64,000 bases of DNA from Candidatus Latescibacterota bacterium (GTDB taxonomy: Bacteria > Latescibacterota > UBA2968 > UBA8231), in NCBI GenBank assembly GCA_964291625.2, contig OZ220089.1, positions 3,328,001 through 3,392,000 of the forward strand, in the 5' to 3' direction. The notes under the pieces were generated by a model. That model saw only the letters and a program-made list of their open reading frames with translations, did no database searches and was not told the DNA's origin. The translations under genes and the position numbers were made by a program. Positions 1 through 64,000 of this stretch are shown here, piece after piece (position 1 is the first letter of the stretch; every line of letters begins with the position of its first letter).

Positions 1-717
1 GTGATCGCCGGCGGGTGCTACCCCGACACCGCCATCCCGGCCGAGGCCAGCCGGATCGCCGCGGCCCTCGAGATCGACGCGCCGGGGATCGACCTCAACT
101 CCGCCTGCTCCACCTTCGGCGCCCAGATGCACTTCCTGTCCTCAATGTCCGGCCTTCCCCCCTTCGTGCTCGTCGTCAACCCGGAGAACACGACCCGCGC
201 CATCGACTACGGAGACCGCCGCACGGCGGTGCTGTGGGGCGACGGCACGAGCGCCGCCGTCCTCTCCTCGCGGGAACCGGGCCCTCTGCGGGTGGTGGAG
301 ACGACCCTGGCGGCCGACTCGGCGCGCTGGGAGGCTGTGCGCATCCCCCGCTTCGGCCACTTCTGGCAGGACGGCAACGCGGTGCAGCGCTTCGCCATCA
401 AGACGACCGCTTCCTCCGCCGAGGCCCTTCTGCCCGGCGCCCGCGAACGCACCGCGGCAACGGGCGGCCGGGTGCGTTTCATCGGCCACCAGGCCAACCT
501 GCTGATGCTCGAGGCCGTGGCCCGGCGGCTCGGCCTCGAAGAGGACGCCCACTGGTACAACGTCGACCGCTTCGGCAACACCGGGGCCGCCGGGGCGCCC
601 GGGGTCCTCTCCCAGTGCTGGGACGACATGAACGAGGGCGACTCCCTCATCCTGGTCGTCGTCGGCGCGGGGCTGACCTGGTCGGCGATGCGCATCGACG
701 CGGGGGACGGTCCGTGA
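1..717 (+). CDS. fabH: 3-oxoacyl-ACP synthase III (FabH-like), 5' end probably outside the window
   Basis: Catalytic Cys in DLNSACS, WGDG, His in GHQAN, Asn in FGNTGAA, C-terminal GAGLTW. Confidence 0.85.
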   Translation: MIAGGCYPDTAIPAEASRIAAALEIDAPGIDLNSACSTFGAQMHFLSSMSGLPPFVLVVNPENTTRAIDYGDRRTAVLWGDGTSAAVLSSREPGPLRVVETTLAADSARWEAVRIPRFGHFWQDGNAVQRFAIKTTASSAEALLPGARERTAATGGRVRFIGHQANLLMLEAVARRLGLEEDAHWYNVDRFGNTGAAGAPGVLSQCWDDMNEGDSLILVVVGAGLTWSAMRIDAGDGP

Positions 718-1304
718 CCTACGCCGAGTTCACCGAGCGCGGGTACTACCACGCCGAGGAGCTGCTGGCCCTGTCGCAGGGCAACCTCGTCGACGACGCG
801 CCCGAGGAGTTCATCCGCCTCCCGGCTCCACCCATGCTCATGATCACGCGGGTCACCGAGCTCGAGCGCCGGGGGCCGCGGGGCCGCATCGTCGGCGAGC
901 AGGACATCGCTCCCGCCGACTGGTTCTTCCATTGCCACTTCCGCTCCGACCCGGTGCAGCCCGGATGCCTCGGCGTCGACGGCGTCTGGCAGCTCGTGGG
1001 ACTCTACATCGCCGCCTGCGGCGCCCCGGGCTCGGGGCGGGCCCTCGGCTGCAAGGAGGTCGAGTTCGCAGGCCAGATCCGCCCCTACAACCGGACCGTG
1101 CGCTACGAGGTCGACATCCGCCGGTTCTCCCAGCTCAGGGAGTCCGGATCGGCCGTCGCCATCGGCACGGCGAAGGTCCTGGTCGACGGCGAGCACATCT
1201 ACACGGTGAAGGACGCCAAGGTCGGCATGTTCCTCGGCATCGCCTACCCCGACTACCCGCGGCGCTCGGAGCACAGCGTCGGCGGCATCATGGACCGAGC
1301 CTGA
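714..1304 (+). CDS. fabA: 3-hydroxydecanoyl-ACP dehydratase/isomerase (FabA-type)
   Basis: GTG start overlaps the fabH stop (GTGA); motifs RLPAPPMLM, WFFHCHF, DPVQPGCLGVDGVWQL, GRALG, FAGQI; catalytic Asp is FabA-type. Confidence 0.88.
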   Translation: MTYAEFTERGYYHAEELLALSQGNLVDDAPEEFIRLPAPPMLMITRVTELERRGPRGRIVGEQDIAPADWFFHCHFRSDPVQPGCLGVDGVWQLVGLYIAACGAPGSGRALGCKEVEFAGQIRPYNRTVRYEVDIRRFSQLRESGSAVAIGTAKVLVDGEHIYTVKDAKVGMFLGIAYPDYPRRSEHSVGGIMDRA

Positions 1305-1762
1305 TGCTGACGCCGGAGCAGGTCCTGGACCTCATTCCGCAGCAGCGGCCCTTCCGGTTCATCGACCGCCTCGTCGAGCTGGGCGAGGCCAGTGCCGTGG
1401 GCGAGTACACTTTCCGCGACGACGAGACGTTCTACGCCGGCCACTTCCCGGGGCATCCCGTGACCCCGGGGGTGATCCTCATCGAGACCATGTGCCAGAC
1501 GGGTCTGGTGGCCCTCGGCATTCACCTGCTGGGCATGGAGCTGCCGGCGCCGGAGGTGGCGAAGACGGTCACCCTCTTCACCGATGCCGAGGTCGAGTTC
1601 GAGCGCGTCGTGGGGCCGGGGGAGACGGTGCGCGTCTCCGCCGAGAAGATGTTCTGGAGAAGGAGGAAGCTGAAATCGAAGGTCGAGCTGAAGCTGGCCG
1701 ACGGGACCTACGTGGCCGGCGGCACGGTCTCCGGAATGGGAGTCGCCCGTGAGCAATTCTGA
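1304..1762 (+). CDS. fabZ: 3-hydroxyacyl-ACP dehydratase (FabZ family)
   Basis: ATG overlaps the fabA stop (TGATG); LIPQQRPFRFIDR and FYAGHFPGHPVTPGVILIETMCQ. Confidence 0.88.
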   Translation: MLTPEQVLDLIPQQRPFRFIDRLVELGEASAVGEYTFRDDETFYAGHFPGHPVTPGVILIETMCQTGLVALGIHLLGMELPAPEVAKTVTLFTDAEVEFERVVGPGETVRVSAEKMFWRRRKLKSKVELKLADGTYVAGGTVSGMGVAREQF

Positions 1763-3032
1763 AACGCGCGTCGTGGTCACCGGCATGGGGGTGCTGGCCC
1801 CCAACGGCCACGGCCTGGAGGAGTTCGGCCGGGCCCTTCGCGACGGGGTGAGCGGTATCGCCTTTCACCAGCAGCTGGCCGATCTGAACTTCGCCTGCCA
1901 GGTGGGCGGCGTTCCCGACGACGTGGAGGCGATCCAGGACCGCTACCTCACCGGCGAAGAGCTGTTCGCCATGAACGCCAACATGGTCTACGCCGCCATC
2001 GCCACCGTCGACGCCTGGACCGACGCCGGCCTGGACCTGCCCGAGCCCGACAGCGCCGAGCCCGACTGGGACACGGGCGGGATCATCGGCACCGGCATCG
2101 GCGGCATCGACACCATCGCCGAGACCCTGGCGCCGCGCACCCAGGCGGGCCGGGTGAAGCGCCTCGGCAGCACCATGGTCGAGCAGATCATGTCGAGCGG
2201 CAACAGCGCCCGCATCGCCGGCAAGCTCGGCCTGGGCAACCAGGTGAGCACCAACTCCAGCGCCTGCAACACCGGCACCGAGGCGGTCATCCAGGGCTAC
2301 CACCGCATCCGCGACGGCCTGGCGAAACGCATGCTGGCCGGCGGCTCCGAGGGCCACTCCCACTACATCTGGGCCGGCTTCGACGCCATGCGCGTCCTCA
2401 ACCGCACGAAGAACGACGACCCCGAGGGCGCCTCCCGACCGATGAGCGCCAGTGCCGCCGGGTTCGTCCCCGGGTCGGGGGCGGGCGTGCTCATGCTCGA
2501 GGAGCTGGACAGCGCCCGGGAACGGGGCGCCCGCATCTACGCCGAGGTCATCGGCTGCGCCCTCAACTGCGGCGGCCACCGCCAGGGGGGCAGCATGACG
2601 GCGCCAAACCCCGTGAGCGTGCAGCGCTGCCTGGGGGCGGCCCTCGACATGGCCGGTATCTCCGGCGAGGAGGTGGACGCCGTCAACGGCCACCTCACCG
2701 CCACCTTCGCCGATCCCCACGAGGTCCACAACTGGGCCAGCGCCCTCGGCCGCGAGCCTCGCGACATGCCCTGGATCCAGAGCACCAAGTCCCTCATCGG
2801 CCACGGCCTCGGTGCCGCCGGCGGCCTCGAGTGCGTCGCCGCCGTTCTCGAGCTGCACGAGGGATTTGTCCACGGGTCGCTGAATTGCGAAGATCTGCAC
2901 CCCGAGTTGGAGGCCTACGCCGACCGCATTCCCCACGAGAGCGTGGAGGCCCCCGATCTCGCGGTCATCGCCAAGGCCAGCTTCGGCTTCGGAGACGTCA
3001 ACGGCTGCGTCATCTTCCGGAAGTTCGACTGA
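1749..3032 (+). CDS. fabF: beta-ketoacyl-ACP synthase I/II (FabF/FabB family)
   Basis: RVVVTGMG, SSAC catalytic Cys, NGHLT, KSLIGHGLGAAG, SFGFGD. Confidence 0.9.
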   Translation: MSNSETRVVVTGMGVLAPNGHGLEEFGRALRDGVSGIAFHQQLADLNFACQVGGVPDDVEAIQDRYLTGEELFAMNANMVYAAIATVDAWTDAGLDLPEPDSAEPDWDTGGIIGTGIGGIDTIAETLAPRTQAGRVKRLGSTMVEQIMSSGNSARIAGKLGLGNQVSTNSSACNTGTEAVIQGYHRIRDGLAKRMLAGGSEGHSHYIWAGFDAMRVLNRTKNDDPEGASRPMSASAAGFVPGSGAGVLMLEELDSARERGARIYAEVIGCALNCGGHRQGGSMTAPNPVSVQRCLGAALDMAGISGEEVDAVNGHLTATFADPHEVHNWASALGREPRDMPWIQSTKSLIGHGLGAAGGLECVAAVLELHEGFVHGSLNCEDLHPELEAYADRIPHESVEAPDLAVIAKASFGFGDVNGCVIFRKFD

Positions 3033-3069
3033 CCAGAAAACCACTTCACCGCAACGAAGGAACGACACG

Positions 3070-3318
3070 ATGAACACGCAGGAAGTCTTCGACAAGGTCG
3101 TCGCCATCCTCAAGCCCTTCGCCAAGAACGAGGAAGCCCTGTCGGGGGTCTCCATGGCGACGTCGCTGCAGAACGACCTGGAGGTCAACTCCGCGCGGCT
3201 CGTCGATATCGTGCTGGAGATCGAGGACGCTTTCGGCATCGAGGTCTCGGACGACGACGCCGACCAGGTGGCCACCGTGGGCGACGCGGTGAACCTGATC
3301 GTGGCCACCTCGGGCTGA
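3070..3318 (+). CDS. acpP: acyl carrier protein
   Basis: 82 aa, acidic; DLEVNSARLVDIVLEIEDAFGIE with phosphopantetheine Ser; RBS GAAGG. Confidence 0.9.
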   Translation: MNTQEVFDKVVAILKPFAKNEEALSGVSMATSLQNDLEVNSARLVDIVLEIEDAFGIEVSDDDADQVATVGDAVNLIVATSG

Positions 3319-3354
3319 TCCCCGCCGCACCCCCTCCACTACCCGGCCGGCCTC

Positions 3355-4188
3355 GTGCGCATACCCGCCGATGAACGGGCCAGCCTGAACCACGTCGAGC
3401 GTCTCGGCCTCGCCTTCGCGGGGTGGATGAACGAGACGCCGGCGGTGCAACGCGCCTTCTACTGGCTCAACCTGCGCCTGCAGCGGCGGTTCGTGATGCT
3501 GGGCACCAGCCGCCGGACCCACCTGATCGGGCTCGAGCGGGTTGCCTCCCTGGAGCCCGACCGCGGCGTGATCATGGCGGCCAACCACCGCACCTTCCTC
3601 GATCAGTTCTTCATCCTCGCCTACCTCGTGGAGCACGTCGGGTTCTGGCGGCGCTGGTTCTTCCCCGTGCGCTCCAACTTCTTCTACGACAACCCCCTCG
3701 GCATTCTCGTCAACTTCCTGGCCAGCTCCTGCAACATGTACCCGCCGATCTTCCGGCCGCGGGCCAAACGCGGCGTCACCCGCGCCAGCCTCGACTTCCT
3801 GATCGAGCAGCTGCGGTCGCCGGAGACCTTCGTCGGCATTCACCCCGAGGGCACGCGGGGCAGGGGCCCCGACCCCTACGAGCTGCTGCCCGCCGAGCCC
3901 GGGTTCGGACGCGTCCTCCTGCAGTCGCAGGCCATCGTCATTCCCGTCTTCATCAACGGGATCAGCGACAACCTGGCCCGCGAGACGGTCTACAACTACA
4001 CCGGCTCGGGCCCCCCGGTGATCGTCGCCTTCGGCGCCCCTGTCGATCTGTCGTCTCTCGACGGGGAGGACCCGCGGCTGCTGCGCAACCAGGTCAAGGC
4101 GGGACGGCGGGTGCTTGCCGACGTGGCCAGGCTGGCGGAGGAGGAGCGCGAGCTGCGTCAGCGGCTCGAAGCCGGGGAGGCCTCCTGA
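3355..4188 (+). CDS. lysophospholipid/1-acyl-glycerol-3-phosphate acyltransferase (PlsC family)
   Basis: NHRTFLD (HX4D) and HPEGTRG motifs. Confidence 0.85.
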   Translation: MRIPADERASLNHVERLGLAFAGWMNETPAVQRAFYWLNLRLQRRFVMLGTSRRTHLIGLERVASLEPDRGVIMAANHRTFLDQFFILAYLVEHVGFWRRWFFPVRSNFFYDNPLGILVNFLASSCNMYPPIFRPRAKRGVTRASLDFLIEQLRSPETFVGIHPEGTRGRGPDPYELLPAEPGFGRVLLQSQAIVIPVFINGISDNLARETVYNYTGSGPPVIVAFGAPVDLSSLDGEDPRLLRNQVKAGRRVLADVARLAEEERELRQRLEAGEAS

Positions 4189-4781
4189 GGCAGGGCGGCG
4201 AAGGCCGCGAAGGGTCCGTCGTGGGAGAGGCTGATGTCGATGCCGGACGGCCGCCCGTCGAGCAGCAGCCGGGGCGGGGCCAGTCCGTCCCGGGCCCCGG
4301 GGTCGCGGGGCCTCTCGATGGCCAGGCGCGGCTCCTGCAGGCCGAAGTGGGCGGCCACCCCGCGCCGGGCGAGGTCGCGCACGGCCTGGCTCTGGTGGCG
4401 GCCCCCGGGGATGGGCTGCACGCCGGTCACCGCCCGCGCGGGATCTCCGCCGCCATGGACCGCCACCGCGTGGACCCACAGCGGGTCCGTTGAGAGCCGG
4501 ACTGCCATCACGACATCCCGGTACCGAACCCGGCTCATGGCGGTGTCCACCTCGTAGAGGCGCGGCGCGAAGACCAGGCCCGGGCGCACCTTTCCCGCCG
4601 CCTTGTAGGCGGCCTCCTTGGCGGCCCACAGCGACCACAGCAGCACCATGGGCTCGCCGCTGCCGGACAGGCGGTGGCGCTCGCCGGGAGCGCACACGCG
4701 CGCGACGAAGCGGGGCCGGAGGTGGTGCTCGGCGATCTCCGGGTCGTCCAGGTAGACCAGATCGTTGCCGACGGCGTTCAC
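4158..4781 (-). CDS. 4'-phosphopantetheinyl transferase
   Basis: VGNDLV, WAAKEAAYKA and ISLSHDG motifs; convergent with the ACP cluster. Confidence 0.85.
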   Translation of the reverse strand: MNAVGNDLVYLDDPEIAEHHLRPRFVARVCAPGERHRLSGSGEPMVLLWSLWAAKEAAYKAAGKVRPGLVFAPRLYEVDTAMSRVRYRDVVMAVRLSTDPLWVHAVAVHGGGDPARAVTGVQPIPGGRHQSQAVRDLARRGVAAHFGLQEPRLAIERPRDPGARDGLAPPRLLLDGRPSGIDISLSHDGPFAAFAALPQEASPASSR

Positions 4782-4904
4782 CTTGGCGTTCCGCTCTCCT
4801 TGGGAGGGGGATGGGCCTGGGGTGGACCCGTACCTAGGCGAAGGGGCCCGCCCCCGCGCAAACTGTGTTGACGGTTTCAGGACCCGCGCTTTGGTTCAAA
4901 CCCA

Positions 4905-5840
4905 ATGCGTGACGCCTCGGTCCTCCTTCCCGCAATCACCGCCTGCCTGCTCACGGGGGCCCTCGCCGGCTGTGGCGAGCCGGAGCTGGAACCCTGGCAG
5001 GTGCGGGTCCGCGGCGGCCAGAAGGCCCTCCACGACAAGCTCTACGACCGGGCCGTGACCCACTTCGGCGCCGCCCTGGAAGAGGCTGGCGCCGCGGGGT
5101 CCCGCGAGGGCCGGTTGGCCGCTCTCACCGGGTTGGCCATGGGCCGCGCCATGAGGGGCGACCTGGTCCAGGCCGAGAGCCTGTACGTCGAGGTGCTGGC
5201 CCTTCAGCGGGAGCGGATGGCGGCTGACAGCCTCTCGGGCCTGGTCCTGGCGCGCACCCTCGGCTCCCTCGCCGAGATCAGCCTGCGTCTCGGCCGCGTG
5301 GAGCGGGCCGAGAGCCACTGGTCCGAGATCCTGCAGCTGGGGAAGGAGGGTCTCGTGGATCTGCTCCCCGAGGAGCGAACGATGTCCTATACCCTGCACG
5401 GTCTCAGCAGGGTCCTGAGGTCGCGCGGCGACACGTCGCGGGCGGACTCCCTCGGCCAACGCGCCCTCGCCCTGCAGCTCTACGCCTTCGGCTTCGAGAA
5501 CGCCATCGGCAACGATCTGGGGAAGGCGGAGCAGTACTACGGTGAGTCCCGCGGCCATTTCGAGAGCCTGTACGGACCCGATCACGAGGACGTGGCACTC
5601 GCTCACCATGCCCTGGGCCGCCTGTACGAGTACCAGGGCCGGCGGGACGAGGCCGTCACCCAGTACCAGCGCGCCGTCGCCTCGTATCAGGGGGCCGGCG
5701 GGCCTCCCCTCGACCTGGCACTGGTCATGGAGGACCTGGCGGCGATCCTGGATGCCGGCCAGGCCGACGAAGCCGCCCGCCTCAGGCGGCGGGCCTCCGC
5801 CCTGCGCCAGGGCCGTCCGCCCGGGTCCGCAGTCAACTAG
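4905..5840 (+). CDS. TPR-repeat lipoprotein
   Basis: Lipobox LAGC; TPR_10/12-like helices (GPDHEDVALAHHALGRLYEYQGRRDEA). Confidence 0.75.
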   Translation: MRDASVLLPAITACLLTGALAGCGEPELEPWQVRVRGGQKALHDKLYDRAVTHFGAALEEAGAAGSREGRLAALTGLAMGRAMRGDLVQAESLYVEVLALQRERMAADSLSGLVLARTLGSLAEISLRLGRVERAESHWSEILQLGKEGLVDLLPEERTMSYTLHGLSRVLRSRGDTSRADSLGQRALALQLYAFGFENAIGNDLGKAEQYYGESRGHFESLYGPDHEDVALAHHALGRLYEYQGRRDEAVTQYQRAVASYQGAGGPPLDLALVMEDLAAILDAGQADEAARLRRRASALRQGRPPGSAVN

Positions 5841-6649
5841 CCCACCCTCCCGCGCCGATCTCCGGCCCGGCCCTGCGGCTCCTCGACGAGCCGGCGGCGG
5901 CGGAGCATGCGCAGCACCCACCAGGCCCCGAGAGCGCCGAGCAGGTGCTTGCAGGTGTGGCCGCTGATCCATCCACCGGCGGCGTACACCCACGGGTCGA
6001 GGATCTCGGCGCCCTTGGCGAGCCCATAGATCACGGCCGCCCCGTAGAGATCGGAGCCGCGCGTGTACGGCGAAGGCAGGAGGCGGACCATGAGGGGCAC
6101 AAAGACCACCGGGTAGGCCTGCGCCACGATGTAGTAGCGGAGGTCTCCGGCTCCCGCCTGCTCGGTGAAGTGCCAGTAGAGCACGCTGAAGAGTCCGAAG
6201 GCGACCAGCGGCGGCAGCGCCAGGAGACCCGCGCGCCGGTCCACGCGTTCGGCGAGGGCGGCGGCGAGAAAGGCCATGAAGGCGGCGCTCATGGGCAGGC
6301 GGTCCCACACCAGGGTCCCGTTGCCGGGGTCCAGGTGATACCAGGCGGAACCGAGCCCGACGAGCGCCACCGAGAGGAAGAGGACCTGGTAAGGCAGCGC
6401 GTCCGCCGGACGCTGGAAGGCCTGCTCGGTCCCGGCGAGGCGGAAGAGCGCGCGCAACCCCCACAGACCCACCAGGAGGAAGGGCAGGTTGGAGATCACG
6501 TTGAGGCAGTGGGGGATGCCGAGGAGGGTCCTCTGATCGGCGAACCGGTGATAGGCGGCGTCCTGCGCGATGGGGGCCTGCAGGAAGACGGCGGTCCAGA
6601 AGGCGACGGTGAGGCAGGCGAGCAGCCGCAGGCGGTGGTCGCGGTTCAT
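5837..6649 (-). CDS. ceramidase-like (CREST superfamily) membrane hydrolase
   Basis: Starts MNRDHRL; motifs YHRFADQR, SNLPF, GSAWYH, WDRLPM, SGHTCKH; about 7 TM segments. Confidence 0.8.
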   Translation of the reverse strand: MNRDHRLRLLACLTVAFWTAVFLQAPIAQDAAYHRFADQRTLLGIPHCLNVISNLPFLLVGLWGLRALFRLAGTEQAFQRPADALPYQVLFLSVALVGLGSAWYHLDPGNGTLVWDRLPMSAAFMAFLAAALAERVDRRAGLLALPPLVAFGLFSVLYWHFTEQAGAGDLRYYIVAQAYPVVFVPLMVRLLPSPYTRGSDLYGAAVIYGLAKGAEILDPWVYAAGGWISGHTCKHLLGALGAWWVLRMLRRRRLVEEPQGRAGDRRGRVG

Positions 6650-7983
6650 CGGGGCCTCCGCATCCACGATGCCCACACCGCCCCCGCCATGACGCACATC
6701 AGGGGGAGGGCGGGCAGGTGGTACCTGGGCATGACCACGGGTCCGGGCAGAACCAGGTAGTAGGCCACGAAGGCGAGGAAGATGCAGCCGAGGAACCACT
6801 CCCGGCGGTGCATCCAGCGGCCGAGCTGGACCAGGCATCCGAGGTAGGTCGCCCCGACGACGGCGAGGGCCGGCAGCAGGGGCAGCAGCAGCCAGGTGCG
6901 GTCGCCGAAGTAGTGGCGCACGGCGGCGAGAACCCCCTGGCGGTGCAGAGCGTCGAGGGTGCCCCGGCCCGACTGCGTCAGTCCGAGAATCTCGTAGAAG
7001 GAGGGCGCGTCGGGCAGCAGGATCGAGGGGTTGAAGTGCAGGCGCAGATAGGTCCACTTGTGGGCGTCGATCAGCTCCCGGGCCCTGGCGAGCTTGTAGC
7101 CGGTGCGGGCGTCCTCGTCTGGATAGCGGCGGGGATGGGCGGCGAACTCGGCCTCGGCCTCGCGGACCCAGCGGTCGCGCAGGGTGACGCGGGGGATCCC
7201 GGTCACCACCGACACGAGGGCGGCGCAATTGTGGTAGTAGAGCGTGTTGCCGACGTTGGTGTCGAGGCGGAAGCCGCCGCCGGCGAGGGAGTTGCGGTAC
7301 ATCCACGGAGCCAGGACCGCGGCGAAGATCAGCAGACAGCCCGCGGCCCCCATCAGCCGTTGGCGCACGGGGAGGCCCTGGAAGACGAGGACCAGGAAGA
7401 GGCAGGGCACGATCCACAGCAGTCCCGTGGGGCGGATCAAGGTACCGGTGGCGTCGAGGAACACGGCCAGCCACAGATCCGGCAGCCTCCGGCGGTAGTA
7501 GAAGCGGGCGAAGAAGTAGAGCATCCACGCCGTGACCAGGGCGAAGAGGGTGTCGGAGAGGTAGAACGGAGCCTGGGCGATGCTGGTGAGGTTGAGGGCC
7601 AGCAGCAGGGCGGCCACGGTTCCCCCCGCGGGGCCTCCGAACCAGCAGCCGACGCGGTACACGGGGACGCAGGTGAGGGCCCCGAGGACGCAGAAGAGGA
7701 GCACCGGAAGGTGAAGGCCCTTGCCGAGGACGCCGAAGACGAGGGCCAGGAAGGCCGGGTACCCGGGGCCGCGCAGGGTGTACGGCTCGGTCTCTCCCGG
7801 GGCTCCGACGTAACGGCCCTCTTCGAGCAGGGCCAGCGCCGGCTGCACGTACGAGGGCGTGTCGGGCCGGAAGAAGGCGGTCTCCGGCGCGGACATGCCG
7901 GGAATGGCCGCGCCGAGGCGCAGGATCGCGGCCAGGAGGACGACCCACCACACGCTCCGGCGCGGTGTCCGGGCTTCGGTCAG
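6646..7983 (-). CDS. GT-C (ArnT/PMT-like) membrane glycosyltransferase; start uncertain (CTG 7983 or GTG 7953)
   Basis: PDTPSY, RGPGYPAFL, LSDTLF, LIRP, PRYHLP motifs; many TM helices. Confidence 0.75.
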   Translation of the reverse strand: MTEARTPRRSVWWVVLLAAILRLGAAIPGMSAPETAFFRPDTPSYVQPALALLEEGRYVGAPGETEPYTLRGPGYPAFLALVFGVLGKGLHLPVLLFCVLGALTCVPVYRVGCWFGGPAGGTVAALLLALNLTSIAQAPFYLSDTLFALVTAWMLYFFARFYYRRRLPDLWLAVFLDATGTLIRPTGLLWIVPCLFLVLVFQGLPVRQRLMGAAGCLLIFAAVLAPWMYRNSLAGGGFRLDTNVGNTLYYHNCAALVSVVTGIPRVTLRDRWVREAEAEFAAHPRRYPDEDARTGYKLARARELIDAHKWTYLRLHFNPSILLPDAPSFYEILGLTQSGRGTLDALHRQGVLAAVRHYFGDRTWLLLPLLPALAVVGATYLGCLVQLGRWMHRREWFLGCIFLAFVAYYLVLPGPVVMPRYHLPALPLMCVMAGAVWASWMRRPR

Positions 7984-8930
7984 GGCAGCGGGCCTTCGAT
8001 CCGGTCGACCAGATCGACGGTGTGGATCACGTCGCGGAGATCCGTAAGGGGCGCCTCGCCCTTGTCGATGCAGTCGAGGAAGTGCTCGTGCATGGTGAGG
8101 GTGCCCTCGTAGCGGCGCACATCCTGCTCGTCGACGCCGTCCACCTCCCAGCCGCCCATGACGGTGGTGCGGTCGTCCTCGTGGATCTCGATCTGGCGCG
8201 GGATCTGCATGTAGCACCCGACTCCCACGCCGTGCAGCTCGGAGCGCAGCACCCGCCCTCCCGAGGCGCGGTTGCCGAAGACGACGCCCGTGGCGCCGTT
8301 GTCGAAGCGGACCATGGAGGTGTAGCAGTTGCGGCTCTCGCCCCCGAAGCGGTCCCGGTACGCCGTGACCTCCACCGCCTCGCCGCCGGCCATGTGACGC
8401 AGCAGGTCGACGACGTGGATCACGTCGTCCCACAAGGTGGTGCTGAACTCCTTCCCGTCGCCGCCGAGGACCCGCTTGTTGAAGGTGACGCTGGCCACCG
8501 ACACGGGCCCCCTGGCGGCCACGCGGCGCATGGCCTCGCGGGTGACGGCGGCATACCGGCGCTGGAGCCCGACCATGCAGGACACGTCGTTGGCGACGGC
8601 GGCGTCCAGCATCTGCCGGGTCTCGCCGCTGTTGGCGCCGGGCGGTTTCTCGATGAAGAGGTGCTTGCCGGCGTTGAGACAGTCGAGAGCGGGGTTCAGC
8701 ACCCATCTCTCGTGCATGACGCAGTAGACCACGTCGAGGTCGACGGTGGCCAGCATCTCCCGGTGGTCGCTGAAGGTGCGCTCGAAGCCGTACTCGTCGA
8801 CGACGAGTTGCAGGCGCTCCGCGTCGAGCTCGCAGACGGCGGCGATCTCGACGCCGTCGAGGCGGGCGAGAGCGGGATAGTGGGCGCTGCGGGCGCGTCC
8901 TCCGGCGCCGATGAAGCCGGCCTTGAGCAT
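7980..8930 (-). CDS. Gfo/Idh/MocA family oxidoreductase
   Basis: MLKAGFIGAG Rossmann start, KHLFIEKP, DVIHVVD. Confidence 0.88.
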   Translation of the reverse strand: MLKAGFIGAGGRARSAHYPALARLDGVEIAAVCELDAERLQLVVDEYGFERTFSDHREMLATVDLDVVYCVMHERWVLNPALDCLNAGKHLFIEKPPGANSGETRQMLDAAVANDVSCMVGLQRRYAAVTREAMRRVAARGPVSVASVTFNKRVLGGDGKEFSTTLWDDVIHVVDLLRHMAGGEAVEVTAYRDRFGGESRNCYTSMVRFDNGATGVVFGNRASGGRVLRSELHGVGVGCYMQIPRQIEIHEDDRTTVMGGWEVDGVDEQDVRRYEGTLTMHEHFLDCIDKGEAPLTDLRDVIHTVDLVDRIEGPLP

Positions 8931-9009
8931 GGGGGTTTCCGTCCTTGGCCGGTAATTACCGCCGCGGCAAACCACGCCGCAACCAAAGCCCCGGCCGGAA
9001 GGCCCGGTA

Positions 9010-9037
9010 TTGACCCTGTCGGCGGCTATCCTATTAT
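9010..9037 (+). promoter_or_regulatory. putative sigma-70 promoter
   Basis: TTGACC-N16-TATTAT in an AT-rich patch upstream of the zinc-ribbon/rnpB block. Confidence 0.5.
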
Positions 9038-9115
9038 ATCGGGTTTGGTATTTCGCGACCGGCCGGTCCGTCGGACCCGTGCGGCAGCCACTCGCTCCAC
9101 ACAGAGAGGAGTCCT

Positions 9116-9832
9116 GTGTCCCTCAAGGATGGTTTGCAGCAGTTGCTCAGGGTCCAGGACGTCGACCTCGAGCTCAAGGCCCTCGAAGAGGCCAAGAGCA
9201 AGTATCCCGCGGAGATCGAGGAGCGGCGCGGCGAGATCGACCGTGCGGAGCAGGACCTCAAGGAGCTCACCGAGCGCCTGGAGGATCAGCAGCGCCGACA
9301 GCGGCACTTCGAGCACGAGCTCGAGGACGCCCGCGAGCAGTTGAAGAAGCTGGAGGCGCGTTTTTCCGAGGTCCGCACCAACAAGGAGTACGACGCGCTC
9401 CAGCTCGAGGTCGAGGCCTGCAAGTCGAGGATGTCGGAGTACGAGGGCCAGATCCTCGAGCTCATCGAAGCGAGCGAGAGCGTTCGCGAGCAGGTCGATC
9501 TCGAGAAGCAGGATGTCGACGTGGTCCGCGAGGAACAGCAGTCGCGGATCGACGAGCTGCAGGGCCGCCTCGATTCCCTGCAGGGGGAGGTCGACGCCGT
9601 GCAGCAACGCCGTGAGTCCGAGGCGGAGGGGATCGACGGGGAACTGCTGCGCACCTACGAGATCTCCCGGAGCAACCGCGGGCTGACGGTGGCCGCCGTG
9701 CGCAAGGGCGCCTGCGGCGCCTGCTTCCGCCAGCTGCCGGCGCAGATGAAGAGCCGCGTCCGCCGCCACGAGCAGGTCGTCAGCTGCGAGAGCTGCGGCG
9801 CCCTGCTGGCCTGGGACGAGGAGTCTTCCTGA
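9116..9832 (+). CDS. coiled-coil C4 zinc-ribbon protein (CT398/HP0958-like)
   Basis: LQQLLRVQDVD start, long coiled coil, TNKEYDAL, CGAC...CESC; this family is often adjacent to rnpB. Confidence 0.85.
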   Translation: MSLKDGLQQLLRVQDVDLELKALEEAKSKYPAEIEERRGEIDRAEQDLKELTERLEDQQRRQRHFEHELEDAREQLKKLEARFSEVRTNKEYDALQLEVEACKSRMSEYEGQILELIEASESVREQVDLEKQDVDVVREEQQSRIDELQGRLDSLQGEVDAVQQRRESEAEGIDGELLRTYEISRSNRGLTVAAVRKGACGACFRQLPAQMKSRVRRHEQVVSCESCGALLAWDEESS

Positions 9833-9861
9833 GGCGGCCTCATGGCGCCAGGGCATCGAAC

Positions 9862-10237
9862 GGCCGGAGTGGTTCGGGTGAACGCGGGGCCGGCGCCGCC
9901 GGCCCTGAGGAAAGTCCGAGCTCCACAGGGCAGGATGCTGGGTAACGCCCAGGGGGGGCGACCCCACAGAAAGTGCCACAGAAAACAGACCGCCCGGCTC
10001 GCGCCGGGTAAGGGTGAAAAGGTGAGGTAAGAGCTCACCGCGTCGCCGGCGACGGGGACGGCACGGCAAACCTCATCCGGAGCAAGGCCAAATAGGGGAG
10101 GAGAGGTGGCCCGCCTCGCAACGACTCCCGGGTAGGCCGCACGAGGCGGCGGGCAACCGCCGTCCCAGATGAATGCTCACCCGGAGACCGGCGCAGCCGA
10201 TCTCCGACAGAACTCGGCTTACAGAACCACTCCGGCC
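9862..10237 (+). ncRNA. rnpB: RNase P RNA (bacterial type A)
   Basis: GAGGAAAGTCCGAGCTC, AAGTGCCACAGAAA, GGTAAGAGCTCACC, GGCAAACC..GAGCAAG, ACAGAACTCGGCTTA; terminal helix GGCCGGAGTGGTTC/GAACCACTCCGGCC. Confidence 0.97.
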
Positions 10238-10243
10238 CTTCAC

Positions 10244-11329
10244 GTGCAGACCTCCCTTCCCCTCTTCATCCTCCTGTTGTGCAGCGCCGCCGCGGCGCAG
10301 GAGACCTCGTGGGCCCTGGTGGAGACCCTCTACGTCGAGTCCCCCTCCGGCGGCCGGCTCGAGGGCCGCATCGACTGGACCGCGGGGACCCTCACCGTCA
10401 CCGGCGAGGCGCCTGCCGGAGAGGAGGGCAGCCCCGCCCGGCAGCGCCTGGCGGGATTCCGCGCCGCCAGGACGGCGGCCCTGGCCGGGCTCCTGGAGGC
10501 CGTGACCAAGGTGCGCGTCGACGCCCGCACCCGGGTCGGCAGGGTCATGACGGCCAGCGGGCCGGTTCGCGAGCGGGTGGCGCAGCTGGGGGGTGACGCG
10601 CGGGTGGTGTCCGGCTCCCGCCGCGAGGCCCGGGGCGTCTGCCGGCTGGAGGTGCGCCTGCCCCTTCTCGGGGATCTCGCCCGGGCCGTGCTGCCGCCGG
10701 CATCGGAGCGGTCCGTCTCGCTGCCGCCGACGGAGCTTCCGGCGCGCGACTCCCTGATCGCATGGCTGCCCGGGGGGCCGTTCACGGGGCTCGTCGTCGA
10801 TGCCCGGGGCACGCAGCTGCGTCCGAGCCTGTCGCCGCGGATCGTCGACGACGGCGGTCGTGTCATCTATGCAGCCGGTCACGTCGACCGGGCTCTGGCG
10901 GTACGCTCGGGCCTGGCCGGCTGGGAGCGGGACCTGCGCCGCGCCATCCTCAGCGAGCGCGTCCGTGGGGAGCCGGCTCACCCCTTCCTGGTGGAGGCGG
11001 CCGGCGTCTCGGGCCCCTTCCGCGCCGATGCCGTGATCCGCGCCGACGACGCGACACGCCTGCAGCTGGCCGACCTGCACGGTGACTTCCTCTCCAGGGG
11101 ACAGGTGGTCATCGTCGTCGGACCGAAACCGCCGCCGCCACCTGAGCCGCCGGTGGTGGGCGCGGCCCCCGTCCCCGACAGCCTGGCGGACCTGGCGGTG
11201 ACCAATACGGCCGGGTTCCTCGACAGCCTGGCGGCTCCGGTCGTGTACCGGGACTTCCTCGATTCCCTGCTTCACGCGAGGGCCCGGGCCCTGGCCGATA
11301 CGGTCCCCGACTCCGGGAGCTCTCCGTGA
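10244..11329 (+). CDS. secreted hypothetical protein (LPP20-like)
   Basis: GTG just after rnpB, signal peptide ending AAAQ; GRIDWT, ARTAALAGLLE, FTGLVVDARG, LSPRIVD motifs; Pro-rich linker. Confidence 0.6.
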   Translation: MQTSLPLFILLLCSAAAAQETSWALVETLYVESPSGGRLEGRIDWTAGTLTVTGEAPAGEEGSPARQRLAGFRAARTAALAGLLEAVTKVRVDARTRVGRVMTASGPVRERVAQLGGDARVVSGSRREARGVCRLEVRLPLLGDLARAVLPPASERSVSLPPTELPARDSLIAWLPGGPFTGLVVDARGTQLRPSLSPRIVDDGGRVIYAAGHVDRALAVRSGLAGWERDLRRAILSERVRGEPAHPFLVEAAGVSGPFRADAVIRADDATRLQLADLHGDFLSRGQVVIVVGPKPPPPPEPPVVGAAPVPDSLADLAVTNTAGFLDSLAAPVVYRDFLDSLLHARARALADTVPDSGSSP

Positions 11330-12159
11330 GCACCTTCTCCGACCGTCTGTCGCGGGCCGTCGCCGCCAACGGCTCGCTCCTGTGCGTCGGGCTCGACCCG
11401 GTCCCCGAGCGCCTGCCCGCCGGCCTCGCCCGCAACGCCTCCGGCGTCCTGGAGTTCAACCGCCGCCTGGTGGAGGCCACGGCGGACCTCGTCTGCTGCT
11501 TCAAGCCCAACCTCGCCTTCTACGCCGCTCTCGGCGCCGGCGGGTGGGACGTCCTGGCGGCCACCATCGAGGCCGTCCCCGACCCGGTGCCGGTGGTGGT
11601 CGACGCCAAGTGCGGTGACATCGGACCCGTGGCCGGACGCTGGGCCCATGCGATCTTCACCGAGCTCGGCGCCGACGCCGTCACCGTGACTCCCTACATG
11701 GGCTCCGACGCCGTCCTGCCCTTCACCCGCCACGCCGACCGCGGCGTCTTCCTCGTCTGCCTGACCTCCAACCCGGGGGCCGCCGACTTCGAGGCGGCCG
11801 CCGTCGAGGGCGGGGACCGGTTGTGGGAGCGGGTGGCGCGCCGGGCCCTGGAGTGGAACGCCGAGCACGGCAACTGCGGACTCGTGGTCGGCGCCACTCG
11901 CGCCGAGTCGATGGCCGGCTTGCGGAGGTTGGCCCCGGAGCTTCCCTTTCTGGTGCCCGGCGTCGGCGCCCAGGGGGGGGATCTGGCCGGGTCGGTGGCC
12001 GGCGGTTTGCGCAGCGACGGGGCGGGGTTGCTGATCAACGCCTCGCGCGGCGTCATGCACGCCTCCGAGGGCGCCGACTTCGCCGAGGCGGCGCGCGCCG
12101 AGGCCGACAGGCTGCGGCGCGAGATCAACCGGGTTCGGGGTGTAGCGCAGTCCGGTTAG
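11326..12159 (+). CDS. pyrF: orotidine-5'-phosphate decarboxylase
   Basis: LCVGLDP, FKPNLAFY, DAKCGDIG, LTSNPG, GLVVGAT, LVPGVGAQGG, INASR. Confidence 0.95.
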   Translation: MSTFSDRLSRAVAANGSLLCVGLDPVPERLPAGLARNASGVLEFNRRLVEATADLVCCFKPNLAFYAALGAGGWDVLAATIEAVPDPVPVVVDAKCGDIGPVAGRWAHAIFTELGADAVTVTPYMGSDAVLPFTRHADRGVFLVCLTSNPGAADFEAAAVEGGDRLWERVARRALEWNAEHGNCGLVVGATRAESMAGLRRLAPELPFLVPGVGAQGGDLAGSVAGGLRSDGAGLLINASRGVMHASEGADFAEAARAEADRLRREINRVRGVAQSG

Positions 12160-12213
12160 CGCACCTGCTTTGGGAGCAGGGGGTCGTCGGTTCGAATCCG
12201 ACCACCCCGACCA
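12136..12213 (+). tRNA. tRNA-Pro(TGG)
   Basis: CGGGGTG acceptor stem, anticodon arm CCTGC-TTTGGGA-GCAGG, GGTTCGAATCC, encoded CCA. Confidence 0.95.
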
Positions 12214-12278
12214 CTTGCACGGTTGGCCCCTATTTCCACCGGTCCGTATCTTGACACACCGGCCCACAAGGCTCGCAG

Positions 12279-12355
12279 GTGCCCATAGCTCAGTTGGACA
12301 GAGCATCTGCCTTCTAAGCAGAATGTCCCAGGTTCGAGTCCTGGTGGGCACGCCA
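12279..12355 (+). tRNA. tRNA-Arg(TCT)
   Basis: GTGCCCA/TGGGCAC acceptor stem, TCTGC-CTTCTAA-GCAGA, GGTTCGAGTCC, CCA. Confidence 0.95.
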
Positions 12356-12368
12356 TTCTTCGACGTGT

Positions 12369-12446
12369 GGTGGATGTAGCTCAGTTGGTTAGAGCGCCAG
12401 GTTGTGGCCCTGGAGGGCGCGGGTTCAACTCCCGTCATCCACCCCA
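12369..12446 (+). tRNA. tRNA-His(GTG)
   Basis: G-1 plus GTGGATG/CATCCAC, CCAGG-TTGTGGC-CCTGG, GGTTCAACTCC, C73-CCA. Confidence 0.95.
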
Positions 12447-12498
12447 TTCGCGGCCCTTTGCGAGTCCCTCGCTCAGGGCCGTCTTCTCTTGATCCTCC

Positions 12499-12981
12499 GT
12501 GCACTCCGAGAAGCTCCTCTCCCGCTCCGCCCTCCTCGATCTGCGCGCCCGCTGCCGCCGCGACGGCCGCGTCGTGATCTTCACCAACGGCTGCTTCGAC
12601 CTGCTGCACCGCGGCCACGTGGAGTATCTGCAGGAAGCCCGAGCCCTGGGCGATCTCCTCGTCGTCGGTCTCAACGACGACGACGGGGTGCGCCGGTTGA
12701 AGGGTCCGGGGCGCCCCCTGGTGCCGCAGGGGGACCGCGCCGCCCTGCTGTGCGCCCTCGATGACGTGAACGCCGTCACCCTCTTCCCCGGAACCAGCGT
12801 CGAGCCGCTGGTGGCGGACCTGCTGCCCGACGTGCTGGTCAAGGGAGGCGACTACTCCCTGGACGAGGTCGTCGGCCGCCGGGTGGTGGAGGCGGCGGGG
12901 GGCCAGGTGCTGGTCCTGTGCCACGTCTCCGGGCGGTCGACGGAGGGCCTCATCGGCCGGTCGTCTGCCGCCTCCGCGTGA
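12499..12981 (+). CDS. rfaE2: D-glycero-beta-D-manno-heptose 1-phosphate adenylyltransferase (HldE domain II)
   Basis: FTNGCFDLLHRGH, VGLNDD, LKGPGRP, PDVLVKGGDY, GRST. Confidence 0.9.
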   Translation: MHSEKLLSRSALLDLRARCRRDGRVVIFTNGCFDLLHRGHVEYLQEARALGDLLVVGLNDDDGVRRLKGPGRPLVPQGDRAALLCALDDVNAVTLFPGTSVEPLVADLLPDVLVKGGDYSLDEVVGRRVVEAAGGQVLVLCHVSGRSTEGLIGRSSAASA

Positions 12982-13042
12982 TCGCCTCTCCGCCGCTGGA
13001 CGTTTGCGGACGGCCTGCGCATCTTAGGAAAGGCTGCCGAGA

Positions 13043-13765
13043 ATGAGAGCGAACCTGCCACCAAGACCGCTGTTGTGCCTCCTCCTCGCCGCCGCCCTGG
13101 CCGCGGCCGGGTGCGCCGGCACCGCTCCAGGGACCCGGCCGGCGGACAACTCCGCCGACCTGCGCGAGAAGCTGGAGGCCATGGGCCGCGATCAGCAGGC
13201 CTACGCCGACCGCGGGGAGGACCTCGCCGAGCGTCTGCGGCGGGCCGAGGAGAGCCTCGCCGCCCTGCACGAGCGGGTGGCCGCCCTCGAGGGATCCGGC
13301 GTCTCCGGCGCCGGCGCCATCCCCCCGGCGGGCGGCTCGAGTTCGGGCCCGGCCAGCCCCGTCGCAAGGACCGGCGCAGACCCGACCTTCGATGCCGCCG
13401 CCGCTTACGCCAGCGCCCGCGATCAGCACCGGAAGCGCCGCTTCGACGAGGCGGTGGCCGCATTCACCGAGATCCTGGAGCGCGCCCCCGACAGCGATCT
13501 GGCCGACAACGCCCGCTACTGGATCGGCGAGGCCCGCTACCTGCAGCGCCGGTTCCGCCCGGCCCTGGCGGAGTTCACCAAGGTCCTCGCCTACCCCTAC
13601 ACCGAGAAGGCCGACGACGCCCAGCTGATGATCGCCCGGTCCTACCTGGCCCTGGGCGAGTCCGACCAGGCCATGGCCGCCTTCCGCAAGCTCCTGCAGA
13701 ACTACCCCGGCAGCGAGTACGTCGACGAGGCGCGCGAGGAGCTGCGGCAGCTGGAGGGGCCGTGA
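13043..13765 (+). CDS. cpoB: Tol-Pal associated protein CpoB/YbgF-like (coiled coil + TPR lipoprotein)
   Basis: Lipobox AAGC, coiled coil, SDLADNARYWIGE, KADDAQL, YPGS. Confidence 0.8.
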   Translation: MRANLPPRPLLCLLLAAALAAAGCAGTAPGTRPADNSADLREKLEAMGRDQQAYADRGEDLAERLRRAEESLAALHERVAALEGSGVSGAGAIPPAGGSSSGPASPVARTGADPTFDAAAAYASARDQHRKRRFDEAVAAFTEILERAPDSDLADNARYWIGEARYLQRRFRPALAEFTKVLAYPYTEKADDAQLMIARSYLALGESDQAMAAFRKLLQNYPGSEYVDEAREELRQLEGP

Positions 13766-14367
13766 TCCCGGCCCCCCGCCGCGCCATCTTCCTCGCCGCG
13801 GTCCTTCTCCTGCAGGCCGGCGGCGCCGGCGCCCTCGGGCCGAGCAATCTCGATCTCGTCTCCCGGGCCGCAACCCGGGCGGTGCAGGAGGCGGTGGCCG
13901 GCCTCGACACCGCCGGGCACGGCGAGGGCTTCGAGAGACTGAGCCTCCTGCCCGCCGCCAAGGACGACTCCAACTGGCTCTTCGAGCACCTGCTCCTCGA
14001 AGAGCTGCTCACCCGGGGCCTGGCGGTGACCGCCGACACCTCGGCGGCGTCCACCCACCTGTCGTACCGGGTCATCGAAGTCGCCGTCACCGGGCGGTCC
14101 GGGCTGCTGACCAACAACGTCACCCGCCGATGCCGGGTGGGCCTGCAGCTGGATCTCGACATGGGGGGCGAGCGTCTGTGGTCTGGCGAGGGGAGGGCTT
14201 GGCTGAGAGACCGCATTCCGAAGGGAGAGCTCGAGGCCCTCCAGCAATCCCGCTTCGACTTCGCCGAGACCGAGATGGAGAAACGCACTTGGGGCAAGTA
14301 CGTGGAACCGGCCATCGTCAGCTCCGTCCTGGGCTCCCTGGTCTACCTCTTCTACTCGAATCGCTGA
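13762..14367 (+). CDS. secreted hypothetical protein
   Basis: GTGA overlap with cpoB; signal peptide; C-terminal YVEPAIVSSVLGSLVYLFYSNR; coding-like codon usage. Confidence 0.65.
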   Translation: MIPAPRRAIFLAAVLLLQAGGAGALGPSNLDLVSRAATRAVQEAVAGLDTAGHGEGFERLSLLPAAKDDSNWLFEHLLLEELLTRGLAVTADTSAASTHLSYRVIEVAVTGRSGLLTNNVTRRCRVGLQLDLDMGGERLWSGEGRAWLRDRIPKGELEALQQSRFDFAETEMEKRTWGKYVEPAIVSSVLGSLVYLFYSNR

Positions 14368-15122
14368 TGTCCCTCCGCGGACTCGCCTGGTTCCTGGCGG
14401 CGGCCGTTCTCGCCGGGTGCGCCGGCAAGAAGGACCCGGAGCGGTTGCAGGGCGCCGGGTTCTACTACGACAAGGGGGTGGAGGACTTCGAGAAGGGCCG
14501 CTATCTGCGGGCGGTGGACAACTTCCAGCGGGTGCTGAGCAACTACCCGGGTTTCGCCGAGGTTGCCGAGGCCCAGTACTACCTGGCCGAGTCTTTCTTC
14601 CACCTCCAGGAGTACGTCAGCGCCGTCTTCGAGTACGAACGGCTCGTCGACACCTATCCCTCCAGCGCGCGGCTCGTCGAAGCCCAGTACAAGATCGGGG
14701 AGTCCTACTTCGAGCAGAGCCGCCGCGCCGAGCTCGACCAGGCGGAGACCTACCAGGCCCTGGCGGCGTACCGCCGGTTCATCGAGGACAACCCCGGCAG
14801 TCCGCTGGTGGCCGACGCCAACGGGCGCATCCGCGAGTGCCGGGGCCGGCTCGCCGAGAAGGACTTCCTCGCCGCCCGGCTGTACCACCGCCAGGGGCAC
14901 CTCGACGCGGCGAAGATGACCTACGAGCAGATGGTCCGCGCCTATCCGGACACCGAGTGGTACTGGCACGGGCTGGCCAGCATCGGCCGCATCCACAGCC
15001 GCCAGGGCCGGCCGGAAGAGGCGCGGGATCTGTGGGAGCAGGTGCTCTCCGGCACCGGGGACGAGAAGCTGCTCGAGGACGTGCGCGAGTGGATGGCCGA
15101 GGCCGGGCAGGACGCCGAGTGA
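14367..15122 (+). CDS. bamD: outer-membrane protein assembly factor BamD
   Basis: Lipobox LAGC, TPRs, ELDQAET, RLAEKDFLAARLY, YPDT. Confidence 0.88.
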   Translation: MSLRGLAWFLAAAVLAGCAGKKDPERLQGAGFYYDKGVEDFEKGRYLRAVDNFQRVLSNYPGFAEVAEAQYYLAESFFHLQEYVSAVFEYERLVDTYPSSARLVEAQYKIGESYFEQSRRAELDQAETYQALAAYRRFIEDNPGSPLVADANGRIRECRGRLAEKDFLAARLYHRQGHLDAAKMTYEQMVRAYPDTEWYWHGLASIGRIHSRQGRPEEARDLWEQVLSGTGDEKLLEDVREWMAEAGQDAE

Positions 15123-15126
15123 GGCC

Positions 15127-15711
15127 GTGGGGGAGCGTCTCGGGATCCTGGGAGGCACCTTCGACCCCGTCCACTGCGGCCACCTCCTGCTGGCGCGCCA
15201 CGTCCTGGAGGCCCTCCGCCTCGACCGGGTGCTCTTCGTGCCCGCCGCCGAGCCGCCCCACAAGACCGAGCTCCTGACCGCCTCCGACCACCGCTGGCGG
15301 ATGGTCCGCGCCGCCGTCGAGGGCCACGACCGCCTGGAGGCCAGCGACCTCGAGCTGCGCCGCCCCGGGGTCTCGTACACCGTCGACACCCTGCGGCGGC
15401 TCCGCGGCGAGCGCCCCCGGGACGAGCTGTTCCTCATCATCGGCGCCGACAACGTGCCGGAGCTGGACGGCTGGCACGACCCGGAGGGCATCCTCGAGCT
15501 GGCCACGGTGGTCGCCGGCTCCCGGATCGAGGCGGGGAATCTCCCCGGCGGCGCCTTCGCCGACCGCGTCGAGCGTGTGGACACGCCCGTCTTCGACATC
15601 TCCTCCACCGAGATCCGGCGCCGGGTGCGGGCCGGCCTCCCGGTGCGCTGCCTGGTGCCCGAGGCGGTGGAGGGCTACATCGCCGACCACGGACTCTACG
15701 GGGCCTCATGA
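15127..15711 (+). CDS. nadD: nicotinate-nucleotide adenylyltransferase
   Basis: GGTFDPVHCGH, PPHK, SYTVDT, IIGADN, ISSTEIR. Confidence 0.95.
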   Translation: MGERLGILGGTFDPVHCGHLLLARHVLEALRLDRVLFVPAAEPPHKTELLTASDHRWRMVRAAVEGHDRLEASDLELRRPGVSYTVDTLRRLRGERPRDELFLIIGADNVPELDGWHDPEGILELATVVAGSRIEAGNLPGGAFADRVERVDTPVFDISSTEIRRRVRAGLPVRCLVPEAVEGYIADHGLYGAS

Positions 15712-16880
15712 GCCGTTCCTTCTTCACCCACCTGGAGTGCACCCGCACCGCCGCGCGCTACGACCTCGACGGGCTGCACAACCTCTCCGACGCCGGGGCG
15801 CCCCTCTTCGCCCGCTACGACCTGGCCGCCGCCCGCGGCGCCGTGGCCCGCGAGGAGCTGGCCGGGCGGGCCCCTTCCATGTGGCGCTACCGCGAGGTCA
15901 TGCCCCTGCGGGCCGGGGACGAGGCCGTCACCCTCGACGAGGGCTGGACGCCCCTGCGCCGGGCCCGCCGCCTGGGCGACTGGAGCGGCTTCGATCGTCT
16001 GTGGGTCAAGGACGAGTCCGTGAACCCCACGGGCTCCTTCAAGGCCCGGGGCCTGTCCGCGGCGGTCACCGCCGCCGCTTGCCGTGGAGCCGCCAGGGTC
16101 GCCATCCCCACTGCGGGGAACGCCGGCGGCGCCCTGGCCGCCTACGCCGCCGCCGCCGGCCTGGAGTGCCACGTCTTCATGCCCCGGGACACGCCCGCCG
16201 CCTTCCAGGTCGAGGTGACCGCCTGCGGCGGCCGGCTGGAGCTGGTGGACGGCCTGATCACCGACTGCGGGCGCATCGTCGGCGAGCGCCGCGAGGCCGA
16301 GGGCTGGTTCGACATGTCCACCCTGAAGGAGCCCTACCGGGTGGAGGGCAAGAAGACCATGGGCTACGAGCTGGCCGAGCAGCTCGGCTGGAGCCTGCCC
16401 GACGTCGTCGTCTACCCCACCGGCGGGGGCACCGGGCTGATCGGCATGTGGAAGGCCTTCGAGGAGATGGAGCAGCTCGGCTGGATCGAGCCCGGCCGCA
16501 GGCCGCGCATGGTCTCGGTGCAGGCCGCCGGCTGCGCCCCCATCGTGCGCGCCTTCGAGGCCGGCCGCGAGTACGCCGAGCCCTGGGCCGACGCCCGCAC
16601 CATCGCCTCGGGCCTGCGCGTGCCCGGCGCCGTGGCCGACTTCCTCATGCTGCGGGCCCTGCGCGAGAGCGGCGGCACGGCGGTGGCCGTCACCGACGAG
16701 GAGCTGATCGCCCGGAGCCGGGACCTGGCGCGGCACACGGGGATCTTCCCGGCCCCCGAGGGCGGCGCCACCCTCGCCGCCCTGCTGGCGCTGAAGGAGC
16801 GGGGTTGGCTGGACGCAGACGAGCGCGTCGTGCTCTTCAACACCGGGTCGGGCTACAAGTACCTGGAGGCCCTGTCTTGA
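15708..16880 (+). CDS. thrC: threonine synthase
   Basis: KDESVNPTGSFKARG (PLP Lys), TAGNAG, YRVEGKKTMG, PTGGGTG, FNTGSGYKY. Confidence 0.9.
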   Translation: MSRSFFTHLECTRTAARYDLDGLHNLSDAGAPLFARYDLAAARGAVAREELAGRAPSMWRYREVMPLRAGDEAVTLDEGWTPLRRARRLGDWSGFDRLWVKDESVNPTGSFKARGLSAAVTAAACRGAARVAIPTAGNAGGALAAYAAAAGLECHVFMPRDTPAAFQVEVTACGGRLELVDGLITDCGRIVGERREAEGWFDMSTLKEPYRVEGKKTMGYELAEQLGWSLPDVVVYPTGGGTGLIGMWKAFEEMEQLGWIEPGRRPRMVSVQAAGCAPIVRAFEAGREYAEPWADARTIASGLRVPGAVADFLMLRALRESGGTAVAVTDEELIARSRDLARHTGIFPAPEGGATLAALLALKERGWLDADERVVLFNTGSGYKYLEALS

Positions 16881-16904
16881 CGATGTAAGGGGCCGCCGTA
16901 CTTT
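16877..16904 (+). promoter_or_regulatory. putative sigma-70 promoter of tRNA-Arg(ACG)
   Basis: TTGACG-N16-TACTTT, ending 14 nt before the tRNA. Confidence 0.5.
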
Positions 16905-16918
16905 CATTCCCGGTCCGT

Positions 16919-16995
16919 GCACCTATAGCTCAATTGGATAGAGCATCTGACTACGGATCAGAAGGTTGGGGGTTCGAGTCCTCCTGGGTGCACCA
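16919..16995 (+). tRNA. tRNA-Arg(ACG)
   Basis: GCACCTA/TGGGTGC acceptor stem, TCTGA-CTACGGA-TCAGA, GGTTCGAGTCC, CCA. Confidence 0.95.
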
Positions 16996-17098
16996 CCTTT
17001 TCCTCCGGCCCTTCCCGGCCATCCCCATCCGCACCGCCTGGCCCCTCGCACTCGAGCAGCCGTCCCCTCACGGCCAGCGGGCGCCCCAGAACTCCCGG

Positions 17099-19708
17099 AT
17101 GACATCGCGCAAGTCCACGCCTGAACGCCTCGTAGCCGTCTGCCTGCTGCTGTCGTCCCTCCTCGCCTCGCCGTCGTCCGCCCGGACCTCCGCGTCGATC
17201 GAAGGGGTGGCCGTCGACGAGAGCGGCATCCCGCTGCCCGGGGTCCGGGTGACGGTGAGCGGTGCCGGAGGGCCGATCGAGGTGGTGACGGGCGAAGACG
17301 GCGCCTACACGGCCGCCGGTCTGGCGGCCGGGGACTACCTCGTCCGCGGGACCCTGCCGCGGTTCCGGATGGAGGGGATCCGGGTCTCGCTGGCGGCGGG
17401 CGCCGAGGCCCGGGTCGACATCGTCATGCGGCGGGCGTGGCAGCTGGAGTCGGTCAGCGTCGTCGCCGAGGAGCCGCGGATCTTCGCCAGCAACGTCGTG
17501 GCCGAGCCGATGGTCCTGCAGCAGTCGAAGATCACCAGCGTCACGTCGGTGGTGGACAATCTCCCCGGCGTCTCCATCCAGGAGGGGGACGCGTACGGCT
17601 TCGACGACTGGTCGAGCAACGTCGCCGTCCGCGGCTTCCAGGTGACGATCAGCGAGGCCCAGATCGGCACCACCATCGACGGCTTCCCCAACGGCACCTC
17701 CGACTACTTCAGCGGCGCCAAGGCGAACCGCTTCCTCGACCCGATGAACCTCGGGGGCGTGGAGGTGTCGCAGGGGACCGCCGACATCGGCTCCCGGTCG
17801 GTGGAGGCCCTGGGGGGCACCTTCAACTACCTCACGGACGATCCGGCCGCCAGGCGGACCTATACCGCCTCCGTCACGCAGGGCGAGAACGAGGGCCAGC
17901 GGTTCGCCATGCGGGTCGACACGGGACCGCTGTTCGGCGGCGGGACCCGCACCTGGCTCACCGCCGTCCGCCAGGAGGCGACCGACTGGGTCCAGGGCTC
18001 GGCGCGCAACGAGCGCGAGCACCTGGCCGCCAAGCTCGTGTCGTCCCGCGGCGGCCTCGACCTGACCGGCTACATCTCGTACGACAGCATCCACGAGGAC
18101 ACCTACCAGCGGCTCTACGGCGAGGCCGACTTCCGGGCCAACCCGCGCTGGGACCGCCTGGTCGGCGACTGGCCCGCCGTGCCCTACCTGAACCAGTTCT
18201 ACCGGCCCGGCTGGCAGACCCGGCGCAACAACACCCTCGCCTACCTGAAGGCGGAGTGGCCCTTCAGCGACGCCGTCTCGCTGAACCTGGGCGCCTACTT
18301 CCACCGCAACCGGGGCCGCGGCGACTGGCTGCCGCCCTACATCGTCGACGTCATCGACGACGGCGGCGGACCGGAGTCGGAGCTGGCGGGCCTCGCCCCG
18401 GTGCAGGGCGGCGACCAGCTCGGGCTGATCTACTTCGTGGACCGCGACCGGGCCGCGGTGGGACCGGCCGACGGCTGCACCTCGTCCTTCCTCTTCAACT
18501 ACTACGGCTCGGGAGGCGCGGCCGTCGACCCGGCGTGCCACCCGGAGGCCACGGCGGTGCAGTCGTACCGCCACAGCCACTACGGGAAGGACCGCCTAGG
18601 GGTCACCCTCGACGAGGAGTGGCTCACCACCATCGGCGGGACCGCCAGCTCCCTGCGCGCCGGCCTCTGGTACGAGGACTCGCGCCGCGACCTGGGCCGG
18701 GACTGGCACCGGATGCTGGACCCGACCCTGAGCTTCCAGTGGGAAGAGCGGGCCTACTGGCACCAGTACGAGTGGGACTTCCCGCAGCACGTCCTCAAGT
18801 GGTACGTGGAGGAGACGCTCTACGCCGGCCCCCTGGCCCTCAGCGGCGGCGTCAAGCAGTTCCTCGTCGGCGTATCGCGCCAGGACCTGTTCGGCGTCGA
18901 CGAGGACCTCGAGGTCGACTCCGACTCGGAGCTGCTGCTCTCGGGCGGCGTGACCTGGGAGACGCCGGTGGCCGGGCTCGACCTCTTCGCCGGGTACGCC
19001 GAGAACTTCAAGGCGATCAGCAGCACCCTGCTGGAGGTGCCGGGCCGCAGCCTGGACGAGCTCGAGCCGGAGACGGCCTCCAACATCGACGTGGGGCTCC
19101 TGTACGCGGGGGACCGGGCCGCCATGAGCGCGACCTGGTACTCCATCGACTTCCAGGACCGGATCTTCTACCTCGGCCCGCAGACGACGGCTGGTCCCAA
19201 CTACCTCATCCCGGGCGGCGGCGCCTACTTCAACGCCGGCGGGATCGAGACCAGCGGCCTGGAGCTGGCCGCCACGGTGCAGATGCCGCGGCAGCTGGCC
19301 CTCTACACCTCCTTCACCCACAACAACTCGGAGTACGTCGGCAGCGGCGATCCCCTGGTCGACGAGAGCCAGGGCATCGTACCGGGGACCGACGTGGCCG
19401 GCGTGCCGGAGCGCCTGTGGGTCGTCTCCCTCGACCGCAGCGGCCCTCTCCGCGCCGGGCTGAGCGCCAAGTACACCTCACGGCGCCGGGTCAGCCTGAC
19501 AGCCGACTGGTACGCCGACGCCTACTGGCTGACTGACGCCTACGTCGCCTTCTCCGGCGAGGCCCTGAGCGACCTGCTCCGGTCGGTGGAGTTCTCGATC
19601 GTGGCGAACAACCTCTTCGACAAGGCGTATCTCTCGGCCATCACCGAGAACGCCGCCTGGCTCGGAGCGCCTCGGACGGTCTCGATGACGACGACGGTCT
19701 CGTTCTGA
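17099..19708 (+). CDS. TonB-dependent receptor with N-terminal carboxypeptidase-regulatory-like domain
   Basis: Signal peptide, PLPGVRVTV, plug domain (NLPGVSI, VRGF), LEPETA, NNLFDKAY, C-terminal Phe; start moved downstream of the tRNA. Confidence 0.9.
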   Translation: MTSRKSTPERLVAVCLLLSSLLASPSSARTSASIEGVAVDESGIPLPGVRVTVSGAGGPIEVVTGEDGAYTAAGLAAGDYLVRGTLPRFRMEGIRVSLAAGAEARVDIVMRRAWQLESVSVVAEEPRIFASNVVAEPMVLQQSKITSVTSVVDNLPGVSIQEGDAYGFDDWSSNVAVRGFQVTISEAQIGTTIDGFPNGTSDYFSGAKANRFLDPMNLGGVEVSQGTADIGSRSVEALGGTFNYLTDDPAARRTYTASVTQGENEGQRFAMRVDTGPLFGGGTRTWLTAVRQEATDWVQGSARNEREHLAAKLVSSRGGLDLTGYISYDSIHEDTYQRLYGEADFRANPRWDRLVGDWPAVPYLNQFYRPGWQTRRNNTLAYLKAEWPFSDAVSLNLGAYFHRNRGRGDWLPPYIVDVIDDGGGPESELAGLAPVQGGDQLGLIYFVDRDRAAVGPADGCTSSFLFNYYGSGGAAVDPACHPEATAVQSYRHSHYGKDRLGVTLDEEWLTTIGGTASSLRAGLWYEDSRRDLGRDWHRMLDPTLSFQWEERAYWHQYEWDFPQHVLKWYVEETLYAGPLALSGGVKQFLVGVSRQDLFGVDEDLEVDSDSELLLSGGVTWETPVAGLDLFAGYAENFKAISSTLLEVPGRSLDELEPETASNIDVGLLYAGDRAAMSATWYSIDFQDRIFYLGPQTTAGPNYLIPGGGAYFNAGGIETSGLELAATVQMPRQLALYTSFTHNNSEYVGSGDPLVDESQGIVPGTDVAGVPERLWVVSLDRSGPLRAGLSAKYTSRRRVSLTADWYADAYWLTDAYVAFSGEALSDLLRSVEFSIVANNLFDKAYLSAITENAAWLGAPRTVSMTTTVSF

Positions 19709-20003
19709 CGGCGTACCGCCCCGTAAATCGAGTAGACCTGTACCTTGTCACGGAGGCCGAAGTCGTCAGCGTGTAGAAGGCGAACGAGGCCTGCCTTGGT
19801 CTGCCGTCTGTCCTCCGTCCGAGCCAGCCAAGGGGGTTATACTTACCGCCAGGACGAGGCATCGTTGGAGGTGCCTTCTCGAGATGGGAACCAAGGTCGA
19901 GGCCCGGGGCTTTCCATCTTCAAGGCAGGGTGCGACAAGGACTCCATACACGCATCGCCGTGATCGGCGGCCATAGCAGGAACTCCAAGGATCGGATGGT
20001 CAC

Positions 20004-21179
20004 ATGCAAATCGAGCAGATCGAAATCAAGAACTACCGCTCCTTCCGCCACGCGGAGTTCGGCAATCTCCCTCGCTTGGCCGTGGTCGTGGGAGCGAACG
20101 GCTCGGGCAAGTCCACCCTGTTCGACGTGTTCTCTTTCCTCAAGGATGCGCTAGCCCAGAACGCGGCCACGGCGGTCGCTCGCCGCGGAGGCTTTCGCGA
20201 ACTCGTCAGCCGCGGGAACAGGGGGCCCATTGAGATCGAGATCAAGTTCCGGGAGAGAGGAGGGCGACTGGCGACCTATCTCTTGCAGGTTGCCGAAGAC
20301 CAGGGACGGGTGGTAGTAGCCCGTGAGATCCTGCGCTACCGAAGAGGAAGCCATGGCAAGCCGTGGCACTTTGTTGATTTCTCACACGGCGCTGGGAATG
20401 CAATCACGAATGAATCCGTCTATGGAGAGGAAGAGGCCGTGGAGGAGAGAGAAGAGTACAAACTCGACGATCCGAGCAGTCTCGCTATCAAGGGTTTGGG
20501 TCAGTTTCGGGAGTTTCGGGTTGTATCCGAATTCCGCGGGCTGATCGAGAATTGGCATGTCTCCGACTTTCACATTGCCGATGCCCGGCCGAGTAGTGAG
20601 GCCGGCTATGCAGAGCACTTGTCGACCCGAGGAGACAATGTGGCCCAAGTTGCTCACTATCTCTATGAGAACCATCCCGAACGATTCAGCCGGATCCTGG
20701 AGGCCATGGGGCAACGGGTTCCGGGTGTGAACGGGGTTGAAGCCAAACCGACTGAGGATGGGCGATTGGTCCTGCGCTTTCGGGACGGAAGCTTCAAAGA
20801 TCCCTTCATCTCCCGATATGTCTCTGATGGTACGATCAAGATGTTCGCCTATCTCGTTCTGCTGTATGACCCTCAGCCGCACCCGCTGCTGGCGGTCGAG
20901 GAGCCCGAAAACCAGCTCTATCCCGAACTGCTGGCTGAGTTGGCCGAGGAGTTCCGAGACTATGCAAGGCGCGGAGGCCAAGTGTTCGTCTCGACTCACT
21001 CTCCAGATTTCTTGAACGGACTGGAGCTGGAGGAGATCTTCTGGCTGATCAAGAAGGACGGCTTCACGACTGTCCGGCGGGCCTCTACCAGCGAGTTGTT
21101 GCGCGGGCTTGTAGCAGAGGGAGACTTGCCCGGAGCGCTGTGGAAGCAAGGGTTGTTTGAGGGGGCTGGGCTCAGGTGA
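20004..21179 (+). CDS. ABC/AAA_21-type ATPase (AAA_15/OLD-like)
   Basis: IKNYRSF, Walker A GANGSGKST, signature VSDGT, Walker B LAVEEPEN, H-loop STHS; lower GC than flanks. Confidence 0.9.
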   Translation: MQIEQIEIKNYRSFRHAEFGNLPRLAVVVGANGSGKSTLFDVFSFLKDALAQNAATAVARRGGFRELVSRGNRGPIEIEIKFRERGGRLATYLLQVAEDQGRVVVAREILRYRRGSHGKPWHFVDFSHGAGNAITNESVYGEEEAVEEREEYKLDDPSSLAIKGLGQFREFRVVSEFRGLIENWHVSDFHIADARPSSEAGYAEHLSTRGDNVAQVAHYLYENHPERFSRILEAMGQRVPGVNGVEAKPTEDGRLVLRFRDGSFKDPFISRYVSDGTIKMFAYLVLLYDPQPHPLLAVEEPENQLYPELLAELAEEFRDYARRGGQVFVSTHSPDFLNGLELEEIFWLIKKDGFTTVRRASTSELLRGLVAEGDLPGALWKQGLFEGAGLR

Positions 21180-21748
21180 ACCGGATCGTATTCCTGGTGG
21201 AAGAGGACTCCATGAGGTTCCTGTTGGAAGGTATGTTGCCAAGGTTGTTTCCAGATCTTCTCTTCCAGTGCGTTCCCCACGATGGCAAGCAGGACTTGGA
21301 GAGAAGCATCCCGAGAAAGTTGAGAGCTTGGCGGGAGCCGGGTGTTCGTTTCGTCGTGATGAGAGATCAGGACAGCGCAGACTGTCGTCGAGTGAAGGCG
21401 GACCTTGTCCAACTGTGCAATGAGAGCCGGCGTCGAGATGTGCTCGTCAGGGTGGTTTGCCAAGAGCTGGAAGCTTGGTACATCGGGGAGCCGGATGCTC
21501 TCGAGGTGGCCTTCCCTGAAGCGCGAGCGAGTGCCCTTGCAGAATTGGGCAAGCGCCGATTTCGAGATCCCGATGCCGTAGTCCGGCCTTCTGACGCAAT
21601 TGCCCAGCTGATTCCCGAATTCCAGAAGCGGTCGGGTGCGAGACGCATGGGGGCGGCGCTATCGCGCAACAACCGCTCGCGGAGCTTTCAGGTGTTCGTC
21701 GAGGGAATCGAAGGGCTGTGCGGCTCCATGCAGACCGCGACTGGATAG
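21176..21748 (+). CDS. DUF4276-like (TOPRIM-like) protein
   Basis: GTGA coupling to the ATPase; FLVEEDS, HDGKQDL, VMRDQD, QELEAWYIG, NRSRSF. Confidence 0.75.
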   Translation: MNRIVFLVEEDSMRFLLEGMLPRLFPDLLFQCVPHDGKQDLERSIPRKLRAWREPGVRFVVMRDQDSADCRRVKADLVQLCNESRRRDVLVRVVCQELEAWYIGEPDALEVAFPEARASALAELGKRRFRDPDAVVRPSDAIAQLIPEFQKRSGARRMGAALSRNNRSRSFQVFVEGIEGLCGSMQTATG

Positions 21749-21806
21749 CAGGGAGTGGATTTCCAGCAACATGGGATGGGACCCGATGTACCAGGACACA
21801 GGATGA

Positions 21807-23735
21807 ATGGGACCGAGCACTGAAGCCGCCCCACCACCCCTGCCCGGCACCCCCCCGGAGCGGCTGGTGCGGGACTTCGCCAGCCGGGGGATCGTCCTTC
21901 TCTCCCCCGAGAGCCTGGGCATCCCCCCCGAGATCCACGGGCGCATCTACGAGCAGGAGAAACAGGCCGCCCGCGACGGGAAGCCGGTGACGCCGGGGAG
22001 CATCCCCGAGATCCTGGAGGTGCTCGACGCTCCCGGCCTCGTTCAGGCCTGTGACCGCCTCCTGGGCGAGAGCTGGGCGATCGTCCCCTTCACCCACAAC
22101 GCCCCCTTCGCCAGCGGCGGGCGGGACCAGCACTGGCACAAGGACGACAACGGGCCCTACAACGGCCGCAAGCTGCGCCACCACCAGGCGGTGCAGGCGG
22201 AGATGCTCTACTACCCGCAGGCGGTCTCGCCGGAGATGGGGCCCACGGCGACGGTCCCTTACTCCCACTACTGGACCTTCGACCACGAGGAGAATCACGA
22301 CAACTTCGCCGGCGCCGATCACCTCGACTTCGCCTACCAGCTGAGCGGCCTGGAGGGCAAGCCCGCCAGCGGCCCCGACTCCGAGTACGATCCCGAGGAG
22401 ATCCGCCAGGGCCGCACCGCCCACGACCGGCGCCTGCGCGAGGCGGTGACCAACACCGGCTGGCCGCTGGTGCGTTCCTTCGAGGCGGCGCCGCTGGCGG
22501 CGGGCAGCGTCCTGCTCTACTCCCACAACACCTTCCACCGGGGCAACCACCGCCGCGACGACTGGCGGACCTGGCAGGACCGCCCGCGGTTCATGTGGCG
22601 CTTCTGGCTCTACCGAACCACCGACGCGCCGGCCGAGGAGGACGGGTTCGCCGAGGTCGACTGGCGGGATCCGGGCACCGACCCGATGACCGGGGTCGAC
22701 CTGTCCGGGGCGGACGAGGACCTCACCGCGGTCTGGCGCTACCACCACCACTGGATGCGGACCTGCCGCCCGCCCCCGCCGAGGCCGCAGGCCGCCGCCC
22801 TGTCGCCGGCGGCGCGGGAGCAGGAGGCCGAGCGACTGTCCACGCGGCTGCGCGCCCGCCACGAGGCCGCCGAGCCGGTCCGCGTCGGCGCCGCCTACCA
22901 GATCGCCTCCATGGGGGACACGCCCCTGGCCGTGCGGGTCCTGGGTGAGGCCCTCCACGACCACCGCGAGAGCGTGCGCCGGGCCGCCGCCTACGGCCTG
23001 ATCACCGTCGGAGAGGAAGCCACCCCGGCCTTCCTCGAGGCCGCGGCCTCACCCGTCAAGTGGGTCCGCAAGGCGGGCGTCCACGGGCTGGGCGACGCCG
23101 CCCCCCTGACCGGCGAGGTCCTGGAAGCCGTCAGCGCCCGCCTCCACGAGGACCCCTCCGTGTACGTCCGCTCCGTCGCCGCCGGCGCCCTGGGCTGCCT
23201 CGGCCGCCGGGCCGCGGCCACGGGGACCGGCCGCGAGCGCATCCCCGACTGCCTCCGCGCCCTCCTGCGGAGCCTGGACCGGGAGGAGAACCGCCTGGCC
23301 ATGGACCGCGCCCAGGGCCGCAGCATCAAGTTCGTGCGGCCCACCGACGACAGCGACGTCTGCGAGGGCGGCGGCGTCGACTTCGGCCTGGAGCGGTTCG
23401 CGCCGGTGCGCTCCGCGGTGCGCGAGAACGCCCTGTGGTCGATGGTCATCCTCTGCTCCCACGGGGCCTGCGCCGCGGGCGGCGCCCTGGAGCCGGCGAT
23501 CGCGGCGCTGAAGGAGGTGGTCCGGGAGGACGAGAACGTCATCTCCGTGGGCTACGCCATGGACGCCCTGGGCCGACTCGCGCGGACGGGATCGCAGGAC
23601 GAGGCCGAACTACCGGCCATCGCCGATCTGAGGGCGGAGCTGCGGACCGTCCTCGAGCAGTCGCCGGTGCAATGCTGGGAGGCCCTCGTCCGCAGCGGGC
23701 TGGGCCTGCCGCGGACCGACCAGGAGGGAGCCTGA
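21807..23735 (+). CDS. PhyH-like Fe(II)/2OG dioxygenase fused to HEAT repeats
   Basis: QHWHKD (HxD), YYPQAVSPEMGPT, HNTFHRG; C-terminal ESVRRAAAYGL / WVRKAGVHGLG / VYVRSVAAGALG repeats. Confidence 0.8.
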   Translation: MGPSTEAAPPPLPGTPPERLVRDFASRGIVLLSPESLGIPPEIHGRIYEQEKQAARDGKPVTPGSIPEILEVLDAPGLVQACDRLLGESWAIVPFTHNAPFASGGRDQHWHKDDNGPYNGRKLRHHQAVQAEMLYYPQAVSPEMGPTATVPYSHYWTFDHEENHDNFAGADHLDFAYQLSGLEGKPASGPDSEYDPEEIRQGRTAHDRRLREAVTNTGWPLVRSFEAAPLAAGSVLLYSHNTFHRGNHRRDDWRTWQDRPRFMWRFWLYRTTDAPAEEDGFAEVDWRDPGTDPMTGVDLSGADEDLTAVWRYHHHWMRTCRPPPPRPQAAALSPAAREQEAERLSTRLRARHEAAEPVRVGAAYQIASMGDTPLAVRVLGEALHDHRESVRRAAAYGLITVGEEATPAFLEAAASPVKWVRKAGVHGLGDAAPLTGEVLEAVSARLHEDPSVYVRSVAAGALGCLGRRAAATGTGRERIPDCLRALLRSLDREENRLAMDRAQGRSIKFVRPTDDSDVCEGGGVDFGLERFAPVRSAVRENALWSMVILCSHGACAAGGALEPAIAALKEVVREDENVISVGYAMDALGRLARTGSQDEAELPAIADLRAELRTVLEQSPVQCWEALVRSGLGLPRTDQEGA

Positions 23736-24790
23736 TGGCCATCGAGCTGCTGACGACGGACCAGATCTCGCGGTTCAAGCGCGACGGGTACCTCGTGCTG
23801 CCGGGAGTGCTCGACCCCGGGCTCTGCCGCCGGGCGCGGGACCAGCTGTGGGAGATCGCCGGCGAGCATCTGCCGCGCATGAAGCGGGACGATCCCGCCA
23901 CCTGGGGACCGATCACCGAGGAGGAGAGCGCCCGCCTGGCGGAGGGCCGACCCGAGGGCGGCGGCGACGCCTACTTCAGCGGCCGGGGCCAGCGGTTCTT
24001 CGTGCGCAACGGCGGCGAGGAGCTGCTCCTCGACCTGGCGCCCCGGGCCTTGTGGGAGGTGGCGGAGCAGCTCCTGGGTCAGGGCACGGTCGTGTGGCCG
24101 GCGGGGCTGGACGCCTCGGGCACCGCCAGCGGCCCGGCCTTCATGTGCGACGACGCCGTGGGCGGGCTGGTCTCCCACGTGGGCCACGCCATGGGCTATC
24201 CGACGGAGGGGACCTTCCGCACCGAGCCGGCCCTGCGGCTGCCCGCCACCGGCCCCCTGTGGGTCAACGGCCAGGGCACGCGCGGACTCTACTGCACCCT
24301 GCCCGGGAGCCCGCCCCCGGCGCCAGGGTACCCGGGGGCCCATTCGGACGGCGCCTGCTACGGCCGAATCCGGCTGCAGGTCTCGGCCTACATCGACGAC
24401 CTGCCCCCGGGCTGCGGCGGCTTCACCGTGTGGCCGGGCAGCCACGCCAGGATCTGGCCGGAGCAGTGGGAGGCGTTCCGGGCCGGCGAGAAGCACACCG
24501 ACAAGCACCTGGCCGTGCGCCGCGCCGGCGGCTACAGCGACCCCGTCATCGGCCGCATCAAGGACGACACCGGGCCGGTGGACTGCCACGGTCCGGCGGG
24601 CACCGTGGTCCTGTGGCACACCAAGATCCTGCACATGGCGGGCCTCAACACCTCCACCGACGTGATCCGCCAGGCGACGATCTACGGGTTCCTCAAGACG
24701 CCCGAGTCGCTGCCCGACCCGCTGGTGGTGGACCCCACCGACGGCGGCATCTGGCGGGACTGGTCGGCCGAGGTGCGCGAGGCCGCCTAG
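23735..24790 (+). CDS. phytanoyl-CoA dioxygenase (PhyH) family protein
   Basis: TGATG coupling; LLTTDQISRFKRDGYLVL, AHSDG, GGFTVWPGSH, WHTKILH. Confidence 0.85.
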   Translation: MAIELLTTDQISRFKRDGYLVLPGVLDPGLCRRARDQLWEIAGEHLPRMKRDDPATWGPITEEESARLAEGRPEGGGDAYFSGRGQRFFVRNGGEELLLDLAPRALWEVAEQLLGQGTVVWPAGLDASGTASGPAFMCDDAVGGLVSHVGHAMGYPTEGTFRTEPALRLPATGPLWVNGQGTRGLYCTLPGSPPPAPGYPGAHSDGACYGRIRLQVSAYIDDLPPGCGGFTVWPGSHARIWPEQWEAFRAGEKHTDKHLAVRRAGGYSDPVIGRIKDDTGPVDCHGPAGTVVLWHTKILHMAGLNTSTDVIRQATIYGFLKTPESLPDPLVVDPTDGGIWRDWSAEVREAA

Positions 24791-24800
24791 GCGCCGAGCC

Positions 24801-25634
24801 TCACTCGGCGGCGGCCTGTTCCATCCCCGGCAGCAGGACGTAGCGGACCCAGCCGAAGTCGGGATCGATCTCCAGGGCCTTCTCGAAGGCGGCCTTCGCC
24901 TGGTCGCGTTCGTCCCGGTCGAGGTGGGCCAGACCGATCCAGGCGTAGACCTCGCGGTGGCCCCACACCGGATGCAGGGGGTCGGCCGGCTCCTCGACGG
25001 CGAAGAGGACCGCGGCCCTCCGGAACCCCTCCATGGCCCTCTCCTTGTCGCCGCCCCACATGCCGGGGGTGTTGAAGTCGGAAAGGGCCGCGGTCAGCAC
25101 CACCCGGGGGTTGTCCGGGGCGAGTTCCTGCGCCTTGTCGAGGGCCCGCCGCGACCGGCGTCCCAGGAGCATTCCCTTCATCGGGCTCAAGGAGATCTGC
25201 CGCCCGTAGACACTGTTGAGCAGCGCCCAGGCCTCGGCGGACTCCGGGTCGAGGCGGACGACCTGCTTCAGGCTCTCCACGGCGCTCTCGAGGTGCGCGG
25301 AGGCCCGGTCCTTCGAAGCCTCCTCCCGGCCGAGGAGGTGGTTGGCGATGCGGAAGTCGGCGAGGGCCGCGTAGTAGCGGGCCCAGGCCGCCCGCTCGGC
25401 GTCGGCGGCGGCGCGCTCGAAGGCCGCCCGGGCCGCCATCATGAGGTCGAGGTCCCCGCGGTCCATCCCCGCCCGCAGGTCCGCCCTTCCCGAGGCGATC
25501 AGGCTGTCGGCGGGCTGGGCCAGGCTGTCAGCGGGGGCCAGGCGGGCGGCGGCCGGGGACAGGTGGGCGGCGGGTGGGGACAGGCAGGCGGCGAGCGGGC
25601 AGAGACCGAGGGCCAGCAGCGGAAGGTGTCTCAT
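24801..25634 (-). CDS. TPR-repeat lipoprotein
   Basis: Lipobox LAAC; KAQELAPDNPR, TPGMWGGD, FEKALEIDPDF. Confidence 0.8.
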   Translation of the reverse strand: MRHLPLLALGLCPLAACLSPPAAHLSPAAARLAPADSLAQPADSLIASGRADLRAGMDRGDLDLMMAARAAFERAAADAERAAWARYYAALADFRIANHLLGREEASKDRASAHLESAVESLKQVVRLDPESAEAWALLNSVYGRQISLSPMKGMLLGRRSRRALDKAQELAPDNPRVVLTAALSDFNTPGMWGGDKERAMEGFRRAAVLFAVEEPADPLHPVWGHREVYAWIGLAHLDRDERDQAKAAFEKALEIDPDFGWVRYVLLPGMEQAAAE

Positions 25635-25651
25635 GGCATTCCTCCGGGTGG

Positions 25652-27871
25652 TCAGCGGTTGAGGGTGATCACGGCGCCGAAGTAGACGGACCGGCGGAAA
25701 CGGGTCGTGCGCGGCCGGCGCTCGCCGTAGTCGAGGCTGTAGTCGTAGTCGAGGACGTTGGCGCGGTTGAGCAGGTTGCTCACGGCGAGGAAGAGCACCG
25801 CCTGGTGCCCCCTCCCGAAGGGCCGCAGGTAGCTCAGGCTGCCGTCCAGCCGCCGGAAGGCGGGCAGGCGCTCCGAGCCGACGGGCCCCTGCACCGGCAG
25901 GTAGTAGCCTCCCGCCTCCGCGGGCACAGCGTCGACCACCGGCGTCACCGGACGGCCGGTGGCGTGCTTCAGGGTGAGACCGCCGCTGAGTCCCCCCGCC
26001 AGCCGCGCCTTCCCCACCAGCGTCAGGTTGTGGGTGATGTCGAAGGGCGAAGGGGCCTCCTCGAAGCGCACGTCCCGGCCCAGGTGGCGCGGCTGCAGCC
26101 GCCGCGAGCGCAGCAGGCTGTACGCCGCCCAGCCGCTCACCCGGGTCTGCAGGAAGCCGCCGTGCTTGAGGAACAGGTCCAGCCCCGAGGCCCGGCCCCT
26201 GCCGCCGTTGGTGTAGTTGAGGCGGGGGTCGTAGAGCACCAGGTCCCGGTAGGGCTTGTGGTAGGCCTCCACCCGCATCATCAGGTCCCGGCGCTCGTGG
26301 GTCAGGCCCGCGATCCAGTGCTTCGCCCGCTGGGGTCCCAGGGCCGGGTTGCCGCTGGTGGGGTTGTACGCCTGGGGCGAGGGGAACTGGTGGTAGACCC
26401 CCCAGGCCAGGCGCAGGTCCGTGCGGGGGGTGAAGGACCAGCGCGCCGACAACCGCGGGTCGACGACGAGGCGGCCGGCCAGGTCGTGGTGATCGCCGCG
26501 GACCCCGGCGTTGACGGCGACGGCGTGGGCGGGCTTGAGGTCGACCTCGACGTAGGCGCCGGTGCGCCGGGCGCCGTTGGTGTGGTCCAGCTCGAAGACC
26601 TCCGCCTCCGGGTCGAGGATGTCCCCCCGCCGGGGGACGGTGCCGCGGAAGCGGGTGTCCATCCGCTCCGTCTCGGCGCCGAAGCGCAGCCAGGCGCGGC
26701 CGCCGAGGCCGCCCTCCAGGTCGGCGCGGAGCTTGGCGGTGAGGTCGGCGGGCTCCAGGTCGAGGCTGCCCAACTGCTGGCGCGCCGAGTAGCGGTTGAC
26801 GGAGGCGCTGGTCCGGAGGAGCCAGCCGCGGTGGACGTGGGACCAGTGCAGGTTGTGGAGCCGGCTGGCGCTGCGGTTGCGGTAGAAGCCGTCGAAGGAG
26901 GGCTCGTCGACCCGCACCCCGAGGCGGTCGCCGGTGGCGAAGCTGAAGAGCTTGAGACGCCCCACCGGGGAGTACTGGTAGGAGAGGTTGAGGTTGCCGT
27001 CCCAGGAGCGGGGATAGGTCTCGAAGACTCCCCCCTGGCCGTTGACCCGGAAGAGGAGGTCGGTGAGGCTGAGGTTGCCCGAGAGACGCAGGCCGAGCAC
27101 GTCGGGGACGACCGGCTCGTCGACCCCCAGGGAGAGGGCCGCCAGGCCGAGGTTGAGGGTGGCGAGGCGCCGGGCGGGCATGTCCTGGCTCTCCATGGCC
27201 AGCACCGCCGAGAGGGTGTTGCCGTAGCGGGCCGGAAAGCCTCCCGTGGAGAACACGGTCCCCCGGGTCATGAAGGGGGGGATCGTGCCGAAGACGCCGC
27301 CCGTGGGCGACTCGTGGCGGTAGGGATGGACGACGGTCGCCCGGTCGAGCAGGACCAGGGTCTCGCTCACGTCGCCGCCGCGCACGAAGAGGCCGGCGCC
27401 GTCGTCGACCATGGCGGCGCCGGGGAAGGTCTTCAGCGCCCGGAAGACGTCGGCGGCGGCCCCGGGGGTGGTGACCACGTCCAGCGGGGAGAGGGTGACG
27501 TCCTCCTTCTCGCCGGTGGACCAGGTGCTGGCGGTGACCGCGGTCTCGCCGAGCTCGATGAGGACTCGGCGCAGCACCAGGCGGACGGCGGCGGTGTCGC
27601 CCGGGGCCAGATGCAGGGTGCGCCGCGCCGGCTCGTAGCCGATGAAGGTGGCCACGAGCTGGACCTTGCCCAGGTGCCGGGTGGCGAACCGGAAGCGCCC
27701 GCCGCGGCCGGTGGCGGCCCCGTCGGTGGTGCCGGCGAGCTGCACGTTGGCGAAGGGGACGGGCTCTCCCTCCGCGTCGACGACCTGACCCCGCACGACG
27801 GCCGGATCCTGGGCGTCGACGCCGGCGGCCAGGCAGGCGCTCCCGAGAAGGGCGGCGATCAGCCGGCGCAT
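25652..27871 (-). CDS. TonB-dependent receptor (CarboxypepD_reg-like N-terminus)
   Basis: GEPVPFANV, FIGYE, LFVRGG, STGGFPARYG, PRLSARW, SNLLNRAN. Confidence 0.9.
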   Translation of the reverse strand: MRRLIAALLGSACLAAGVDAQDPAVVRGQVVDAEGEPVPFANVQLAGTTDGAATGRGGRFRFATRHLGKVQLVATFIGYEPARRTLHLAPGDTAAVRLVLRRVLIELGETAVTASTWSTGEKEDVTLSPLDVVTTPGAAADVFRALKTFPGAAMVDDGAGLFVRGGDVSETLVLLDRATVVHPYRHESPTGGVFGTIPPFMTRGTVFSTGGFPARYGNTLSAVLAMESQDMPARRLATLNLGLAALSLGVDEPVVPDVLGLRLSGNLSLTDLLFRVNGQGGVFETYPRSWDGNLNLSYQYSPVGRLKLFSFATGDRLGVRVDEPSFDGFYRNRSASRLHNLHWSHVHRGWLLRTSASVNRYSARQQLGSLDLEPADLTAKLRADLEGGLGGRAWLRFGAETERMDTRFRGTVPRRGDILDPEAEVFELDHTNGARRTGAYVEVDLKPAHAVAVNAGVRGDHHDLAGRLVVDPRLSARWSFTPRTDLRLAWGVYHQFPSPQAYNPTSGNPALGPQRAKHWIAGLTHERRDLMMRVEAYHKPYRDLVLYDPRLNYTNGGRGRASGLDLFLKHGGFLQTRVSGWAAYSLLRSRRLQPRHLGRDVRFEEAPSPFDITHNLTLVGKARLAGGLSGGLTLKHATGRPVTPVVDAVPAEAGGYYLPVQGPVGSERLPAFRRLDGSLSYLRPFGRGHQAVLFLAVSNLLNRANVLDYDYSLDYGERRPRTTRFRRSVYFGAVITLNR

Positions 27872-27873
27872 CT

Positions 27874-28206
27874 TCAGAGCCTCGCCCCGCGGATCACCGT
27901 CTGCAGCGCCTCCAGGTGGCTCCGCAGGGCGCCGGCCCCTTTGCCGGTGAGGCGGTACCAGGTGACCGGCTTGCGGTTCTCGAAGCGCTTGGAGACGTCC
28001 AGGTAGCCGGCGTCCTCCAGCTTGCGCAGGTGGGCCCCCATGTTGCCGTCGGTCTCCTTCAGGTGCCGCTTGAGGCTGGTGAAGGTCATGGCCTCCACGT
28101 CGGCCAGCAGCACGCAGGCGCCCAGGCGGCTGCGGTGCTCCAGCAGCTTGTCCAGCCGCACCAAGCCCTCGGAGGTGACCTCAGCCGGTTGCTGCGGCTT
28201 CTTCAT
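27874..28206 (-). CDS. winged-helix transcriptional regulator (HTH_34-like)
   Basis: LDKLLEHRSRL, ETDGNMGAHLRKLEDAGY, PVTWYRLTGKG. Confidence 0.88.
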   Translation of the reverse strand: MKKPQQPAEVTSEGLVRLDKLLEHRSRLGACVLLADVEAMTFTSLKRHLKETDGNMGAHLRKLEDAGYLDVSKRFENRKPVTWYRLTGKGAGALRSHLEALQTVIRGARL

Positions 28207-28765
28207 CCTTCGGCTTCATCCACAGGGCGCTGGCCACCAGGGCCGCGGAGGTGGCCAGGCCGACGATGGTCCAGGGCCAGGGCTGGATGTGGTCCACGGC
28301 GGCGGCCCCGCAGATCAGCAGGACCCCCGGCCACAGGGTGCGGCGGTCGAGGTGGAGGCCGCCCAGGAAGAACACGACGCCGGTGAGGAGGGCGAAGAGC
28401 TGGGCGATGACCCAGCCGTCGAACCGGTGGGCCACGGCGATGAAGATCACCGCCACGCCGCCGAAGAAGATCGTGGCCCAGTGCAGGGCGTGGCGGGCGC
28501 CCAGGCCCGGCCTGCGCAGCCCCCGCTTCCTGTCCGATCGGGCGCCGAGGGCGAGGCTGACCAGGAAGCCGGCCACGGGGGCCGTCATCCAGTAGAAGGG
28601 GGCATACTCCATGGCGAAGTCGTTGAGGGCGTACCCGACGGCGAGGACCACGGCCCACATGACGATGATCGCCAGCGTCTTGTACTCGCCCTCGTCCCTC
28701 TCCTCCACCGCCTGGCGGACGAAGGAGACGTCCTCTTCGAGCTTCCGGGTCACCTCGGGGTCCAT
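28181..28765 (-). CDS. multi-pass membrane protein
   Basis: MDPEVTRKLEEDVSFVRQAVE followed by about 6 TM helices; typical partner of HTH_34 regulators. Confidence 0.75.
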   Translation of the reverse strand: MDPEVTRKLEEDVSFVRQAVEERDEGEYKTLAIIVMWAVVLAVGYALNDFAMEYAPFYWMTAPVAGFLVSLALGARSDRKRGLRRPGLGARHALHWATIFFGGVAVIFIAVAHRFDGWVIAQLFALLTGVVFFLGGLHLDRRTLWPGVLLICGAAAVDHIQPWPWTIVGLATSAALVASALWMKPKDEEAAATG

Positions 28766-28815
28766 GGGGGAGTTCTCCTCGCGCGGCACTCGAGCTGCGC
28801 CTGGGGTGACTGATG

Positions 28816-28856
28816 CAGAGTACTCTGGAAAATAGAGTCCAGGAGAGGGTTGTCAA
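28816..28856 (-). promoter_or_regulatory. sigma-70 promoter with overlapping palindromic operator for the membrane protein-wHTH-TBDR-TPR operon
   Basis: Minus strand TTGACA-N16-TATTTT; palindromes CAGAGTACTCTG (28816-28827) and ACTCT-N7-AGAGT (28822-28838). Confidence 0.65.
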
Positions 28857-29019
28857 GTGGTTTCTGCTGCCACCTGGCCCGAATGGCGGGGCCTGCGCGT
28901 GGTGGCCCCGGACCAGGGGTTCAAGTGCCGGGCCGGCCTGATGGAAGCGGTCCAGGTCCTGCTTGACGGCGGGTCCTGAAAGGCGTGCCTTACGAATCTC
29001 TCAGGCAAAAGGAGGAAGT

Positions 29020-30333
29020 GTGTCTGTCGATTCTCTGCGCGAGAGGTATCACAGGGTGCGCAACCACACTCTCGAAATGGCGGCGCTGCTCAGCGAGGAG
29101 GAGTTCTACCACCAGGCCGTGCAGGAGGTGAGCCCGCCGGCCTGGAACCTTGGCCACACCAGCTGGTTCTTCGACGCCGTCATCCTCGGCAGGTACGCCG
29201 GGTCCCTGGGGCAGGACGGCAAGCTCTGGTATCACTTCAACTCCTACTACAAGGGGGCGGGCAGGCACGTGCGCCAGGCCTGCCGCGGAGCGGTACTCGT
29301 CCACGAGGCCCCTCTCCAGAGCATACTGAAGTACCGGTCCGACGTGGACGAGGTGATGGACCTCCTCCTCGACGGCGACCACGGTGAAGAGTTCGACCGC
29401 CTGGTGGAGTTGGGAATCAACCACGAGCAGCAGCACCAGGAGCTGTTCTATACCGAGGTCCTGCGCAACCGGTTCGAGCGCTGCTCAGAAGGCAGGCACA
29501 TCAGCGGCGAGTCCCGTGCCCCGGGCTCGGTGGAGATCCCCCTCCGGTGGATCCCCTTCGAGGAGACCATAGCGGAGGTGGGCAACGTGGAAGGTGGGTT
29601 CGGCTTCGACAACGAGTACGGGGTGCACCGGCAATACATCCATTCCTTTGCCATGATGAACCGCCCGGTGACCAACGGTGAGTATCTGGAGTTCATCGCC
29701 GACGGCGGCTACGAGAACTACGCCTGGTGGTTCGCCGAGGCCTGGGATGACGGCTCCATGCGGCCGGTGCTCCGGCTGGCGGACCGGGAGATTTACCCCC
29801 GGGCCCCCCTCTACTGGAGACGGATCGACGGCATGTGGCAGCGGTTTGCCCTGCAAGGCTGGCAGGAGACGGATCCCCACGAGCCGGTCTCTCACCTGAG
29901 CTACTTCGAGGCGGCGGCCTACGCCAACTGGAAGAGCCACGGCGAGGACAGGATCGTGCGCCTGCCCACCGAGGCGGAATGGGAGCACGCCGCCCGGCGC
30001 ACCGACGCCATGGCGCAGGTGCGCAAGAGTGAGGCGGTGCTTCTGGGAGGGGAGCTGTACCGGCCGGCGATGACGCCCCAGGAAGGGGAGCTCAAGCACA
30101 TGATGGGCAACGTCTGGGAATGGACCAACAGCTCCTATTTGCCCTACCCCGGATTCCGGCCCTACCCCGGCGCCATCGCCGAGTACAACGGCAAGTTCAT
30201 GAGCAACAAGATGGTCCTCAAGGGGGGGAGCTGGGCGACGCCCAAGGACCACATCCGCATCAGCTACCGCAACTTCTGGCCCCTCACCTTCCAGTTCGGC
30301 ATCCCCGGGTTCCGGCTGGTGATGGAGTCATGA
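29020..30333 (+). CDS. egtB: ergothioneine sulfoxide synthase EgtB-like (DinB_2 + FGE-sulfatase)
   Basis: RBS AAGGAGGA + GTG; SPPAWNLGHTSWFF, FNSYY, NHEQQHQEL, VTNGEY, RLPTEAEWE, GNVWEWT, EYNGKFM. Confidence 0.85.
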   Translation: MSVDSLRERYHRVRNHTLEMAALLSEEEFYHQAVQEVSPPAWNLGHTSWFFDAVILGRYAGSLGQDGKLWYHFNSYYKGAGRHVRQACRGAVLVHEAPLQSILKYRSDVDEVMDLLLDGDHGEEFDRLVELGINHEQQHQELFYTEVLRNRFERCSEGRHISGESRAPGSVEIPLRWIPFEETIAEVGNVEGGFGFDNEYGVHRQYIHSFAMMNRPVTNGEYLEFIADGGYENYAWWFAEAWDDGSMRPVLRLADREIYPRAPLYWRRIDGMWQRFALQGWQETDPHEPVSHLSYFEAAAYANWKSHGEDRIVRLPTEAEWEHAARRTDAMAQVRKSEAVLLGGELYRPAMTPQEGELKHMMGNVWEWTNSSYLPYPGFRPYPGAIAEYNGKFMSNKMVLKGGSWATPKDHIRISYRNFWPLTFQFGIPGFRLVMES

Positions 30334-30454
30334 GTGCGCCAGCGGCAGCCCCCGGCGGGGCACGAGGTGGCATCTCTCGGGTCACCTCGGGTTCCATGGG
30401 GAGCTCTCTTCTATATTCAGAGCCAGGCAGTATCTCTTGCCGGAGGGATTGAGC

Positions 30455-31339
30455 ATGGAACGCAAGCAACCACGTAGGGGCCGACGGCCCGCATCGATGC
30501 TGGCCATACCCGCCCTGCTGCTGTCGGTAAGCGCCGGTCTGGCTTTGCCCTCGCCGCCCGAAACGGTGGTGGCAGCGCCGTTCACCCCGCCGGAGGATCA
30601 GGGCGATCAGGGCGGCTTCATCCTCCTGAGCTGGGATGCCGTTGAGGGAGCGGACGGCTACCGGCTCTGGCGGGAGGTCCTGGTCGATCGGGTCCTCGAT
30701 GAGGCGGGCAGCACAGTGGAGTTGGAGTCCCCTGAGTTCGTCCTCGTGCCGTGGGGCCGCGTCGACTCGGTGCCTGATGCCGTGGTCAGGGCTGTCGTTT
30801 TCGCGGGAGACATGGGCATGACCCGGTGGGCGGTCACCACCTTGCAGAACACCGGTGCTGGTTGGCTGGAGTCCGAGCCGCGGTTGGATTCGCCAGGCGC
30901 GGGTCAGCCCCTGCCCGCACCGCCCGAGAGGGTGGTGGCCCAACCATTCACCCCGGAGGGGGACACGGGGAACTACATCCTCCTGAGCTGGGATGCGGTG
31001 GACGGAGCCGACGGCTACCGGATGTGGCGGCAGATGCTGGTGGACCGGGTCTTCGATGAGGAGGGCAACCTGGTAGAGCTGGACACCCCCGAGTATGTCC
31101 TCGTGCCTTGGGTCCGGATCGACGCTGTGCCCGGGGAGTCTGTCGCCACCGCCGTCGTCGCTGCCTTGGACGGCGACGCCAACACCCGCTGGGCGATCAC
31201 CACCCTGCAGCGTACCGATGGCGGGTGGCTGGAGTCCGAGCCCCGGTACTTCCAAGTCGGGGTGGAGGGCGCCGGGACGGGGGTCCAGGCGCGCACTTGG
31301 GGGGACGTGAAACAGCAGCCGCGGAAGGATGCAAGATGA
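30455..31339 (+). CDS. secreted protein with two tandem FN3-like domains and C-terminal TWGDVK motif
   Basis: Signal peptide; near-identical repeats at 30545-30883 and 30911-31246 (ILLSWDAV.GADGYR.WR...WLESEPR). Confidence 0.75.
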   Translation: MERKQPRRGRRPASMLAIPALLLSVSAGLALPSPPETVVAAPFTPPEDQGDQGGFILLSWDAVEGADGYRLWREVLVDRVLDEAGSTVELESPEFVLVPWGRVDSVPDAVVRAVVFAGDMGMTRWAVTTLQNTGAGWLESEPRLDSPGAGQPLPAPPERVVAQPFTPEGDTGNYILLSWDAVDGADGYRMWRQMLVDRVFDEEGNLVELDTPEYVLVPWVRIDAVPGESVATAVVAALDGDANTRWAITTLQRTDGGWLESEPRYFQVGVEGAGTGVQARTWGDVKQQPRKDAR

Positions 31340-31980
31340 CCGAACAGCCCGCTCCGTATCCCGTCCAGTTCTCGATCGACTACCCCGAGTCCAGCGGCAG
31401 GCTCACGGCCTTCTTCCGGATCGTCCTGGCGATCCCGATCCTCATCGTCGCCGGTCTGCTGACCGGGGGGGTCCTCATGGGGGACATGACCACATCCCTG
31501 TGGACCGATTGGACCTCCGCGTTCTACGTGGGCGGCGTGGTGTGGATCCCCACGATGCTGATGATCGTCTTCCGCCGGAAGTATCCCCGCTGGTGGTTCG
31601 ACTGGAACCTGGAGCTGCTCCGCTTCGTGATCCGGGTCGAGGCCTACCTGCTGCTCCTGCGCGACGACTACCCCTCCACCGACGAGCGCCAGGGGGTCCA
31701 CATCGACGTCCCGTACCCGGACGCGGCAAGCCAGCTCAACCGGATCCTGCCCCTGGTCAAGTGGATCCTGGCGATCCCGCACTACATCGTCCTGGCCTTC
31801 ATCGGAATGCTGGTCGTGGTGGTGACGATCATCGCCTGGTTCGCGATCCTGATCGTCGGCCGCTACCCGAGGGAGCTGTTCCTGTTCGTCGAAGGTACCC
31901 TGCGCTGGGGATTCCGGGTCACCGCCTACGCCTTCCTCCTCAGCACCGACCGGTACCCGCCCTTCCGCTTCGGAGCCTGA
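31336..31980 (+). CDS. DUF4389 family membrane protein
   Basis: PYPVQFSIDYP, RLTAFFRIVLAIP, KYPRWWFD, AYLLLLRDDYP, LSTDRYPPF (internal duplication). Confidence 0.85.
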   Translation: MTEQPAPYPVQFSIDYPESSGRLTAFFRIVLAIPILIVAGLLTGGVLMGDMTTSLWTDWTSAFYVGGVVWIPTMLMIVFRRKYPRWWFDWNLELLRFVIRVEAYLLLLRDDYPSTDERQGVHIDVPYPDAASQLNRILPLVKWILAIPHYIVLAFIGMLVVVVTIIAWFAILIVGRYPRELFLFVEGTLRWGFRVTAYAFLLSTDRYPPFRFGA

Positions 31981-32027
31981 CGCAGCCGCTCACCCTCTGC
32001 GCCTGTGGGGTCGATGACGAGCCCGCC

Positions 32028-32642
32028 TTAGAACAGCCCGTTCAGCGATACCACCAGGCTCGATGTTGTCTCGCCTTCGACGCGGCGAAGCGCGTAGTTG
32101 GCGTTCACAAGCAGCCGTGTCCCGCTCGTCACGGGAATCCCGTACCCTCCGCCCAACAGGATTCCCGTCCCCCACTCGCTTGCTTCCTCATCTTTCTCGC
32201 CGAGTGCCTCGGCTTCGAGTACATGCCTGGCGAGCCCCAGGTCAACCCGCACGAAAGGGCCCCGGCCGATTTCGTTGGCGAGGAAGTGCATGCCGCTTAT
32301 GCCATAGAGGTAGTTGTAGATGTCGATTTCGACGTCTTCTCCAAGAAGAGTGACCTCATAGGTATCAACGCTGCCGTTTACGATTCCGCCAACAAGAGTC
32401 CGGTCTCCCCGTGGCCAATAGAAACCGAACACGTCCAGGGCGAGTGCGAGATGATCGACGTCACCTCCGGGCAGATCATCGATCTCGTCGAGGAGGTCCT
32501 GCAACTCGCCCGGGTAGGTATTGTTTGCGTAACCCAGGCCCCAGTAGGTGTACCAACTCTCCAGTTCGTTGTCGCGGGCACTGGAAGGACCTGAGAGGGC
32601 GATCACTGAAGCAAGCATGAACGGCAATATTCCCTTCGACAT
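32028..32642 (-). CDS. outer-membrane beta-barrel protein
   Basis: Signal peptide, alternating beta strands, C-terminal Phe; RBS GAGGT. Confidence 0.7.
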   Translation of the reverse strand: MSKGILPFMLASVIALSGPSSARDNELESWYTYWGLGYANNTYPGELQDLLDEIDDLPGGDVDHLALALDVFGFYWPRGDRTLVGGIVNGSVDTYEVTLLGEDVEIDIYNYLYGISGMHFLANEIGRGPFVRVDLGLARHVLEAEALGEKDEEASEWGTGILLGGGYGIPVTSGTRLLVNANYALRRVEGETTSSLVVSLNGLF

Positions 32643-32854
32643 GGTGACTACCTCGCTCTTCGTCGATGGACAACGCCCGGCACACAGGCTGTCCTGGGTT
32701 CACCCGCCAACCTCGGCTTGACTCTTCAACAGGATAGTCTCGAAGCGGACAGGGGCTGTCCGTTGCCAGAACTTTCTCGGGCCAGGAAGCGACTTTCCTG
32801 GCCCTTGCCAGAACGCCGGGCCTACCGTGGGGCAAGGTAGGCGACCTCCCCCTA

Positions 32855-35416
32855 CTACTCCCGCGCCTCCGGGAACTGCTCGTACAGCAGGTTGAACGCC
32901 GCCGGGGTGCCGCAGACGTAGAGGGCGTCCGCGTCCGACAACGCCGACGGCGGGATCTCCAGCTGCACCTCCCCCCCGCGCTCGACGGCGATCACCGAGC
33001 AGCCGGTGCGCTCGCGGATGCGGGCCTCCATGGGACGGGCGCCGAAGCGCCGGGCGGGCATCTTCACCAGCTTGATCCGCGGCTGGTGGGAGACCGCCTC
33101 GCCGAGGACGTGGTGGGCCAGGATCTGGCCGGCCACCTGGCTCACGGAGAGGGCGAAGTCGGCGCCGGCCTGCTGCAGGCGGCCCACGTTCTCCACGTGG
33201 TTGACGGCGGCGATGATCGGCACCTCGGGGGCGTAGTCGCGCACCACGGTGGTGGCCAGCAGGTCGGCGCTGTCGGTCTCGTGGGCCAGGCTCACGGCGC
33301 GGGCCCCGGCGATGGGGGTGCGCTCGAGGACCTCCCGGTCGAGGATGTCGCCCGCCAGGTCGACCCCCTCGCCGCCGGCGGGATCGACGACGAAGGTCGG
33401 CTCGCCGGCGCTGCGCAGGATCTCCACCAGCTTCTCCCGCACGTCGCCCGAGCCGACCACCACCAGCGGCCCCTCCTCGGTGATGGGGCGCACCCAGTCG
33501 TCGAGGCGGCGGATGCTCTCGGGGGAGCCCGCCGCCACCAGGATCGACCCCGGCTGCAGGGTCTCGTCGGCCCCGGGGGGCGAGTGCAGGGAGTCCTCCT
33601 TCCACTGGCCGACGATCTGGGTGCCGGTGCGGGCCCTCAGCTCGCTGCCGGCCAAGGTCGCCCCCGCCAGGGGGCTGCCGTCGTGGACGCGGATCTCGGC
33701 CACCTCCAGCAGGTGGCCCAGGGGCTCGACGCCGGCCACGCGGGGGCCGATGCGGGCGCTGGCGCGCACGGCGAGGACCGCGGCCAGGGCGTGGTTCGGG
33801 GTGAAGGCGGCGCTGGCCCCGGCCAGCATCATCGGCGCCCTCCGGGCCGGCTCCTCGATCAGCGCCACGATCGTCCCCCGGAACCCCTGCTCCCGGGCTC
33901 CGAGGGCGAAGAGGGCGTTGCGGTCGTCCTCGCCGTTGGCCACCAGGGCCCGGGCCCCGGCCAGCCGCCGCAGGTCCAGCTCCTCCTCGGCCAGGGAGGC
34001 GTGCACGACCCGCTCGCCATGGGCCAGCAGCCGCCGGGCGACGGTCTCGTCCTCCTCGATGACCAGAGCCGGGTGTCCGCGGCTCTGCAGCTCCTCCATC
34101 AGCCCCTCCACCTCGGGGCCGAAACCGTAGATGACCACATCCCCGTCCGCGTCGGGCAGGTCTCGCGGCAGCTGGCCGGTGAAGCGCTCCTCCACCAGGG
34201 GGTCGCCGAACTTGTCGATCAGCACGACGCCGCGGGGGGCGTCCTTCTGGCGCGCCGCCCGTCCCTGGAGGAGCACGGCGCAGCCCTTCAGCGCCAGGGG
34301 AGTGAACAGGTTCAGCAGGAAGGCGGTGAAGATGAGGATGGTGAAGGTGGCCTGGTCGAAGGCGCCCCGGCTCAGGGCCAGGGAGGCGAGGATGAGGGCC
34401 ATCTCGGCGCGGGCGCACATGCCCACGCCCACGGTGAGGGCCTCGCGGAAGGGCAGGCCCACGCGCAGGGCCATGCCCCCGGCGCTGAGGATCTGGCCGA
34501 CGATGACGAGGAGGGTGAGGAGGACGACGAACCCCACCTGGGCGGCGGTGATGTCGAAGGTGACGGAGAACCCGAGGGAGATGAAGAAGATCGGCCCGAG
34601 GAAGGAGTAGGCGATGCCGTAGGCGCGGTCGTTGACGACCCGCACGAGGTTGGGGTGGGCGATCTTCTCCTCGAAGAACAGACCCGCCAGGTAGGCGCCG
34701 AGGATCATGTGCAGGCCGATCGCCTCGGCGATCAGGCCGGCGCCGAAGGCGGTGACCAGGACGAAGGTGAAGCCCTTGCCGCCCTCGGAGCGGAAGGGCA
34801 GGTGCAGGCGCGGATAGACCCAGGTGGCCAGGCCGAAGCAGACGGCGAAGAAGGCCACCACCTTGCCCAGGGTGACGAGGATCGCCATGGGCTCGAAGGT
34901 GCCGCCCGTGAGCAGGCCGATGACGACGCCGAAGAACACGATCGTCAGCAGGTTGTCGAAGACGCAGCAGGCGAGGAAGACGTGGGCCACGCGGGTGTTG
35001 GCCAGGCCCAGGTCGCGCAGGCTCTTGAGGGTGATGACCACGGCCGTGGTCGCCATGGTCAGGCCCACGAAGGTGGCGCCCACGTAGTCGAGGCCGAAGG
35101 CCAGGGCCAGGCCGAAGCCGACGCCGAAGGGGACGATGGCCCCCACCACGGCCACGCCCACCGAACGCTTGAGGGCGCCGAAGAACTCGTGGGGCTGGGT
35201 CTCCACCCCGGCGTGGAACATGAGGAAGAAGATGCCGATCTCGGCCAGCAACTGGATCGTCTCGTCGGGCCGGATCAGGCCCAGGACCGCCGGCCCCACC
35301 ACCACCCCGACGATCAGCTCACCCGTCACCGTGGGCAGCCCCAGGGGCCGCAGGGTGACGGCCACCAGCCAGATGCCGGCGAGCAGGATCAGCAGGTCGA
35401 GGGCGATGTCGTGCAA
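32855..35416 (-). CDS. cation:proton antiporter (CPA2) fused to tandem RCK_N/RCK_C domains
   Basis: GELIVGVVVGP, LAEIGIFFLMF, GAYLAGL, PIFFISLG, GMCARAE; then VVIYGFGP, GSPLAGATL, VVVGSGDV, IRERTGCSVIAVER. Confidence 0.85.
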   Translation of the reverse strand: MHDIALDLLILLAGIWLVAVTLRPLGLPTVTGELIVGVVVGPAVLGLIRPDETIQLLAEIGIFFLMFHAGVETQPHEFFGALKRSVGVAVVGAIVPFGVGFGLALAFGLDYVGATFVGLTMATTAVVITLKSLRDLGLANTRVAHVFLACCVFDNLLTIVFFGVVIGLLTGGTFEPMAILVTLGKVVAFFAVCFGLATWVYPRLHLPFRSEGGKGFTFVLVTAFGAGLIAEAIGLHMILGAYLAGLFFEEKIAHPNLVRVVNDRAYGIAYSFLGPIFFISLGFSVTFDITAAQVGFVVLLTLLVIVGQILSAGGMALRVGLPFREALTVGVGMCARAEMALILASLALSRGAFDQATFTILIFTAFLLNLFTPLALKGCAVLLQGRAARQKDAPRGVVLIDKFGDPLVEERFTGQLPRDLPDADGDVVIYGFGPEVEGLMEELQSRGHPALVIEEDETVARRLLAHGERVVHASLAEEELDLRRLAGARALVANGEDDRNALFALGAREQGFRGTIVALIEEPARRAPMMLAGASAAFTPNHALAAVLAVRASARIGPRVAGVEPLGHLLEVAEIRVHDGSPLAGATLAGSELRARTGTQIVGQWKEDSLHSPPGADETLQPGSILVAAGSPESIRRLDDWVRPITEEGPLVVVGSGDVREKLVEILRSAGEPTFVVDPAGGEGVDLAGDILDREVLERTPIAGARAVSLAHETDSADLLATTVVRDYAPEVPIIAAVNHVENVGRLQQAGADFALSVSQVAGQILAHHVLGEAVSHQPRIKLVKMPARRFGARPMEARIRERTGCSVIAVERGGEVQLEIPPSALSDADALYVCGTPAAFNLLYEQFPEARE

Positions 35417-35425
35417 GGGCGGGTC

Positions 35426-36523
35426 CTACCGGAACCAGTCGTAGTTGAGGCCGAGGGAGCGGTCGGGCAGGGGCAGGTCGACGCGCTGACCGCCGTTGGC
35501 CGAGGAGAGCTTGAGGGCGATCTCCACCTCCAGGGCTGCGGCCACCCGCCGGCCCGAGTTCTTGGGCTCGTCCAGGCGGCCGGCGATGCAGTCCATCACG
35601 TCGTTGAGGGTGTAGATGCCGCCGTAGGGGCCCACGAACTGCGGCTTCGGCCACGGCATGGGGGTGCGCCGCACGCCGTCGTCCACCTCCACATCCTGGG
35701 TCCGCCGCCAGCCCTCCAGGAAGTCGAACCACATCTCGCCGCGGCTGCCGGTGATCCGCACGCCGGGGGCGCCCCGGCGGAAGTGCACGACGAGGCCGTC
35801 CTCGCAGACCATCATCCCCTGGCCGGTAAACTCGTCGCTGCCGGTCTCCCGTCTCGGCTGGTCGCCGGTGCCCGACACCCAGGCGGGCCGGCTGTCGAGG
35901 AAGTAGGACCAGTTCTGGTGCTGGGAGAAAGGGCCGGAGGCCTCGATGGAGACCAGTGTCCCCACGGCGCCGTCCCGCAGCAGCTGGCGGGCCCGGGCGA
36001 AGGAGGGATGGGTCGTGGTGATCGAGCCGCAGCTCAGGGGCACGCCGGCGGCGGCGCAGGTGCTCACCATGCGGTCCGCCTCCTCGAGGGTGTGGGCCAT
36101 CGGCTTCTCGGTGAAGATCCCCTTCGCCCCGCACTCGACGGCCAGGCAGGTGAGGTCGGCCCGGTGCTTGACGTTGGTGGCGATGGCGACGATGTCGGGG
36201 CGCTCGGCGCGCAGCATCTCCCCGGCGTCGGTGTAGAGGGCGTCCTTCACGCCGTAGCGCTCGGAGAACGCCCGCAGCCGCTTGCGGTCGCGCTCGGCGG
36301 CGGCCGCCAGCTCGATCTCGGGCCGGTCGTGGAGGGCCTCGGCGTACGAGGTCGGCAGGCCTTCCGTGCCGGGGTGGGTGTGGTGGTGGAACCGCCGGTG
36401 CAGGTCCAGCTCCGGCGTCGGCCGGTCGATGTCGTCCACGTTCCAGGTGCCGGTGCGCGCGGCCAGGTCGTAGAGCATGCCCATCCAGCCCAGGCCGATG
36501 ACGGCGCCGCGGTACTCGCTCAT
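35426..36523 (-). CDS. Gfo/Idh/MocA family oxidoreductase
   Basis: GAVIGLGWMG, PDIVAIAT, GIFTEKPMA. Confidence 0.85.
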   Translation of the reverse strand: MSEYRGAVIGLGWMGMLYDLAARTGTWNVDDIDRPTPELDLHRRFHHHTHPGTEGLPTSYAEALHDRPEIELAAAAERDRKRLRAFSERYGVKDALYTDAGEMLRAERPDIVAIATNVKHRADLTCLAVECGAKGIFTEKPMAHTLEEADRMVSTCAAAGVPLSCGSITTTHPSFARARQLLRDGAVGTLVSIEASGPFSQHQNWSYFLDSRPAWVSGTGDQPRRETGSDEFTGQGMMVCEDGLVVHFRRGAPGVRITGSRGEMWFDFLEGWRRTQDVEVDDGVRRTPMPWPKPQFVGPYGGIYTLNDVMDCIAGRLDEPKNSGRRVAAALEVEIALKLSSANGGQRVDLPLPDRSLGLNYDWFR

Positions 36524-37011
36524 CTCTTCTCCTCTTCCTCTGCAAGGGTGAGGCGCGCCGCGATGCGCATCTCCGCCAGGCCGAAACGGCCCAGGTCGGG
36601 GGTGGTGCGCACCACGAAGGTTCCCTCTTCGACGCGGGTCTGGCCCGCGGCGAAGACCACCGGCTGGCCGAAGGGGATGAACCAGTCGATCGCGAAGCCG
36701 GTGTCGTCGAAGAAACGCAGATCGTAGCGCATCTGCAGCGGCCGGTCCGAGGTGTTGCGGAACTCGATGCGGAAGGGCCCCTCCACCTCCACGTCGTTCT
36801 CCTGGCCCGTGGGCAGTTCGACGGCGGGGAACCAGCTCGCCGAGTCGACCACCACCGCCTCGCTCAAGCCGGGGGGCGCCGAGTCGATCTGCAGGACCGT
36901 GCGCAGGTCCTCCGGGCTCCGCCAGCGCAGGGGGTCCTCGGGGTCGCCGCAGCCCCAGGCGGTGAGCCCCAGGACCGCCGTCAGGGCCGCCGCCGTCAGG
37001 GTCGCCCTCAT
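36520..37011 (-). CDS. hypothetical lipoprotein
   Basis: Lipobox AWGC; beta-sandwich-like sequence; ATGA overlaps at both ends. Confidence 0.65.
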   Translation of the reverse strand: MRATLTAAALTAVLGLTAWGCGDPEDPLRWRSPEDLRTVLQIDSAPPGLSEAVVVDSASWFPAVELPTGQENDVEVEGPFRIEFRNTSDRPLQMRYDLRFFDDTGFAIDWFIPFGQPVVFAAGQTRVEEGTFVVRTTPDLGRFGLAEMRIAARLTLAEEEEKR

Positions 37012-37985
37012 TCAGACGCCCCCGTGCTCTCCCGCTTGCGCAGCCGCGCCACGAAGAACGCCTCCCGCGTCCCGTCGGGGGCCAGGCGCGCGCAGCGCTC
37101 CACCGCCGGGTGGAAGCCCCGCCCCTCCCACTCCCGCAGAGCCGGCGCCGTGAACGGCTCCGGCAGGTCGAGGGCCTCCACCTCCAGGGCCTCTCCGAAG
37201 CGCTCGAGGAGTCCGTCGACGACGGCCTCGTTCTCCTCCGGCGCCAGGGTGCAGGTGCAGTACACGAGGACGCCCCCGGGCTTGAGGGCCCCCACCGCGG
37301 AGATGGCCAGCTGCTTCTGCTTGCGCGCCATGTCGCGGATCTTCTTCGGCCCCCAGTAGCGGTAGCTCGCCGGGTCGCCGGCGCGGAACCGGCCCTCCAA
37401 GGTGCACGGCGCGTCGAGGAGCACCCGGTCGAAGCGCTCCGGCACCTTGCGCCCCACGCCGCCGCCGTCGGCGAGGTAGGTCCGGGCGATGGTCACGCCG
37501 CAGCGCTCCAGGTTGCGCCGCAGCCGGTGGAAGCGGCCCTTCACCGACTCCACCGCGGCGATGCGCCCGCGGTTGCCCATGACCCCGGCGATCTGCACGG
37601 TCTTGCCTCCCGGCGCCGCCGCCAGGTCGAGGACCTCCTCCCCCGGCCGCGGGTCGAGCAGCAGCACGGGCACCACGCTGGAGGGGTTCTGCACGTAGAC
37701 CCGGCCTTCGCGGGCGGCGGCGCTGTCGACGAGGGCGCGGCGCTCGTCCGGCGGCGCCACCCAGGCCCCGGGAGGCCACTCGAGCGGCTGGCAGGTGATC
37801 CCTTCCCGCCCCAGCTCGGCCGCGGCCTCCTCCTCGGAGGCCTTCAGCGTGTTGACGCGAAAGGCCGCCGCGGGCGGAGCGCGGAGGGAGCGCCGCCAGC
37901 CGTCGAGGCGCGAGGCGGGCAACAGCCGCTCCACGCGGGAGACGAACTCGGACGGCAGTCCTGCTTCGGGATTGCATTCGCTCAT
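37008..37985 (-). CDS. RsmB/RsmF (NOL1/NOP2/Sun) RNA m5C methyltransferase
   Basis: FRVNTLK, YVQNPSS, VLDLAAAPGGKT, FDRVLLDAPC, LVYCTCTLAPEENE. Confidence 0.9.
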   Translation of the reverse strand: MSECNPEAGLPSEFVSRVERLLPASRLDGWRRSLRAPPAAAFRVNTLKASEEEAAAELGREGITCQPLEWPPGAWVAPPDERRALVDSAAAREGRVYVQNPSSVVPVLLLDPRPGEEVLDLAAAPGGKTVQIAGVMGNRGRIAAVESVKGRFHRLRRNLERCGVTIARTYLADGGGVGRKVPERFDRVLLDAPCTLEGRFRAGDPASYRYWGPKKIRDMARKQKQLAISAVGALKPGGVLVYCTCTLAPEENEAVVDGLLERFGEALEVEALDLPEPFTAPALREWEGRGFHPAVERCARLAPDGTREAFFVARLRKRESTGASE

Positions 37986-38271
37986 GACAGGGAGACGCTG
38001 TCTATATGTACCGCCCCTGACCGGGGCCCGCCAACCGGCCCGTGTCTGCTCGCGGAGGGACTTCGGCCACCCCCGGGGCCACCGGTGTCCGCCCGCCAAC
38101 AGGACCGCGCCCGCTCGCCGCGGGATCTCGCACACCCGGCAGCCGCCGCCCGCGGGACCGGGGTTGCCAATGTACCCGTGGCCGACGTATCCCATAGACC
38201 GCCGGAACGCCCGGCTTGCCTCGGGCATCCGTCTGCAAGAGCCGCTTCCCCCGCACCCTGGAGCACACGCA

Positions 38272-40143
38272 ATGACACGAAGGATGACCGGTATCGCACC
38301 GGTCCTGATCCTCGCCCTGGCCAGCCTCGCCTCTGCGGAGAACGCCGATCGTCCGCGCATCAAGGTCGAGGCGGTCAACCCGTGGACCCACCTGGACCTG
38401 CGCAACGACCCCGACCACTTCCAGTTCGCCATCGTCGCCGACCGCACCGGCGGCCACCGGGAGGGCGTCTTCGCCGACGCCGTGGGCAAGCTGAACCTGC
38501 TGCAGCCCGAGTTCGTCATGAGCGTGGGCGACCTGATCGAGGGCTACACCGAGAACCGGGAGACCCTCGCCGCCGAGTGGGACGAGTTCGACGGCTTCGT
38601 CGACGCCCTCGACATGCCCTTCTTCTACCTGCCGGGCAACCACGACATCTCCAACGATGTCATGGCCGAGGTCTGGGCCGAGCGCCTCGGCCGCGCCTGG
38701 TACTCCTTCGTCTACCGCGACGTGCTCTTCGTCTGCCTCAACTCCGAGGACGGGGAACCCGGCAACGTGGGGGCCGAGCAGCGCGACTGGCTGGCGGGCG
38801 TGCTCGACGAACACCGCGACGTGCGCTGGACCCTGGTCTTCGTCCACAAGCCCCTGTGGAACTACGCCGACGACGGAGAGTTGCGGGACACGGGCTGGGC
38901 CGAGGTGGAGGAGCTGCTCCGAGGGCGCCGGCACACGGTCTTCGCCGGCCACTTCCACCGCTACACCCGGCACGTGCGCAACGACAGCCGCTACATCGTC
39001 CTGGCCACCACCGGCGGCGGCAGCTCCCTGGCCGGTCCGATCTACGGCCAGTTCGACCACGTCGTCTGGGTGACCATGACCGGCGACGGCCCGCGGATCG
39101 CCAACCTCATGCTCGACGGCATCTGGGACGAGGAGATCCGCACCGAGGAGATGGCCCGCCTCGTGACCCCCCTGCTCAGTGGCCGGGCCGTGGCCGTGGA
39201 GCCGATCATTGGCCGCTCGAAGCGCTTCGCCGGCGGCGTCACCTCCGTCCGCCTCACCAACGACGCCGACGTGCCGCTGCGGATATCGGCCCGCTTCGCC
39301 GCGAACGCCCTGCTGGCCCCGTCGCCGGCCTCCATCGACCGGGAGCTGCCCCCGAACTCGGTGGAGCAGATCGAGCTGCAGATCTCCACGGGGGGGGAGC
39401 GGGCGGTGGACGACCTGTCGCCGCTGCAGCTCGAGTGGCAGGCCGAGTACGTGCAGGACGAGTTCGAGATCCCCGCGGTCGAGGGAAGCGCCGCCATGGT
39501 CGTGAGCCGCATCTACGAGCTGCCCCGGAGGACCGGCGCTCCTCCCGTCGTCGACGGCGATCTGAGCGACTGGGACGATCTCGCCTTCCACGTGCCGGAA
39601 CCGGCCGAGATCGACGTCGACGCCGACTCCTGGACCGGGCCGGACGACTGCTCCTGGCGCTTCGGCGTCGAGTACGACGACGACAACCTCTACGTCGCCG
39701 TGGAGGTCACCGACGAGCGCCGCATCTACCTGGGCGGCAACGCCTGGTCCCAGGACGGGCTGGAGCTGCGGGTGGACGGCCGTTCCGACCCGGAGCGCTC
39801 CCGGGGACGCGACGCCAGCCGCTCCGTGGAGGAGCGCGTCTTCGTCGCCATCAGCCCGGGCGAGCGGCTGGAGGAGATGTTCCTGGTGGCGCCGGAGGAG
39901 CTGGACTCCCTCGGCGTTCAGGCCGTGGGCATCCCCACGCCGGCGGGCCACGCCTACGAGGTCTCCATCCCCCTGGGCTACATCGAGGACCGTCAGGGCA
40001 AGGACTGGCGCCGCGTGCGGATCAACATCGCCGTCGACGACTACGACGAGAAGACGGGGCCCCTGGCCCAGCTGTGGTGGCAGCCCGACTGGCGCGACGA
40101 GACGAACTTCGCGGGGTCCGGGACCTTCGAGCGCGAGCCGTGA
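38272..40143 (+). CDS. secreted calcineurin-like metallophosphoesterase with C-terminal CBM9-like domain
   Basis: Signal peptide; ADRTGG, VGDLIEG, PGNHD, FVHKP, FAGHFH; VVDGDLSDW, YDDDNLYVAVEVTD, DGLEL. Confidence 0.85.
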   Translation: MTRRMTGIAPVLILALASLASAENADRPRIKVEAVNPWTHLDLRNDPDHFQFAIVADRTGGHREGVFADAVGKLNLLQPEFVMSVGDLIEGYTENRETLAAEWDEFDGFVDALDMPFFYLPGNHDISNDVMAEVWAERLGRAWYSFVYRDVLFVCLNSEDGEPGNVGAEQRDWLAGVLDEHRDVRWTLVFVHKPLWNYADDGELRDTGWAEVEELLRGRRHTVFAGHFHRYTRHVRNDSRYIVLATTGGGSSLAGPIYGQFDHVVWVTMTGDGPRIANLMLDGIWDEEIRTEEMARLVTPLLSGRAVAVEPIIGRSKRFAGGVTSVRLTNDADVPLRISARFAANALLAPSPASIDRELPPNSVEQIELQISTGGERAVDDLSPLQLEWQAEYVQDEFEIPAVEGSAAMVVSRIYELPRRTGAPPVVDGDLSDWDDLAFHVPEPAEIDVDADSWTGPDDCSWRFGVEYDDDNLYVAVEVTDERRIYLGGNAWSQDGLELRVDGRSDPERSRGRDASRSVEERVFVAISPGERLEEMFLVAPEELDSLGVQAVGIPTPAGHAYEVSIPLGYIEDRQGKDWRRVRINIAVDDYDEKTGPLAQLWWQPDWRDETNFAGSGTFEREP

Positions 40144-40156
40144 AGCCGCGGCCGTC

Positions 40157-40597
40157 GTGAGCCGCTCGCGCCTGCTGTTCCTGTGCACGGGGAACTCCTG
40201 CCGCAGCCAGATGGCCGAAGGCTGGGCCCGCCACCTGCGCGGCGACGCCTTCGAGGCCCACTCCGCCGGCCTCGAGGCCCGCGGCCTCGACCCGCGGGCG
40301 GTGGCCGTCATGGCCGAGGCGGGGGTCGACATCTCCGGACAGCGGTCGCAGAGACTGGACGAGACCGGCCTCGACTTCGACCTGGTGGTCACGGTCTGCG
40401 ATCACGCCGCGGAGAGCTGTCCCCTCTTTCCGGGATCTGCGAAGGTCCTGCACCGCGGCTTCGAAGATCCGCCGAGGCTGGCCGCCACCGCCTCCGGTGA
40501 GCAGGAGGCCCTGGACCACTACCGCCGCGTGCGCGACGAGATCCGGGAGTACGTGGCCGGCCTGCCGCTGACCGGGGAGGACCCGGGCCCCGGCTGA
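40157..40597 (+). CDS. arsC: thioredoxin-type arsenate reductase (LMW-PTP fold)
   Basis: LFLCTGNSCRSQMAEG, TVCDHAAESCP, FEDP, RRVRDEI. Confidence 0.9.
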   Translation: MSRSRLLFLCTGNSCRSQMAEGWARHLRGDAFEAHSAGLEARGLDPRAVAVMAEAGVDISGQRSQRLDETGLDFDLVVTVCDHAAESCPLFPGSAKVLHRGFEDPPRLAATASGEQEALDHYRRVRDEIREYVAGLPLTGEDPGPG

Positions 40598-40694
40598 GCC
40601 GGAGCCCCGCCGGGACTCCCCCTCAGGGTTCGGACACCCTCCGGGGGATCTGCGTCCTGGCGCACGGATCCTGGTCGGCGCGGGCCCCGCAGCC

Positions 40695-42332
40695 TCAGTG
40701 GAAGTCCTGGTATCTCTTCAGCACCAGCGTCAGGATCCCCTGCATCGCCAGCGCCAGGCCGAGGAGGCGCCCCCCGTCCCCGGGCCCGCGGCCGAGGTGG
40801 AGGGCGGCGCAGAGGACGGCCAGGGGCAGGGCGAAGATCCACAGGCGGGCGCTCTCTCCCGCCGTGGCGCCGAAGATGGCCATGCAGGCCAGCAGGCACA
40901 GCAGTCCCGCTCCGGGCACCCCGGGACCGCGCCGCAACTTTGCAACGCAGAGCAGGACCAGCGCCGGGCCGCTCCAGAGGGCGAACTCCAGCAGGTTGAG
41001 GACGCCGTAGTAGAGGCGGTTCCCCAGGCTCCAGTCGACGGCCTTGGCGATCTCGTGGACGGCCATGGCCTGGAGGAAGCGGTCCCAGGCATGGTAGCCG
41101 CAGACCACCGCCATGACGGTGTAGGCCGCCGCGAACCCGGCCGCGGCCCAGGCCGCCGCGGGGAGCCGCGAGAGGACCGGCGCCGACCGCCGGTTCGCCC
41201 AGGCGAAGGCGAGGGGCACCACGGCCAGGGGCGTCAGGGCGAAGGAGACCCACGTGGCCAGGTAGTAGGCGGCCCCGGCCAGGGCGGCGGGCCAGCGGCC
41301 GCCCTCCTGCAGGGCGCGGGCGGCCAGGTAGAGGCAGGCCGTGGCCAGCAGCGGGTGCAGATACTGATCGGCGTGCATGCCGATGAGGACGACGCTGGGC
41401 GCCGTCACGTAGAGCAGGGACGCCGTGAGGGCGCCGCGGTCGTCGGTGAACCGCAGGGCCAGGGCGTACAGAGGTATCACGGCGGCGTAGGCCAGCAGGG
41501 GCAGGACCAGGGCGGCGAAGGTGGCCAGCCGCGGGAGAGGATCGTCGGGCAGCCCCGGCACGGCGCGCCCGAGGCGCTCCACGACTCCGAGAAAGACCTG
41601 GAGCCCCGGCGGCTTGGTGGCGTGGAAGAAGGGGGACAGCTTCCCGTCATCCAGCAGCTCGTCGTAGCGCGTCAGCACCCGCCACAGGCCCGGCTGCTCG
41701 GCGGCGGCGCGGGCGAAGACGCCGTGCCCGGAGTCGGTGAAGCGGCCCCGCAGGACGTCCAGGCCGCGGCCCTCCATGAACGCCAGCCCGAAGTGGAGGC
41801 AGGCCCCCCACAAGACGATGAGAACCACGTTCCGGCGTCGGCACCCCGGGGCCCGCAGAACGACCGCCGCCACGGCCGCGGTGCCGGCGGCCAGGGGGAC
41901 CCAGAGCCAGACCCACGGCAGGGCCGTCGTGTGCAGAGGCCAGAACCACCCCGGCAGGGCCTCGAAGACCGGCGCCTCGAGCAGGAAGATCCCGCAGACG
42001 AAGGCGGCCGACAGCAGCAGGCCGCCCGCCAGCGGCCGGTTCCAGGGGGGGCGGAGCCGGGGGGCGATCCACATCCAGGCGCCGGCCGCCGGACCGCCGG
42101 CCAGCAGCAGCAGGGCCACCCGCATGACCAGGGCGTCGGCGCGGCGCAGGTGGTAGGTCACCGGGTGGATGGACTGCCCCGTGATGATCTCGTTGAGCAG
42201 CCCCACCGTCATGCGCTGCTCGTACATGGCCAGGACGATCCGTTCTCCGAAGAGGGCGTGGAACGCCATCCCGGCCGCGGCGGCCGCGGGGCCGGCGAGG
42301 GGGAGCAGGAGAACCTGTCGGCGGGGTGTCAT
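40695..42332 (-). CDS. polytopic membrane protein, GT-C glycosyltransferase-like
   Basis: More than 10 TM helices, FHATKPPG loop, AGESARLW. Confidence 0.6.
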   Translation of the reverse strand: MTPRRQVLLLPLAGPAAAAAGMAFHALFGERIVLAMYEQRMTVGLLNEIITGQSIHPVTYHLRRADALVMRVALLLLAGGPAAGAWMWIAPRLRPPWNRPLAGGLLLSAAFVCGIFLLEAPVFEALPGWFWPLHTTALPWVWLWVPLAAGTAAVAAVVLRAPGCRRRNVVLIVLWGACLHFGLAFMEGRGLDVLRGRFTDSGHGVFARAAAEQPGLWRVLTRYDELLDDGKLSPFFHATKPPGLQVFLGVVERLGRAVPGLPDDPLPRLATFAALVLPLLAYAAVIPLYALALRFTDDRGALTASLLYVTAPSVVLIGMHADQYLHPLLATACLYLAARALQEGGRWPAALAGAAYYLATWVSFALTPLAVVPLAFAWANRRSAPVLSRLPAAAWAAAGFAAAYTVMAVVCGYHAWDRFLQAMAVHEIAKAVDWSLGNRLYYGVLNLLEFALWSGPALVLLCVAKLRRGPGVPGAGLLCLLACMAIFGATAGESARLWIFALPLAVLCAALHLGRGPGDGGRLLGLALAMQGILTLVLKRYQDFH

Positions 42333-42488
42333 TGGAGTCGGTGTCCCGATGAACTCGGGGCCGCCTTGAGACTAAGGCCGGGGAGACCCTGCGAAAAGCG
42401 GAAGACGCGAAGGATGCTCACGGCCGATTCGGCGGGGCCCGTGTCCGCCATGACTGCCGTTCGAGACTCGGACATGCGGTCCAACCCT

Positions 42489-42505
42489 CTGGCACGGCGA
42501 TTGCG
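42489..42505 (+). promoter_or_regulatory. sigma-54 (-24/-12) promoter
   Basis: CTGGCAC-GGCGA-TTGCG matches TGGCAC-N5-TTGC exactly. Confidence 0.7.
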
Positions 42506-42598
42506 TGTACCCAGGACAGCAATGGGAATGGAGAACCACAATCAGCTGTCGAACATGCAGGCAGGAGCGATCAGTCACCCCAGTCAGAGGAGGACCAA

Positions 42599-42715
42599 AT
42601 GAAGAGGATTCGATTGCTCAAAGAGATCGCCGTCCCCGCGGCCATCGTCTTCGGCTACGCCGGACTCTCCGCTTTCTCCCACTACGCCAGCGTGATCCTG
42701 GCGCGCACCGCCTGA
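42599..42715 (+). CDS. 38-aa small hydrophobic protein (not in ORF track)
   Basis: Strong RBS GAGGAGG; MKRIRLLKEIAVPAAIVFGYAGLSAFSHYASVILARTA*. Confidence 0.6.
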   Translation: MKRIRLLKEIAVPAAIVFGYAGLSAFSHYASVILARTA

Positions 42716-42741
42716 GTCCGCGAACAACCCCTCGTTTCCTC

Positions 42742-42782
42742 CCGGGCCGTCCGCCGTCCCCCAGGCGGCCGGCCCGGTTTTT
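42742..42782 (+). terminator. intrinsic terminator
   Basis: CCGGGCCG-T-CCGCC...GGCGG-C-CGGCCCGG stem followed by TTTTT. Confidence 0.7.
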
Positions 42783-42954
42783 GCGCTGGCGAGCGGCCGT
42801 GGGCAGGGGGGAGTCGTGCAAGATGCGCCCTGCCCGTGCAGAATCAGCATCTTTGGGCCGGATCCCGGGATGGGTTAGGATTGCCCGGTCCCGCACAGGG
42901 ATCCCCGGCGGAATGGCCCGGGGCAACAGTTCATACTGAGAGAGGAGCCTCGAC

Positions 42955-43137
42955 ATGCAGTCCAGAGGAAGGATCATCTTCACGGGCAACTTCTGGGAGT
43001 ACTTCATCATGTCCCTGGGTTTGCTCGTGCTCTCGGTGATCACTCTCGGAATCGTGCTGCCCTACTGGACGTACTGGCAGTTCAAGTACTTCTTCGCCAA
43101 CATGGAGATCGAGATCGAGAGTCCTGGAGGAGCCTAG
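42955..43137 (+). CDS. small membrane protein (DUF6693/DUF898-like)
   Basis: RBS GAGGAG; FTGNFWEYF...SVITLGIVLPYW. Confidence 0.75.
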   Translation: MQSRGRIIFTGNFWEYFIMSLGLLVLSVITLGIVLPYWTYWQFKYFFANMEIEIESPGGA

Positions 43138-43168
43138 GGCGACGGCGGACCAGAGGAGGCAACCGGCG

Positions 43169-43981
43169 ATGAACGAGAGAGAGAAGTTCCTGTTCGACCT
43201 GCACGGATACCTGGTGGTCGAAGACGCGCTCACGCCCGGGGAAGTGGCCGCCGGCAACGCGGCGATCGAGCACCACGTCCACCTGGTGCAGCCGCGCGAG
43301 CCGGGCCTGGCCCAGGGAGCCGAGCACCTCGTCGCCCGCACCGGCCGCGGCGAGCTGCAACAGAACCCCCTGACCTTCGACCGGCCCTGGTGCGAGCCCT
43401 TCCGCCGCATGCTGACCCACCCCCGGATCGTCGACATCTTCAACGAGATCCTGGGCCCGGGCTTCCGCCTCGATCACGGCCCGGGGCTGATCCAGATGGA
43501 CGACGAGACCGAGGGCCACCGCCTCCACGGCGGCATGACCTTCGACCCGAGCCAGTATCACTCCTTCGCCCACGGCCGCATGCAATGCGGACTGTGCGTG
43601 GCCGCCTGGCAGCTCACGGACACGCGGCCGGGGGACGGCGGCTTCGCCTGCATCCCCGGCAGCCACAAGGCCAACTACCGCCCACCGATGGAGTTGCTGA
43701 AGCTCGACGAGGACTGGGGCTGCGTGGAGCAGGTGGCCGCCCCGGCCGGCTCCGTGGTGATCTTCAACGAGGCCCTGGTCCACGGCACCCTGCCGTGGCG
43801 CCCCGCCGACCGCATGCGCCGTTCGATCCTCTTCAAGTACTCGCCCGGCTTCATGTCCTGGGGCAGCCCCCACGGGGCGTGTCCGATCGCCGACCCCACG
43901 CCCGAGGAGGAGGCGATCTACCAGGACCCCCGCCGCACGGGGAGGCCGGCGCTGGGGGAGGGTCCAGACCATGGAAGATGA
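43169..43981 (+). CDS. PhyH-fold Fe(II)/2OG enzyme with HxG motif
   Basis: FLFDLHGYLVV, RLHGG, GGFACIPGSHK, AGSVVIFNEALVHGT, RRSILFKY; RBS GAGGAGG. Confidence 0.85.
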   Translation: MNEREKFLFDLHGYLVVEDALTPGEVAAGNAAIEHHVHLVQPREPGLAQGAEHLVARTGRGELQQNPLTFDRPWCEPFRRMLTHPRIVDIFNEILGPGFRLDHGPGLIQMDDETEGHRLHGGMTFDPSQYHSFAHGRMQCGLCVAAWQLTDTRPGDGGFACIPGSHKANYRPPMELLKLDEDWGCVEQVAAPAGSVVIFNEALVHGTLPWRPADRMRRSILFKYSPGFMSWGSPHGACPIADPTPEEEAIYQDPRRTGRPALGEGPDHGR

Positions 43982-44216
43982 AGTGCCCGAACTGGATCTG
44001 GTGGTCCTGGCGGAGCCCATCGTGGAGCACGGTCTGGTGGCAGGAGATGTGGGCACGGTGGTGCATAGATACGCGGACGATGATGCGTCGGAGGTAGAGT
44101 TCGTGGATACTCAGGGCACCACGATCGCGGTTCTGACCTTGGACGATTCTGCAGTGCGTCCCCCCATGGCGGGGGAGATTCTACACGTCAGGGATGTATC
44201 GCCCACGGAGTCCTGA
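43971..44216 (+). CDS. DUF4926 family protein
   Basis: ELDLVVL, GLVAGDVGTVVHRY, EVEF, GTTIAVLTL. Confidence 0.8.
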   Translation: MEDEVPELDLVVLAEPIVEHGLVAGDVGTVVHRYADDDASEVEFVDTQGTTIAVLTLDDSAVRPPMAGEILHVRDVSPTES

Positions 44217-44219
44217 CTG

Positions 44220-44414
44220 ATGACCCGGCTCCTGGAGCTCCCGAGTGATGAGCAGGACGCGATTGCGGTTGTGTTGATGACAGAGCTCGAGTCGGAGCGC
44301 CGGTGGGAACGTGCATTCGACGCTACAGCAGAGCAGTTGTCCCGCCTCGCAGATGAGGCACTTGGTGAGCACCGGGAAGGCAAGACCGAGCCGTTCGATT
44401 CCCATGGCTCATGA
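44220..44414 (+). CDS. small antitoxin-like protein
   Basis: LPSDEQDAIA...ELESERRWERAF...LADEALGEHREGKT resembles small acidic addiction-module antidotes. Confidence 0.6.
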   Translation: MTRLLELPSDEQDAIAVVLMTELESERRWERAFDATAEQLSRLADEALGEHREGKTEPFDSHGS

Positions 44415-44433
44415 CTGAAGCCGGATTCTTCAT

Positions 44434-45246
44434 TTGAGCAAGAGACTCAATCTCGACGAGGCCATAGCCAAGCAATGGCTGGAAAACCAAGGGCACTGCG
44501 TCGGGTGCCCATGTGGCGATCCTCCAGATCTTGTAGCGGACGGAAGATACGCCGTTGAGGTTCGACGACTGAATCGTCAGGTCAGGAGCCAGGGAGAAGA
44601 GGAGTATGAACGACCCCTGGGTGATCTGATCAAGGATGCAATTCGGTGCATGAGGCCAACGGAAGGCACCTGGATCGTCGATGCCGAGTACCAGTACTCA
44701 GAAGGCTATCCTGACACTAGAAAGGCAAGGAGGGAGGCAAAGAGGGAGATCCAGGAAGCCCTCTGCTCTCTTACAGAGAGGGATGACGGGGTGCTTGATG
44801 CACCAAGATCAAGATATCTCAACCGCTGTGGAGAGCATTCGCGTGAACTTGACCACATAGGTGGGCTGCACCTGTGCTTACCATGCGGTATCCACCTTGA
44901 ACTTCACAGGATAGAGTCGTCGACTCGGAAATTTCGGCTTGGTAATGTCTCGGAAGGAGAGGGTGTTCTGGTCGAGCCCACATTGCAAGAGAGCATTGAA
45001 TTCGCAATTGAGGAAAAAGCGGGGAAGATCAAGGGCAAGGAACAAGACCATGAGTGGTGGCTTGTCCTGGTTGACTATATCGGCGTCGTTCCTTCCTCGG
45101 GTCTGAGCAAAGCCGAACTGGCCAGCCTTCGGAGACGAGTCCGTGTCGTGGCTCCTTGGTCCAGAGTAGTCATTGTCAGCCGCCGGAATCCCGAGTGGTG
45201 GTACGAATTGTGTCCGGATGAACAGGTCCCGTGCGGCAAGCTGTAG
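44434..45246 (+). CDS. hypothetical protein, possible PD-(D/E)xK nuclease fold
   Basis: DPPDLVADGRYAVEVRRL, WWLVLVDY; distinctly lower GC. Confidence 0.55.
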   Translation: MSKRLNLDEAIAKQWLENQGHCVGCPCGDPPDLVADGRYAVEVRRLNRQVRSQGEEEYERPLGDLIKDAIRCMRPTEGTWIVDAEYQYSEGYPDTRKARREAKREIQEALCSLTERDDGVLDAPRSRYLNRCGEHSRELDHIGGLHLCLPCGIHLELHRIESSTRKFRLGNVSEGEGVLVEPTLQESIEFAIEEKAGKIKGKEQDHEWWLVLVDYIGVVPSSGLSKAELASLRRRVRVVAPWSRVVIVSRRNPEWWYELCPDEQVPCGKL

Positions 45247-45276
45247 CATGGCCTGAGCACACAATCACCGGACAAG

Positions 45277-46392
45277 ATGGCCAGTAGACGAGAGATCCAT
45301 CCCCCCACGATGCAGCCCCTCTACGACTGCATCGCCCAAGGGGACGCAGATAGCGTACGGGGGTTGCTGGACGCCGACTCGTCGCTCGTGAGTGCGACCT
45401 TCTTCTATCCAGGTGATGACCGGCCCAACCGGGCGCTCGACATGGCGGTGCGTCACAAGCACTACGACATCATTGGAATGCTGCTGGAGCGGGGGGCCTA
45501 TTCCAACAGGGCCATCTACGACGCCGCCGAGCATGCGTACAGTCAGATGCAGATCAACGAAGCCGAGTCCCTCCGCCTGCTGGTCGAAGAGGGGCCTCCC
45601 TTCGACATCCTCGGGGCGGCGGCCAGCGGCCGCGCGGAACGGGTGGGCGAGCTTTTGGAGAGTGACCCGGGTTGCATCGAGGCCCGGGACGAGCAGGGGC
45701 GAAGCCCCCTGTGTGTGGCGTCCTGGATCGTCGGCTGGCCGGACGTGGTCACCTTGCTCTTGGATGCCGGAGCGGACCCGAGTGATCCCGCGGATCCGAA
45801 GTATCCTGATTTCCCCGATGAGATCGCGCTGCGGCAGGCCCTCGGGCACTACGCCGAGGATGGTCATGCCGATGTGGCCCGCGTGCTGCTGAACCGCGGG
45901 GCCGTCTCGGCCTACTACATCCCCCCGGCTACCGTGGAGGTCCTGAAGCAGGACCCGGCAGGCCTCCAGGAGGTGCTGTCCGCCGGAGTCGATCCGGATG
46001 AACCCGATCGCTGGGGTCAGCCGCCCGTGGAGGTGGCGGCCCAGATACGGGCCGAGGTGGGAACCGAGCTGGTGAGAGTCCTATTGGATGCGGGCGCGGA
46101 GCCGTACCTTCATCTGGTGAGCGGCAACATCGGCTCCGCGGAACTGTGCCTGCAGCGGGGGGCGGACGTGAACGGGTATGATCAACTGCTTTATCTGGCC
46201 GTGGCCTACGGGCCGCACGAGACGAAGCTCGATGTCGTCAGGTTCCTGCTGTCCCACGGGATCGATGTGAACAGGCGACGCTCTGCCACGGCCCTGGATG
46301 CGGCCATCGAGTGCGAGAGAGAAGACATCGCCGATCTGCTGCGGAGCCGCGGCGGACTGCGCGCCGTGGAGTTGGACTCGGCTGTCCGGTAA
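45277..46392 (+). CDS. ankyrin-repeat protein
   Basis: GRSPLCVA, VTLLLDAGADP, LCLQRGADVN, RFLLSHGIDVN, TALDAA. Confidence 0.85.
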   Translation: MASRREIHPPTMQPLYDCIAQGDADSVRGLLDADSSLVSATFFYPGDDRPNRALDMAVRHKHYDIIGMLLERGAYSNRAIYDAAEHAYSQMQINEAESLRLLVEEGPPFDILGAAASGRAERVGELLESDPGCIEARDEQGRSPLCVASWIVGWPDVVTLLLDAGADPSDPADPKYPDFPDEIALRQALGHYAEDGHADVARVLLNRGAVSAYYIPPATVEVLKQDPAGLQEVLSAGVDPDEPDRWGQPPVEVAAQIRAEVGTELVRVLLDAGAEPYLHLVSGNIGSAELCLQRGADVNGYDQLLYLAVAYGPHETKLDVVRFLLSHGIDVNRRRSATALDAAIECEREDIADLLRSRGGLRAVELDSAVR

Positions 46393-46402
46393 GGAGGACC
46401 CC

Positions 46403-46942
46403 ATGACCACCGCCGCCGCGGACAACGGCCCCGCATCCGGGGAGCCCCCGGCAGGCCCCCCCGCGGACCGGGTCTTCGACCTCACCGCGCGCGTAGGCTG
46501 GACGAACCGGTTCGTCCTGGGGGGGCTCGGCCTGCTGATGATCGCCAACGGCCTGGCGAACCTGGCCCGCTGGAGCAGCACCGACTCAGGGGCGACTCCG
46601 TTGCTGGTGGTTGGGGTGATCAGTACGTGCTTCGGCCTGCTGATCCTGCCCGGCAGCTTCCTGTTCAGGCGGATGAACCGGCTCGTCATCGGCTTCTCGC
46701 AGGAGGACCTCAGCGTCAAGCGGGGGGTGTTCGTGCGGCAGCGCACGCCCTGGGCCGACATCGCCGGGATCACCCTGAGCCTGATGGCCGCGGAGATCGC
46801 CACCCGCGGCGGAAGGGTGCGGGTGATTCACTTCGGACTGCTGGGATACTCCGACAACCAGGAGATCAAGCCCCAGATCTTCCAGACGATCCGGGACTTC
46901 GCGCAGGCGAAGGGGATCCCGGTCACCGAGGAGGGCGGCTAG
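46403..46942 (+). CDS. membrane protein (2 TM + bPH-like domain)
   Basis: RBS AAGGAGG; two TM helices, then KRGVF...PWADIAGI. Confidence 0.65.
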   Translation: MTTAAADNGPASGEPPAGPPADRVFDLTARVGWTNRFVLGGLGLLMIANGLANLARWSSTDSGATPLLVVGVISTCFGLLILPGSFLFRRMNRLVIGFSQEDLSVKRGVFVRQRTPWADIAGITLSLMAAEIATRGGRVRVIHFGLLGYSDNQEIKPQIFQTIRDFAQAKGIPVTEEGG

Positions 46943-47715
46943 AGGTCCAGCTCCCGCCGCACCGCCGCCATCATCTCGCAGGCCGCCGCCAGGAAGGGCT
47001 CGTCGCCCCCCACAAGCAGCGCCCGGAAGCCGTCCTCCATCGCCTTCTCCATCGACGCCGGCTCGAAGGCCGGTCGGTACAACCCCAGGCCCGCGGGCTT
47101 GCCCGCCGCCGCCGCCGCGGCCGCCACCTTGGCCTGGGCCTCCTGGAAGACCTCGCTCTCGAACTCGAAGGGCACGTCCAGGCCGAAGGAGAGGTCAACC
47201 GGCCCGATGACTGGGAAGTCGACGCCCTCCACGGCGAGGATGGCCTCGATGTCATCCACGGCGGGGGCCGACTCGATGATGGGGATGAAGCTCACCAGGT
47301 CGTCGATCTTCTCCAGGTACTCGCCCGTCCGCCGTCCGAACCCGCCGGCGCGGTGGGGGCCGAAGCTGCGTATTCCCCGGGGCGGGTAGCGGCAGGCGAG
47401 GGCCCCGAACTCCGCGTCCTCCGGGGTCTCGACGAAGGCCGCCATGATGCCCAGGGCCCCCATGTCGAGGTAGAGGCGGATCTGCTCCTCGTTGACCCGC
47501 GGCAGGCGCACGACGGGGGTGGCCGGGGTGTTGCCGATGGCCTGCAGTTGCGCCTGGATGCCGTCCGGCGTCTGGGGCGCGTGCTCGGAGTCGATGACCA
47601 ACCAGTCGAACCCGGCGTGGCCGAACATCTCGGCGATGGCGGGCGACCCGAAGCGCAGTTGGGCGCCCACCGCCGCCCGCCCTTCCGCCAGGCGCTCCTT
47701 CAGACGGCTGTTCAC
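46939..47715 (-). CDS. HpcH/HpaI class II aldolase
   Basis: GFDWLVIDSEH, LDMGALG, RYPPRGIRS, IIES, IGPVDLS. Confidence 0.9.
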   Translation of the reverse strand: MNSRLKERLAEGRAAVGAQLRFGSPAIAEMFGHAGFDWLVIDSEHAPQTPDGIQAQLQAIGNTPATPVVRLPRVNEEQIRLYLDMGALGIMAAFVETPEDAEFGALACRYPPRGIRSFGPHRAGGFGRRTGEYLEKIDDLVSFIPIIESAPAVDDIEAILAVEGVDFPVIGPVDLSFGLDVPFEFESEVFQEAQAKVAAAAAAAGKPAGLGLYRPAFEPASMEKAMEDGFRALLVGGDEPFLAAACEMMAAVRRELDL

Positions 47716-48695
47716 CTCTCCCCTCCCCCGTCGATGCGGTAGAGGGGCTCCAGGCCGGCGGCGACGCGGTCCACGTTCTCGGCGGCGCAGGCCGCCCGCT
47801 TGCGGGAGGTCTCGGCGGTGGCCCCGGCGATGTGGGGGGTGACCACGACGTTGGGCAGGGAGTACACGGGATCGGCGGGGTCCGGCGGCTCCTTGCCGAA
47901 GACGTCCAGGCCGGCGCCCCCGAGGCGGCCGGCGAGGAGCGCTTGCGACAGGGCCTCCTCGTCCACCAGGGCGCCGCGGGCGACGTTGATCAGGCAGGCC
48001 GAGGGCTTCATCAGGGCGAGCCTCCGGGCGTCGATCAAGTGCCGGGTGCTCTCGTTCAGGGGCAGGTGCAGGGCGAGGTAGTCGCTGGCGGCCACCACCT
48101 CGTCGTGCCGGTCGTCGCCGAGGACGAACTCGGCGCCCAGCTCTTCGAGCACCTCCGTTTCGATGGGGCGCACGTCCAGGCCCAGGACGCGCAGGCCGAA
48201 GGGCCGGGCCCGCCGCGCCAGCTGCTGGCCGCTGGCCCCGAAGCCGATGATCCCCAGGGTGCGGCCCTCCAGCTCGTGGGCCATCGGCTGGTAGAGCACG
48301 CCCTCGCGGAAGAGGCGGTCGCTCTCGCGGTAGCGCCGCGCCAGCATGAGGATGAACATCATCGCCATCTCGGCCAGGGCCGTGGCGCTGAAGGGGCCGG
48401 GGCAGTTGGCCGCGGGGATCCCCTTCGACTTGACGTACTCCAGGTCGAAGTGGTCGAACCCCGTGCCCAGGACCTGCCACAGCCGCGCCGAGACGGCGGC
48501 GTCCATCATCGCCCGGGTGCTGACGCTGCCGCCCTGGTCGAGGACCGCCTCGACGCCGGCGAACTGCTCCTCCAGGGGCCGGCCGGGGTCGAGCACGGCC
48601 AGGTCGTGGCGGTCGCCGACAGCCTCGATCACGTCACGGCCCCAGGGCTCGAACATGCCCTCCATCTGCAGCAGCAGGACCTTCAATCGTCTCAT
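47712..48695 (-). CDS. D-isomer-specific 2-hydroxyacid dehydrogenase
   Basis: GIIGFGASG, LHLPL, LINVARG, GAGLDVF..EP, TPHIAG. Confidence 0.9.
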   Translation of the reverse strand: MRRLKVLLLQMEGMFEPWGRDVIEAVGDRHDLAVLDPGRPLEEQFAGVEAVLDQGGSVSTRAMMDAAVSARLWQVLGTGFDHFDLEYVKSKGIPAANCPGPFSATALAEMAMMFILMLARRYRESDRLFREGVLYQPMAHELEGRTLGIIGFGASGQQLARRARPFGLRVLGLDVRPIETEVLEELGAEFVLGDDRHDEVVAASDYLALHLPLNESTRHLIDARRLALMKPSACLINVARGALVDEEALSQALLAGRLGGAGLDVFGKEPPDPADPVYSLPNVVVTPHIAGATAETSRKRAACAAENVDRVAAGLEPLYRIDGGGER

Positions 48696-49552
48696 GGGTC
48701 AACCCTCATGGGCGCCTCGGCGCCGTGTGCCTCCAGCCAGGCCCGCAGCGGCACGTCCTCTGGCTTCGGCGAGGTGTAGCCGTGGCCCCCGGAATGGGAG
48801 ACCCCGAGCAGTTGTTTGCGGATGGGATCGCAGTGGTCCAGGTAGTGCTCCACGGTCATGTCGTCGCGGGGCCGCAGCCAGCGGTACGAGTAGCCGTAGA
48901 ACAGGACCCGCCTCGCCTCGCGCCAGTAGTTGGCGCTGCCCGAGTGCCACAGGCGGCGGTCGAAGAACACGGCCGTGCCCGGCGGCACGCAGACGGCCAC
49001 GGCGGCGTCCACCAGTCCCTTGCGGTCCGGCCCCGGGAACTCGTTGCGCAGGTGCGACCCGGGCACGACGTAGAAGTTGCCCCGGCCCTCCTCGCTCGTG
49101 TCGGTCAGGAAGTAGCCCACCTTCAGCGAGACCCGGGGCCGCGGATCGGTCTCGAGGTCCTGGTTCAGCAGGCCGCTGTCCTGGTGCCAGCCGAGGTCGA
49201 GGCCGTGCCCGGCGAGGGTGCGTCCGGCCGGCTCCGGGGGGGTGACCATCATGTGGGTGTGGTAGAGCTGAATGTGCCAGCCCAGGATGCCCCACACCTT
49301 CGGGAAGGTCTTCCCCCAGTCGAGCAGCTCCAGGAAGATCTCGTCCCGGCCGATGAAGTCGAAGTGGTTGATGCGCTCCGCCGGGCCTTTGCCCTGCCGT
49401 TCGCGCTCCTCGCGGTCGATGCGCTCGCAGACCGGCAGCAGGCGCTGCACGAGGGTGTCCGGGATGGCCTCTTCGACGGCGAAGAAGCCGTCGCGCTCGA
49501 ACCGCCGCGACTCCTCCGGCGTCAGTGTGTGGGCTAGATGACGGGGGTCCAT
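48692..49552 (-). CDS. phytanoyl-CoA dioxygenase (PhyH) family protein
   Basis: FERDGFF, GWHQDSG (HxD), VVPGSH, FDRRLWH. Confidence 0.88.
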   Translation of the reverse strand: MDPRHLAHTLTPEESRRFERDGFFAVEEAIPDTLVQRLLPVCERIDREERERQGKGPAERINHFDFIGRDEIFLELLDWGKTFPKVWGILGWHIQLYHTHMMVTPPEPAGRTLAGHGLDLGWHQDSGLLNQDLETDPRPRVSLKVGYFLTDTSEEGRGNFYVVPGSHLRNEFPGPDRKGLVDAAVAVCVPPGTAVFFDRRLWHSGSANYWREARRVLFYGYSYRWLRPRDDMTVEHYLDHCDPIRKQLLGVSHSGGHGYTSPKPEDVPLRAWLEAHGAEAPMRVDP

Positions 49553-49744
49553 CCCAACCTCCGGTGCGTGGTCGAGGTCAACGGGTCCTCCCGGGCCGAA
49601 GCCCGCCGGCACGGGGCCGGAGCCGCCGCCAAAGGGCCGGCCGGTTTCAGCGCTGCAAGGTAAGAAAACCAGGTCCGGCCGGGCGCCGGTCCGGCGCCGC
49701 CGCCTCCTTGACCGGACCCCGCACTCCCCTGATCCTTCACCCTC

Positions 49745-50212
49745 ATGATCACGCCCCAGCAACCGTCCGGCGAGCAGCCGCGGGCCAAGGCGAAGAAGGG
49801 CATCACCTTCGGCGCCTTCGACCTCTTCCACGCCGGCCACGTGCTCATGCTGCAGGAGGCCAAGACGGTCTGCGACCACCTGATCGTCTGCATCCAGACC
49901 GACCCCACCATCGACCGCCCCGGGAAGAACAAGCCGATCCAGAGCATTGTCGAGCGCCAGATCCAGGTGTCGGCCTGCAAGTACGTGGACGAGATCATCG
50001 TCTACGACACCGAGGCCGACGTGGTCGAGATCCTGCGCTCCGTCGACTGGGACGTCCGCATCCTCGGGGACGAGTACCGGGACACGGACTTCACTGGCCG
50101 CGCGGAGTCCTTCGACCGCTGCTACTTCAACACCCGGCCCCACACCTTCTCCAGCTCCGAGCTGCGGCTGAGGGTGGCCCGGGAGACGAAGGAGCCGGAA
50201 GAGGCCGGCTGA
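49745..50212 (+). CDS. glycerol-3-phosphate cytidylyltransferase-like (TagD family)
   Basis: FGAFDLFHAGH, DPTIDRPGKNKP, CKYVDEI, RPHTFSSSELR. Confidence 0.85.
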   Translation: MITPQQPSGEQPRAKAKKGITFGAFDLFHAGHVLMLQEAKTVCDHLIVCIQTDPTIDRPGKNKPIQSIVERQIQVSACKYVDEIIVYDTEADVVEILRSVDWDVRILGDEYRDTDFTGRAESFDRCYFNTRPHTFSSSELRLRVARETKEPEEAG

Positions 50213-50222
50213 GCCCCCGCCT

Positions 50223-50573
50223 TCAGTCGAGGATCTCCTCCACCCGCTCCTCCGGCCGGGCGATGACGGCCCGGTCACCGCGCACGCAGATGGGCCGTTG
50301 CATCACCCCCGGCTGCTCCAGCAGCAGCGCCACGAGGGCGTCCGCCGCCGCGTAGTCGTCCAGGTCGAGGCCGAGCTCCTCGAAGGAGCCCGGGTGGATC
50401 ATCTCCCGGGGGTCGCAGCCGAGCAGCTCCAGGAACCTCCTCAACTGCGCCTCGTCCGGCGGGTGGTGCAGGTACTCGATGACGTCGAACTCGACGCCTC
50501 GGGCGCGCAGGATCTCCATTGCGCCCCTCGACTTGCTTCAGCCGGGGTTGTGGTAGAGGGTGAGCTTGTCCAC
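50223..50573 (-). CDS. arsC: glutaredoxin-type arsenate reductase (ArsC/Spx family), probable selenoprotein (UGA codon 12)
   Basis: RBS GGAAAGGA + GTG; MDKLTLYHNPG-TGA-SKSRGAMEIL...IEYL...QRPI...ARPEE; TGA (50538-50540) at the HNPxCSKSR catalytic Cys. Confidence 0.85.
50499..50531 (-). promoter_or_regulatory. putative bacterial SECIS hairpin
   Basis: UCG(A)GG-G-GCGCA-AU-GGAG-AU-CC-UGCGC-G-CC-CGA; apical loop G about 21 nt after the UGA. Confidence 0.6.
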
Positions 50574-50595
50574 GGCGGTTTCCTTTCCGTTCGAG

Positions 50596-51984
50596 CTATT
50601 CGAAGAGCAGCACCCCGAAGCGGTCGGGGCGGTGGGCGTTGCCGTAGGTCGGCACCCACTGGCCGTACTCCGAGGCGTTGCCGATGCGCACGCGGGCCAC
50701 GTTGAAGCCCCACTCCACGCCCGGCGCGGCGGGGCCCTCCTCCAGCTGCGCCGTCGGGATCGCCGCTTCGACGACCCAGAAGGTGTCGGCCACGGCGGTG
50801 CCCACCTCGATGGCGCCGGTCCATGAATCGCCCGGCCGTCGGGGCCCGTGGTGGCTGTCCTGGATCGTGCCGAGGGTGTTGAGGATGAAGTGATAGAATG
50901 ACTGGCTGTCGCGGTTGCTGTCGATGAAGATCTCCAGGCAGTCGTCGGTGTGGACGTCGCCGTCCCGCTCCGTCTCCGCCGCCACGAGGTTCGCCGTGTT
51001 CGGCTCGTAGCCCTTCACGGCGACGAAGAGGGTGTCGGCGCGGTAGCCGATCCAGGCCTCCGAGCGGCCCTCGGTGGGCCGCACCGTGAGCCGCCAGATG
51101 CACTGGTAGAACTCGGTCACCGGCTGCACCGGCCGCCACGCCGGCTCGTCGAGGAGACCATCGATGCGCGGGCTCTCCTTCAAGGCGGGCACGCGCGCCA
51201 CCATGCCGAGCTTCTCCAGGTACTCCCGGCCGCGGTCCGGGTCGCCGTTGGCGTAGAACAGCTTGCCGAGCTTCTGGTGGATGTTGACGCTCCCCGGCGC
51301 CAGCTCCAGCGCCGAGAGCAGCACCTCCTCGGCGCCGGCCGCGTCGGCCGCGAGAAAGAGCCTCTCCGCCTCCCCCGCCAGGTCCTCGGCCAGCACCTCC
51401 AGCCACTCCCGGGCGGCCTCTCGCAGCTCCTCCGGCTGCCCGGTGGCGATCAGGTCCTGCAGCAGGGCGGCGAAGCTCTCCTTCTGGGCCGCGTCCAGCA
51501 TGTCGGGGTCCACCCGCGTGCCCCAGTCGTCGTGCCAGTCGGAGGACATGAACTCGAGGGCGGCCAGGATCTCGCCCTTCATGGCCGGATCGGTCTCGGC
51601 CTCGAAGCGCGCCAGCAGCGGGGGCACGGCCTCGGGCCGACGCAGGTTGCCGAGGGCGCGGGCGACGCCCGCGCGCACCCGCGGCTCCGGGTCCTCCAGC
51701 CCGGCCACGAGGCTGGCGAAGATGCGGTTGTCGGCCTCGCGCAGGTAGAGCCGGTAGAGGGACTCGGCCAGGTCGGCGCGGGCCCTGGCCGGCAGGGAGC
51801 GGTCCTCGAAGGCGGCGATCAGCGGATCGACGGCCGTGCCCTTGGCCATGTTCAGGGCCAGCCGCGCTTCCTCGAGATCACCGTCGCCCTCGACGATGGT
51901 ATCGATGTGGCGCTCCACGGGGTCGCCGCAGGCCGCCGGCCCGCCGAGGGCGCCTGCGAGGAGGAGGGCGCGCGCCGGGATCAC
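50596..51984 (-). CDS. lipoprotein with HEAT repeats, TPR-like helix and CBM9-like domain
   Basis: GTGA coupling; PAAC lipobox-like; LEDPEPRVRAGVARALG; PRIDGLLDEPAW, DDCLEIFID, WVVEAAIP, WGFNVAR. Confidence 0.75.
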   Translation of the reverse strand: MIPARALLLAGALGGPAACGDPVERHIDTIVEGDGDLEEARLALNMAKGTAVDPLIAAFEDRSLPARARADLAESLYRLYLREADNRIFASLVAGLEDPEPRVRAGVARALGNLRRPEAVPPLLARFEAETDPAMKGEILAALEFMSSDWHDDWGTRVDPDMLDAAQKESFAALLQDLIATGQPEELREAAREWLEVLAEDLAGEAERLFLAADAAGAEEVLLSALELAPGSVNIHQKLGKLFYANGDPDRGREYLEKLGMVARVPALKESPRIDGLLDEPAWRPVQPVTEFYQCIWRLTVRPTEGRSEAWIGYRADTLFVAVKGYEPNTANLVAAETERDGDVHTDDCLEIFIDSNRDSQSFYHFILNTLGTIQDSHHGPRRPGDSWTGAIEVGTAVADTFWVVEAAIPTAQLEEGPAAPGVEWGFNVARVRIGNASEYGQWVPTYGNAHRPDRFGVLLFE

Positions 51985-53363
51985 TTGATGTCGTAGCGCA
52001 GGAAGGAGAGGTAGGCGGCCATGAAGAACAGGACGGTCCATGCGGCCAGGAGCATCACGTCGGGCAGCACCGCGGCCAGGCGTTCGGCCACGGGCGTGGG
52101 CTGGTAGACCCAGCGCGGACGGCCGCTGAGGTCGTGCCGCTCCCCCATGCGCTGCTCCGCCCAGGCGCGGCTGTAGAGCTCGGTCACGAAGACCGTCAGG
52201 CGGCGGCGGTACTCGGGCAGGCTCTGCCGGAAGCGGCGGTCCTCGGTGAGGCCGGCGCCGGTCAGCTCGGTGGCGGCGTAGGCGAAGGAGGAGAAGGGGG
52301 AGAGGCGCGACAGGTTCCGGGCCACCGACACCTGGGCGGCCAGCTCGTTGGCGTAGCGGCCCTCGATGCGGCCCTCGTCGTCGATCCTCTGCAGCACCCG
52401 CTTCTGCCATCGCAGGTTCCACATCGTCCCCCAGCGTCCGTCGTCCCCCCAGCGCTCGATCTCGGGGTTCTGTTCCTGGAACTCGTCGATCTCGGCAGCG
52501 AAGGCCTCGCCGGCGGCCTCGTCGCTGGCCGTCTTCTCCTCCTCCACCTCCATGAAGTTGCGCAGGGGCACCGCCTCGGCCGCCAGGTAGGGCGCCACGT
52601 TGGGGACCACCAGGATCATCAGCACCCAGGCCATGAGCAGGACCGTGATCGACGTCGAGGCCAGGTGGGTGCGGGTCGAGACCAGGACCCCCATCCCGTA
52701 GACGGCGGCCAGGTAGAGCAGGCCCACGGCGACCAGCAGCAGCAGGGCGATCCAGTCCTGCTCTCCCAGCTCGACGCCGGGGATCACCACGACCACCACG
52801 AGGGCGGCGGTGACGGCCAGCAGGAAGGGCGCCGTCAGGGCCAGGTAGCCGCCCGTCCACTTGGCCAGCAGCACCAGGTCCCGGGGCGCCGAGTACGACA
52901 TGAGCAGCTTGAGCGTGCCCGACTCCTTCTCGCCCGAGACGGCGTCGTAGCCGAAGGCGAGGGCCAGCAGGCTCATGACGACGCCGATGAAGAACAGCAT
53001 GTCCACGGGCGGGAAGAGGTACGACACGGGGTTGACCTCGTGCTCCGCCTCGAAGATCGGCTGCTGCTCATGGGTGATCCGGGCCGAGACCACCAGCCTC
53101 GGGTCGATGCCGCGCACGAAGATCCGCATCGGACTCAGGGGCTTGTCGATGACGACGCCGTCGTCCCAGATGTCGCCGCTCTCCTCGAGCTCGTTGTCGT
53201 GCATCACCACGTTCGTGCGGTAGTCGGCCAGGGCCTCCTTGTAGTCGCGGGTCAGCACCACGGCGCTGGAGAGGGTGATCACCAGGCAGATGATGCAGGC
53301 CATGGCGAAGCGCAGGCTCAACAGCTGCTCGAGCAGCTCCTTGCGGATCAGGTGGGCGAGCAC
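51981..53363 (-). CDS. ABC-2 type transporter permease
   Basis: LIRKELL..LLSLRF, GYDAVSGEKESGTLKLLMS, LLAKW, LSRLSP, FLRYD. Confidence 0.88.
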   Translation of the reverse strand: MLAHLIRKELLEQLLSLRFAMACIICLVITLSSAVVLTRDYKEALADYRTNVVMHDNELEESGDIWDDGVVIDKPLSPMRIFVRGIDPRLVVSARITHEQQPIFEAEHEVNPVSYLFPPVDMLFFIGVVMSLLALAFGYDAVSGEKESGTLKLLMSYSAPRDLVLLAKWTGGYLALTAPFLLAVTAALVVVVVIPGVELGEQDWIALLLLVAVGLLYLAAVYGMGVLVSTRTHLASTSITVLLMAWVLMILVVPNVAPYLAAEAVPLRNFMEVEEEKTASDEAAGEAFAAEIDEFQEQNPEIERWGDDGRWGTMWNLRWQKRVLQRIDDEGRIEGRYANELAAQVSVARNLSRLSPFSSFAYAATELTGAGLTEDRRFRQSLPEYRRRLTVFVTELYSRAWAEQRMGERHDLSGRPRWVYQPTPVAERLAAVLPDVMLLAAWTVLFFMAAYLSFLRYDIK

Positions 53364-53370
53364 GGCGTCC

Positions 53371-54759
53371 TCAGGTCACGTCGTAGCGCAGGAAGAACAG
53401 GTAGGAGAGCAGGAAGAACAGGACGTTGAAGACCACCAGCAGCAGCACGTCGAAGAGCACGGCGTCGACCACCGCGTCCAGGCGCGCCTGCTCGATCCGC
53501 AGCGCCGGCCAATGGTCGACCTGCAGCCAGCCGTCGTCGGGCATGTCCTCGTCGTTGTCGTGGTATTCCTCGTCCCACTCCCACCAGTGCTCGGAGAACT
53601 CCTCGCCGTAGCGCCGGACGGCGGTCTCGAAGGCGGTGAAGAGGTCGGCGCCGGTGCCGGCCAGGTCGCTGGCGGCGAGCACGAAGCTGGCCGACGGCGA
53701 GGCGCGGGCCAGGTTGCGGCTCAGCTCGACCTGGCCGCGCAGCCGGTCCCGGTAGTACTGGTCGATCCGGTCCTTGCGCGCCTGTCCCTGCTTCTCGATC
53801 TCGTCGGTCATCTCCTCGGCCTCGCGGCCGTAGCCGAGCATGTTCCGTGCGACCCGCTGCACGCCGATCTGGGTCTCGCGGTCCACGGCGGCCTTCTCGG
53901 CCTCGATCTTCTGCAGGGTCGGCACCGGCACCGCCAGGCGGGCCACCACCGGGGCCAGGTTGGGGATGACGAGGATCCAGCAGATCCACACGAAGAGGGA
54001 GACGAGGAGCGCCGTCGACGCCTTGTGGGTGAGGGTGGAGATGAGCATGCCGAGGGCGAAGAACACGGAGACGTAGAGGAGGGATACGCCGGCGATCCAC
54101 AGGAAGCGCGACAGGAAGTCGGCGTCGACGTGCACGTTTCCGGTGAGGACCACGTAGGTGAAGGCGGCGAAGAGGGCGGCCGCCAGGGGCACGGCGAGGG
54201 AGAGATAGCCGCCGATCCACTTGCCGAGCAGCACCAGGTCCCGGGGCACGCGGTTGGCCAGCAGGACCTTCAGGGTGCCCCGCTCCTTCTCGCCGCAGAC
54301 GGCGTCGAAGACGAAGAGCAGGGCCAGCAGCGAGATGACGATGTTGGCGATGTAGGCGTAGTCGGGGGAGGCGAAGAGCCGGAAGAGAGGGTTCCGGTAG
54401 CGGTCGTCGTCGACGGGGCGCACGTGCCACAGGGAGACGTTGACCTGCGTCGGCAGGCGGTCCTCCAGGCCCTTGACGAAGATGCTCGCGGGCCGGGGCG
54501 CGCGGTCGCCGTAGAACCCGCTGCCCCCGAAGAGGATGTCGTGGAGGGCCTCGTCGGGCTCCTCGGCCTCCTGCACCGACCGGACCTGCTCGTGGTGCCG
54601 GGCGGCGGCGGCCTCGTGCAGGCGCAGGGACCGCTCGTAGCCGCGGGTCATGGTGAAGACGCTCACCAGGGTGAGCACGAAGAACAGGACGAAGGTCACG
54701 GCGAAGCGCAGGCTGAGGACGCCGAGGACGATCTCCTTGCGGATCAGGGACAGCAGCAT
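53371..54759 (-). CDS. ABC-2 type transporter permease (paralog)
   Basis: LIRKEI..VLSLRF, FDAVCGEKERGTLKVLLAN, LGKW, LARASP, FLRYD. Confidence 0.88.
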   Translation of the reverse strand: MLLSLIRKEIVLGVLSLRFAVTFVLFFVLTLVSVFTMTRGYERSLRLHEAAAARHHEQVRSVQEAEEPDEALHDILFGGSGFYGDRAPRPASIFVKGLEDRLPTQVNVSLWHVRPVDDDRYRNPLFRLFASPDYAYIANIVISLLALLFVFDAVCGEKERGTLKVLLANRVPRDLVLLGKWIGGYLSLAVPLAAALFAAFTYVVLTGNVHVDADFLSRFLWIAGVSLLYVSVFFALGMLISTLTHKASTALLVSLFVWICWILVIPNLAPVVARLAVPVPTLQKIEAEKAAVDRETQIGVQRVARNMLGYGREAEEMTDEIEKQGQARKDRIDQYYRDRLRGQVELSRNLARASPSASFVLAASDLAGTGADLFTAFETAVRRYGEEFSEHWWEWDEEYHDNDEDMPDDGWLQVDHWPALRIEQARLDAVVDAVLFDVLLLVVFNVLFFLLSYLFFLRYDVT

Positions 54760-54850
54760 GAGAATGAAGAGGGATACCTGGCCGTGGTGGGGGTGGCGGC
54801 CAAGTGTAGGGGTCGGGGTGCTACAGTATCAACGGAGGATTTCTGCGAAG

Positions 54851-56346
54851 ATGGCTGGTCGAGCAAGGAGAGACCCCGCAACGGCTTCCCTGGGCGCCTG
54901 GCTTCAGAAGCAGACCAAGGCGGAGCTGGTGTCGCTGGTGACCTCCCTGGCCCGGTCCCATGAGGAAGTGCGCCGGTCGCTCATGGATCGCCAAAGCCCG
55001 GGCTCGGGGAGGGGTCACGCAATCGTGCAGTCGATCCGCGAGGAGATCGCGACCTGGGAAGAGGAGGACTGGGGCGAGTACCACGGCCTCCCGCCGCATG
55101 GAGCGGAGCGCCTCCACGCGGCGCTCAGGGCGCTGGTGAAGTCCGGGCAGGCCGCGGCGTCGGTAGAGCTGGGGCCGGAGCTGGCGGCCGCCGCCACCCA
55201 GGCGCTGGAAGAGGAGGAAGAAGGAGAGTCCGGGCCCGAACTCGCCGCCTGCCTGGCCGTCCTGTTCAGGGCCCTGGACAGCCTCTCCCTGTCCCCGGCC
55301 GACGAGGTGGAATGGTCCGTGGACATGTCGCTGGCCGACGAGTACGGCCTCTGCGATGAGCGGGTCGAGCGGGTGTGGCAGAAGCGGCGCTCGAAGAAGG
55401 AGTGGTCCGCGGTGGCCGACCGGCTGGCGGAGCGTCTCCAAGCCACGGAGCCGGAAGAGGGGCGCGACTACGTCGCCGACTGGCTGATCCGCGCCCTGGA
55501 AGAGGCCGGCCGCCGGGACGAGATCATCCCCCTGTGCGAGCGCGAGGCGCCGGTCACCTTCAACTACGAGCGCCTGGTGGAGCGCCTCATGGCCGAGGAC
55601 CGCTGGGAAGAGGCCCGGCGCTGGTGCCGCCAGGGGATCGAGGCCCTTCCCTTCGACCAGCCGGAGATCGAAGACGAACTGCTCCGGCAGCTGCTGACGA
55701 TCAACGAGGGCAGCGGCGATTCTCCCGAGGGGCTGTCCCTGCAGGCCGAGGGATTCTTCGCCGACCCCAGCGTGTCCGGCTTCCAGGCCTTGTGCAAGGG
55801 GGCCCGCAGGGCGCGCCTGGGCGAAGCCGTCGAGGCCTGGGCCCGGCACTACCTGGAGACGGGCCGCCGCCCCGGGGCCGGCAGAAAGCGCAGGGGTGAT
55901 CCGGCCGCCGCCTGGCCCCTGCCGCCCCCCGAGGTGCGGTTGCGCCCTTACGTCTCGCCGGCCGATGCGCCCATGACCCTGATATGACCCAGCTGGCCAT
56001 TGCCGAGAACAAGCCGGACGAGGTGCTGAAGTGGTTCGATCATCCCCGCCGCAGGAAGGGCGGATTCGGGCTGTATGACTATCACCTCGACATGGAGGTT
56101 GCCGAGGCCGTCAAGGCCGCCCATCCGGACCGCGCGGTGGCCATCTGGAAGGAGTCGGCAGAGAACCACATCGCCCGGGTGAACGCCCGGGGATACGAGG
56201 CAGCGGAGCCCTACCTTCGGGAGATGAAGGGCGCCTTCACCCAGGCCGGGCGCAGGCACGAATGGGAGGAGTACCTGGCTTCCCTGCGCGAGCGCAACCG
56301 CCGCCGCCCGCGGTGCCTGGAGGTCCTGGACCGGCTGGAGGGTTGA
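54851..56346 (+). pseudogene. helical-repeat protein (resembles the C-terminal part of SWIM-zinc-finger proteins), split into 54851-55987 and 55984-56346
   Basis: Removing the duplicated ATGAC (55984-55988) fuses the frames as ...MTLIQLAIAENKPDEVLKWF; C-terminal RERNRRRPR..EVLDRL. Confidence 0.55.
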
Positions 56347-56397
56347 CGCCGGCGGATGGACGCGGTGATCCGCCGGATCGTCCCCATGGCGGCCGGG

Positions 56398-56793
56398 TTA
56401 CGTCCAGTCCTCGACGGCCAGCCCGGAGATCCTGTCGAACTCCCTGACGTTGTTGGTGACGACGGTCAGCCGGCGGGAGAGAGCCACGGACGCGATCTGG
56501 GTGTCCCGTTCACTGATCGGCTGTCCGCTCTCCTCGAGTTGGGCGCGCACCCGGGCGTACCTCCGCGCGGCGGCCTCGTCGAAGGGATGCAGTTGCAGCT
56601 GGGACAGGATGCTGGCGATTCGGTGGCGGCGCTCTTCCTTTCTCGACGGGGACTTCTCGATGCCGTAGAGAATCTCCGCGAGAGTGATGGACGACAGGGA
56701 CAGTTCGGAGGGTGCGTGGCTCCGCACCCGGCGCAGGACCTCGGGGTGACGGCGCATCCAGTGGCTGACGATGTTGGTATCGAGGAGGAACAT
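56398..56793 (-). CDS. vapC: PIN-domain toxin VapC
   Basis: FLLDTNI, SITLAEILYG, DTQIA, VTNNVREFDRISGLAVEDW. Confidence 0.92.
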   Translation of the reverse strand: MFLLDTNIVSHWMRRHPEVLRRVRSHAPSELSLSSITLAEILYGIEKSPSRKEERRHRIASILSQLQLHPFDEAAARRYARVRAQLEESGQPISERDTQIASVALSRRLTVVTNNVREFDRISGLAVEDWT

Positions 56794-57032
56794 CAGCCTG
56801 GATCATCCAGATCGACATCCGCCGTGGGCAGCGGAGACGGGGTCTCGAAGTCGGGATCCGGAGCGAAGGCGTCCCAGAAGCCGGCGGGCCACCGCGTCTG
56901 CTCCAGCGGTTCGAGGATGACCCGGTCCCCCTCCCTGGAGATGCGGACCTCGGTGCCCCGGAAGCGGAACTCCTTGGGCAACCGAACGGCCTGGGAGCGT
57001 CCATTGACGAACAGCTTGGCGATTGTGGCCAT
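56793..57032 (-). CDS. vapB: AbrB/MazE-type antitoxin VapB
   Basis: [20 protein letters not shown]; TGATG coupling to vapC; RBS AGGAGG. Confidence 0.92.
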
Positions 57033-57048
57033 GGGGTCCTCCTGGTGA

Positions 57049-57068
57049 GATATATACCAGTATACATC
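57049..57068. promoter_or_regulatory. palindromic vapBC operator
   Basis: GATATATAC-CA-GTATACATC imperfect inverted repeat just upstream of the vapB RBS. Confidence 0.55.
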
Positions 57069-57086
57069 ACATGGCTTCGCCGCGCC

Positions 57087-58439
57087 ATGTCAGTCCTGCC
57101 CTGTCTCGCCGCGCTGGCCGGATGCGGGGACTCCGGCCCCACGGGCCCCGGCTCCCGTCCCGCTGCGATGGAGGTGGTCTCAGGCGCCGCCCAGCGGGCG
57201 GTGCCGGGATTCCCCCTGGCCGAGCCCGTCGTCGTCGAGGTGGTCGACGCCCAGGGCCGGCCCGTCCCCGGCGTGACCGTCGCCTTCGCGCCCGCCGCCG
57301 GCCACGGAAGCGCCGACCCGGCCTCGGCCGCCACGGGGCGGGACGGCCGGGCCGCCTCCACCTGGACCCTCGGCGCCGGCATCGGCGCGCAGAGCCTTCA
57401 GGTCTCGGCGGCGGACACCGTCCTCTCGGTGGCCGCCGAAGCCGTCGATCTCGACGGCGAGCTGGACGCCCTCTTCGCGCCGGCTTCGCCCGCGGAGGTG
57501 GCCGCCGTCCGCTCCGACTGGGCCGGCCGGGACGTCTCGGCCAGCGCCGTGGCGGTGGAGCTCGTCGAGGCGTTCTCCCTGGCCGGCAGGGCGTGCACCC
57601 TGCGGGTCCTCTCCCACCGGGTGGCGGGGGTCCTGCACTACGGCGCCGTCATCGTGCCCGACGGGTCGGCCGCGGAGAGCCTGCCGCTTCTCCTCTACCT
57701 GCACGGCGGGGACAGCGGCGTCTCCCTTGACGAGCTCCAGATCGTCGGCTTCGCCCTCGGCCCGCTGGCGGACCGCTTCGTCTACGTGGTCGCCTCCTTC
57801 CGGGCGGAGCCCCTGCGCCACGGCGGCGAGAGCTGGACCTCCGAGGGCCCGGCGAGCCCGTGGGACCACGACGTGGACGACACCCTGGCGCTGGTCAACG
57901 CGGTCTTCGAGTCGACGCCGGAGGCCCGCCCCGGGGGGATGGCCGTCGTCGGCGGCAGCCGGGGGGCGGGGGTGGCCCTGCTGGCGGGGATCCGCGACGA
58001 GCGCATCGAGCGCATCATCGCCCTCTTCGGCCCCACGGACTTCTACGGCGACTGGGTCCGCCAGATCGCCCGCGACGCGGCCCTGGGGCAGCCCCGCGAC
58101 CTGCCGGGGGTTGCCCACCTCGACTCCACCGTCATCGCGCCCTACATCCGCGGGGAGATCCCCCTGCCGGAGGCGCGCCTGGAGATCGTCCGCCGCTCCG
58201 CCGTGCTCTTCGCCGACGACCTGCCGCCGGTGCAGCTCCATCACGGCACCGCCGACGACGTCGTCCCAGTGAGCCAGGCCGAGTCCCTCATGGGGACGAT
58301 GGACGCCCTGGGGCGGACGCCGCCCGGCTTCGAGGCCTTCATCTACCCCGGGGGCCGCCACGACCTTCTCTCCCTCGACGGGCTCATCCCCCGGGCGGCG
58401 GTGTTTCTCCGGGACTGGTTCGCGTCCCTGGGCGGATGA
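57087..58439 (+). CDS. lipoprotein: Ig-like (Big_1) domain + alpha/beta hydrolase (S9-like); start uncertain
   Basis: LAGC lipobox; [20 protein letters not shown], nucleophile [18 protein letters not shown]. Confidence 0.8.
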
Positions 58440-58521
58440 TCGGGCGGAGGGCGCACCGGGTAGCCGGAGCCGGGCTCTCATTCCTTAGTATTGAAGGCAA
58501 CCAGAAAAAGGGGGAACGACG

Positions 58522-61125
58522 ATGAAACGGGCACTCGCGGTGGCGTTGATGGCGGCCCTTGCGCCTCCATCCGGGGCGGATCCCGCGGACCGGCCGGGCG
58601 AGAACATCGCCCTGGGGGCCAGCTACACGCTGGAGCCCGGGCCGAACTACGGGCTCTGCACCGAGCCCGGCGACTACGAGCAGCTGACGGACGGAGTGTA
58701 CACCGACGGCTACTTCTGGGCGCAGCTGTCGACGGTGGGGTGGCAGGAGAAGACGCCCTCGGTCTTCACCCTGGACCTGGGCGAGGTGAGGCCGATACGG
58801 GGGGTCTCCTTCAACACGGCGGCGGGGTTCGCGGACGTGAGATGGCCCCTGACGATCCGCATCCTCGTGGCGGGTGAGGACGAGCAGTTCCACGAGATCG
58901 GGGACCTGGTGGAGCTGAGCGCGCAGCAACACGGTCCGCTCGTGCCCAAGAGGGCGGGCCATGTCTTGCCGGTGAGCTTCAACGAGGCCGAGATACATCA
59001 TCACTACGACGCCAACCGGGACCGCTACCCGCAGAAGATGACCCCCGATCTGCGCGAGCGGATCCTCCGCGATCTCCACGAAGCCCTCGCCATCCAGTAC
59101 GGGACGTACCGGTACTGGACGGACCGGCTGCGGGCGCACGGCCGCTATGTCAGCCTCGTGGTGTGGAACGAGCCCTACACCTTCGTGGACGAGATCGAGG
59201 TCTACGCGGGAGAGCCGGAGTGGGTGAACGAGCCTCTTCCGGGTCCCGCCATCTCGGACGTGAAGGAGTACGCGGGTCGGCTCGCCATCCAGAAGGGGAT
59301 CCGCACGCGTCTTGCGCGGGACATCGAGTCCCTCAGGGAGGCGGCGGAAGAAGAGGGCGTCCCGCCGCAGACCCGGAGTGACGTGCTGGCCGAGCTGGCG
59401 GCCGTGGAAGGGGAGATGGGGCCGGCCACGGACTTCGGGGACGACTTCCAGGCCGTGCTGCCCCTGAATCCCTGGCATGCGAGGGTGCTTCGCACACAGG
59501 CGTGGCTGTGGCGCGCCAGGGGCCTGGAGCCGCTCGTGCTCTGGCGCCCGAACCTGTGGGATCCGGTGCCCCTCGTCGGCGTGCCGGACACGTCGGCCGA
59601 GCTGGCCGTCGAGGTCCACCTGATGCGCGGGGAGCACCGCGCGGCGGCGTTCAACGTGAGCAACAGCCGTGACGAACCGATGGAGGTGGCCTTCCGTCTG
59701 AGCGGCCTTCCCGGGGGGGACAATCCGGGGTACGTGACCGTTCACGAGGTGGTCTGGACCGACACCCGGAGAGGGGACCCGGTGGCTGCGGCCCTGCCCG
59801 AGGTCGCCGCGGGCGAGGACGGTCTGTACACGGTCTCCGTGCCCTCGGGCATGACCCGCCAGGTGTGGTTCACCTTCCATCCGGTGGACGTGGAGCCGGG
59901 CGCCCACGAGGGCGAGATCGTCGTGGAGTCCGTGCCCGGCGGCCAGCGGTTCCCGCTGCGCATGCACCTGTATCCCCTGGACTTCCCGGAGCAGCAGTCG
60001 CTGCACATGGGCGGATGGGACTACACGGACCGCATCGGCCACTTCCCTTTCATAACAGGCCAGAACCGGCTGGCGATCATCGAGCACCTGCGGGAACGCC
60101 GCGTCGACTCGCCCTGGGCCCTCAAGCTGGCCCTGCCGCGGGGCACTCACGATGCCCGGGGGAAGATGACTGCGCCGCCCTCCACCGACTACTTCGACGC
60201 CTGGATCGGCCTGTGGCCGGACGCGCCCCAGTACCTCGTCTTCGCGAAGGTGGGAAGGCACTTCGAGTCGTTGCCCATGGGCACGCCGGAGTTCGACACG
60301 GCGGTCAAGGCCTGGGTCACGTTCTGGGCGGAGCACATGAAGGCGAGTGGATTGCGGCCGGAACAGTTCGGGCTGCTCCTGGTGGATGAGCCGGACGAGC
60401 CCTGGCAGGACGAGCGCATCCTGGCGTGGGCCAGGCCCATCCGCGAGGCCGACACGGGAGTCCGCATCTGGGAGGATACGACCCACCGGGACATGGAACG
60501 GGCGAACCAGGAGATGATCGACGCGTGCCACGTCCTGTGCCCGAACTACGTCAGCTTCCTGACGCGGGGCCAGGAGTACCGCGACTACTACCTGAAGAAG
60601 CGGGACCAGGGGATCGGGCTGGAGTTCTACGCGGCGTGGACGAGCCGGATCTGGGATCCGTACGCGTGCCGGCTCACGGCGTGGACGAGCTGGCGCTTCG
60701 GGGCGTCGGCGTTCTACATGTGGTCGCTCACCGACACGGGCGGAGCGTCATCGTGGAACGAGTATCTCACCATCAAGGACGCGTACTCGCCGATCTTCAT
60801 CGACGAGGACTCGGTGACGGCCGGGAAACATCTCGAGGCGATGCGGGAAGGGGTGCAGGACTACGAGTACTTCGCCATGCTGGACCGGGCGATCCGGAAA
60901 GCGTCCGCCCGGGGGAGGGCGGGGCCCGAGGTGGAGAAGGCCCGGCTGCTGCTGGAGAGCCTGCCGGCGAGTGTCTGCGATGCCGCCGGCCACGGCGGGG
61001 CGGAGATCGCCTCCGACCAGCCCCTGGGCGGCTTCCACTGGTTCAACGAGACCGTCGACCGCACCCTGGCCGACAAGGCGCGGGTGCAGGTGTTGGCGGC
61101 CCTGACGGAGCTGGCCGGGGAGTAG
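58522..61125 (+). CDS. large secreted putative carbohydrate-active protein (discoidin-like N-terminus, DUF4091/GH123-like C-terminus)
   Basis: Signal peptide; ENIALG..Y, QLTDG, TLDLGE, FVDEIEV; LVDEP; LEAMREGVQDYEY. Confidence 0.65.
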   Translation: MKRALAVALMAALAPPSGADPADRPGENIALGASYTLEPGPNYGLCTEPGDYEQLTDGVYTDGYFWAQLSTVGWQEKTPSVFTLDLGEVRPIRGVSFNTAAGFADVRWPLTIRILVAGEDEQFHEIGDLVELSAQQHGPLVPKRAGHVLPVSFNEAEIHHHYDANRDRYPQKMTPDLRERILRDLHEALAIQYGTYRYWTDRLRAHGRYVSLVVWNEPYTFVDEIEVYAGEPEWVNEPLPGPAISDVKEYAGRLAIQKGIRTRLARDIESLREAAEEEGVPPQTRSDVLAELAAVEGEMGPATDFGDDFQAVLPLNPWHARVLRTQAWLWRARGLEPLVLWRPNLWDPVPLVGVPDTSAELAVEVHLMRGEHRAAAFNVSNSRDEPMEVAFRLSGLPGGDNPGYVTVHEVVWTDTRRGDPVAAALPEVAAGEDGLYTVSVPSGMTRQVWFTFHPVDVEPGAHEGEIVVESVPGGQRFPLRMHLYPLDFPEQQSLHMGGWDYTDRIGHFPFITGQNRLAIIEHLRERRVDSPWALKLALPRGTHDARGKMTAPPSTDYFDAWIGLWPDAPQYLVFAKVGRHFESLPMGTPEFDTAVKAWVTFWAEHMKASGLRPEQFGLLLVDEPDEPWQDERILAWARPIREADTGVRIWEDTTHRDMERANQEMIDACHVLCPNYVSFLTRGQEYRDYYLKKRDQGIGLEFYAAWTSRIWDPYACRLTAWTSWRFGASAFYMWSLTDTGGASSWNEYLTIKDAYSPIFIDEDSVTAGKHLEAMREGVQDYEYFAMLDRAIRKASARGRAGPEVEKARLLLESLPASVCDAAGHGGAEIASDQPLGGFHWFNETVDRTLADKARVQVLAALTELAGE

Positions 61126-61134
61126 AGGCGGCGA

Positions 61135-61839
61135 GTGAAGGTCGTGATCCTGGCGGGCGGTCTGGGCACCCGGCTCCGGGAGGAGACCGCGGTCAGGCCG
61201 AAGCCGATGGTCGAGATCGGCGGCCTGCCGATCCTCTGCCACATCATGAAGATCTACCAGGCCCACGGCTTCCGGGAGTTCGTCCTTGCCCTCGGCTACA
61301 AGGGGGAAGTCATCCAGGACTTCTGCAGCAGAGACCGCGGTGAGGAATGGATCGTCCACCCCGTCGACACCGGTCAGGATGTCGAGTCGGGAGGACGGAT
61401 CAGACGGCTCGCCGACTGGATCGGCGGGGAGACGTTCATGCTGACCTATGGCGACGGCGTCGGCGACGTCGACATTCCCCGGCTCGCCGCCTTCCACGCA
61501 TCTCACGACAGTCTCGCCACGGTGACCGCCGTCCACCCGCCGTCGCGTTTCGGACGCCTGGAGCTCGACGGCGATCTCGTGCGCGACTTCCGCGAGAAGT
61601 CGCAGCTCGATGCCGGGTGGATCAACGGCGGGTTCTTCGTCCTCGATCCCGGCGTCCTCGACTACATCTCCGGCGACCGGACCATCTTCGAGAGGGAGCC
61701 GATGACCCGGCTCGCGCAGGACGGACAGCTGCGGGCCTACAGGCACGAGGGCTTCTGGCAGTGCATGGACACCCTGCGGGACGTGGTGAGCCTGGAGGAG
61801 CAGTGGGCCGCCGGGAACGCGCCCTGGAAGATCTGGTGA
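61135..61839 (+). CDS. rfbF: glucose-1-phosphate cytidylyltransferase
   Basis: VILAGGLGTRLREET, PKPMVEIGG, FMLTYGDG, WINGGFF, GFWQCMDTLRD, APWKIW. Confidence 0.92.
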   Translation: MKVVILAGGLGTRLREETAVRPKPMVEIGGLPILCHIMKIYQAHGFREFVLALGYKGEVIQDFCSRDRGEEWIVHPVDTGQDVESGGRIRRLADWIGGETFMLTYGDGVGDVDIPRLAAFHASHDSLATVTAVHPPSRFGRLELDGDLVRDFREKSQLDAGWINGGFFVLDPGVLDYISGDRTIFEREPMTRLAQDGQLRAYRHEGFWQCMDTLRDVVSLEEQWAAGNAPWKIW

Positions 61840-62828
61840 CTTTCTGGCCGGGCCGCCGCGTCCTGGTCACGGGGGCCGCGGGCTTCATCGGCGGCCGGCT
61901 TGTCGAACGGTTGCTGAGGCTGGGCGCCGAGGTGACGGCACTGGACACGGCCGCCGATCCCCGGCCGCCGCTGGACGAGTCCGGCCTCTCCGATCGACTC
62001 CGGGTCGTCCGCGGCTCCGTGGAGGATCCCGGCGCCCTTGCCAGGACGATGACCGACCATGGAGCGCAGACGGTCCTCCACCTGGCCGCCCAGGCGATCG
62101 TCCCCATGGCCCGGACCGCCCCGGTGGCCACCTTCGAGACGAACATTCGGGGGACGTGGATTCTCCTGGATTCGTGCCGCCAGTGCGGTGACGCCGTCAG
62201 CGAGGTCGTCGTCGCCTCGAGCGACAAGGCCTACGGGCACAGCGACAGGCTGCCGTACACCGAGGAGATGCCCCTGGCCGGGCGGCAGCCCTACGAGGTC
62301 TCCAAGGCGTGCGCCGACCTGCTCGCGCGGTCCTATCACCATGCCTTCGGACTCCGGGTGGCCGTGGCCCGCTGCGGCAACGTGTACGGCGGCGGCGACC
62401 TCAACTGGAGCCGGCTGATTCCGGGCACGATCGCGGCCCTCGAACGGGGTGAGCGGCCGGTCGTCCGCAGCGACGGCAGCCACATCCGGGACTACATCTA
62501 CGTCGAGGACGTGGTCGGCGCCTACGTCAGACTCGCCGAGGCGCTCCACGACGGCTCCGCGGGCGGAGAGGCGTTCAACTTCAGCACCGAGTCGCAGTCC
62601 ACCGTGCTCGATGTCGTCGACAAGCTGCGGTCCCTGATGGGCCGCGAGCACCTGGAACCGGTGATTCGCGCCACGGCCGAAGGCGAGATCCCCGCCCAGC
62701 ATCTCTCCGCCGCGAAGGCGCGATCGGTGCTTGGATGGAGTCCCCGGTACGACCTGGACTCGGGGCTGCCGCCCACGGTCGAGTGGTACCGGGCCCACCT
62801 GCAGCGAGACTCCGTGAGATCCGCATGA
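61836..62828 (+). CDS. rfbG: CDP-glucose 4,6-dehydratase-like extended SDR
   Basis: [43 protein letters not shown]. Confidence 0.8.
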
Positions 62829-64000
62829 CCCGCGATCCCGACGACCTTCGCCGGCAGATCCTGGACCTCGTGCGGCAGTATCACGGGACCGCCTTTCCGT
62901 CGCGGCCCTTCGCGCCCGACTCGGGGTCCGTCCCGGTCTCCGGGCGCGTCTTCGACGCCGAGGAGCTCGTCAGCCTCACCGACGCGGCCCTCGACTTCTG
63001 GCTCACCTCGGGCCGCTACGCGGAGCAGTTCGAGCGGGAGTTCTCCCGCTTCTGGGGACTGCGGCACGCCAGCCTCTGCAACTCGGGGTCCTCGGCCAAC
63101 CTGCTGGCCCTCTCCTCCCTCACCTCCCCGAAGCTCGGCGGCCGGCGGCTGCGGACCGGCGACGAGGTGCTGACCGTCGCCGCGGGCTTCCCGACGACGG
63201 TGAACCCCATCTTCCAGACAGGTCTCGTCCCCGTCTTCGTCGACATCGACCTGGGGACCTACAACGTATCCGTGGAGCGGCTGGCCGAGGCCGTCGGCCC
63301 GAGGACCCGCGCCATCTTCCTCGCCCATACCCTCGGCAACCCCTTCGATCTCGACGCCGTCTGCGAGCTGGCCGCCCGGCACGACCTCGTCCTCATCGAG
63401 GACTGCTGCGATGCCGTGGGCTCCCGCTTCGGCGGCCGGCACGTGGGCACCTTCGGCAAGCTCGCAACCGTGAGCTTCTACCCCGCCCACCACCTGACCA
63501 TGGGCGAAGGCGGCTGCGTGCTCACCGCCTCCTCCGAGCTGCACCGGATCGTCGAGTCGTACCGCGACTGGGGCCGCGACTGCTGGTGCGACCCCGGCAT
63601 GCAGAACACCTGCGGCCGCCGCTTCGACTGGCAGCTCGGCGACCTGCCGGCGGGCTACGATCACAAGTACATCTACTCCCACGTGGGCTACAACCTCAAG
63701 CTCACGGACATGCAGGCCGCCGTGGGCGTGGCCCAGCTGCGGAAGCTGCCGGAGTTCATCGAGAGACGGAGGCAGACCTTCCAGCGGCTCCATGCAGAGC
63801 TGCAATCCCTGGAGGAGATCTTCATCCTGCCGTCGTGGCTGGACAAGGCGGAGCCGAGCTGGTTCGGCTTTCCTCTCACCCTTCGCGAGTCGGCACCGTT
63901 TGACCGCAAGACCCTCATCGACGACCTGACGGAGAGGGGCATCGGCACCCGGGCCCTCTTCGGCGGCAATCTGACGCGGCAGCCGGCCTACATGGGACTG
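62825..64000 (+). CDS. rfbH: CDP-6-deoxy-D-xylo-4-hexulose-3-dehydrase (RfbH/DdhC), runs off the 3' end
   Basis: [63 protein letters not shown]; absent from the ORF track because there is no stop in the window. Confidence 0.92.

Follow-up and report, generated by a model that had tools for sequence, protein, structure and literature searches.

The window analysed here, a stretch of 64,000 nucleotides from a Candidatus Latescibacterota bacterium (contig OZ220089.1, positions 3,328,001 to 3,392,000), contains on its minus strand a reading frame of the ArsC family with an in-frame TGA at the position of the catalytic cysteine. This raises the question of whether the triplet marks a broken gene or encodes selenocysteine (Sec) and, in the second case, which RNA structure directs its recoding. 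Read from a GTG, the frame encodes MDKLTLYHNPG, continues after the TGA at 50540-50538 with SKSRGAMEIL..., and ends at a TGA at 50225-50223. The original prediction had proposed a ribosome-binding site, the GTG start, and the product MDKLTLYHNPG*SKSR, and each of these elements was re-read on the minus strand. It had also remarked that the ORF track begins at 50519, and the mechanical ORF list makes the same call, with just a 98-aa piece (50223-50519) that starts from the ATG at codon 19. The features of the locus are as follows.

50223..50573, minus strand: CDS of the ArsC-family Sec protein, 116 codons, GTG start, predicted Sec at codon 12, TGA stop at 50225-50223 (from translation)
50538..50540, minus strand: in-frame TGA, predicted Sec codon, residue 12, in the motif U-S-K-S (UxxS) (from alignment and conservation)
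50581..50588, minus strand: Shine-Dalgarno-like GGAAAGGA, with a 7 nt spacer to the GTG at 50573-50571 (read from the sequence, putative function)
50502..50527, minus strand: hairpin 1 of the MFE fold, with an AGAU apical loop
50477..50501, minus strand: hairpin 2, with its invariant core at 50497-50482 and an AGUU tetraloop at 50491-50488

When translated through the TGA, the gene product matches the ArsC family of Pfam (PF03960; 1.5e-11, 44.8 bits against a cut-off of 24), with residues 7-114 aligned to the whole profile (positions 1-79 of 79). It also matches TIGR00014, arsenate reductase (glutaredoxin), with an E-value of 2.5e-28 and a score of 98.9 bits, which lies below the equivalog cut-off of 106.05. 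In a search of solved structures, the best matches were the glutaredoxin-type arsenate reductases 3rdw, 1jzw, and 1i9d (E ~1e-16), Spx following at ~1e-5. Residue 12 aligns with Cys12 of the 1i9d/1jzw arsenate reductase, the ArsC of E. coli plasmid R773, which bears out the claim that the UGA occupies the site of the catalytic cysteine. The alignment with this enzyme extends over the full length (E = 8.5e-16), and both proteins have the YHNPxC/U...SR loop and the Arg94 and Arg107 equivalents, whereas the window gene has Sec for Cys12, His for Arg60, 116 instead of 141 residues, and a location outside any ars operon. In R773 ArsC, a triad made of Arg60, Arg94, and Arg107 surrounds the nucleophile and has a catalytic role. 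This triad is incomplete in the window gene, where Arg94 and Arg107 are present and the Arg60 equivalent is a His (codon 60, 50394-50396, minus strand). All unique Sec forms described below (82/82) have Ser15 and the equivalents of Arg94 and Arg107; His at the Arg60 site is found in exactly the 38 members of the window gene's clade, labelled Latescibacterota/Gemmatimonadota, and Arg remains there in the 44 other Sec forms as well as in each of the 12 Cys forms.

How far the TGA is conserved was examined in two sets of genomes. Among 41 related genomes, including the window's own, 35 had a match and six had none. Of the 41, 25 carry an ortholog (59-99% identity) whose frame contains a single TGA; eight encoded a full-length homolog at 40-50% identity without any stop, and two gave partial matches only. 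All of the 20 relatives' loci that were fetched have the same TGA codon, preceded by a conserved (I/L/V)YHNxx, and the ortholog starts, ATG or GTG, lie 9-11 codons before the TGA. Conservation of the YHNPx motif upstream of the TGA thus argues that translation runs through it. A scan of public genomes, limited to one per species, found 165 relatives, of which 80 were kept; codon 12 is TGA in 75 and TGC in four of these, the last locus (L100) being unparsed by the motif regex and placed outside all counts. TGA and TGC therefore alternate at this codon while the protein is conserved on both sides, the pattern that the original prediction had proposed to look for.

After pooling, the data set comprised 95 Sec-form genes (82 unique nucleotide sequences) and 12 Cys forms. 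The Sec forms are 50-96% identical in protein sequence to the window gene and come from records labelled Latescibacterota, Gemmatimonadota, Binatia, Gammaproteobacteria/Pseudomonadales, Myxococcota, Methylomirabilota, and Entotheonella. A quick ML tree was computed with the Sec/Cys column left out and was rooted on the eight Cys forms of the related genomes. In it, the 82 Sec forms and the remaining four Cys forms grouped into one clade (SH-aLRT 100), with the eight rooting sequences outside; the tree is based on few columns, and many of its forks lack resolution. The window gene falls within a 38-member clade made only of Sec forms (support 98). One of the Cys forms inside the Sec clade (L083; JAOTUO010000415.1, 660-725) has TGC at codon 12 and keeps both hairpins, with a GGUU loop in hairpin 2; its sequence looks like that of a recent Sec-to-Cys conversion.

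Decoding of UGA as Sec requires a dedicated machinery, and the original prediction had both deduced that this organism decodes Sec and suggested a search for selA, selB, selC, and selD. All are present in the window's genome (5.9 Mb, two contigs, 69.6% GC). In the genome profile search, selA (517.6 bits) and selB (341.6 bits) each exceed their cut-off, and a tRNA-Sec scores 74.2 bits, with a TCA anticodon according to ARAGORN; the three form one cluster (C1:3423794-3427224), ~32 kb beyond the end of the window. The selD gene (324.8 bits) itself has a single in-frame TGA at the usual active-site position and would thus encode a Sec-containing SelD. Among the 41 relatives, selA exceeds the cut-off in 37; of the 25 that have a TGA form, 24 do so, the exception being a 430-contig assembly (G038). 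The selA match of the window's genome (G000:C1:3425864-3427224, minus strand) is split between two frames, one piece covering positions 3-409 of the profile and the other 408-454. The frame switches at a C run near 3426004, which may be an assembly indel or a real frameshift that removes the last ~46 residues; if real, it could impair Sec synthesis.

Besides ArsC and selD, family searches identified four selenoprotein candidates in this genome, namely a SelW-like protein (CxxU) and three peroxiredoxin-like proteins (UxxC). With selD, this makes five candidates beyond ArsC, located as follows.

G000:C1:3423195-3423410, plus strand: SelW-like candidate (CxxU), one in-frame TGA, adjoining the tRNA-Sec gene
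C1:4518905-4519282, plus strand: selenoprotein candidate, one in-frame TGA
C1:1948708-1949082, minus strand: selenoprotein candidate, one in-frame TGA
C1:2300666-2301016, plus strand: selenoprotein candidate, one in-frame TGA
C1:1116503-1117309, minus strand: selenoprotein candidate, one in-frame TGA

All five have, ~17-21 nt downstream of the UGA, the G-rich loop of a 5-8 bp hairpin, and in three of them this loop contains a GGU run. None of the genome's matches to PF02627 (three) and PF00384 (two) contains a TGA. A genome-wide scan for an in-frame TGA combined with a redox motif and a hairpin with an NGUN tetraloop returned 74 candidates, mostly Arg/Pro-rich off-frame noise, and was dropped.

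Could the gene nevertheless be a pseudogene, that is, a Cys-type arsC in which a recent nonsense mutation created the TGA and of which only the 98-aa fragment from the ATG at 50519, or nothing, is made? The mechanical ORF consists of that piece alone, and four close homologs do have TGC at codon 12, both of which fit such a loss. However, TGA stands at the same codon throughout 95 genes (82 unique), with protein identities as low as 50% and labels of several phyla; the 11 codons before it are conserved and in frame; the ATG at codon 19, the annotated start, is ATG in only 20 of the 82 unique Sec forms; the Pfam domain needs residues 7-18; and the genome has a complete Sec machinery. Alternatively, the TGA may be a sequencing or assembly error for a true TGC or TGT, in an assembly that may indeed hold indels, as the apparently frameshifted selA suggests. 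Against this, the identical TGA occurs in independent assemblies, and contigs from four public runs, belonging to four studies, show only TGA and no other letter over 50538-50540, although strain differences occur at 50519-50528 and elsewhere in the same run contigs, those at codons 16-19 being synonymous or conservative. The TGC that the original prediction had considered as a possible outcome of such a check is thus absent from these contigs. Because the TGA is kept across relatives and no other letter is seen in the runs, it did not arise by nonsense mutation or through a sequencing error; we rate the former as highly improbable and the latter as improbable in the extreme. Among the public data, a contig of 501 nt that comes from an RNA library covers 50223-50700, which would fit transcription that enters from the upstream gene and passes the UGA, but also DNA carry-over. 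Five runs labelled sponge metagenome, including one metatranscriptome (X2), contain 40-52% of the sampled words of 50100-50700.

With the TGA taken as a Sec codon, the next issue is the RNA structure that follows it. The 76-nt region 50545-50470 folds into two adjacent hairpins with a free energy of -33.7 kcal/mol (z = -2.63; 2 of 200 shuffled sequences are as stable). Hairpin 1 begins 10 nt after the UGA and its AGAU loop 22 nt after it, the canonical position of a bacterial SECIS. The GC-rich SECIS-like hairpin announced by the original prediction is thus present and at the expected place, but it turns out to be the less conserved of the two. Three pairing registers were tested for hairpin 1, with 85.6%, 64.1%, and 58.6% of cells paired, and both sequence and register differ between clades. 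The best register (17-21 with 32-36, five core pairs; 85.6% over 64 distinct rows) is conserved and does not covary: zero pairs change on both sides, and its covariation score was reached by 224 of 500 shuffles. None of the three registers showed convincing covariation. Third codon positions are under no constraint in hairpin 1. Compared with synonymous-codon permutations, the region is nevertheless more stable in the window gene (z = -1.95) and in the 82 Sec forms (mean -1.29), as opposed to the 12 Cys forms (mean 0.02).

Hairpin 2 has a 6-7 bp stem (mean dG -8.9 kcal/mol) and an AGUU loop that begins 46 nt after the UGA. It is perfect in all 82 unique Sec forms as against one of the 12 Cys forms, with 100% of cells paired over 64 distinct rows, and it varies only in ways that preserve pairing: the basal pair switches between A-U and G-U, and one other between G-C and G-U. 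Among the four Cys forms inside the Sec clade, three have lost it. At codons 19-22, the third-position entropy is 0 in Sec forms versus 1.0-1.7 bits in Cys forms; hairpin 2 is the sole stretch with zero synonymous variation in Sec forms, and the VEFDV that it encodes is invariant in Sec forms only. The stem allows four synonymous C-to-U changes that would retain pairing as G-U, and three of them are absent from all 82 unique genes, which come from several phyla; the contigs of the four public runs have no variant in this stretch. In the comparison with synonymous-codon permutations, the region has a mean z of -1.79 in Sec forms and -0.45 in Cys forms. From these comparisons, we conclude that both hairpins are linked to the decoding of Sec, hairpin 2 being the most constrained part. 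A scan of 50380-50620 against Rfam (E <= 10) gave no family, just a chance 13-nt match to a lncRNA.

The consensus of bacterial SECIS elements, as given in a 2026 review, consists of a loop of 3-9 nt, a G in the first two loop positions, a spacing of 16-37 nt, and an MFE of at most -7.5 (PMC13188914). Set against that description and its bSECISearch model, hairpin 1 obeys the spacing rule and shows a G in the second loop position. Hairpin 2, with its 6-7 bp stem, its 4-nt loop with G and U at positions 2-3, and its mean dG of -8.9 kcal/mol, differs by a loop 46 nt after the UGA, past the 16-37 nt window. Its role in SelB binding is uncertain because this distance exceeds both the rule and the ~17-21 nt seen in the genome's other SECIS candidates. 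According to one database paper, non-canonical SECIS elements make up ~12.6% of entries (PMC13326102).

Taking these lines together, we consider it very probable that the gene encodes a thioredoxin-fold, glutaredoxin-type selenoprotein of the ArsC family whose nucleophile, Sec12, is inserted at the UGA by means of SelB and tRNA-Sec, an RNA structure inside the coding sequence directing the recoding. The open frame and its homology, the conservation of the UGA, the presence of the Sec machinery, and the constraint at the RNA level are direct observations, and they and the run contigs speak in favor of the Sec12-ArsC put forward originally; the actual incorporation of selenium and the identity of the hairpin that binds SelB are what we infer from them. 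In the proposed mechanism, SelB and tRNA-Sec would insert Sec at the UGA 50540-50538, and the structure just 3' of it, hairpins 1 and 2 jointly, would act as the SECIS. Hairpin 2, with the G-U of its tetraloop, would be the sequence-specific part, and hairpin 1 a structured spacer that places hairpin 2 at the mRNA entrance while the UGA is in the A site. We propose only tentatively such a two-hairpin SECIS for the Sec-ArsC family, in which SelB would recognize an invariant hairpin 46 nt from the UGA and the variable hairpin 1 would be a folded spacer. The missing synonymous C-to-U changes suggest that the sequence of the stem may be recognized as well.

The gene may instead be a real selenoprotein gene whose SECIS is hairpin 1 alone, as the original prediction had it, hairpin 2 being kept for pausing, for mRNA stability, or for a second factor. 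The spacing of 17-21 nt between UGA and loop in all five other SECIS candidates of the genome agrees with this possibility, as does the stability of the hairpin 1 region relative to synonymous permutations, seen in Sec forms and not in Cys forms. On the other hand, the variation of hairpin 1 in sequence and register between clades (down to 64.1% and 58.6% of cells paired) and its free third codon positions contrast with hairpin 2, which alone has zero synonymous variation, occurs in every Sec form, and has disappeared from three of the four Cys forms of the Sec clade; we therefore see in hairpin 1 alone a conceivable explanation, short of a probable one. Whichever hairpin is recognized, the reaction catalyzed by the protein also has more than one reading. 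"Arsenate reductase" is here the name of the family, and the substrate may, by analogy, be arsenate, or another oxyanion or a thiol target, which would be reduced, following the scheme of R773 ArsC, via an Se-substrate adduct that glutathione and glutaredoxin then resolve. Because of the His at the Arg60 site and the lack of ars genes beside the gene, we can only infer arsenate reduction. The protein may well be an ArsC-fold selenoprotein other than an arsenate reductase, either a general selenol oxidoreductase or a regulator-like protein of the Spx/YffB type. Its TIGR00014 score below the cut-off (98.9 versus 106.05 bits), the His that replaces the Arg60 equivalent throughout the 38-member clade, the lack of an ars context in the window's genome and in six diverse loci, and a separate LMWPc-type ArsC-like gene 10 kb away all point in that direction. 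Solved glutaredoxin-type arsenate reductases are nevertheless the best structural matches by far, ahead of Spx, and neither Ser15 nor the equivalents of Arg94 and Arg107 vary; we regard this reading as close to evenly balanced with its negation.

The genomic context was inspected for further hints of function. As originally noted, the gene lies 22 nt past an operon encoding an ABC permease and a HEAT-CBM9 protein: the upstream 754-aa ORF, with HEAT repeats and CBM9, ends with a TAG at 50598-50596, which leaves a 22 nt gap to the GTG start, and Pfam identifies the ABC-2 permease as well as the HEAT and CBM9 domains. The immediate neighbors are the HEAT-CBM9 protein, the ABC-2 permease, a cytidylyltransferase-like protein, and PhyH (Pfam assignments). 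Neither these immediate neighbors nor the 10 flanking ORFs of six diverse loci include an ars gene, and genomic context therefore gives no support to arsenate reduction. The HEAT-CBM9/ABC permease synteny is common to same-genus loci only (6 of 99 loci), and because it is confined to the genus we rejected a functional link between this operon and arsC. One of the scanned loci (L044; JAGWAK010000071.1) carries the label Acidimicrobiia, although its gene and the window gene share 90% identity, and its neighborhood (ABC permease, HEAT-CBM9, arsC, cytidylyltransferase, PhyH) is entirely common with same-genus genomes, including the Latescibacterota-labelled L045; its label or binning looks wrong. 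The original prediction had also reported a thioredoxin-type ArsC 10 kb away. An LMWPc-family ORF is indeed present at 40157-40597 (plus strand), which makes this plausible, but the assignment is not firm, since its best NCBIfam match, arsC_pI258_fam, scores 143.5 bits against a cut-off of 174.3. The long ORFs adjoining it have no Pfam match.

Selenoproteins of this kind have been described before. The Sargasso Sea study of 2005 reports a Sec arsenate reductase with a UxxS motif, 14 sequences, and a figure of the predicted SECIS (PMC1088965); the GOS study of 2008 counts 77 Sec sequences and 784 Cys homologs under pfam03960 (PMC2398784); a table in the 2026 review lists a Sec arsenate reductase under TIGR00014 (PMC13188914); and ArsC-like selenoproteins are known from Deltaproteobacteria (PMC1794560). 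As far as these accounts go, the published protein ("ArsC 1", UxxS, pfam03960/COG1393/TIGR00014) and the one studied here are alike in Pfam family, in the UxxS motif with Sec at the catalytic Cys, and in the existence of widespread Cys homologs; nothing essential differs, except that the hosts here are mostly MAGs labelled Latescibacterota and Gemmatimonadota, with a clade that has His at the Arg60 site. Judging from its homology, the UGA at the Cys position, the alternation of Sec and Cys, the machinery, and the downstream stem-loop, the window gene is by sequence a member of the Sec-containing ArsC (UxxS) family. Since this family was present in the 2005 and 2008 surveys and in the 2026 review, the gene adds to a known selenoprotein family. 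The "hidden selenoprotein" of the original prediction is therefore hidden in the sense that ordinary gene calling misses it, but it is no novelty, as it belongs to the published "arsenate reductase UxxS" family. What is modestly new is the invariant distal hairpin at a non-canonical spacing and the His60 clade.

These data indicate that Sec is decoded in this lineage, most of whose nearest relatives carry a Latescibacterota label, and that at least six of its genes encode selenoproteins. Standard gene calling reduces the present one to a 98-aa fragment without active site, and the ~95 orthologs gathered here are probably hit by the same error. Hairpin 2, a conserved element, lends itself to clean tests of bacterial SECIS elements that depart from the consensus model, and recognition of its stem sequence, if true, would define a distinct class of bacterial SECIS.
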